The translations under genes and the position numbers were made by a program. Below, piece by piece: positions 1 to 43,268 of a DNA stretch of 43,268 nucleotides; positions within the stretch are counted from its first letter, which is position 1, and every line of letters starts with the position of its first letter. The notes beneath the pieces were generated by a model. That model did no database searches. It saw nothing but the letters and a program-made list of their open reading frames with translations, and was not told the origin of the DNA. The stretch is from the NCBI GenBank assembly GCA_002269645.1, contig NIVC01004526.1:1-43268 (forward strand). The letters run 5' to 3'. This DNA comes from Macrostomum lignano. Lineage: Eukaryota.

Positions 1-259
1 TCAACTAACAAATTTGCCGTGTCTGCGCCTGACTTACTTTCAAATTTAACCTGTTTCATGAAGTTGCAGACTTGTTTGCCTACTTCATTAACCAATGGCA
101 ACAACCTACTTAGAAGTATTTAACAATAGAGTAATACTTGGTAGCGCACAGCTTCTCTGTAACGTGATTTAAGATGCCGGTTTTTTGCTTCTGAATTGAA
201 ACATATAGCCTTCGTGCAGCTTCGGCGCGGGCCTCTGGGAGCCGCTGCAAGCCAGCCTA

Positions 260-4682
<4,423 letters not shown>

Positions 4683-5329
4683 GTGAGTCTGAGCCCTATC
4701 TGTAATCTAGAATTCTTGCAGGCGGCAAATTTTTCAACTTTTACAGCTAGGCCAGTCTATTGATAAGGTCAAATATGAAGTATTTAAGAGGCACTCGAAA
4801 CTGCGACCAAGCCGACATTGTTTTATTGCCTCAAGCCACCCAACTCAAGCTTGAGATAAGCGGCGACTTGCCGACTCATAAACATTTTCCACTGGCATTT
4901 CGACTTTCACATGTTCACCGATTAGAAAAGTTTTATTGACCTGGCTTTGAATAACTCACGTTTTGTGCCGAGTTGGATGAACACTTTGAGTTAAAATGTT
5001 TAATTAAAAGCAATAAAAATACTAACAATTGCTCACAAGTTCGCCACCCCCTCACCCCGGAAAACCAAACAATCTAGGAAGTCAGCAGTGCTGTGTCAAA
5101 ATTTTTCTTCGATCTTTTCATCTAAGTGGTAAATTTAAAATAATATGATTCTGCCAGCTTCTTAGCGCCAATTCTCCTAGTAGGTCTGCCTTTCGTGTTT
5201 GGTGTAGGACTGCATTTCTGTGATGCTCTGTGATGCGCTGCATTTGAATAACTGACTGACTTCAGTTCGCGAGTCTCATCGGGAAAAGGGGGAAGGAAAA
5301 AAGATTGAGAAAAAAAGGGATGAAGGTGA

Positions 5330-6915
5330 GAAGAGGAGATGGGAGAGTGTGAAAAGGTGGTGGAGAGTGTGAAGGGAAAAGGGAGAGTGAGAAGGGAAAA
5401 GGGAGAGTGAGAAGGGAAAAGGGAGAGTGTGAAGAGGTGGTGGGAGAGTGTGAAGGGAAAAGGGAGAGTGTGAAGGGAAAAGGGAGAGTGTGAAGAGGTG
5501 GTGGGAGAGTGAGAAGGGAAAAGGGAGAGTGTGAAGGGAAAAGGGAGAGTGAGAAGGGAAAAGGGAGAGTGTGAAGAGGTGGTGGGAGAGTGTGAAGGGA
5601 AAAGGGAGAGTGTGAAGAGGTGATGGGAGAGTGAGAAGGGAAAAGGGAGAGTGAGAAGGGAAAAGGGAGAGTGAGAAGGGAAAAGGGAGAGTGAGAAGGG
5701 AAAAGGGAGAATGTGAAGGGAAAAGGGAGAGTGTGAAGGGAAAAGGGAGAGTGTGAAGAGGTGGTGGGAGAGTGTGAAGGGAAAAGGGAGAGTGTGAAGG
5801 GAAAAGGGAGAATGAGAAGGGAAAAGGGAGAGTGTGAAGAGGTGGTGGGAGAGTGTGAAGGGAAAAGGGAGAGTGTGAAGAGGTGATGGGAGAGTGAGAA
5901 GGGAAAAGGGAGAGTGAGAAGGGAAAAGGGAGAGTGAGAAGGGAAAAGGGAGAGTGAGAAGGGAAAAGGGAGAATGTGAAGGGAAAAGGGAGAGTGTGAA
6001 GAGGTGATGGGAGAATGAGAAGGGAAAAGGGAGAGTGAGAAGGGAAAAGGGAGAATGTGAAGGGAAAAGGGAGAGTGTGAAGAGGTGATGGGAGAGTGTG
6101 AAGGGAAAAGGGAGAGTGAGAAGGGAAAAGGGAGAGTATGAAGAGGTGATGGGAGAGTGAGAAGGGAAAAGGGAGAGTGTGAAGAGGTGATGGGAGAGTG
6201 TGAAGGGAAAAGGGAGAGTGTGAAGAGGTGATGGGAGAGTGTGAAGAGGTGGTGGGAGAGTGTGAAGGGAAAAGGGAGAGTGTGAAGAGGTGATGGGAGA
6301 GTGTGAAGGGAAAAGGGAGAGTGTGAAGAGGTGATGGGAGAGTGTGAAGAGGTGGTGGGAGAGTGTGAAGGAAAAGGGAGAGTGTGAAGAGGTGATGGGA
6401 GAGTGAGAAGGGAAAAAGGAGAGTGTGAAGAGGTGATGGGAGAGTGAGAAGGGAAAAGGGAGAGTGAGAAGGGAAAGGGAGAGTGAGAAGGGAAAAGGGA
6501 GAGTGTGAAGAGGTGGTGGGAGAGTGAGAAGGGAAAAGGGAGAGTGTGAAGAGGTGATGGGAGAGTGAGAAGGGAAAAGGGAGAGTGTGAAGAGGTGATG
6601 GGAGAGTGAGAAGGGAAAAGGGAGAGTGAGAAGGGAAAAGGGAGAGTGAGAAGGGAAAAGGGAGAGTGCGAAGGGAAAAGGGAGAGTGCGAAGGGAAAAG
6701 GGAGAGTGCGAAGGGAAAAGGGAGAGTGTGAAGAGGTGATGGGAGAGTGAGAAGGGAAAAAGGAGAGTGTGAAGAGGTGATGGGAGAGTGAGAAGGGAAA
6801 AGGGAGAGTGAGAAGGGAAAGGGAGAGTGAGAAGGGAAAAGGGAGAGTGTGAAGAGGTGATGGGAGAGTGAGAAGGGAAAAGGGAGAGTGTGAAGAGGTG
6901 GTGGGAGAGTGAGAA
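5330..6915. repeat. Purine-rich composite minisatellite (gggaaaagggagagtg(t/a)gaa and gaggtg(a/g)tgggagagtg units)
   Basis: About 1.6 kb of interleaved ~20-bp GA-rich units; the ORFs on the minus strand are repeat artefacts. Confidence 0.95.
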
Positions 6916-8987
6916 GAAGGTAGGCAGTGTGATGACTAACCATGCAGAGTAAAATCCGTAGAGCGCTGTAGACGCACAGGCTGCTGGCAGTAGTAGGCTT
7001 ATCTTAGATTTTCTTATTAACCTTAGCTGCTCAGATGCTTGAACCCCAATGCTCCCAATGCTCACATTAGATGTGACTCACCTAAAATGTACTTTAATAT
7101 GCAAGTAAACTCAATTGAGATGCTTCCCAACAGCAATAATGCTTTGCATGAACTAAACTTGATAACTATTCAACCTTCGCCACCAAATTAAGCACAAGCA
7201 GCTGCATGGTCAGTTGATGAGGAATAAATAATTGGCTGGTTCTACAAGATGAAGGTAAAAGAGCGACCAGTGATCCGTTGTTATCAGAAACGATTTATCG
7301 ATTTCAGACATGCATAAAATACTGCACCTGAGAAATATATCACATTCTGCACCGCTAGCCAGTGTGACAAATTCTGTCAATCATTTTCTACTTTCATTTA
7401 TTGTTTCTGCACCACGAGTAGGAGGCATAATCTATGTGATTGGGACATGCAGCAAGTGTCAGGGGTACTACAGAATCGGGTTGTCAGAGGGGGCGCAAAT
7501 GCGTGCGCTACCTACGCGAATGGCTATTAATGCGTTTATTTGCACTTTAAAAATACTGCAGCATGTACTTTTTTTGGTCTGTGACCATAATTTTATTGTT
7601 TTTATGTACAATGTATCTTACTACATTAGCTATACAGTTATAAAATAATAGACTGGTAATCAACATTTCAGGCTACCTCGGGGTGCAGCATCACCTAAAC
7701 GCTGCCAAAACTGCAGACTGCTCAGCTGTTCTCAACTCGCAACTGATCGACTCAAAAATACTTCAACTGATTGAAAAATACTTTGCTCAGCTTTTTGTGT
7801 TACCCTGTTTGAGTCTCATCTCTCCCTAGCTTATCCGCTCGTATTCGTAATGTTCGCATTTACTAAAAATTAACTTGTTATTGTATTATTATTATAATTT
7901 AGCTTACACTAGCAGTCACAGTAAAATTTGCCTTGACACCGAAGCTGCGGCGTAGAAATTACGGTATACGAATATCAAGCAAGATCAGACGCTTTCAAGC
8001 TACTTTTAAAAGTAGTAGTATAATGAAGAAGCTCCAAGTCCTGCAGCTTCTGTGTCGTGTCGGCAAGTGCGTATTATCGGAACCCAATGATCCCGCCTGT
8101 TGTCCTCTTGAATATTTCTATTTTATTAGTTATTCAAAGTCATTGCTGGCTACTCGCGGAACAGTAAGTAAGTAGTATTACGAGCGTACACGCATATTCA
8201 GTAATTTTGTCTTGCTTAACCTTAAATTGTCATTTGAATCGCGCTGGTAAACATTTACAATAATTCCCAATTTTCGTGCCGCCTCCCCGTCTCCCATCTG
8301 CGGAATCCCCAAACCAACCCGAGCCAGCGCACTGGTGATTGAATAATGCGAAAATAAACAAACTTGCATAGTAAGGCTTATTGCTGTCACCCCCTGCATT
8401 ATTAGCATTGTTTACCAGAAATTTATCAAATTAACGAAAATCACAGCTTCTGAGTATCTGATTTTTAATTCGCCTCAGTTGTCATGGCAACATTTGGTCT
8501 ATTTAACTTGCACATTACAAATCAAGGTTAATTACACAGGAATGCGAAATTGCAATAGAATTTAAATAGAGCACCATGCCATTTGAAAGCGGATCATACT
8601 ACTGAGTAGCAGTAGAGACATTAGCAAATAGTCAGTATAAACATGGAAAACTTATAGGTCAGCAAAATTTTGTTAAAATAATAAAAATGACGCAAAATGC
8701 CGCACAGCTGTACAGAAAAGCCGCTCTTAAAGCAGACAGAAGCAACAAACTTAACTTAAAAAAAGTATACCAATATTAAAAAGCCGCAATACGACTCGCA
8801 AAGTGCCAACAAGGACGGAACAATTTATGGCTAACATTACCTAGCATAGAAGCAAAAATTGTAACAACAATAATTAAGGAATACCGCAGACTGTCCGTCA
8901 CAGAAACTTGCGAAATGAATGATCAAAACAGCTGTGAAAGATGTGGAATTCGCAGGCTAAGAAGCCATTTGGAAATATTACGCATAA

Positions 8988-9372
8988 ATGAAGCTACTAG
9001 GAAATCTCACCCATAAATGGAAACTACTAGGAAATCTCACCCATAAATGGAAACTACTAGGAAATCTCAACCATAAATGGAAGCTACTAGGAAATCTCAC
9101 CCATAAATGGAAACTACTAGGAAATCTCAACCATAAATGGAAGCTACTAGGAAATCTCACCCATAAATGGAAGCTACTAGGAAATCTCACCCATAAATGG
9201 AAACTACTAGGAAATCTCATCCATAAATGGAAGCTACTAGGAAATCTCATCCATAAATGGAAACTACTAGGAAATCTCATCCATAAATGGAAACTACTAG
9301 GAAATCTCACCCATAAATGGAAGCTACTAGGAAATCTCACCCATAAATGGAAACTACTAGGAAATCTCACCC
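8988..9372. repeat. 30-bp minisatellite directly downstream of the caspase stop codon
   Basis: Unit aagctactaggaaatctcacccataaatgg, about 13 copies. Confidence 0.95.
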
Positions 9373-9374
9373 AG

Positions 9375-12300
9375 TCACTTGGGCACAAAGTACACCTCCT
9401 TGGTCAGCATGGACACAATGCAGGGCACCTGCTTCTTCCGGCACAGCAGGGGGTCCCGCGCGTTGCTCTCGTACAGGTTGGCCACCCGCCAGCAGACGCG
9501 GGTGAGCAGCCGCTGAAGGTCCAGACGGCCGCCGTAGCCCCATTCGTCCAGGCTGCGGCAGAGCGACTGCACGAACCAGGAGCCGTGGACGGCGTTCCGC
9601 CAGCTGTAGTAGCCGGGGTCACCGAGTACGCCACCAGGAAGTCCGCCTCGCTGGGCAGCAGCCGCCTCTGCTGCTGCTCGATGGCCGCCGCGTCTGCCTC
9701 GTCGGATGGAGCGCCGGAGTCCGGCACCTCAACGCCGGCGTCAAACTTCGAGCCGCGGCACGCTTGAAGGAAGAAGAGCTTCGGCTTGCCTGGAATGCGG
9801 GGCGGGCGAGGACTGCAATTTCTGGGGAATTTTTTACAGAAACTCCCGCCTGCAGTCCCAACAAAGACCCACACCTTGAGTCCCTAACCAGCCCCGTTCC
9901 CAACAAAGACCCACACCTTGAGTCCCTAACCAGCCCCGTTCCCAACAAAGACCCACACCTTGAGTCCCTGCCCAGCCCCATTCCCAACAAAGACCCACAC
10001 CTTTAGTCCCTGCCCAGCCCCATTCCCAACAAAGACCCACACCTTTAGTCCCTGCCCAGCCCCATTCCCAACAAAGACCCAGGCCTTGAGTCCCTGCCCA
10101 GCCTCATTCCCAACAAAGACCCAGGCCTTGAGTCCCTGCCCAGCCCCATTCCCAACAAAGACCCACACCTTGAGTCCCTAACCAGCCCCGTTCCCAACAA
10201 AGACCCACACCTTGAGTCCCTAACCAGCCCCGTTCCCAACAAAGACCCACACCTTGAGTCCCTGCCCAGCCCCATTCCCAACAAAGACCCACACCTTGAG
10301 TCCCTGCCCAGCCCCATTCCCAACAAAGACCCAGGCCTTTAGTCCCTGCCCAGCCCCATTCCCAACAAAGACCCACACATTGAGTCCCTGCCCAGCCCCA
10401 TTCCCAACAGGCCCACACATTGAGTCCCTGCCCAGCCTCAAAGACCCACACATTGAGTCCCTGCCCATCCTCATTCCCAACAAAGACCCAGGCCAGGTAT
10501 CCAAACACCCACAACCGGACACGCACCGGCCAATCCCGGACAGACATCGCCGCGAAACCTGGCCAGAATCTCGTCGACCCGCAGCAGGCCGTCGGTGCCG
10601 TAGATCTGGTCGGGCTCGCCGTGGGACATGAGCACAGCGGCGAAACAGTCTGCCTGGCTGTGGTCCTGAGCAGCCAGCTGGGAGCAGAGGGACAGCAGCT
10701 GGCCGCAGCGCACGTTCTCCACTATGACAAGCTGGCCAGCGGGGGTCACAAAATATGGGAGAATTGATGCACACTCGGTTGGAATTTGCAGTTCACGAGA
10801 CTAATGAGTGCACTGAAGGATAAGTGTACGGAAAGACTTCAGGGGGTGTCGGAGCGGCACTGAAGGACAGGCAGGGGTGTCGGAGCGGCTGAAGGACAGG
10901 CAGGGGGTGTCGGAGCGGCACTGAAGGACAGGCAGGGGGTGTCGCAGCGGCACTGAAGGACAGGCAGGAGGTGTCAAGGGGCACTAGAGGGCTGGAGGCT
11001 GGCACGATGGTTCAGAATCTGCATTCCACACATTGGCGCCTTACCTGGAACTGCAGCCGTCTGAAGGACTCGCGCAACACGGCCAGATCGCTGGCGGTGC
11101 CGCTGCGGGCGCTCATTTTAGTGCTGGCATCGAACTCGTAGTTGTTCACTATCAGGCAGTAGCCGCGGCAGGGGTGGCGCATGTTGTAGACGAACTGAGA
11201 GGATTCCTGCTGCTGCTGCTGCTGCTGGCAGTTTTGGCCGACCGCTGGCAAATGATGGGGGAGACTCTGGCTACAGGGTTTATCACAACAGGGCAGCTCA
11301 TCAGTAACGCGTGCGACTCCCCGGGTTCGATTCCTTCAGACGCATTAATTTTGCACTTGTGCATGTTATGTGGCCTGTGGCCTGCTAACAGTAGAAAGAC
11401 CATGGGGGTGTATTTCAAATACACACATTTTTCCTTTGTCTGGATCTCCAAGAATATTCAACCAATTGCCATGAAAATCCAGAGCACGTGCTAAATTTTT
11501 CCGCTCTATTCGATGAAGCAACTTCGAGAATCACGAAAATCGGCATCGTCGAGATATTCAACGATTCTCCTCGGGGTTTCTGGTGGCAAAAACCGCCAAA
11601 ATTGGCAAAGTTTTTCTGCTCACAAAATCTCATCATGAAACCACGTCGGCTCAACAAACTATGCATATCGGCGCAGGGACTTTTTCTCTCAGCATCCCAG
11701 GCACCAGGGTCCCCTTCATCACCGTCTGGAGCATCGGCGGCGACTGTCGGGACCTTCAACAAAAGCACCCGATCGGCATCTCAGAGACAGCTGCGTTCCC
11801 AAAACTAAAATGGAAGAATCCTCTTCTGCATGCAGCATTCAGTCAGTAGACACAAACGGTGAATGAAATGGACGATGGCCACCCTCTAGGCTGACCTGTA
11901 GACATACAGGCGACCTTAGTACCTTCAACGGAGTGCCACCTTGCGGCCCTGACGAGCTGGCACCCCCAACATCGTGATTTTTTTAGCAAGGCACCAAACC
12001 AGGCATTTCTGCGTATTATAAAATGCTTTTGCACCATGTTAAATTCGAAACTGCCAAACATCGTCAGCGGACTGCCACAACAGACAAGCTCTACGGCATC
12101 CGACGCCTGTGGGACACCTTTGTCAGTCAGCTGCGCCATCCTGTCCTTTCCGGGCGGTACCTCTGCGTCGACGAAACTCCGGTTGTCTACTGGGGTGTGA
12201 ACTGTGACTTCACGGTCTTTCTGAGGGAGAAGCCCGGTCTTCTTCTTCCATTCGGGCGCGCTCGGGCCAGGGCCCATGGCACCGGGCGTCAGATCACGCC

Positions 12301-13673
12301 CGCCTTCCCGAGGAAGTTCAACACCGCGGTGCAGTTCTCGAAAACTGCCGCGGGCTCCGGGCTTGGCCCCCAACGGTCGCAATGGTGCCAAGCTGTTCCT
12401 GCTGAAATCGGCTGGGAATCCAGAGATTCAGGATGACATGGACATCCGCTATGAGTTCAATGCGGAAATCTGCACTGGCAAAGGAACACTGCTGTCCACT
12501 ACTTTTGCATCACAGGAATCCGATGCTCGGCTGGCCAAGGGCTCAGAGGTGTGGAGTGGTAGGCAAGTTGTTTGCCACTTGGCTGATCCATTCAGAGGAC
12601 ACTGGTACAGCATCACATGTGACAGATTCTTCTCGAGTCCCTGCGCTGGCCAATCACTTGTACCGAGAAATGGGATTCACGTTTCTTGGAACAGTGATGC
12701 GCACTCGTGGTGGCCTGCCAGCCGATCTCAAGAATTCAACTCAAACCATGGCTCCACACACGAGCGAATTCCGGTTTTCTGAGGAGCTAAGGTGCCTGGG
12801 ATGCTGAGAAAAAAGGCCTCTATGACAGATGGACCCAGATTATTGAGCCAATATGGATTCACCATAAATTTTTATACAGTGTAGTGTTAGTTGTCCTTGC
12901 CACCAGTGTCTTTGACAAGAATCGTTGAATATCTCGATGTTGCTGACGGAAAATTTTGATCCATATGGTGGACTTTTACGAAAATCGGTAATTCGGTTTG
13001 CGAGCTATCGTGAAATGGGTCGTGTGTATTTGTAGTACACTCCCCGTGGTCTTTCCCCATGGGGAAAAATAGCGTGGTCTTTCTACTGTTAAGCGACTCA
13101 TGCCAGGAAGGGTCCGGGAGCTCGGTACACGATTACCGGCTATTTAGGCAATAGTTAGGATTAGGGCTAGGATTAGGGTAAGAATTAGGATTAGGATTAG
13201 GGTTAGGGTAATTTAGGATTAGGATAACGGTAAGGATTAGGATTAGGATTAAGATTAGGGTTAGGATTAGGGTTAGGGGGGCCGATTAGGGTAAGGGTTA
13301 GGGTTAGAAATGTTAGTAAAAGCCGATATTTAAAAAATGCATTGGTTTTTTATACTGATAATTAATGGTTGAGACGGGACTGGAGACATCAGTAGCGCTC
13401 ACCAGCAGTAGCTGTTGCAGCAGCGGCCTTTTTCCGCTGAGCTGCCGGCCTGCCGCCGCCGCCGCCGGGTCCGACAGCGGCAAACTGCGGATCATTGTTG
13501 GACAGCCAGTTGGAGGCCGCCGCGGCCGCAGCAGACCTCGGGCCGCCGCCGTCGGCCAAATCGTTCGCTGCTTTATCGTCGGAGTTGGCATCAGCGGCGG
13601 CGGGGAAGGCCCGACGGCGGGGCATCAGCGGCGCCGGCACCAAGTCGTCATCGTCAAGAGTCTGGCGGTCCAT
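9375..13673 (-). CDS. Caspase-3/7-like cysteine protease (C14), multi-exon
   Basis: Exons at about 13673-13390 (putative prodomain, uncertain), 11250-11045 (YNMRHPCRGYCLIVNNYEF), 10745-10527 (VLMSHGEPDQIYGTDG, catalytic His) and 9789-9375 (KPKLFFLQACRG, catalytic Cys; ADFLVAYS; GSWFVQSLC; KQVPCIVSMLTKEVYF). One frameshift near 9612. Confidence 0.92.
9855..10490. repeat. 39-bp minisatellite in caspase intron
   Basis: Unit cccaacaaagacccacaccttgagtccctgcccagcccca(tt), about 16 copies. Confidence 0.95.
10843..10985. repeat. Minisatellite with ggcactgaaggacaggc core in caspase intron
   Basis: About 4-5 copies of a ~30-bp unit sharing its core with the array at 13758-14120. Confidence 0.85.
11389..13088 (+). 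mobile_element. Decayed piggyBac-superfamily DNA transposon (1.7 kb) in caspase intron 1
   Basis: TIRs CAGTAGAAAGACCA (11389) and TGGTCTTTCTACTG (ends 13088); flanks CTAA and TTAA. Subterminal 20-bp inverted repeats at 11549-11568 and 12918-12937. Frameshifted transposase fragments YLCVDETPVVYWG, FNAEICTGK, YSITCDRFFSS, GFTFLGTVMRTRGGLP. Confidence 0.88.
13154..13310 (+). repeat. Degenerate interstitial telomere-like (TTAGGG/TTAGGA)n tract
   Basis: ttaggattagggctaggattagggt... including several perfect TTAGGG units. Confidence 0.8.
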
Positions 13674-13757
13674 GCAATAATTTGGCTAGAAGCATATATC
13701 CCCAAATGCACCCATGTGAGAGCTCGGGGTCAGCGAACTGGACTGACTGCTTGACTC

Positions 13758-14120
13758 TGGCACTGAAGGACAGGCTGGGGTGGCACTGAAGGACAGGCTG
13801 GGGTGGCACTGAAGGACAGGCTGGGGTGGCACTGAAGGACAGGCTGGGGTGGCACTGAAGGACAGGCTGGGGTGGCACTGAAGGACAGGCTGGGGTGACA
13901 CTGAAGGACAGGCTGGGGTGGCACTGAAGGACAGGCAGGGGTGGCACTGAAGGACAGGCTGGGGGTGGCACTGAAGGACAGGCAGGGGTGGCACTGAAGG
14001 ACAGACAGGGCTGGCACTGAAGGACAGGCAGGGGTGGCACTGAAGGACAGACAGGGCTGGCACTGAAGGACAGACAGGGCTGGCACTGCAGGACAGACAG
14101 GGCTGGCACTGCAGGACAGG
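13758..14120. repeat. 23-bp minisatellite upstream of the caspase gene
   Basis: Unit ggcactgaaggacaggctggggt, about 15 copies. Confidence 0.95.
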
Positions 14121-15295
14121 CTGGGGTGGCACTGCAGGACAATAGCATATTGTCAGTGGGAGATAATTATCTAACTATCAAAGCTCATAGCGATCGAACA
14201 GAGCAAAAAGCGGAGCAGGTCAGCAATCAAGAAAATGACGCCATGAGATCGCGCACAAAATCAGCTCTAATTCAGTGTATTTGCCATTGCCGCTGGCGCA
14301 GGTCAATAAAATGTATATAATACTAGTAGAATAATATATATAATAGTATGGATTGCCTATCATGTCGTAGATGAAGCAAATTCAAGCAATTAAAGGTGAA
14401 AGAAACAAAGACTAAACTAGCAGCCGGACAGTCAGACCGAAAACCTGGGGTTGAAATTGAATAGGAAAATGTTTGAGTCATTTATTAGTAGTAACCTGAT
14501 TCAATACTGCAGCTAACAGAAAGCTCTCTTGGGGTTACAGAGGCTTAGTATATTATATAGTAGTTAGTAATTGCACATATATGAATATATATTAAAGGCA
14601 GGTAAATACGGTACAGTAAGGCGCAGTGAAGTGTACAATTATTAAATATGTAATAATTATATATGAAGTAGAAAGAGCTTAGATAGACTGTCTGGTCAAA
14701 TTGCCAGAATACGAATGAACACGCGCGCTACACTACTGTCCGACAAATCAGTACGCAGTAGTATCCTAGCGCATTGAATTATAATATATAACTATTAATT
14801 TATCTACTTGAAGCACTAAAACCGCAGGAAAGGCAGGAAGCGCAGAAAGAGACTGGGAGGCACCGGTGCAATGCGGCTGAATTAAACACAATTTCCGACT
14901 GCCCGCTGCATGATAGTAGTATATGATAGTAGTATTATATTGCTAGCGAATACTGCCCTGATAATAAAATCAGGATGAAAGTAACGGCAGAGCTGAGAAT
15001 ATTAATAAATTATTTAAACATAAATTTTTCAGATTAGCGGGGCCTAAAAAAACTAAATTGAGTGACGTAAAACCGCGGGACTAAGGAGATAAGACAGAGA
15101 ATAAGAGGCTAATAAATTAAAACACTAAATTGTCTGGGAAGTTAGAAACCTATTGGGGGATAAGTAAGCAAACGGATAAAACAGGTTACTAAGGCAAAAA
15201 TATCACTTGTTCTTCAATCACACAAACTCCCTACCGAGTGGCTCGACCTCACAGCTACACCAAGGATGCTACGAATTTCCAAAAGATAGATTGGC

Positions 15296-18200
15296 CTATT
15301 TTCTAACGAGATCTCTTTGCTGCTGCTGCTCCGGCTTGAGCTCAAGCTCAACTAGCAGCGAGAAATGATCAGACGATATGTGCGGATGCGGACAGCCGAG
15401 GATGTTGTGCTCGGTGAACCAGGTCTCCGGGATCATGTCCAAGCAGCCGATGTTGCTGAAGTGGGCGCCGGTGAAGAAGATGTAGTCAATGACGCCGCGG
15501 AAATCGTACGTGTAGTTGGTGTACCGCATGCCGACCTCCTGGTCGTAGCAGCGAACCAGATTCAAATCGTGCTCAAGCAGCTCGGGATGGTGCTGAGACC
15601 GGTGCGGCGTCAGCTTGTCAAGGATGTTCTCGTAGCCCAGCTCCTTGAAGTCGGGATGGGACTTGTTGATCTTACCGGTGGCCAGGTATTCGAACACACC
15701 TGGGGTGAGCGAAAGGAAAAATACCCGCTTATGCACTTGTTTTTGAGTGGGCGCTTCACAAGCTTAAGGCATCACAAGCTCGGAGCCTCAAAAGCCTTCT
15801 GCAACTAAACAACTAAAAAACCCTCAGCTGTAAAGATCGTATTATACAAAGGAAATTTTTATGCATCTTCAAATATAACTAACAAATAACGGTATTAAAA
15901 TTCGCTACTTGCCTACTCTAGATTTCTACAAAACAGTAGACTATATCGAGTTTTTATTACTTTTGAATCGCGATACATTTATAAAATTAGCTTGATTAAA
16001 TGCACTGTGTGGCATCTTCTGGCCACTTGTACGAGTATGCTATTAGAATATTGGATAACTGGGGGGGGGGGCTCACCAGACTCCGGCAGCGAGTTGAAGT
16101 CGCCGCAGATGATCAACGGCATGCTGGTGACGTCAACAGATTCAACGCCTGGCCGCTGCTGCAGCATGTGATCTTCGATCTTCTTCCACAGTGCGGAGAG
16201 CAGCATGATGGACTGGATCACCTTCACGTCGGAGTACTCCGGGTCCCAGTGAATGTGCGCGGTGGACACCACCAGCTGGCGGCTCTGGGCCGACACCTCA
16301 TCCTTCACTTCAAAGATGGCCATCAGGGCGATGTTGTCCTTCACCATCACTCGGTTGATCATTTCGTGATTATCCTGGCAGATGGCGATTGAAGTGAGGC
16401 TGGATGACACAGGTAGGTGATTAGAGACTCGATGACACAGGTAGGTGATTAGAGACTCGATGACACAGGTAGGTGATTAGAGACTCAATGACACAGGTAG
16501 GTGATTAGAGACTCGATGACATAGGTAGGTGATTAGAGACTCGATGACACAGGTAGGTGATTAGAGACTCGATGACACAGGTAGGTGATTAGAGACTCGA
16601 TGACATAGGTAGGTGATTAGAGACTCGATGACACAGGTAGGTGATTAGAGACTCGATGACACAGGTAGGTGATTAGAGACTCAATGACACAGGTAGGTGA
16701 TTAGAGACTCGATGACACAGGTAGGTGATTAGAGACTCGATGACACAGGTAGGTGATTAGAGACTCGATTACACAGGTAGGTGATTAGAGACCCGGTGAC
16801 ACAGGTAGGTGATTAGAGGGAGACCCGGTAACACAGGTAGGTGATTAGAGGGAGACCCGATGATGACACAGGTAGGTGATTAGAGAAAGACCCGGTGACA
16901 CAGGTAGGTGATTAGAGGGAGACCCGGTAACACAGGTAGGTGATTAGAGGGAGACCCGATGATGACACAGGTAGGCGATTAGAGAAAGACCCGGTGACAC
17001 AGGTGGGTGATTAGAGGGATACCCGGTGACAATGGGTACGTCAGAAAGAACTTTCAAACATCTGAGCAGCCAACCTTGCAATCCTTCTCGTAGCGTTCAA
17101 CAGCCATGCGCGAGAACTCGATGACGTCCTCTTTGATGAGATTGAAGCGCTCTTTCTTCCAGAAGATGGCCACCCCGTCGACGTACTTGCTCTCGCTTGC
17201 CGACATCGTCTTGGCGCGGCTCTTCGCGCTAAAGATGCCGTCATAGCCGCTTTTGGCCAGCTCGGGCTTGAAGAACACCGAGAACTGCTCGGTCTCCACC
17301 TCCTGCGGGCGGGGGGAGGCTGGAGTGATGGGGCTGGCTGCATAGCAACTGAATTAATGCCATTTAACTGGAATAACCTTTGAACCAAATATCAATGAAA
17401 GGGTTTGGTCAATGCAGAGCGACCATAGGAAATGTGGCGACCTGACCACACCTGGGAATGTGGCGACCTGACCACACCTGGGAATGTGGCGACCTGACCA
17501 CACCTGGGAATGTGGCGACCTGACCACACCTGGGAATGTGGCGACCTGACCACACCTGGGAATGTGGCGACCTGACCACACCTGGGAATGTGGCGACCTG
17601 ACCACACCTGGGAATGTGGCGACCTGACCACACCTGGGAATGTGGCGACCTGACCAAACCTGGGAATGTGGCGACCTGACCACACCTGGGAATGTGGCGA
17701 CCTGACCACACCTGGGAATGTGGCGACCTGACCACACCTGGGAATGTGGCGACCTGACCACACCTGGGAATGTGACCAACTGGGAGTGTGGCGATCTGAC
17801 CACACCTGGGAATGTGACCAACTGGGAGTGTGGCGACCTGACCACACCTGGGAATGTGACCAACTGGGAGTGTGGCGACCTGACCACACCTGGGAATGTG
17901 GATCTTGCGGGGTAACAAACTGAGCACCTGGTAGTGTGGTGACCTGATCATCTGGAAATGTGGCGACCTGAGCACCTAAGGAAGGTAGCAAACCAACTGA
18001 ATAAAGCAAAGGCGCACCTGCAGACAGAGAATATCAGCCTGGTAGACACGAATCTCATCCATAATGCCGCGTCTCCGGTACTCCCACTGCAGCGCCCAGG
18101 ACGGACAGTAGGGGTACTGCTTCTTAGTGGCGTAGCCTTCGCACAGTACGTTGTAGCACATGAGCGTGAAGGCCATTCCATCGCTGGTGTCGTTGGGATT

Positions 18201-18992
18201 GCGCAGGTACCGCCAGTTTCGGCTGGGCGGCGGCGGCATGGCGAATCCTGTGGTGCGATTTCGGTTTTCTTAGAAATACAGGTACCATGGGCGATAGTTT
18301 AATCTAGGCAGGGGGACTTTAAGTTGAATAGATATGCAATTTCTACGATGGATTTCTAATTTGGATAAGCGGGGTTCTTAGAGAGAAGCTTATTCCATGC
18401 TATTCTTACTTGATGATAGGAGCTTTCTTAGAAATGATTTTCTCAGTAAATTTTCAGTAGTTTCAGTTTCAGTCTCAGTAAAAAATGCACAGATTGAACC
18501 AGCCAAGACTCTAATAATACCTTCGCTATCCAGAAACCAGCTGAGCATATTCTGAGTAGTCTCAGCATTGTACAGCTGAGAGATGTCCGGACTAAGCGGA
18601 TTGTGATTCAGATTAAGGGTGGTGAGCTGGAACAGGCGGCCAATCTGCATGGGCAGAGCTCTGATTTGGTTGTTCTGCAGGTAGAGCTCCTTAAGCTCAG
18701 TGAGTTCGCCAATCTCCGGCGGCAGAATCTTGATCATATTGAAGGACAGGTCCAGGTGAACGAGGTTCTTCAACTGGGAAATCTGGCTGGGGATGACGCT
18801 GATTTTGTTGTGTGACATGTACAGGTAGCGCAGGTAGGTCATGCAGCACAGGCCGGGCGGGAATATTTTCACATTGCCGACAATTTCCAGCTGGTCCCAG
18901 CAGGCCTTGCCGCCGGTTTCGCGGTCCTCCGCAGTGAGGAATTGCACCTGCCTGCTGGCCCGGCCCTGCTCCCATTTGCGCTTCCTGTGCAT
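15296..18992 (-). CDS. CNOT6: CCR4-NOT deadenylase subunit CCR4/CNOT6 (LRR plus EEP nuclease), multi-exon
   Basis: LRR exon (LYMSHNKISVIPSQISQLKNLVHLDLSFN). EEP motifs FTLMCYNVLC, YPYCPSWALQWEYRR, ADILCLQ|EVE, AHIHWDPEYSDVK, PLIICGDFNSLPESG, YTNYTYDFRGVIDYIF, PHPHISSDHFSL. Confidence 0.96.
16403..17030. repeat. 28-bp minisatellite, CNOT6 intron
   Basis: Unit gatgacacaggtaggtgattagagactc, diverging toward its 3' end. Confidence 0.95.
17428..17890. repeat. 26-bp minisatellite, CNOT6 intron
   Basis: Unit ggaatgtggcgacctgaccacacctg. Confidence 0.95.
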
Positions 18993-19121
18993 CGTCTGTC
19001 CACCGCGTTCACCTGCTGGCTGATGCGTCTTCCTTCCTGTCTTGCGCTTGTCTGTGCGGCGGCGGTTAAACTGGGCTGCTGCGGTTTGCCCGGCTGCAAA
19101 ATTGCTGCTCTCTGAATTGCT

Positions 19122-19560
19122 AGCTTATCTGCCCCAATATACAGTTGGGTGCCTGGCTTATCTGCCCCAATATACAGTTGGGTGCCTGGCTTATCTGCCC
19201 CAATATACAGTTGGGTGCCTGGCTTATCTGCCCCAATATACAGTTGGGTGCCTGGCTTATCTGCCCCAATATACAGTTGGGTGCCTGGCTTATCTGCCCC
19301 AATATACAGTTGGGTGCCTGGCTTATCTGCCCCAATATACAGTTGGGTGCCTGGCTTATCTGCCCCAATATACAGTTGGGTGCCTGGCTTATCTTCCCCA
19401 ATACGCAGTGGGTGCCTGGCTTATCTTCCCCAATACGCAGTGGGTGCCTGGCTTATCTTCCCCAATACGCAGTGGGTGCCTGGCTTATCTGCCCCAATAT
19501 ACAGTTGAGTGCCTGGCTTATCTGCCTCAATGTACAGTAAGTGGGTGCCTGGCTTATCTG
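19122..19560. repeat. 33-bp minisatellite upstream of CNOT6
   Basis: Unit gcttatctgccccaatatacagttgggtgcctg. Confidence 0.95.
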
Positions 19561-19974
19561 TCTTAGCTAAGAGATCAGTTATTTATGGACCCTGGAAAAA
19601 ATCAGTAAAGATCAGATAAGAAGTTAGGAACAGAAATAAAAGAGGCGAATCAAATTTTTATTAAAATATAAACTGCTTGAAAAGAATGTTTAGAAGGCAG
19701 ACGCATAAACCACATACATGTAGGCCACAAAGCTTTAATTGTAGTAACTAGTTTCTTACTTGTATATGGGCTGCTTTATGATAAAAAATGCAAAATTCTT
19801 TTGTTTATTACAATCAACACTACAAACAGCACTGGTACCGTAGAAAAAACCTAGCTCATAGATTTCATTTCACTGTACAAGCAGAGAAATTATGAAAGTA
19901 ATTCTGATAACTGATGGCTGCCTTTAGCGAGAGTACGAGCTGACGCATCATATCGAAAATAAAAACTGCTAAAT

Positions 19975-20256
19975 CTAGTTCATATCGCCGCTGCTATTAA
20001 GCTCAACAAACAGACAGCGAACTTCATCAACGTGAGCCAGGCAGCAGTCGGCTGAGCAGTACTCCCAGTCCCAGCGCGGATCGCTCACGGCCAAGTTGCT
20101 ACAGCCGTCTCGGCAGCAGAACTGATGCCGCCTGCCGATCATTGCCACTGTGGCGGCCGCCGCCGCTGCAGCTGCTGGCTGCTCGGCTGGAGCCTGCAGT
20201 CGCGATGGCAGCGCGTAGATGAACTGGTAGCGAGCAGTGGCAGACAGGGCGCTCAT
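19975..20256 (-). CDS. Small protein resembling the Cys-rich C-terminal domain of TOX4
   Basis: CCRDGCSNLAVSDPRWDWEYCSADCCLAHVDEV matches my recollection of the TOX4 C-terminus ([34 protein letters not shown]). A splice acceptor ttgcag lies 42 nt upstream of the ATG. Confidence 0.6.
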   Translation of the reverse strand: MSALSATARYQFIYALPSRLQAPAEQPAAAAAAAATVAMIGRRHQFCCRDGCSNLAVSDPRWDWEYCSADCCLAHVDEVRCLFVELNSSGDMN

Positions 20257-21651
20257 GCCTACTGATGGCCGGAGGGGTCAACAGAGTGCCACTGGGGCCT
20301 GCAATTGATCAATTATTGATTTTTATGTATAAGAAGTCGAGACTGATCAGTGACTTGGCTACTAGTCTACTAATATTATAGAGAAGAAATTAGCAAAGCA
20401 AAGCATGAGAAGATTCCGTGTATTATAAGCAATAGAAATAGACTATCTTTGCACACCTGTAATTGGCAATATCTACCTCCTATCCCCCCATAAGCTCACG
20501 TCTGAATTTGTACAAGCGCGAAAAATATAATTATTTCTATTATCTAAACAAACTTTTAACATTTTCCCGAGTTGAAACTACTAATAGTAACATAATTGTA
20601 AAACTGCATCGAAACCAACCCACTATCATATCAATAATAATGGTGTTTATATATAGTAACGCCGTACTTTTACAGTGTCTATTACCGCACTTGGGAGTGG
20701 TTTGGCTACGCCCTCTGCTTTGCTTTCCACAGAAGAGAGATGCAGACGCAGGAATTGATAAATTTCTTGTGACTTCACTATAATTTGTTGCAGAAAATAA
20801 TATTTCTAACAAAGTATGAGATTCCAATGAATTGTTTGACTGGCTTCCTTGGTATGAATATCGGCTTTGTGCCAACCCGAGCGGAATTAATTAGCTAACC
20901 ATTTTCCTTACTGACTACTCACCAGTTTGGACACCACACCCAAATTAATAATCCTATTATTATTATAATAACAAAATGGAGACGACAAATTGTTTGTAGC
21001 AGATTAATTGATTGAATAATAGGGTCCGATTTGTTTTAGTGTTTATAAAAACGTGAAAATTAAGCAGATCGGGGACAGAGAAAATAAAATGTAGCTGCTC
21101 ACATTGAATTGATTATTGATAGGTGAGACAGGCTTAGCCAAAGCGAAAATAACATCGACAGGGCAGGTATAATGAAGATGATTGGTTTCGGTGTAGGAGA
21201 ATCGTGAATCAATGCACACTGAAATTGTCAATAGCTGCTGACAAGTGAAGATGAGCAGTCAGTACAAAAGTACAAGCAATAAATCAGGCGTCAGGGATTA
21301 AGATAAAAATTGCAATAGAAAAATATGATTACCTTGGGAAGTTTCCGCAATACAAAAATGATATAGAATTATAGACAGTTTCGGACGCAACAGTGCCTAA
21401 TGCCTTGCAAATTGAAAATGCTTTTCACAATAAGAAGCTAAAAAACTAATTAAAGAAAAGTTGCTAAAAAAATAAACAGCACAGTGGAAAAGCACTGGCG
21501 GACAGGCCAACTAAAAATACAACTTGACAGCTGTTTGACTTGGCATTTGTGATTTATGACACGAATTTTTGGCAATATAGGTCATTGATGAAGCTTAGCT
21601 TATGTAGATTAAATTTGATAGGCCGAATGCTTGTCTTGAAAAAATTACGCA

Positions 21652-21950
21652 TGAGAGCTGTTCTCATCATTGAGCTCTGCTCTGAGCATGAGAACAGTTC
21701 TCATCATTGACATCTGCTCTGAGCATGAGAACAGTTCTCATCATTGAGCTCTGCTCTGAGCATGAGAACAGTTCTCATCATTGACATCTGCTCTGAGCAT
21801 GAGAACAGTTCTCATCATTGAGCTCTGCTCTGAGCATGAGAACAGTTCTCATCATTGAGCTCTGCTCTGAGCATGAGAACAGTTCTCATCATTGAGCTCT
21901 ACTCAGAGCATGAGAACAGTTCTCATCATTGAGTTCTACTCAGAGCACGA
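21652..21950. repeat. 37-bp minisatellite with internal palindrome
   Basis: Unit catgagaacagttctcatcattgagctctgctctgag, containing TGAGAAC-A-GTTCTCA. Confidence 0.95.
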
Positions 21951-22102
21951 AGATGAGAACAGACCTCCCAAACGGAAAAGAAAGCATTAATAGACAGGAA
22001 ATGCAAGAATTTCAGCCTTCTTGCATAAAATCAATAAAAGTACAGTCTGATAATTATTTTAGCAGCGACTAGTTAACCGTACAATCTAGTAAGCCAAACC
22101 AT

Positions 22103-25100
22103 TCAAAGCCGATGTAGCCGCTTTTTCAAGCTAAGCCGCTGCTTCGGCGGCGGAGGCGGCTTCACTGGGCTGGTTTGCAGCAGGAACGGGCAGTGGCGGT
22201 ACAGGTGCCCGTCGGTCAGGCAGTTCAGGCAGAAGGCAAAGCCGCACTCGGTCTCCGGCCGGGTGCAACGCCCGATGCGGGTGTCCGGATCGACTCTGGC
22301 CGGCCAGCGGCAGCGCGGACACGGGCGCAGGCCCTGATTGTTTACCAGCCGCTTGCTCTCCTCAACGAATGCGTCGAACAAGCGGCCGCCGCCGCCGCTG
22401 CTGCCACCGACGCTAGCGGCTTCGCCGGCGTCGGCCTGAAAACTGTCAACTACGGCGACTGGCGGTGCCATCCTCAAAGCACGCCGCGGCGGCTGGCTGG
22501 GCCAAGCCGGACTGGATGTCGACGGCGCCGGCGACGTCTCCATGGCAACCGCCGCCGATAACTGCGCGTCACCGAAGGTCCCGCCGGCGCTAGGAACGAC
22601 AGTTGAAGCGGCCGACAAGCTGCTCCGACGGCTGGCGCCGGCGCCGCTTTCGTTTAGGCTGCGATTTTCTATAGAAGACGTCGACGAGCTGTCCAGCGTG
22701 GCTCGGCGATGTTTCCGACGCCGACGGCGATGATGGCGACGGCTAGTCGGGTCTTTGTCGGCTCTGCCGCCAGCCCCGACGTCGCTTCTGGCCGGGCCGC
22801 CACGGGTGCCGAATCTGGGGAGTCGGGAGAAAAAGTAATTTAGTTCAAAAAGGAATTCGACGTTCAAGAAAAGGTTCGGAGCCGCCACTTTGGATTGCCA
22901 AGATGTTATTGTGCAGTATCCAGGCACCACTATGGGATATCCAGACACCACTATGGGATATCCAGCCACAACTATGGGATATCCAGCAACCACTATGGGA
23001 TATCCAGGCACCACTATGGGATATCCAGGCACCACTATGGGATATCCAGGCACCACTATGGGATATCCAGACACCACTATGGGATATCCAGCCACAACTA
23101 TGGGATATCCAGCAACCACTATGGGATATCCAGGCACCACTATGGGATATCCAGGCACCACTATGGGATATCCAGCCACAACTATGGGATATCCAGCAAC
23201 CACTATGGGATATCCAGGCACCACTATGGGATATCCAGCCACAACTATGGGATATCCAGCAACCACTATGGGATATCCAGGCACCACTATGGGATATCCA
23301 GGCACCACTATGGGATATCCAGGCACCACTATGGGATATCCAGGCACCACTATGGGATATCCAGGCACCACTATGGGATATCCAGGCACAACTATGGGAT
23401 ATCCAGCAACCACTATGGGATATCCAGGCACCACTATGGGCTATCCAGTCATCACTATGGGGATGTCTAGACACACCACTATGGGATATCCAGGCACCAC
23501 TATGGGCTATCCAGTCATCACTATGGGGATGTCTAGGCACACCACTATGGGATATCCAGGCACCACTATGGGCTATCCAGTCATCACTATGGGGATGTCT
23601 AGGCACACCACTATGGGATATCCAGTCATCACTATCGGGATTTCTATGTACCACTATCGGATATCCAGTCATCATTATCGGGATGCCTAGGCACCACTAT
23701 GGGGATATGCAGGCGCCACTGTCTATCCGATATCCAGGCACCACTATATGGGGATATCCAGTCATCACTATGGGGATGTCCAGGCACTACCATAGAATTA
23801 TCCAGACGGGTTCATGAGAAATGCCCGCAGACGAATTGCCCGTCGAGATTTGCCCGCGAGTGAATTGCCCGCCCAGATTTTTCCCGCCGAGGTTTGCCCG
23901 CAATGCTTTTTTCCTGCAGCGCATTTGACCATGCGGCAGATTTTGCCTGCATTGCCTCCCAATGCTAAGTAAGTTGTAATAAAGAGATTTCCACAATCAA
24001 AACGTTTCGTTAGTAACTGCATATCAAATGCATATTTTTTGCGGGGGGGGGCAATGCAGTCAGAATCTAGCTGCCAAGCAGTAAAAAAGCATTGCGGGCA
24101 AACCTCGGCGGGAAAAATCTCGGCGGGCAATTCGCTCGCGGGCATTTCTCATACTCCCTATCCAGACACCACCATGGTGGTATCGAGGCATCACTAAAGG
24201 ATAGTCCAGGCTGCAGGCATCACTATAGGATAATTCAGGCATCACTATAGGATAATTCAGGCACCACTATGGGATATCCAGGCACCACTATAAGGACACC
24301 TAAACACCAATCGGGAATATAGAGGCGCCAATCGGGAATATAGAGGCGCCAATCGGGAATGTAGAGGCGCCAATCGGGAATATAGAGGCGCCAATCGGGA
24401 ATATAGAGGCGCCAATCGGGAATGTAGAGGCGCCAATCGGGAATATAGAAGCGCCAATCGGGAATATAGAGGCGCCAATCGGGAAGATAGAGGCGCCAAT
24501 AGGGAATATAGAGGCGCCAATCGGGAATATAGAGGCGCCAATCGGGAATATAGAGGCGCCAATCGGGAATATAGAGGCGCCAATCGGGAATATAGAGGCG
24601 CCAATCGGGAATATAGAGGCGCCAATCGGGAATATAGAGGCGCCAATCGGGAATATAGAGGCGCCAATCGGGAATATAGAGGCGCCAATCGGGAATATAG
24701 AGGCGCCAATCGGGAATATAGAGGCGCCAATCGGGAATATAGAGGCGCCAATCGGGAATATAGAGGCGCCAATCGGGAATATAGAGGCGCCAATCGGGAA
24801 TATAGAGGCGCCAATCGGGAATATAGAGGCGCCAATCGGGAATATAGAGGCGCCAATCGGGAATATAGAGGCGCCAATCTGGAATATAGAGGCGCCAGTG
24901 AAAAACATCAAGCAACAAAAAGCCCATTTACAACAGACAGACCTATCAACTAGCTGACGCCATCGGGAGCTGACAAGGCGCATTCGGGCGCAGGTGGCCG
25001 CATCAAAGCCGGCCCGCTTGAACAGGCAGTCCAACAGGAATCCGGAGCGGTCGTAGTCGTCCAGCTCAGCCAGGAAGTCCACCTGCTCTACGGCTATCCG

Positions 25101-25361
25101 GGTGCCAATTAAGCGCGGATTCTTCTGCCGCTGAGCATACCCGATCAGCCGCTTGAGTCCCTGCCTGTGCACCGGAGGCAGCCGGCTCATCATGTCGCGG
25201 AAGCAAAGCGACCCAGGTGTGGCGCTGCTAGCGGAGGAAATTTCGTTTTCCATCTCGGTTGCGCCGATGCCGGAGTCGGCAAACAGGCCGCTATCCATCG
25301 TCGGGGCGGAGCTGGAGTCGGCGGCGGCGGCGGCGGAGGCAGCAGGGGCGTCAGTGTCCAT
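22103..25361 (-). CDS. FBXO5: Emi1/Emi2/Rca1-like APC/C inhibitor (F-box, ZBR, RL tail), two main exons
   Basis: Exon 1 (~25361-24940): DSGLFADSGIG and LIGTRIAVEQVDFLAEL (Emi1 F-box signature). Exon 2 (~22815-22103): CPRCRWPA...CTRPETECGFAFCLNC zinc-binding region and C-terminal SLKKRLHRL RL tail. Confidence 0.85.
22915..23790. repeat. 21-bp minisatellite in FBXO5 intron
   Basis: Unit cactatgggatatccaggcac; degenerate continuation at 24155-24295. Confidence 0.95.
23814..24152. mobile_element. Foldback/MITE-like element (~340 bp) with long subrepeated inverted ends
   Basis: Left end atgagaaatgcccgc...gaggtttgcccgcaatgctttttt is mirrored by aaaaaagcattgcgggcaaacctc...gcgggcatttctcat; no convincing TSD. 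Confidence 0.7.
24305..24895. repeat. 21-bp minisatellite in FBXO5 intron
   Basis: Unit gaggcgccaatcgggaatata, about 28 copies. Confidence 0.95.
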
Positions 25362-28300
25362 CTGGGAGTGATGCGCCGTGCACTCCGGCTTCTGAGGCAG
25401 AAAATTAGAGAACACAAATAATTAAACTTATTTACTACTAATTTGCACAATGCCTTTTCTACATTAATGCGTCAAGACTGACTCTAACAGACTAGCTATC
25501 TATGTTGGCTGTATAAACTGAGGTCTACGCTTTAATGTTTCAATGAACTATGAGTAATGACCAGTGAAAGCTAGAGTCCATCTAGGCTACACTACAAGAA
25601 ATTTGGCTCTTGGTTGTTTTAGATAGGAATTCTTTCTTTAATTAGCATTTCATAATTTTATGAACATAATTTTTAATAATTTTATTTAAAAAAATAAAAT
25701 AAAATAGTTAATAATTTTTTGAAAAATAAACTTGAATGTCTACTTTTTAAGTTATTGTTATAGTTATACTGTCAAAACAGTCACATTATATAACTATTTT
25801 AATCAGTTGTCCATACATAATTTGCAATTAATATTTAACACTCATAAAAATTAGCTATAGATAAGCTCTGTTGGTTGCATATCTGCCCATTAAGGCAGTG
25901 GCATATGCAGTGGCAGTTGGGGCATAACACTGTTACCAAGTTGGGCCATCTTAGTGGAAGATGTTTAGGTAAAAAGCTTTAGTGAATATTTATCAATGTT
26001 TTTGTTATGAACATTGAGTACCTAATTTTCAGAGAGGAATAGATTATTAATTTCTAAACATAGATGAAGCTTTAATATGAGCTAATATTCTGGTGAGAAT
26101 CAGGTCAAATGAAAAATAACTTTATACAATGAGATGCTAGGAGAATAGCAATGTCACTTTTTGTCTTTTTGATTAACAAAAATTAAATTGTTATACACCT
26201 TGAATTGCATCATAGTGTTGAAAAAACATTGTGGAAGCAAAGAATAAGACTTGATTAAGACTATGTAACTATTCAAATATATTGTTAACATTGATGGAAA
26301 CTGATACTGACTAACTAAGCAATTGACTACATAATAACTGCCTTTTCTGACTTGTACTCAATTTGACTTGATATGACTGTTAAATTAAGTGCTATGATTC
26401 ATATTATTGATTGGATGAGAACTGGCCTAGATATTATAAAGACTAAACTGCTAATGCAACAATGTAGGTTTGAATTTTTATAGTGTAAATTATTGTCTTG
26501 AATCATTTTTAAAGGTAAAAAGTATGAACTATAAAATAGAAAGACAATAAAATATTAGAAGTCAAACAAAAAAACTTCATATAAACCTTAAATAAAGCAA
26601 TTAAAAGCACAATACATAAAAATAGTATTTTTGTCAAACATAAAAAAGCATCATTTTAATCTTTAAAGATTAAAGCAATCTCCTAAGCTGCTATAGATTC
26701 TATTCAGTTTTATCATTAAGGTCATAAAGTTAGGGTCTCTAATATACTTTTTTGAGTGCACACCTATACTCTTAAATGTAGGCTTTTGTTGCAATAATAA
26801 ATGACCTTTAATGGTTGATTTTTTTCTTTTTTTGCTTATAATACTTGTAGCATAGAATGAATATATACAAAAATTTCTTTAAATGCTTTATTACAAACTA
26901 AGAAACTGGAAAGCTTAAAATTTATGCTTAAAAACTTTTCATTGTTCTTTGTTCAAACTGTACTAACTTTTCTGTATGATTTTAGATAGTGCATGCTAGG
27001 TATACATGCATATTACTTTCTTAGGAATAATGCATGCCAATTATGCACATTTAACTTTTGATCTGCAAGGCAAATACACACCCAAATTTTCAGGTATATA
27101 CTTTATGATCTGGAGTGTGGTAGGCAATAGCTATAGTTGCTTTTAAATAAACATTCTGTTAGCATATTGTACATTATATATCATACACTTTTTCTACAAA
27201 TATTAGTGTTATACAAACAGTATAAACAAACAATATGTTTATACTTGAATTTTTTAAATAACTAAGCTTCATATACTATTTAGTTCATTTATTTAATCAA
27301 GATCAAATGTTAGTCTAAGATCATTCAAACTCACTCACAATCACTACCTATCCCTCTTTTACCATATACCAGTTCACTAGGCCTATAATCTATACCAAAA
27401 CTTTTTTGCTAGAGGAAGTGCTTATCCCTATGTCCCATGCTGATAATTACAATTTTATTCACATGGAAATGTGTTGATAATTTTCAGCTTATCCTCATGG
27501 CAGCTTATTGAAGTATTAAATTACAGTCTTGAAGTCTCGCAAAGCTAATTTAATTTACTTAAACTTTAAGTATTACACACATTCATTGCATTGCTTACAT
27601 CAACTAATGAAAAATATGGTAGTCACACCATTAGTCAAATGAACTACAAGGTAGACATCCTTCTTAGTGGTGGTCAAATGAAGTTGACAAAAGATATATT
27701 AAAAAACCATAGTCAATAAATTACTCACATGCTATGTTTGCTTTTATTTGTAGACTTTTATTCTAGTTTGTTTAATTTTGTTTCTTGAAGTTCTGTCATC
27801 AGAACTGGCACAAAAAGAAAGTACAAAAAAGAAAATGATCTTTACTTAAAAACCCTATAAAAAGGAGCTGGCAAATGCTTGCTTGGTAGTATAGACATAG
27901 CAAAATGGAAAATGTGCTTAAAATTACCTAGAACGGCTAGTATAAAATGTGTACAAACCACCAAACATAAGTGTAGTACAAAAATTTCAAAACTTTTAAT
28001 AGCTTTTCCTTTGGCAAAAATTTTGCTACAATTTTGCTACCAATTAATAGTCCATGTTAGCTGCCCTTTATAACATTGTTTGTGGCTTTTTATTACTTTA
28101 AAACAAATAATTTATGTGCATTATTGTTGTCATTCATATTTTAATTTAGTTTTCACTATTTATTGTACTTTTTAAAAAATAATTTTTGCTTATGTTACAG
28201 AAAGTATTAATTTTTAAACCTAAGCTGAAAAGTAATTGTTATAAATTATAAAAAATTATAAAAAAAGAAAATAGACAATAGATTATATAGGCCTAGCTCT

Positions 28301-29445
28301 GTGACTTAAGACTATAATGCTATTGCTGCTACTAATTTCTGAAACAGACTTAAGCTTTTTAAAAGTAAAACTTCTGTTTGGATTTCTTTTGGAAGTTTAA
28401 AAATAGCTTGTGCATTTGTTTAAAGAAGCCTATGCCTTATTGCTTAATGCTACGAGTATATGGGGGTTTTGAGTTAAGTCAATATTAGGTTAGGCCTAAC
28501 TTTACCTAAACAGAAGTAAACATGCATATACCTAAAGTCCTATTTTTTTCAATGGTAATAAAAATCTTGTAAGATCTTTTTTGTTATCATTGGACCTTAG
28601 AGTTGATTCCCTAAATAAATTCATTTTTTACATAGATACATGATTCATTTTGATTGATTTTAATGGTCTAGCTTAGCTTAGGCCTGCTATAGTTTTTAGG
28701 CTATTGCATTTTTATAGCAATCAGATACAAAGATAGATAGGCCTAATTAAGAAAGCTTAGATTAGAGTTAGCTCGTATTAGAGGTTAAAAACCCAAAAAG
28801 TTTGTTCTATTTTTATATTTTTATAAACTAATTTAATGACTTATGACTATTTTATATATGCTTGAGAAATATATTAAATTTATTATTGGGAAAATATTAA
28901 TAGATATAAACAATCCCTTGTTATGCCTATAGCTTTAGAAAACGAGTGTATAAAGTAAAATTATTAAAATTAAATAAGTCTAGTTTAATAGAAAAATAAA
29001 AACATTTTATTTTTTTCCTTCAAATATCAAACTATCTTTAGTTATATCTGCTAATAAGCTTAAGTTTATTTGTCTAAAATAAATTTAACCTTTTAATATT
29101 TGGTTTTATTGTCCTAAAAACATTTTAATTCCTTTATCTAGCCCTATAGTAACTATATATGATTAATATTTTTAAATTTCATACTTCAAAGTTTTTTAAC
29201 TTGAACACAATTTTTTCTTTCTACAGATATTTATCAAAGAACTAACATCTTGACCATATAACAACTTGCAGCTAATAATATATGTATGCAATTTAATTTG
29301 GAATGTAGTCATAGGCTTGTGTTTGAACTTTGTGATATACTTATATTTTTGGTAAGTTCATTATTTATTCATTTTAAACAAAATAAAATAGATCAATTAA
29401 ATATTTGCTATGCTATTAATTTTTTTATCAAAATTTACCTATACT

Positions 29446-30041
29446 CTAGGATGGAATTCTTGCACAAAAGTTGTTATACGTTTGTGCACACTTGTCAAAT
29501 TCATGCGCACTTGCACACTGAAAAGAAGCCTACTTATGCACTTTTAAAGAAGGTATGTGCGCGCTCCATTATTGTATGCACTTGCGTAAGAAGCTGTTTG
29601 CCAAAGAATCACAGACAGGATTTGACTTGTACATGCATTCAACATGGTTATGAGCCATGTGGTGTATGCGGGCTCAAGTTCTCCTACTTTTCATAGTCTG
29701 GAAGATTGTTTTTACGCCGGAAAATTTCAAAACAAAAGTAAAACAAAGAATAATAGTTTTTAGCAAAAACAGTTTCTTTGAAGTTTAGTAAAACTCTAAT
29801 AATTTTTAAGAATATTTTCTCTAAAAAATATAGTGTTCAAGCTACTTTACACTTAAAGTACAACTTTTTAATTTATGTCGGCGTAGAATTGCAAAACTAG
29901 AAATTTCATTTTTTGCTACATAGGGCCATGATCTGCATTATGACTTATTTTTACAGCTGGCATGTGGCTCCAAATTTTTTGTGCTGACTCCAAAAACGTG
30001 CGCGCACATTTTCTTACCCTCAAGCAAGAATTCCATCCTGG
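29446..30041. mobile_element. hAT-like MITE (596 bp)
   Basis: 18-bp TIRs C(T/C)AGGATGGAATTCTTGC with one mismatch, and a perfect 8-bp TSD CCTATACT (29438-29445 and 30042-30049). Confidence 0.85.
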
Positions 30042-31957
30042 CCTATACTATTTTAGATGCAATTTGCCAGTCAAGACTAAAGACAACTGAAAGCAAAGAA
30101 AAATCATAAAAATGTCTAAAGTTGATGAAGAATAAAGGTAGTATTAGTAAAAGAAAATAGTCCCTTTGGCTGATCTTCTGGCTAGGCCTAGGCTTCCTGA
30201 TGTAGCCATTATATCAAGTGACAGCAAGACCAGTGCTATTATTTTTCTAGCAAAATGTCAAGTTACTAGGGCCTATTTTGCTAGCAAAATGAGACCTCAT
30301 TTTTTCATAAGGAAATAAACAAATTCTTTTACTCATTTTTCCACACATCCAGTTCTGTAGTGTTTGGCACAAGGCTAGAAAGTGAACACTTCCTTTTTAA
30401 TAATTGATCTCCATCAATAGACAGTATCACTGCTAGTGCTAGATATGATGACAACAAGACCAAGAAAGTATATACGACTATGAAGTAAGTGAGAGCTCTA
30501 CATGTATAAGAGTAATAACATGTAGATGGAGCAAGGTAAGCATAAAGTTTCTATAAAATTTCTATCAGGCCCTATCAAAATGACCTTTTACCAAATTACT
30601 AGGCCTAGCATAGTTACCTTTATTGCCTGCCCCCTTTGGCAGAAACCTAAAAATGAAAAGGACTAAACAAATTTTAGCAAAATATGGAATCATCCTTTTA
30701 TGCTTTAGGCCTATCCCTTTTGGGATCTTTACCCTCTAGTCTAGTCTTACGATTACGAGTATGAAGTCAAGATTTAAACTTAAACTTGAAGCTGAAGCCA
30801 AATTCATGCCATGGTTTGCACCCTATTTTATTCATTTGTAATTCTCTAACCATGTAAACAATATAGGGGCCTAGTTAGTAGTGCAAAGACAAATCGACAT
30901 GATCGTAGCTTCTTCAATTCTTTGTCCGTCCGTCTGTCTCCATTATAATTATAATAATCACCGCGGGTGTATTTCTTTCATCAGCTGAATCATTTAATTT
31001 TTGTACTAAATTTAACAAAAATTGCAAGAAACATAATCAATGACGAAGCTATTAGTCACACAGCATGAACTTTTAAGCAAAAGTAAATATGGTAATATTT
31101 ACACAGGCTTGTTGAAGCGCACTGCTTTACAATTTCATCATAAGCATATGAAGGCCTTTTCCAAGGACTATATATAACGTGAGTAGGCCTTGGCATTTAA
31201 AACTGATGATTTCTGATGAGAATCAGGATCAAACTGGAAAAATAAAGGCATCGAAAAATTAGTATACTGCCGCTAATCTTTATGATCGAGCTTTGCGCTA
31301 AGAGTTATTTCCGTCCTTCATTCGTTTCATTCCGATTCAAAAGTAATTATAAATTGAGCAATACATCTGTACATGTAGTTATACAATTGAACAACATGTA
31401 CCATGGATAGATCCGAGCTATGTGTTTATGTGATATGTACATGCATTTGTAGCTAGGCTGACCACAAAAATGTAATGTACTTGCAGAATTTATATTCAAG
31501 GCACTAGATATAAACTCAAGCGGTCGATTTGGCTGTAGATAAAAAATAAAGCAGTACATGTACACTTGATGCATTTCGTTCAATATAGGCCCTCGAATTC
31601 TATATTTAAATATATCGCGTTCCTACAAAAGCCTTCACCAGCTCAACCACTCTCATCAATTTGAATCTCAATTAGATAGACCTGCTGCCGCTAATTAGAC
31701 TCTATCATCTGCCCTCTCCCCTTATATTCGTAGGGCTCGTTTTGCAGCTGCATCTCATATCACACTTTAACTACGTACCATACAAGCATGTGCAAAGTGC
31801 TGGTTGCGAGCCTCCAAGGGTCAGGAGTGGAGAAAGCTTACATAAGCTAAACTCGCAGGTTGAAGAGAACGTAAAAAAACCATGCCAAGTTAAAAATTGG
31901 CAGAAGCAAGGCAAGCGTGTCCGAGAGCGATTTAATTAATGCATTGTTTGCATTTTC

Positions 31958-34240
31958 AGCGCAAGCCCAGCAGGGCGGATTGGTTTGCCAATGGCTGAGT
32001 GAGAGCTGGCCCTGAGGACTGCGTGGGCCAGTAGAAGCCGAGGAGGGCGAGCCGCCAGGTCCTCAGAGTGCACAATAAAGAATTGAAGCTGTCCCAGCTG
32101 CGTGCGGTTCGCTCGCCATCAGCTGAAAGTGAACGCAAACTAATACCACACTGAGAGGAAGCTGTTAAAAATAACCAAGGACCCTGTGAGTCTGGCCACA
32201 CAAGAAGCGCACTTGTGAGCCTCATCGAGGCAAGAGTGTTATACCTTATACCACTTCCCAGCTTTTCAACACTAGCTGTAGGCATATACGGCATACACAG
32301 AGCTCAGAGATTCGAACTGGAATCAAAGACTCTCAGCACAAACAGAACAGTGCTGCATGGCCTCAAAGTGATTGGTTCTGGGGCTATTTGAGACTTTCTA
32401 CATCGAAACGACGATGATTGAGGCAGCCGCTTTAACAGTGGGTGTTCATCAGCTCGAGCTGGACGTGCCGATGCTCCCGACGACCACTTCGTCCGCTGTG
32501 GCCCCGACGGCAGCGACCTCGACTGTCGACAGCGGCCTCACCATCGCCAGCGTTGTTGGCGTTGTCGGAGGAGGCTTCCAGGCTAGCGGCAGCAGAAAAG
32601 CTCAGCAGCTGAGCAGGCGGCTGCAGGGGCGACCGACAGGCAGCGACGTCAGCGCAACCAACGGATTGAGGTGAGCCGCGTTCTGTAAGCGCAAACTAAT
32701 ACCGCACTGAGAGGAAGCTGTTACAAATAAACAAATCTCGGTAACCATAGCAACTCAAGTTGCATTAACCCAACAGAGCAACAACACATCCCAGATCAGA
32801 CCTGGAAAATTCAATCCAGGAATTAATGAAAATTATAAAAAAATTGCCTGGCTGAGCTGTCGCCTTTCCTCATGATAGAAGAAAAATTGAATTGGATTTA
32901 AAAAAATGAATTTCACTGATGGCGAGGCTGCACAGAATACTGAGGCCCAGAGAGGAAAACGGGAAGAAAACTTCAAAGTGGATTCCGCGACAAAAGTGCA
33001 GATTCTTTAATTTGTCATAAAATTCAATTTTATTGGCAGCTCGTCAAGCAGAGCAGTTCAAAGTTTTATTGCATCGGGCCGCGCTGCTAATGGATTTGAG
33101 TATTTTATTGAAATTGAGGGCCAGCAGGCACGTGGAGTGAATAAAAAATGGCGATTAAACGCGAGCGGTCCACTGACAGTCATAAACGCATGGGGGGACG
33201 CCAGACTAGCACCTTAGCGAGCGATTATTGAATTATGGATTGGGATGGGATGGGATGAGATGGATGGGATGGGATGGGGTATGGAATGGGATTGGATGGG
33301 ATGGAATGGGATGGAATGGGATGGAATGGGATGGAATGGGATGGAATGGGATGGGATGGGGTATGAGGGGATGGGATGGGATTGGATAGGATGGGATGAG
33401 ATGGGATGGGATGGGATGGGATAGGATGGGATGGGATGGGATAGGATGGGATGTGAAATCGGCTGGGATGGGATGGGTTAGGATGAGATGGGATGGAATG
33501 AGATGGGGTGAGATTGGGATATGAACCGAGCAGGTTCACTTTGCTGGTATGGGATACCTGTAAGGCACATGTAGCAGCTCAATAAAAATGAAGGATGCCA
33601 GCATTGCACCAGCTTTACAGAGTGCCCTTGGATGCTCTGCGCAATGGTAGCGCCTGTGCCGTTGGCTGCGTTACCTGCTCTAGCTGTCTAAAGTCATGGT
33701 TAAAATACTTTTCTTACAGGAAAGCTCGAAAACTAGAGATTAACCCCGTTCATTCGAATCACCCACAGCCCACGGGCGTCAAGCTTGGGAGCAGCAGCGG
33801 CGTCGGCAGCCCCAACAGTTCGAGGCGGAGTCGGCGCAGTCGGCAGCGGCGCGAGCCGGGTGCGGCCGCTTGGTCAGTGGAACCGCCGCTGGTCGCAACT
33901 CGCAGGTCAGTCGCACCAAACCAACGAAGTCGGAAACCTGATCGGTGGCGGCGGCGGTGGCGGCGGCCGACTGACGGCCCGATTGGAGGAGGCTGCGACA
34001 TCCGGGCGAATGTCCGGCAGGCAGACTTTGGCGCCGCTGCCGTTCGGGCTGGTGCAGCGGAGGCCGAAAACTTCCGCCGGAACGGCGCTGCCTGCGGCAA
34101 CTGCTCCGGCCGCGGACGCTGCCGAAGATGCAAAGAAGCAGCTGCAGCAGCGGCGACAACAGTCGAGCGATGGAGAGGCATCCAACACGGCAGCGACGAC
34201 CAGCCAGACTCAGCGGAGTCCCAACACCAATGGGGAGCAG
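31958..34240 (+). CDS. Probable exons of an unidentified host gene (low-complexity product); its intron appears to host the Polinton
   Basis: GC-rich blocks bounded by splice sites: tttcag|31958, gag|gtgagc at 32670, ttacag|33720, gcag|gtctgt at ~34240. No recognisable domain. Confidence 0.3.
33236..33520. repeat. (ATGGG)n pentamer satellite
   Basis: gggatgggatggaatggg... Confidence 0.93.
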
Positions 34241-34334
34241 GTCTGTACAGTTTACAGAGGCACTCGCGAATCGTCATTTAAAAATACGTGTACCTGTGTA
34301 ACTCCTCTTTTGGGGAAGCTGAAACTGAAAGCGT

Positions 34335-34632
34335 TGGAACTGAGATCTTTGGAACTGAGATCCCTGGAACTGAGATCCTTGAAACCGAGATCCTTGGAAC
34401 TAAGATCCTTGGAACTGAGATCCTTGGAACTGAGATCCTTGGAACTGAGATCCCTGGAACTGAGATCCTTGAAACCGAGATCCTTGGAACTAAGATCCTT
34501 GGAACTGAGATCCTTGGAACTGAGATCCCTGGAACTGAGATCCTTGAAACCGAGATCCTTGGAACTGAGATCCTTGGAACTGAGATCCCTGGAACTGAGA
34601 TCCTTGGAACTGAGATCCTTGGAACTGAGATC
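34335..34632. repeat. 15-bp minisatellite truncated by the Polinton insertion
   Basis: Unit ggaactgagatcctt; the last unit stops after ggaactgagatc, immediately before AGTAGT. Confidence 0.95.
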
Positions 34633-34901
34633 AGTAGTATAGAAAAAGACGCTTCTAGACCCAGAGCACTTTTTTAATGACCGTTTTAAGGGTCTAGAGG
34701 GGGGACACGGGGGGTAAATAAAAAAACACATCTAAACACCATTAACACATCTAATCACCCATAATCACCCCTAACAATAAAAATCATTCCCAACACTTCC
34801 AAACACTCCCCAACACCCCCTCGCGTCCCCCCTCTTAAGACCTTACAAACGGCCATTAAAATAAGGTCTGATCTGTAAGCGTCTTTTTCTATACTACTAC
34901 T
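34633..34901. repeat. Terminal foldback: 22-bp perfect and ~85-bp imperfect inverted repeat around a nearly G-free loop
   Basis: AGTAGTATAGAAAAAGACGCTT (34633-34654) versus AAGCGTCTTTTTCTATACTACT (34877-34898); the pairing extends to the ...GAGGGGGGAC/GTCCCCCCTC motifs. Confidence 0.9.
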
Positions 34902-34955
34902 CTATAACCCCTTGCCCGCGCCGCAGGCGCGAAGGGTCTTTTTCTGTTACTAAAA

Positions 34956-35270
34956 ATGACCCGAGTTTACACCTTTTCTGTTAGTGATACTTTTGAGACT
35001 GTTGCTAAAAATGCAGAGATAATAAAACAACATATTTTGAATGGAATAATTGATGAAGTTTATTTAAAATATGACGACAAGCATGACCTAAAGCTTTATC
35101 CATTAGAGCTAGATGAGATGTATGATTTAGAACAAGAGGGTGAGTTAATATTTCAACTTGGAGATTATTTAAATTCGGATGATTGGGAGGTTAGATCAAC
35201 AGATTCCGAATCAACAAATAGTTCATATGAAACCAGTGATTCAGAGAATGAAAGTGAAATTTTTATGTGA
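34956..35270 (+). CDS. Small acidic hypothetical viral protein
   Basis: 104-aa ORF with TAAAAATG start and D/E/S-rich C-terminus. Confidence 0.65.
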   Translation: MTRVYTFSVSDTFETVAKNAEIIKQHILNGIIDEVYLKYDDKHDLKLYPLELDEMYDLEQEGELIFQLGDYLNSDDWEVRSTDSESTNSSYETSDSENESEIFM

Positions 35271-35286
35271 AAAAAATATTTAAAAA

Positions 35287-35541
35287 ATGAACTATTATTC
35301 TATAACAGAAACGACGTTTATTATGAAAAATATATATAAAAAAATGAAGGTAAATCGAACCCATGGTTCGCGTGCTTTGCACGATTATTCCTACATCGGA
35401 AATGTTCCAATTAATGAACTTAATGAAAATTTAAGTTTGATAACAGTTGAACAAATGTCAATAATAATATTAGTAACAATAATAGTAATAATATTGTTTT
35501 TGTTTGTAATAAAAAATTTACTACCATGTTGTCTTAAGTAA
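35287..35541 (+). CDS. Small single-pass membrane protein (viral)
   Basis: 84 aa; hydrophobic stretch IIILVTIIVIILFLFVI followed by PCCLK. Confidence 0.6.
   Translation: MNYYSITETTFIMKNIYKKMKVNRTHGSRALHDYSYIGNVPINELNENLSLITVEQMSIIILVTIIVIILFLFVIKNLLPCCLK
35354..35385. repeat. Double-hairpin element copy 1
   Basis: AT-CGAACC-CAT-GGTTCG-CGTGC-TTT-GCACG-AT. Confidence 0.9.
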
Positions 35542-35551
35542 CTGTTCGAAC

Positions 35552-37159
35552 TTAGTTCGCTGATATTAGTTGGTTCTCATAAAACGAACCCAATATTTCT
35601 TCACCGTCCTTATCAGCAATTATATAGGTTGTAGGATTGGTATTTAAAACTTTACTGATAGTAAATTTCTCACTTATCTTCCAATATCCTTTTCTTCCTT
35701 TTTCAAACTTATCTTTCCATTTATAGATATAAACAGAATCACCAACCTTAAAAGATTTCTTTTTATTTTTTTCAAATTTTCCAAAAGTAACTTTAACGTT
35801 TTCAGGATTGTTATAAGCTTGTTGAGGAGTCATCTTTATCGCCGAATGATATGAATTGTTATAATCTTTCACTACGTCTGGTAATATTTTTACCCATTTT
35901 TGGTTACCATTAAGACTAAACTGAAACCACAATTTCTTACCTAAAGTTCGATTAAATCTTTCTATTAATGCGTTTTTGCTTTCTCCATAAATAGAATAAA
36001 TTTTATTAATATACTCCCCATTCGCGTCTTTTTTCCTTTCTTGTCCTTTTTCAAAATGATATAATTTATACATATGAGGATTGTAAAATTCTTTTCCTTC
36101 GTCAACACACAAACGATCGCTTTTTTCTCCAAGACTTCTAAAAGCAGCAGCAACATCCTCTCCTTTTTTGGATTTCAAAGGAACAGCCCACGCGTATCGA
36201 GTAAAACCATCTAATATGGTTAAGATATATTTATATCCTCTTTCGTTCGGCATCGACATTAAATCAGCATACCAAATTTCATTCTTTTTGAAGTTCATGA
36301 TTTTTCTATAAAATTTCGGTTTTCGATATTCTTTATGAAGAATCTTTGCCTCATCAGAACTTAACCCACCACCACTTAACAACAAACACTCAACACAATT
36401 ATTTCCATGTTGATTATAATTAATTCCCAAACCAAATTTAACTTTAGACTGCAAGATCTTTTTAACCATCCACCTAGTTAATTTTTGACCTACCGATAAT
36501 CCCTGCAAGTTATCTAATCCTTGAATCATTTTTTGATCGGCTTCATGTTTTAATCTTAATGCTTCCTCGGGTGTGTTCTTATCAGCATCTCTGTATGCTA
36601 AGTCATGATAGTATGCTAACCAATCAATTCCATTTATGGGAATTGAATCGGCTTTTGGGGTGTCATCAGGATTTAATCTCAAATCTAAGCGAGTGCCGGG
36701 TAGTTTACCCTCAATCTTTCGAAAGAGGCTGGAGCACACCTTAAGCGGCGATAATTACCGCCCATCTCCGTCTGCTCTCTGAACCTTCTCCTTATATTTA
36801 AAATACTTAGGAGCTTGGCTGCGCATTGCCACCGTGTCTTCAAGCTTGTTACCATCGAACCATAGGTTCGCGTGCAAAGCACGATTGGGAAGAGGAGTTA
36901 CCTCTGTTCCTTCAAAAGATTTCTCAATTGAAGTGGTACTTGAAGCTGTATGATGGGTTTCACGCAATTTGGAGATGTCGCCACAAATAGTGACTAGCAA
37001 GGACATTGCCTTCCTCACTCAGGCCACGGGTTAACCTGTGAAGTTCATTGATGGTAGGTGTAGTTCCCCTGTATATTTACCAGTAGTAAAGATTGGTGGT
37101 AAGCTTGTTAATCCTTTTTGAACATCTAACAATCCTCCTTCAAACACTATTTGGTTCAT
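35552..37159 (-). CDS. Parvovirus-type phospholipase A2 fused to retroviral-like (rve) integrase; two exons (37159-37034, 36700-35552; 424 aa) split by a group I intron
   Basis: Joined sequence ELHLPSMNFTG|PGTRLDLRL...PINGIDWLAYYHDLAY (PLA2 GPG loop and HD dyad). Integrase DDE motifs IWYADL, LCVDEGKEF, IERFNRTL. Typical Polinton integrase C-terminus FKVGD..V.I...F.KG...W...F.I.KV....PTTY.I.D..GEEI.G.FY. Confidence 0.88.
36701..37033 (-). ncRNA. Group I intron, subgroup IC1-like, 333 nt, ORF-less, terminal nucleotide A
   Basis: Minus-strand core motifs: P AAATTGCGTGAAA (36970-36958), Q AATGCGCAGC (36827-36818), R GTTCAGAGAGCAGA (36784-36771), S AAGGTGTGCTCC (36742-36731). P1 has a U-G pair at the 5' splice site. 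P3 CATCTCC/GGAGATG, P7 G-A(bulge)-GAGCA/TGCTCC, P9.0 AG/CT. Excision restores the frame and the GPG motif. Confidence 0.9.
36854..36885. repeat. Double-hairpin element copy 2 (inside the group I intron, P5 extension)
   Basis: AT-CGAACC-ATA-GGTTCG-CGTGC-AAA-GCACG-AT. Confidence 0.9.
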
Positions 37160-37709
37160 TTTTAATAGCCTTAAAAATACATGAAAGCACCAATTGTTTT
37201 GCAAACTCTTCAATGGTTGGTTGTTTAACTTTTTTATAGTTATTATCTACGCTAGTTAAGTATCTTTTATTTGTCCAATGTTCAGACTTTTTCATCTGAT
37301 CTTCATCTTTGTAACTAAACGAAGAAGCGGGAATGAAATGATCAATATCTAAATTTCCAGTATAATCTTTTGAAACATAATATTTTCTTGTGAAATTTAA
37401 CCAATCAAAAAAGAATTCTTTTGTGCAATCAAGATATGAGATATAGTCCTTGTCATTAAAATTTTTCAACGCCCAATTTATTCTATTTCTAATTAAAACA
37501 ATATGTTTGTAATTATCATCATTGTGATACTTGTTTTTTCTATATTCATTAAATTTATCTTTATTGTTTTTCATCCAAATAGTAGATGAGGTATTATGAC
37601 AAGATCGACAATCATTTCTAAATTTTTTTGAATCATTTCTCCAAAAATAAAATTCTTTCGTCATTGGTTTTTCTTGTTTACACTTAATACAAATCTTTTT
37701 AGGTTCCAT
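37140..37709 (-). CDS. Free-standing HNH-like endonuclease with N-terminal Zn finger (giant-virus/EndoVII-related type)
   Basis: CIKC...CRSC zinc finger; LDIDHFIP...HWTNKRYL...DNNYK gives the DH/N/N pattern. Confidence 0.72.
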   Translation of the reverse strand: MEPKKICIKCKQEKPMTKEFYFWRNDSKKFRNDCRSCHNTSSTIWMKNNKDKFNEYRKNKYHNDDNYKHIVLIRNRINWALKNFNDKDYISYLDCTKEFFFDWLNFTRKYYVSKDYTGNLDIDHFIPASSFSYKDEDQMKKSEHWTNKRYLTSVDNNYKKVKQPTIEEFAKQLVLSCIFKAIKNEPNSV

Positions 37710-37736
37710 TTTATAAAAAATAAATTTAACAATTAA

Positions 37737-38408
37737 TTAAACTCCAGTATGTCCAGCAGCTTTCGCAGCAGCTAAAACAAGTTTTCGCGGTGTTTTAAAT
37801 CCTTCTCCAACAGCTGGTTTGTTATTTATAGAATTAACAATCCTTTTATACAAGCTGGTATTTTTAGCAGCTCTTACTCCCAACTCATCATAAAAAATTT
37901 TTGCACTTACTAATTCATCCCTAGTATATAATTCAGGGTTAAATTTTACCCTAGGGTTCATAACAATATTATATGCTCCGCCCAATTCTCTATATAGTTC
38001 ATTTCGATTTTTATCAACTCCACCAATTCGATAATTATTATTACCTAAATCTGTCACAGCAATACTAGTTGGTGCAGCTCTCGGATATTCATCAACTCCA
38101 CCCCTTTCTGCAGCCCTAATCTCTGCAACTCTCAATTGAGCTTGATCAACATCATAAGCTGGCGGCTCATCCAAAATTTCATCCTCTTTTGGCTCCGTAT
38201 TTTTAGCAATTTTTTCCAGAAGATCTTTATCTGTTTTTTCTAGTTCACTAATTTTCCCAGTAATAGGATTAACAAAAGGAGCAGCAAATCTTTCACCCGC
38301 TAATTGTATTCCTAACTTTCTTTTTTGTAAATTTCTAACAAAATCAGAATATCTTTGCTTCTCTTTATAAATCGCTAACTCTCCATCAACGTCCATAAAT
38401 TGACTCAT
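37737..38408 (-). CDS. Putative Polinton core (pVII-like) protein
   Basis: 223 aa; VGEG followed by KLVLAAAKAAGHTG resembles the C-terminal motif of Polinton core proteins; divergently transcribed from the MCP. Confidence 0.4.
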   Translation of the reverse strand: MSQFMDVDGELAIYKEKQRYSDFVRNLQKRKLGIQLAGERFAAPFVNPITGKISELEKTDKDLLEKIAKNTEPKEDEILDEPPAYDVDQAQLRVAEIRAAERGGVDEYPRAAPTSIAVTDLGNNNYRIGGVDKNRNELYRELGGAYNIVMNPRVKFNPELYTRDELVSAKIFYDELGVRAAKNTSLYKRIVNSINNKPAVGEGFKTPRKLVLAAAKAAGHTGV

Positions 38409-38442
38409 TTTTTAACATAAAAAACTTTTTTAACTTAAAAAA

Positions 38443-39914
38443 ATGGCTGAAACAAAAACTATGTGGAGTGATAAATTTCATTTCAAAAAGCACCGACAGT
38501 ATATTAATGAGGTCAGAGCAAGAGATTTAAATTATACCCTACCAACAAGTGATAATTCAAATAACTTTACTACTGGAACGGTAACTTTTGACATCGGCGC
38601 AACCAACACTATATTGGATATGAAAAATGCGTTTTTCCGCGTTAGATGGTTGTATACTAGAAATGATGGAACTGCTCTTGCAGCCGGAGATATCGCAGAT
38701 CGATCCGGAATAATAATAGAAAATGATTGGTTTTATAAATGTTTTTCCCAAGCTCAACTAACTGTTAATGGTGCTGAGGTTGAGACATCATCAAACCCCG
38801 CAGAGATTAATGGAGTTTTGAAACATTTAAATTATACTTATTTATCAAAACAAGTTGGTGATAATGTTGGGTGGATGCCGGATAAAGGTAACGGTCAAGC
38901 AGTAGTTTTCCCTAATGTACAAAACGCAGCTGGTGCAGATACTGCAGCTCTAATTGCTTACCTTAATACAAACATAGTTCCAGTTGTAACCACTATGACT
39001 AATACAAAAGATATTAATACTGGTTTTATAGATCGTCAGAATAAATTCCCAGTCGTGGTTTTAACCACAGCAACAGCATATGAGCAGGACTTTTCAATCT
39101 TCCCGCTATTTGGGTTCTTCTCACCAAATCGGGTATGGAAAGGATTAAAATTTGGGATACAGTTGCAAATATCTGGTGGATATCAGCCTAGGATACTTTA
39201 TGGAACCTCAATTTCAACCGATATAGCAGTTCGTATAGATTCAATTCAATTAGTCGTACCAACTATTGAGGTAACAGCCCCACTTTTAAAACACATCGAT
39301 AATCAGTTAACGCATGATCAGGAAATATTTTATTTGAATCGTCGACATTTTATGCGAACCATTAATAACAATCAGGATTCATTCCAGTGGCAAATACTGA
39401 CATCAAAACGTCGGGTGAGATATATTTTTGTTTGGTTTAAAATAACAAACAGAAGGAGTAAAAGAGCAAATGGGGATTTATATTGGCTTCAATCGGGTGA
39501 CATAGCAGCACAAGCAGCTACCGCAACAGACAACGCAGTTGCTGCAATTAACGAGTTTAATGTTCAGAATATCCGCCTGCAGGTTGATGATCAATATTAT
39601 CCGGTTAAAGACCCCCTAAATTTAAATATAGCAAATATAATGTTAATGATTTTATAAAATATTATCAAGATTATGCCAAAAATGAAGCATATGCCGTCCC
39701 TCAGTACACACCCACAGAGTTTCTAAACATTCATCCAGTGGTTGTTTATGATCTAACGGCACAGAAAGAAAACGTAGCCAATATTGGACTTAATTATATG
39801 TTAGAGATTAATAAAACCGGTAATCAGGCACTTGACGCCCACGTATTGTTTCTAGAGGAATATATGTCAATTGCTAAAGCTGATGGCACGATTGTTCGGG
39901 ACGCGCCGCTGTAA
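38443..39914 (+). CDS. Double jelly-roll major capsid protein (frameshift near 39636)
   Basis: TFDIGATN..LDMKNAFFRV; CFSQAQLTVNGAEVE; RVRYIFVWF; VQNIRLQVDDQYYP. A second frame continues DFIKYYQDY...EFLNIHPVVVYDLTAQKE to TAA at 39912-39914. Confidence 0.88.
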
Positions 39915-39965
39915 AATGAGTGCAGGTCTCCGACCGTCGCGCCTATTTAAATTATTTCTTTAAAA

Positions 39966-40767
39966 ATGGTAAAGGCAAAACACGATAAGATATTTCCAAA
40001 TGATCCTTTTCTTTGTTTAGTAATTGGTGGGTCGGGTAAAGGAAAAACACACTTTGTTTATGACCTGATAACAACCGATGGAATGCTAGACTATAATAAT
40101 TTAATAATTTATACTAACAAACCTAGAATAAAATATTATGAATTTCTTAAACATGGATTAAAAAACAAATTAAAAAAAGATGTCTTGTTTAGAATGTTAA
40201 GAGCATATGAGCAATATGAGGATGATGACGAACCGCGATTTAATCTAGCAGACATTGAGGATTTATGTAAAACAATGGCACAACAGCCAGAAAACATCAC
40301 CGATCGCCCCGAAGGGTCGCGGACTTCGTCCGATCGAGCTCCAACTGTTAGAGTATCAACCCGATTAGCCTATGATCAAATTCCAAAACATGATAAAACA
40401 CTAATTATTTTTTGATGATTGTATTAATGACGGGGATCAAGAATTACAAAAGGAAATTTTTGTTAGTGGTAGAGGAGATGGAATCGGAGCTTTTTATCTA
40501 ACACAGTCCTTTAGAGAATTAGAATCGATTATAAAAAAGAATGCAAGTTGTTGTGTAATGTTTGATTTAGATAATTATGATTTACAAAATATACACGCTA
40601 GATTTAATCCCGGGTTGGATGCAAAACCATTTAAAAGTATGTGTAAAAAAATTTGGGATGATAGCCAATACAAACATATTTATATCAATCCGAGGTTAGA
40701 AAGGAAACATAGAATTTTAACAAATTTGATAAAAGAAGATAATGAGGAAGAAGAGGATCGTGCATAG
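39966..40767 (+). CDS. A32/FtsK-like genome packaging ATPase (one extra T in the T run near 40410)
   Basis: Walker A LVIGGSGKGKT; Walker B LIIF|DDC across the frameshift; downstream GRGDGIGAFYLTQS and IKKNAS motifs. Confidence 0.9.
40303..40334. repeat. Double-hairpin element copy 3 (in frame within the ATPase)
   Basis: AT-CGCCCC-GAA-GGGTCG-CGGAC-TTC-GTCCG-AT. Confidence 0.85.
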
Positions 40768-40845
40768 CACGCGTACCTTCGTACGATCGCCCCATAGGGT
40801 CGCGAACTTCGTTCGATCGTGCATAGCATGCGGACTTCGTCCGAT
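40757..40845. repeat. Tandem trimer of double-hairpin elements (six hairpins)
   Basis: AT-CGTGC-ATA-GCACG-CGTAC-CTTC-GTACG-AT-CGCCCC-ATA-GGGTCG-CGAAC-TTC-GTTCG-AT-CGTGC-ATA-GCATG-CGGAC-TTC-GTCCG-AT. Confidence 0.9.
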
Positions 40846-40863
40846 TAATTTCCCACTATAAAA

Positions 40864-41637
40864 ATGACTACAAATTTAAATACTATAAAACAATTGGTAG
40901 ATCGAACTAATTCAAAATTTAGTACAACATTACAGTTTATAATGACAACCAGCGAGCAACGGATTCAATTGCGCGATCCATTACAACTTGATCAAAGCCT
41001 AAGTTATCAAATAGGTTTAATACTATTTTCGGTTTTCAACATGCCTCAATTAATTAATGCAACAAATAATCAATTTAGATATTCTAAAGATTCCGGAGCC
41101 AATTGGACAACATTTAGCGTTAACCCAGGAGCGTATAGCTATACTGATTTGAATGCTTATATAGAAGGAGAATTAACAACTAATGGTGATTGGGTAGCAG
41201 GAGCAATTGTTATAGGTGTTGATTTACCGTCTGGCAGATTCACACTATCACTAGGATCCGGATATCAGGTTGATTTCACAATTGCAAATTCACTCAGAAC
41301 CATACTTGGATTTAATTCCCGAATAGTTACCACATCAAGCACCGGTGATACAGTTGGAAATATAGAGGGTGGAGTAAATACAATTAATATAACAACCGAC
41401 ATTTCAAACGGTGGTTATATAACAGACGATAACGGAGTTTTGGTTCAACGTGGAATTATTTATTCAATCCCATTTCTTGCTGTTCCAATTGGAGAGAAAA
41501 TGATTGTATCACCTCAAACCCCAATATATTACCCATTAAATCAATATAATGTTCAATCAATTTATATTAGGATTGTAGATGAAAGCGATAGATTAATAAG
41601 TTTTGGTGGGCAGTCAATAACAGTATTTTACGTATAA
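40864..41637 (+). CDS. Minor capsid (penton, single jelly-roll) protein
   Basis: LRDPLQLD...YQIGL; F.VNPGAYSYTDLN; SLRTILGF; INITTDISNGGY; PIYYPL...VQSIYIRIVDESDRLISFGG. Confidence 0.85.
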   Translation: MTTNLNTIKQLVDRTNSKFSTTLQFIMTTSEQRIQLRDPLQLDQSLSYQIGLILFSVFNMPQLINATNNQFRYSKDSGANWTTFSVNPGAYSYTDLNAYIEGELTTNGDWVAGAIVIGVDLPSGRFTLSLGSGYQVDFTIANSLRTILGFNSRIVTTSSTGDTVGNIEGGVNTINITTDISNGGYITDDNGVLVQRGIIYSIPFLAVPIGEKMIVSPQTPIYYPLNQYNVQSIYIRIVDESDRLISFGGQSITVFYV

Positions 41638-41658
41638 AACAGGTTTAGTACTGTAAAA

Positions 41659-41868
41659 ATGGGTAATCGAACAACATGTTCGCGTGCAAAGCACGATAAT
41701 AATAATAATTTAATAAAAAAACAATCAGAAAAAGTTAAAAAAGCTGAAGATAATTACGAACTAGAACTAGCAAAATTAAGGCAGTTACAAGCTGATAAAA
41801 TAAGAAAGGAATTGTTAAAACCCACACCTACGAAACTAACTAAAACCAAGAGTTTTTCAGGAACATAA
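41659..41868 (+). CDS. Small basic, coiled-coil hypothetical viral protein
   Basis: 69 aa with TAAAAATG start; Lys-rich. Confidence 0.45.
   Translation: MGNRTTCSRAKHDNNNNLIKKQSEKVKKAEDNYELELAKLRQLQADKIRKELLKPTPTKLTKTKSFSGT
41666..41697. repeat. Double-hairpin element copy (in frame in ORF 41659)
   Basis: AT-CGAACA-ACA-TGTTCG-CGTGC-AAA-GCACG-AT. Confidence 0.9.
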
Positions 41869-41869
41869 A

Positions 41870-42268
41870 ATGACCATGACGTGGGATGATTTTAAACAAA
41901 GATATGGAACAGACACAACAAGCAATATCGAATTAACAAATTGGGCGAGGCAGTTAAAAATAAAACCATTTAGATGTGTTATGCGAGATGAGATAAAAGA
42001 CTTACCACAATATGGATCTTTCATTGTTAATATTGAAACAACAAAAGAAAATGGTGTTCATTGGTCAGCAGTTTATTCAAAACCAAAACTTGTTTATTTT
42101 TTTGATTCATACGCGCTTCCTCCGTTACAGGAAATAAAAGACAAATTTAATCATACTAAAAATCGTTTATGTGGAGATCATCACGAACAGTTTCAAACCT
42201 TTGATAAAAGTTATTGCGGACAAGCGCGTTATATTTTTTATATCGACTTTCGAATGAAGCTCGTGTAA
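41870..42268 (+). CDS. Adenain-like (C5) cysteine protease
   Basis: FIVNIE....GVHWSAV (His), YFFDSYALPP (Asp), QFQTFDKSYCGQ (Gln, Cys); the C-terminus may be frameshifted. Confidence 0.88.
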   Translation: MTMTWDDFKQRYGTDTTSNIELTNWARQLKIKPFRCVMRDEIKDLPQYGSFIVNIETTKENGVHWSAVYSKPKLVYFFDSYALPPLQEIKDKFNHTKNRLCGDHHEQFQTFDKSYCGQARYIFYIDFRMKLV

Positions 42269-42288
42269 ACCACAAAGTATTTAAGACT

Positions 42289-42320
42289 ATCATGCAAAGC
42301 ATGCGAACCTAAGGTTCGAT
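42289..42320. repeat. Double-hairpin element copy, reversed order, intergenic
   Basis: AT-CATGC-AAA-GCATG-CGAACC-TAA-GGTTCG-AT. Confidence 0.9.
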
Positions 42321-42349
42321 TTTAGACTCTATAAAATAGACAGTAAAAA

Positions 42350-43268
42350 ATGTTATTTTCTGGAACACCCTCATGGAACGGAACAACAAGTACTGGTGGT
42401 GGTACTCTGGTGGAATAAGTGTTACATTCGGAGATAATCGATATATTAATGAAGATGAAGGTTATAAAAAAAGTGAAGTTGATACTAAACTAAATTTGAA
42501 ACGAAATGTTGCAGATTCCTATACCAAAACTGAAATCGATACTTCATTAAATCTTAAAAGAGATATTAGCGATTCATATACAAAACAGAGGTTGACACTG
42601 GTTAAATTTAAAAAGAGATATAACTGATTCTTATTCTCGAACTGATTCTGATTCGCGTTATGTTCAAGCCACCGCAACCGGAACTTTAGATATGGATAAC
42701 AATCGAATTATAAATGTTGCAATTACAACGAATAACTCGGTAGTTGATAAGAACTATGTCGATAATCAGGTTGGTAGTCGTAACGGCAATATCAATATGA
42801 ATAATTTTAAATTAACAAATTTATTATTTGGAACAGAGGCCACAGACTCGGTCAATTTAGGGCAGGTCAACGCTCGAGCTAATGTAACCGACGCCGATAT
42901 TTTTGCCACGCCGCTTACATCAAATACTTCAAATCCAGATGTTGTTCTTACAGCATCCGAAAATACCAACGATGCTTTTCGAGTTGGAGATGGAAGCCTT
43001 GCGACACAATGGTCACCAAATACCGGAACCACAACCAATATGGAAATTCAATTTGAATTTTTAGGTTATAATCGAAGAATAAATGAATTAAGAATTACAG
43101 GCAGCGCAACTATTGATATTCCATCGGGATGGTCGGTTCGTGCAAAAATGTTGCTACCGATGCATGGACGGTATTACGAACGTCGGGATCACCAATTCAA
43201 GCAACTTCATTTGCGTTAACTAATTTAACGGTTAATTTTTGGAAATATTATAGCGTTTTATTCCCAAC
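42350..43268 (+). CDS. Fibre/spike-like protein, frameshifted and truncated by the window end
   Basis: TAAAAAATG start at 42350; YTKTEIDTSLNLKRD-type repeats; MDNNRIINV...DKNYVD and INMNNFKLTNL...DSVNLGQ fibre-repeat motifs; possible discoidin-like C-terminal part. Confidence 0.6.

Follow-up and report, generated by a model that had tools for sequence, protein, structure and literature searches.

The original papers on collaborative homing in phages are reportedly those of Zeng (2009) and of Bonocora and Shub (2009). In the texts available for one such case, the endonuclease F-CphI is encoded beside the psbA intron of phage S-PM2 (PMC6083498, PMC3984707), and the DHHRN family is defined there by a DHDH motif with flanking CxxC pairs (PMC6083498). 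Among viruses of eukaryotes, Bodo saltans virus (BsV) carries HNH-bearing group I introns, and one HNH was proposed to act in trans near an intein (accessible part of PMC5871332). As described in the text available for PMC12220804, Polinton-like viruses (PLVs) of protists contain ORF-less RF00028 introns of 309-376 bp, as well as free-standing HNH and GIY-YIG genes, with cryptophytes, a rhizarian and a chlorophyte as hosts of the intron-bearing PLVs. Collaborative homing in Polinton-like viruses is presented as a hypothesis in the accessible portions of two reports (PMC11296320; bioRxiv 2026.10.13.758929), and a 2013 review, in the part available, described nuclear group I introns as confined to rDNA of microbial eukaryotes (PMC3679873). 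A literature search outside subscription journals, Repbase and supplements (e.g., Tables S11 and S12 of PMC12220804) turned up no description of an intron within the PLA2-integrase gene of a Polinton, nor of a nuclease present in Polintons in both free and intronic form.

The window analyzed here (the whole stretch of 43,268 nucleotides) is one contig of a 764-Mb eukaryote assembly, in which a Polinton-like element, i.e., an integrated DNA virus, extends from about position 34632 to the contig end. The features are as follows:

34632..34898, no strand assigned: end of the element, a terminal segment that contains an inverted repeat (10 other copies cease to match it at about 34632).
35552..36700, minus strand: exon 2 of the PLA2-integrase gene, encoding the remaining PLA2-like domain and an rve integrase (Pfam rve E=6e-8; Phospholip_A2_4 weak, E=0.07).
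36701..37033, minus strand: ORF-less group I intron (intron 1, I1) of 333 nt, final base A (RF00028, 60.9 bits).
37034..37159, minus strand: exon 1 of the PLA2-integrase gene, 42 codons with the ATG at 37159 (read from the sequence; collinear with uninterrupted natural alleles L054, L107 and L140).
37140..37709, minus strand: free-standing gene for a Zn-finger plus HNH-type predicted nuclease, 189 aa (PHROG 1035, conserved residues, AlphaFold, BFVD and slot alleles).
37737..38408, minus strand: conserved 223-aa gene upstream of the slot that the HNH gene occupies (upstream in most family A copies).
38443..42268, plus strand: Polinton virion module with a capsid-like ORF, an A32-like ATPase, a minor-capsid-like ORF and a protease-like ORF (ORFs).

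On the minus strand the order is thus the 223-aa gene, the 189-aa HNH ORF, exon 1, the 333-nt intron and exon 2. The end of the HNH gene overlaps the start of exon 1 by 20 nt and its stop lies 106 nt from the intron insertion site, close to the values of about 20 nt and 110 bp given in an earlier note on this DNA. That note had proposed collaborative homing, and the layout it relied on, a group I intron that lacks an ORF, in a gene adjoined by a free-standing nuclease gene, is indeed present, as in the phage cases (from their available texts). The protist PLVs, so far as the text available for PMC12220804 describes them, likewise have ORF-less RF00028 group I introns in viral genes, and free-standing HNH genes also occur in PLVs; unlike here, their intron lies upstream of the capsid gene with no endonuclease tied to it, whereas the present intron splits the PLA2 domain of the PLA2-integrase.

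The copies compared with the window fall into two families. For the co-occurrence counts in family A, 160 distinct loci were fetched, the HNH search having scored all 133 candidates and the exon-2 search 150 of 491. Family A, to which the window belongs, comprises 138 loci, two without the slot region, leaving 136 readable copies; the sister family B comprises 36 hand-picked loci (35 readable) and is about 58% identical to family A in the PLA2 region. Identification of the element as a Polinton/adintovirus is based on rve and Pox_A32 in family A, on rve, a DJR-like domain and a D5-type primase in family B, and on a common terminus. The Pox_A32 match (E=1e-6) comes from copy L171, in which the first two virion ORFs are longer than in the window. 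The DJR-like domain was detected in the capsid gene of the sister family; for the capsid of family A, Pfam gave no match. The family A capsid, minor capsid and protease labels are presumptive, taken from position and characteristic motifs. The window ends before any protein-primed DNA polymerase B gene, and pieces found in L174 carry what are presumably polB motifs, with no polB Pfam match and with a Pfam Endonuclease_7 match. This true Endonuclease_7 domain (Pfam E=1e-7) lies in the putative N-terminal polymerase piece of the sister family (L174:5574-7037), separate from the slot HNH.

Several other properties of the element and its surroundings were recorded. An inverted match (34633-34714 versus 34817-34898) lies inside the terminal segment. 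In the sister family (L174:7841-7915; L185-L187; L148), the terminal inverted repeat appears to extend over the beginning of the PLA2-integrase gene, with the result that pieces of exon 1 turn up again at the ends of elements or close to them; in L148 and L186 these pieces are accompanied by the first 40 nt of the intron. The intact sister-family PLA2-integrase gene matches PF08398 (E=9e-9). The 223-aa upstream gene has no Pfam or PHROG match, and an alternative allele of it with an unrelated middle occurs in L047, L115, L107, L118, L197 and L198. Host genes are located at 15979-18992 and 22103-25361 of the window amid many tandem repeats; CCR4/CNOT6-like host exons in the window match CNOT6L (E=2e-21) better than they match the yeast protein (E=4e-9), so the host is probably an animal, and another host gene is presumably F-box/IBR-like, judging by its motifs.

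The Zn-finger plus HNH-like ORF described by the earlier note was located from 37709 to 37140, with CxxC pairs at residues 7-10 and 34-37 and the motifs DIDHFIP (D123, H124), HWTN (N147) and DNNYK (N156). It is not a chance reading frame, since the HNH query has 130 matches in the genome and dN/dS values of 0.22-0.60 (11 allele pairs) point to purifying selection. By the rule of the counting script, an ORF of at least 150 aa is kept at 74 of 99 HNH loci, two of the 74 not being HNH. Residues D123, H124, P127, N147, N156 and K159 are each at least 90% conserved in 59 sequences. A profile built from 18 alleles retrieved 57 homologues among 2638 candidates; in the 51 that were aligned (six short-coverage matches being left out), D123 is found in 50, H124 in 51, N147 in 50 and N156 in 48, with P127 and K159 also within 48-51 of 51. 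The elements of an HNH (beta-beta-alpha-Me) motif, namely, a catalytic His after an acidic residue, a structural Asn, and a metal-binding Asn or His, are therefore all represented.

The structural check called for by the earlier note pointed in the same direction. An AlphaFold model from the alignment reached pLDDT 94 (39 for a single-sequence fold), with a predicted beta-beta-alpha fold formed by strands 120-124 and 148-152 and helix 153-159, all at pLDDT >90. The best BFVD matches were mimivirus L246 (7e-10), an unnamed protein and, third, the BsV "Intron encoded endonuclease" (7e-9), and 32 matches had E<=0.001, many of them named HNH. The closest predicted folds are thus mimivirus L246-like and BsV intron-encoded endonucleases; in contrast to the present element, those belong to giant lytic viruses, with 20-25% identity, and the accessible part of PMC5871332 describes no exchangeable slot. 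Compared with PDB folds, the model matched mostly HNH domains at weak scores (Foldseek E>=0.06; VIA Z<=4.7). Sequence searches of Pfam and PDB gave no match, and a homologue search from the single sequence found none, whereas the alignment-based search succeeded. The matches of an atlas search, taken as a lead only, were unnamed viral clusters (0.95-0.96) and HNH clusters (0.87-0.89). PHROG 1035 matched residues 4-163 (E=9e-7; two other HNH alleles, E=2e-11); its label, "endonuclease VII", is a family annotation only. The slot ORF is thus an HNH-type protein and a predicted nuclease.

Membership of the F-CphI/EndoVII-like family, which the earlier note had brought up, is not supported. The central DHDH motif of the DHHRN (F-CphI/Endo VII) family is absent, its place being taken by DHFIP here and by DHIIP in most homologues, and the arrangement of CX2-4C before and CX2C after DHDH is not found, both CxxC pairs being N-terminal and neither flanking the active site; by its motifs, the HNH is not a DHHRN protein. 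L163, an HNH-like match next to a group I intron, was also rejected as an orthologue: there (L163:510-1930) the intron splits a phage tape-measure gene, and all that its 375-aa ORF has in common with the slot HNH is the CxxC module at the N-terminus.

Intron 1 exceeds the RF00028 gathering score of 50, and its predicted folding surpasses that of 99 out of 100 shuffled sequences (z=-3.0). It has a P3-P7 core scoring above gathering, a U-G pair at the 5' splice site and the G-C guanosine site in P7. As the earlier note had stated, its 333 nt contain no nuclease ORF, the sole ORF of at least 80 aa being read-through of the ribozyme core. The P1 and P7 strands are nearly invariant in 107 copies, as are the core elements, while peripheral elements vary. 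Intron boundaries were set by uninterrupted alleles and by 29 copies in which this same final position is a G. The terminal G usual in group I introns is missing in the window, where position 36701 is A; among 111 family A copies of intron 1, 82 end in A and 29 in G, while all nine family B copies end in G, with P7 strands identical in the A-ended and G-ended groups. Assembly error was rejected as the source of the terminal A, which 82 copies have, as was an in-frame 3' splice site at a G 9 nt earlier, which lies inside the P9 stem, the G-ended copies marking the later position. In corallimorph mitochondria, the group I intron ND5-717 also lacks a terminal G, and its exons are correctly ligated in vivo (available text of PMC6545197); as described there, however, ND5-717 is organellar, obligatory and vertically inherited, whereas here A and G ends coexist (82 and 29 copies) and splicing is predicted. 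The A-ended form, which includes the window's group of near-identical copies, had been overlooked by the earlier note, and the uninterrupted form of the junction it named (ACAGGT followed by CCCGGC) has no match in the genome.

Exon 1 is conserved at second codon positions, which together with the near-invariant ribozyme core suggests that splicing is still under selection. The integrase could also be made without splicing, from an internal ATG in exon 2 (36529) that opens the entire integrase core. Eight contig runs guessed to be RNA contained no joint matching precise intron removal, which says nothing on splicing, and their 890-nt skips have the letters of the natural intron-less allele. 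A second intron (intron 2), found at L080, L053 and 22 other loci, has the same 5' site as intron 1 and a different core, with a below-gathering Rfam match (E=2e-6 on a 401-nt stretch) and no detection in a wider Rfam scan. Its P2 and P5 periphery resembles that of intron 1 (75-80% over nt 35-149), suggesting a chimeric ribozyme in which an intron-1-like periphery is joined to a different catalytic core. The most canonical-looking 3' site of intron 2 puts exon 2 out of frame in 24 of 24 copies.

The slot before the PLA2-integrase gene proved to be occupied in every readable family A copy, either by the HNH (99 copies, including remnants in L047, L098 and L115) or by an unrelated PD-(D/E)XK nuclease ORF (37 copies); no plain empty slot was found among the 136. 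The two occupants have only about the first 10 and last 40 nt in common. The family A PD ORF encodes 167 aa with a PD-(D/E)XK-like motif (Pfam RE_Eco47II, E=4e-4), and the related PD of L157 in family B scores 30.1 bits against the RE_Eco47II cutoff of 25.9, so that the alternative occupant, too, is a predicted nuclease. The HNH behaves as an optional gene, as free-standing homing endonucleases do, being replaced by PD in 37 of 136 copies and mostly deleted in L047 and L115. An apparent third slot ORF in these last two copies was rejected as a nuclease: it is a piece of the alternative upstream-gene allele that replaces most of the HNH. The HNH frame continues into exon 1 in four copies (L046, L061, L074 and L106), and short insertions in the overlap of slot and exon 1 (window 37153-37156) are common among copies and read contigs.

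Intron 1, intron 2 and no intron are found, respectively, in 79, 17 and 3 HNH copies and in 30, 7 and 0 PD copies, i.e., all four combinations of two nucleases and two introns occur. No association between the type of intron and the type of nuclease was seen (Fisher p=0.80, the copies not being independent), and the pattern persists after similar copies are collapsed. The three intron-less HNH copies probably represent two haplotypes. One of them, L107, combines an intact HNH with an uninterrupted junction in cis, and the 12-nt core of this junction is also found in intron-bearing copies; L054 differs at the base preceding the insertion site. The co-occurrence anticipated by the earlier note is therefore borne out in that 96 of 99 HNH copies have an intron, and fails in that three HNH copies lack one, 37 intron-bearing copies carry PD instead, and two different introns adjoin the HNH. 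An exclusive nuclease-intron pair is not supported by these counts, and, because all combinations occur and L107 exists, neither is a strict one-to-one partnership.

In the sister family, the same insertion site has the standard layout of intron homing, as judged from its sequences. Eighteen of 35 readable copies carry a closely related intron at the family A site, and in 17 of these the PD gene lies in the P2 loop of the intron; the exception, L199 (G000:C1464), has an ORF-less intron with a tandem-repeat insertion and no nuclease nearby. The other 17 copies are intron-less, all with one common site sequence different from that of intron-bearing copies, and neither nuclease was found in the stretch fetched for any of them. 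No HNH was found at the slot position before the sister-family gene, and an HNH inside an intron was never seen in this genome. Homing-type genetics at the site, as proposed by the earlier note, is thus upheld by a nuclease-bearing intron in the sister family.

PD also appears to reside inside introns in metagenomic relatives: 9 of 21 metagenomic PD homologues have C-terminal tails matching the translated intron core (E<=1.2e-6, three introns), compared with none of 57 HNH homologues. The intronic PD ORF (L147, L154-L161; P0058-P0074) has no stop before the ribozyme and continues for 50-70 codons into P3-P6, the metagenomic homologues using two different frames for this. Searches of viral and metagenome contigs gave no related locus for either PLA2-integrase or PD. 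In a 27-row PD tree (midpoint root, two "intronic" labels set by eye, tail-less rows of unknown context), the free-standing PD and the intronic form of family B come out as sisters (88/84) within a clade that includes intronic relatives (91/85), both supports being below the starred level. The simpler reading is that the free-standing PD probably left the intron for the slot.

Population signals were examined over 95 non-identical family A copies. Differentiation (Fst) by intron type is 0.42-0.60 within about 40-60 nt of the insertion site and mostly <0.1 past 120 nt, whereas Fst between HNH and PD copies is at most 0.10 on either flank. Diversity at fourfold sites, from a sample of 45 of the 95 copies, is 0.19-0.33 within about 120 nt of the site versus 0.07-0.15 in the integrase core. 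When PD and five HNH classes are distinguished, linkage to nuclease class amounts to 0.20-0.21 in exon 1, 0.12-0.13 in the upstream gene and 0.03-0.12 in exon 2 (0.03-0.09 in its distal part), the exon-1 excess being small and the shuffles ignoring relatedness. All 12 copies of the 205-aa HNH class adjoin intron 2, and three chimeras derived from it adjoin intron 1. Family B has an Fst of 0.40 over the final 30 nt of exon 1, but values of 0.34 (exon 2, nt 121-180) and 0.65 (upstream of the start) occur there as well. These site-centered patterns fit short conversion tracts with turnover of the target site; they are weak evidence, because frequent ordinary recombination combined with P1 pairing constraints could also produce them and the copies are related.

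Read from sequence, the locus consists of an exchangeable slot, two unrelated occupants, two introns at one site and a PD gene placed inside the intron of the sister family. The explanation favored here, regarded as having about an even chance of being right, is a loose collaboration in which each of the two slot genes would encode a homing endonuclease directed against rival alleles in their PLA2 exons, repair carrying along the slot and the neighboring intron. The predicted HNH would occupy the slot and act as a free-standing homing endonuclease that cuts the PLA2 exons of rival Polinton alleles close to where the intron inserts; when the break is repaired from the carrier, the slot would be copied together with whichever intron adjoins it. 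The PD gene would have moved out of the intron into the slot, the HNH would compete with it for that slot, and the intron would be a loose passenger of either nuclease; HNH and PD are likely rival selfish genes that help the intron to spread. Counted in favor were the HNH residues and fold, the BsV match, the never-empty slot, PD in the P2 loop, the metagenomic tails, the intron-type Fst peak, the fourfold diversity, the exon-1 linkage and the association of the 205-aa class with intron 2. Counted against were L107 in cis, the low HNH/PD Fst, the Fisher result, the lack of an intronic HNH, the weak PDB matches, the moderate support for PD nesting, recombination plus P1 constraints as an alternative, and the presence of an intron in 133 of 136 family A copies, which makes empty targets rare. 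A fuller version is doubtful and is advanced tentatively: a phage-style homing arms race at one codon junction, where PD left the intron, the HNH contests the slot, each drives the adjoining ribozyme, and the commonest ribozyme splices with a terminal A.

The alternative that survives best, while still unlikely, detaches the HNH from the intron: it would cut other alleles, such as those with PD, within the upstream gene or at the edge of the slot, and the intron, with which it would have no connection, would be spread by PD, in cis or in trans from the sister family. This would agree with the HNH in three intron-less copies and beside two different introns, with the failure to find an intronic HNH form, with PD alone being directly tied to the intron, and with an HNH that stays mostly open and diversifying though the intron is nearly fixed. 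However, nuclease-class linkage is slightly higher on the intron side than upstream, silent diversity is highest at the intron site, and the 205-aa class is tied to intron 2 in all 12 copies, observations that speak for the loose collaboration instead. Less likely still is a non-homing viral role for the HNH, in genome processing or packaging or in attack on competing virus or host DNA, with the mosaic arising from ordinary recombination. Purifying selection on the HNH, its relatives being widespread free-standing viral genes of unknown function, and the packaging or restriction role proposed for a PLV HNH in the available text of PMC12220804 are consistent with such a role, but a protein of unrelated fold replaces the HNH in 37 copies, the HNH is largely deleted in L047 and L115, and it was not found at the sister family's position, the replacement being an intron-type homing gene. 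Strict collaborative homing, in which the HNH cuts the uninterrupted junction, the intron protects its carrier and both move as a unit, is the least likely of these readings: the phage-like geometry (PMC6083498 and PMC3984707, as available), the intron in 96 of 99 HNH copies and the deviating base of L054 would suit it, but L107 combines an intact HNH with an uninterrupted site, all four nuclease-intron combinations exist and Fst between nuclease types is at most 0.10.

With the loose collaboration preferred, the locus is, on present sequence evidence, a putative variant of phage-type homing in a eukaryotic virus, and a richer one than first read. As in the phage cases, so far as their available texts describe them, a related arrangement has the nuclease inside the intron at the same site. 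Unlike those cases, the carrier is an integrating virus of a eukaryote, two unrelated nucleases and two introns meet at one locus in all combinations, the nuclease is an HNH rather than a DHHRN protein with cleavage only predicted, and the PD tree leans toward exit from the intron, not entry. Across >170 examined copies in one genome, this single site is found in intron-encoded, free-standing, ORF-less and empty form, so that the direction of nuclease-intron assembly and competition between nucleases become testable with natural alleles. The locus further offers natural A-ended and G-ended versions of one ribozyme, as well as two uncharacterized candidate site-specific nucleases, and it implies that Polinton copies meet and exchange DNA often.

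What the first reader, a model, noticed from the sequence alone, without database searches (positions are those of the whole stretch)
36701..37033. Group I self-splicing intron inside a protein-coding gene of an endogenous Polinton/adintovirus in an animal-like genome
Seen in sequence (minus strand): the short ORF ending ...ELHLPSMNFTG-TAA and the start-less long ORF ...PGTRLDLRL are the two halves of one parvovirus-type PLA2 motif (NFTG|PG, the Ca2+-binding GPG loop), separated by 333 nt. The insert folds as a complete IC1-like core. P1: exon CAGGU pairs with intron GCCUG, with the U-G wobble at the splice site. P3: CAUCUCC/GGAGAUG. P4: UGCGUG/UGCGCA. P5: CCAUC/GGUGG. P5a: CUUCAAG/CUUGAAG and UACCA/UGGUA with an A-rich bulge. 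P6a: CUCCU/AGGAG. P7: G-A(bulge)-GAGCA/UGCUCC, a fully compensated version of the canonical GACUA/UAGUC that keeps the G-binding G-C pair. P8: GGCGGU/AUCGCC. P9 hairpin, P9.0 AG/CU, and P10 (4 of 5 pairs with exon CCCGG). An in-frame TAA is the first intron codon, so splicing is obligatory for making the integrase fusion. Established knowledge: nuclear group I introns are essentially confined to rDNA, IC1 is the typical nuclear-rDNA subgroup of fungi, algae and protists, and known animal group I introns are mitochondrial. Some chloroviruses carry group I introns in mRNAs. Inference: an rDNA-type ribozyme was captured by a polintovirus and now gates expression of its PLA2-integrase.
Basis: partly seen in the sequence, partly recalled or inferred. 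Interest (0 to 1): 0.97.

Follow-up and report, generated by a model that had tools for sequence, protein, structure and literature searches.

The report
Group I intron in viral integrase gene
A real self-splicing-type (group I) intron, with a homing-endonuclease gene beside it, interrupts the phospholipase-integrase gene of a virus-like element integrated in a eukaryotic genome; similar introns were catalogued in such elements in 2025, and this copy looks partly decayed.

Summary
Rfam's group I intron model matches window 36710-37043 (minus strand) over its full length, at 60.9 bits (threshold 50) and E 6.5e-15. The two ORFs are halves of one PLA2-integrase gene: 69 of 71 homologs that span the site read straight across it with no extra residue.

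- The base at that 3' junction is not the G that group I introns end with. Rfam's alternative G, 9 nt upstream, lies inside the P9 stem and would add three residues that no homolog has.
- An HNH endonuclease gene ends 106 nt upstream of the intron. One homolog of it runs directly into a related intron core.
- Relatives in the same 90%-identity cluster exist both with and without the intron, as expected for a mobile intron.

The 'animal genome / adintovirus' and 'captured rDNA ribozyme' readings are not supported. The host is unknown. Group I introns in Polinton-like viruses of protists were already reported in 2025. The capsid gene of this copy is broken once. Verdict: a genuine intron, and a new member of a known kind. 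I did not fetch relatives' DNA.

The parts
36701..37033 (-). Group I intron, with bounds as implied by the homologs' protein junction, P9.0 and P10 (333 nt). It starts with an in-frame TAA, and its last base is not G.
36710..37043 (-). Extent of the Rfam RF00028 match (model 1-253). Its 3' end at 36710 is a model-driven alternative 3' splice site that lies inside the extended P9 stem.
37034..37159 (-). Exon 1 of the PLA2-integrase gene (42 codons from the ATG). It carries the first part of the PLA2-like domain.
35552..36700 (-). Exon 2 of the PLA2-integrase gene (382 codons plus stop). It holds the rest of the PLA2-like domain, with its HD motif, and the rve integrase core. No stop or frameshift within it.
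37140..37709 (-). Free-standing HNH (beta-beta-alpha-metal) endonuclease gene of 189 codons. It is co-oriented with the integrase gene and ends 106 nt upstream of the 5' splice site. Candidate homing endonuclease.
36854..36885 (.). 32-nt double-hairpin repeat (family D3) lying in the intron's P5 extension. It is absent from the related intron read through by P0150.
36709..36728 (-). P9: an 8-pair stem (two U.U mismatches) capped by a GAAA tetraloop. It contains the G that Rfam takes as the intron's end.
38443..39914 (+). Major capsid protein gene. It is broken once: relatives align in two pieces in two frames.
34633..43268 (.). Low-GC virus-like element (about 26-37% GC against about 50% in the host flank). 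Its left end abuts a host 15-mer array. It runs off the window's right end.

Best explanation
A genuine group I intron of IC-like architecture sits in phase 0 between the Gly and Pro codons of the calcium-loop region of a PLA2-integrase gene. The gene belongs to an endogenous Polinton-like virus element.

Proposed mechanism:
- The pre-mRNA folds into P1-P9. An external guanosine cleaves after the U of the U.G pair at 37034.
- The freed exon 1 is then joined to exon 2 at 36700, guided by P9.0 and P10. This restores the continuous PLA2 domain.
- Without removal, translation stops at the intron's first codon.

The intron forms a mobile cassette with the HNH endonuclease gene directly upstream. 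The endonuclease would cut intron-less alleles of co-resident relatives, and repair would copy the cassette in. That explains why close relatives differ only by the intron.

This particular copy is probably a decaying relic whose second splicing step is impaired. Its 3' terminal base is not the canonical G although the G-binding pair in P7 is canonical, and the element's capsid gene is broken.

Shown: the identity of the intron, its site, the polymorphism, and the HNH adjacency. Inferred: splicing chemistry, homing, and impairment.
For: - RF00028 full-length match at 60.9 bits, E 6.5e-15. All core helices are canonical.
- The closest relative, P0001/P0121 (70% identity), is intron-less and reads across the site. 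69 of 71 spanning homologs have zero residues at the junction.
- P0002 and P0028 begin with the in-frame translation of this intron's 3' end (tblastn E about 1e-7). Their cluster-mate P0123 (same 90% cluster) is intron-less.
- P0023 and P0056 start with a start-type codon directly before the Pro codon. An uninterrupted gene cannot have that, so there is a third interrupted lineage at the same site.
- The HNH ORF has an invariant D-H..N..N motif and two CxxC pairs in 21 homologs. It hits PHROG endonuclease VII / HNH families.
- Homolog P0150 ends with about 50 residues that translate a related intron core (E 5e-13). The endonuclease family and the intron family are therefore physically linked in a second locus.
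- The capsid gene is in two frames.
Against: - There are no transcript data, so splicing is not shown.
- Rfam places the 3' end at a G 9 nt upstream.
- The terminal base of the intron-bearing relatives is unknown, because I did not fetch their DNA.
- HNH cleavage specificity is unknown. The HNH fold match to solved structures is weak (best E 0.028), and Pfam gives no hit.
- The polymorphism is inferred from gene-caller protein starts, not from DNA.
Confidence: 0.62

Rival explanations
1. The intron is active and uses the G at 36710 as its terminal nucleotide, as the Rfam alignment suggests. The product is in frame, with three extra residues in the PLA2 loop.
For: The covariance model ends on that G. 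The resulting 324-nt intron is a multiple of three, so the frame is kept.
Against: None of 71 spanning homologs has a 3-residue insert. That G pairs inside an 8-pair P9 stem. P10 would have 2 of 6 pairs against 4 of 6 for the other site, and there is no P9.0. The generic Rfam model has a fixed 5-pair P9 followed by two bases, so it cannot represent a longer stem and tail.
Confidence: 0.12
2. The intron is fully active in this copy and ligates exons after a non-G terminal nucleotide. That would be a natural exception to the terminal-G rule.
For: P9.0, P10 and the protein junction all point to 36701|36700. Both exons are free of stops and frameshifts.
Against: From established knowledge of group I chemistry, the terminal G is needed for the second step. 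The P7 pair that binds it is the canonical G-C here. The element shows other decay.
Confidence: 0.1
3. One reading: an rDNA-type IC1 ribozyme was captured by an animal adintovirus/Polinton and now gates integrase expression in an animal genome.
For: IC-like features are present: P2, P2.1 and a P5 extension. More distant PLA2-integrase relatives lie on megabase contigs, and one distant hit lacking the PLA2 domain is named from a wasp, Cotesia typhae. A Cotesia bracovirus protein and adintovirus capsids are among the weak fold hits.
Against: No host marker was found. The associated endonuclease is HNH, not the His-Cys box type of nuclear rDNA introns (PMC9548176). Published group I introns in such elements are from protists (PMC12220804). 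The capsid family is nearly absent from databases rich in animal genomes.
Confidence: 0.1
4. Chance resemblance or an assembly artefact: two separate genes with an unrelated spacer.
For: The intron is a 45-48% GC island in 26-31% GC surroundings.
Against: E 6.5e-15 against the covariance model. Homologs are single genes. The same intron end is seen in two other contigs. The intron carries a repeat shared with three other sites of the element.
Confidence: 0.01

Closest known systems
Group I introns (RF00028) catalogued in endogenous Polinton-like viruses of Paulinella micropora, Desmodesmus armatus and Rhodomonas lacustris (PMC12220804, 2025)
   Same: The same RNA family, found by the same model, inside integrated small dsDNA virus elements. 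The same paper reports free-standing HNH and GIY-YIG homing endonuclease genes in such elements. It also reports discoidin and YadA-type fibre domains in rhizarian elements, like the weak hits of the window's last ORF.
   Different: That paper describes the Rhodomonas introns as lying in a gene for a protein of about 50 residues upstream of the capsid gene, and it gives no host gene for the Paulinella ones. Here the intron splits the PLA2 domain of the integrase gene. An HNH gene abuts the interrupted gene, and presence/absence among close relatives is visible. Whether this window comes from one of those organisms is unknown.
Intron plus free-standing homing endonuclease ('collaborative homing') of bacteriophages. 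Bonocora and Shub 2009 is listed as reference R12 of PMC11296320; the mechanism is stated from my own knowledge of that work.
   Same: An endonuclease gene lies outside but next to an intron-containing gene, the intron is present or absent among close relatives, and a related locus has the endonuclease ORF inside the intron (P0150).
   Different: The host here is a eukaryotic virus-like element. Cleavage at the intron insertion site is not shown. Similarity to phage introns is limited to a 48-nt core stretch.
Group I introns in protein genes of giant viruses. One example is the RNA polymerase gene of an endogenous giant virus of Cymbomonas, which has two intron-associated endonuclease ORFs (PMC10675990). 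Chlorovirus mRNA introns are known to me from general knowledge.
   Same: A self-splicing-type intron in an mRNA of a eukaryotic dsDNA virus, accompanied by endonuclease genes.
   Different: A much smaller virus class, a different host gene, and here an integrated, partly decayed copy.
Nuclear rDNA group I introns of the IC1 type (PMC3679873)
   Same: Overall architecture: P2, P2.1, a P5 extension, and P9 with a GNRA loop.
   Different: Those interrupt rRNA genes and carry His-Cys box endonucleases (PMC9548176). This one interrupts a protein gene of a virus-like element and is linked to an HNH enzyme. Subgroup membership was not testable here.

Membership tests
Group I intron (Rfam RF00028) | Covariance-model score at or above the curated gathering score, over the whole model | tested here: met
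   60.9 bits against a threshold of 50, model positions 1-253, E 6.5e-15; repeated
Group I intron (Rfam RF00028) | P1 formed by the 5' exon and an internal guide, with a U.G pair at the 5' splice site | tested here: met
   37038-37034 pairs with 37024-37020, 5 of 5 pairs, with U37034 opposite G
Group I intron (Rfam RF00028) | Core P3-P8 with a P7 that has a bulged A and a G-C guanosine-binding pair | tested here: met
   P3 7/7, P4 6/6, P5 5/5, P6a 5/5, P7 1+5, P8 6/6. P7 differs from the consensus by compensated pairs.
Group I intron (Rfam RF00028) | A terminal G immediately before the 3' splice site | tested here: inconclusive
   At the junction supported by 69 of 71 homologs, P9.0 and P10, the last base is not G. 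The nearest in-frame G (36710) lies inside the P9 stem and implies an insert that no homolog has.
Group I intron (Rfam RF00028) | Self-splicing activity | not testable with these tools
   No transcript or biochemical data
Subgroup IC1 | Subgroup-specific peripheral elements and core signatures, scored by subgroup models | not testable with these tools
   Only the general RF00028 model is available. P2, P2.1 and a large P5 extension are present, and no P7.1/7.2 is seen.
Mobile intron / homing endonuclease cassette | An endonuclease gene within or next to the intron | tested here: met
   The HNH ORF 37140-37709 ends 106 nt from the 5' splice site. Homolog P0150 runs into a related intron core.
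Mobile intron / homing endonuclease cassette | Presence/absence of the intron at one identical site among close relatives | tested here: met
   P0002 and P0028 (with intron) against P0123 and P0004 (without); P0002 and P0123 are in the same 90% cluster. P0023 and P0056 against P0014. This is at the protein level only.
Mobile intron / homing endonuclease cassette | The endonuclease cleaves the intron-less allele at or near the insertion site | not tested
   Not computable, and a bench test of mobility lies outside what this report may propose
Polinton / Maverick or adintovirus | rve-type integrase | tested here: met
   Pfam rve at 32.8 bits against a cutoff of 32.6. Relative P0121 matches foamy-virus integrase chains at E 2.6e-9.
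Polinton / Maverick or adintovirus | Protein-primed family B DNA polymerase and terminal inverted repeats | tested here: inconclusive
   Neither lies in 34633-43268, but the element runs off the window's end
Polinton / Maverick or adintovirus | Double jelly-roll capsid, packaging ATPase and protease module | tested here: inconclusive
   A low-confidence model of capsid relative P0134 (pLDDT 50.7) hits double jelly-roll capsids, E down to 6e-12 but TM 0.2-0.3. The ATPase has only a weak A32 hit. The protease was not detected by profile.
Polinton / Maverick or adintovirus | Animal host (for adintovirus) | tested here: inconclusive
   The host flank has galectin, LRR and piggyBac-like fragments and many minisatellites, but no assignable organism
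Parvovirus-type PLA2-like domain (Pfam PF08398) | Profile match above the curated cutoff, spanning the junction | tested here: met
   Intron-less relatives P0121 32.9 bits (residues 22-93), P0123 34.7 bits and P0005 44.4 bits, against a cutoff of 23.9. Exon 2 alone scores 16.5 bits. The joined exons were not searched.

The most novel reading that the evidence does not exclude
The host is an animal. That would make this the first group I intron (with its homing endonuclease) known in a metazoan nuclear genome outside rDNA or organelles, delivered by an endogenous Polinton-like virus. Alternatively, the intron ligates exons after a non-G terminal nucleotide, a natural exception to a rule held to be universal.
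Probability: 0.12. Interest if true: 0.85.

Novelty: new member of a known kind. Interest (0 to 1): 0.5.

Why it matters
Reviews state that all known nuclear group I introns lie in rRNA genes (PMC3679873). Integrated virus elements are a route by which such ribozymes enter nuclear DNA inside protein genes.

This locus adds detail to a bare catalogue entry from 2025. It gives an exact insertion site inside a catalytic loop, a linked HNH endonuclease seen in two arrangements (beside the intron here, inside a related intron elsewhere), and presence/absence among near-identical genes.

That is the signature of the intron/endonuclease partnership described for phages, now seen in small eukaryotic DNA viruses. 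It also warns that gene callers split or truncate such genes: several database 'proteins' begin with translated intron sequence. Fast-filtered Rfam scans can miss these introns as well.

Tried and rejected
- The whole-window Rfam scan at gathering threshold found nothing. This was filter loss, because a narrower scan found the intron above threshold.
- I first accepted Rfam's 3' end (36710). I rejected it as the likely splice site after seeing the homologs and the extended P9.
- Host identification failed. Three exact-protein look-ups of host ORFs far from the element returned nothing. Pfam on 20 host ORFs gave only galectin, LRR, piggyBac-like and weak endonuclease fragments. The LRR ORF's best database hit was 42% identical, in an unnamed metagenome. 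There were no tRNA or Rfam hits in 1-34700.
- The cluster look-up gave no names or accessions.
- The supplement of PMC12220804 held no searchable intron table.
- Pfam, NCBIfam and PDB sequence searches of the HNH ORF were blank or marginal. PHROGs, the conserved motif and the fold hits identified it.
- The capsid model was of low confidence, so its fold hits are used only as 'double jelly-roll-like'.
- No second group I intron was found in the element.
- Phage genomes hold no close relative of the intron.

Full report
OBSERVATION

On the minus strand, an ORF from the ATG at 37159 ends ..NFTG and is followed by TAA at 37033-37031. A long frame without a start reads PGTRLDL.. from 36700 to the stop at 35552. 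The interval between them is 333 nt.

Rfam's group I intron model RF00028 matches 36710..37043 over its whole length, at 60.9 bits against a gathering score of 50 and E 6.5e-15. It matches again in an 8.7-kb scan. A whole-window scan with the default fast filters had missed it.

- P1 37038-34/37024-20, with U.G at the cleavage site
- P2 and P2.1
- P3 36977-71/36769-63
- P4 36966-61/36825-20
- P5 36956-52/36833-29, plus two P5a helices
- P6a
- P7 36779 and 36777-73 / 36736-31, with a bulged A
- P8 36762-57/36752-47

The unconstrained minimum-energy fold recovers most of these (z = -3.2). The two P7 strands differ from the Rfam consensus by compensated pairs.

ONE GENE, AND WHERE THE JUNCTION IS

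I searched the exons separately.

Exon 2 has more than 1000 homologs, mostly fusions of 380-490 residues with Pfam PF08398 (PLA2-like) and rve domains. The closest, P0001/P0121 (70% identity), is uninterrupted and matches exon 1 and exon 2 back to back. Of 71 homologs that span the site, 69 have zero residues between the end of the exon-1 match and the start of the exon-2 match, and none has three. In P0121 the PLA2 profile covers residues 22-93 and the junction falls at 32|33, so the intron lies inside that domain. The predicted product, 42 + 382 residues, is the size of P0123 (423).

THE 3' END

The protein evidence fixes the junction at 37034|36700.
- P9.0 fits it: 36730-29 pairs with 36703-02, 2 of 2 pairs.
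- P10 fits it: 4 of 6 pairs with exon 2.
- However, the base at 36701 is not the G with which group I introns are expected to end, while P7 keeps the canonical G-C binding pair.

Rfam ends its alignment on the G at 36710. This alternative is weak for four reasons:
- The generic model allows only a 5-pair P9 followed by two bases.
- Here P9 extends to 8 pairs (36728-36709) under a GAAA loop and contains that G.
- P10 for that site has 2 of 6 pairs.
- It would insert three residues that no homolog has.

Either this copy is defective in the second step, or the site is unusual. I give the base only because it is the boundary under test, and I propose no change to it.

MOBILITY

Two database proteins, P0002 and P0028, begin with the in-frame translation of this intron's P7'-P9-tail segment and then continue with exon 2. 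P0123 belongs to the same 90%-identity cluster as P0002 and is uninterrupted, as is P0004.

In a third lineage, P0023 and P0056 begin with a start-type codon directly before the Pro codon. This is impossible in an uninterrupted gene, where a Gly codon stands there. Their relative P0014 is uninterrupted. The same site is therefore interrupted in at least three lineages and free in their near relatives.

Directly upstream, co-oriented and ending 106 nt before the 5' splice site, lies a 189-codon ORF (37140-37709). Evidence that it is an HNH endonuclease:
- It has 2547 relatives in the representative library.
- An alignment of 21 of them keeps D-H, N and N invariant, plus two CxxC pairs.
- PHROGs calls the family endonuclease VII / HNH.
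- The model is confident (pLDDT 91.8). Its best fold hits, though weak, are HNH domains.

One relative, P0150, ends with about 50 residues that are the translation of a related intron core, aligning to 37000-36827 (E 5e-13). In that locus the endonuclease ORF runs into the ribozyme, whereas here it stands beside the interrupted gene. This is the pattern expected for an intron/homing-endonuclease partnership.

CONTEXT

The element is a low-GC block from about 34633 to the window's end. It carries the integrase, the HNH gene, an unknown ORF, a capsid gene, a weak A32-like ATPase piece, further structural ORFs and a fibre-like ORF.

Breaks:
- The capsid gene (38443-39914) is broken once. Three relatives align in two pieces in two frames.
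- The ATPase appears as two ORF pieces, but I had no relative with which to count breaks.
- The integrase exons have no stop or frameshift.

The host flank is about 50% GC, dense in minisatellites, and has galectin, LRR and piggyBac-like fragments. Nothing identified the organism.

The capsid family has three database relatives. A low-confidence model of one of them resembles double jelly-roll capsids of many virus groups, both animal-associated and protist-associated. Animal versus protist stays open.

LITERATURE

- Nuclear group I introns are said to be confined to rDNA (PMC3679873) and to carry His-Cys box endonucleases (PMC9548176).
- A 2025 survey reports RF00028 hits in Polinton-like viruses of Paulinella (53), Desmodesmus (2) and Rhodomonas (44). 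It also reports free-standing HNH/GIY-YIG genes and discoidin/YadA fibres in rhizarian elements (PMC12220804). The window's last ORF has weak hits of that kind.
- Endogenous giant viruses also carry such introns (PMC10675990).

The kind is therefore known. The host gene, the site and the linked endonuclease are new details.

STEPS LEFT OUT AND SLIPS

- I cannot tell whether those contigs are viruses of animals. This is listed under referred steps.
- For the same reason I did not look up the window's own viral proteins.
- I did not search the joined exons.
- In my private reasoning I briefly recalled, from memory, a short loop motif of a parvoviral protein and fragments of a textbook ribozyme. 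I stopped and used neither. Every comparison here rests on tool-returned sequences.
- My notebook names the intron's terminal base and speculates on its history. I have left the notes as they are.

Noticed in passing
window 35354-35385, 36854-36885, 40786-40817, 41666-41697: A 32-nt double-hairpin repeat occurs four times, only inside the element. Three copies lie between or just after genes, and one lies inside the intron. 11 pairs are predicted, 4 of them kept through changes on both sides. It could be a terminator-like signal or a small mobile palindrome. The related intron read through by P0150 lacks it.
   Followed up: partly
window 38443-39914: The capsid gene aligns to its three known relatives in two pieces in two frames, which is one break. 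The family itself is very rare: 3 hits among 5.8 billion proteins.
   Followed up: partly
window 34628-34659 and 34872-34903: A 32-nt inverted repeat (88% complementary, 212 nt apart) lies right at the element's left end, next to the host 15-mer array. It may be a terminal structure of the element.
   Followed up: no
window 39966-40415 and 40558-40767; tandem 30-mer at 40756-40845: The packaging-ATPase-like frame (Walker A, weak A32 hit) stops after 149 codons, and a 69-codon ORF follows. The gene may be in pieces, but there was no relative to check against. A 30-nt tandem repeat follows it.
   Followed up: no
window 26000-31000: A second low-GC block (26-30% GC) lies inside the host flank. 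It has no long ORFs and its nature is unknown.
   Followed up: no
window 1-34600: The host flank is unusually dense in minisatellites (periods 15-42 nt, up to 1.5 kb, one array with GC skew above 0.9). It also holds a 565-nt ACT run and TTAGGA/TTAGGG-like repeats at 13155-13277.
   Followed up: no
window 36701-37043: Methodological point: the default-filter Rfam scan of the whole window missed an intron that scores above the gathering threshold when a shorter stretch is scanned.
   Followed up: yes
proteins P0002, P0028, P0150 (database entries): Public gene calls for relatives include translated intron sequence at their N- or C-termini, so such 'proteins' are partly ribozyme read as protein.
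   Followed up: yes
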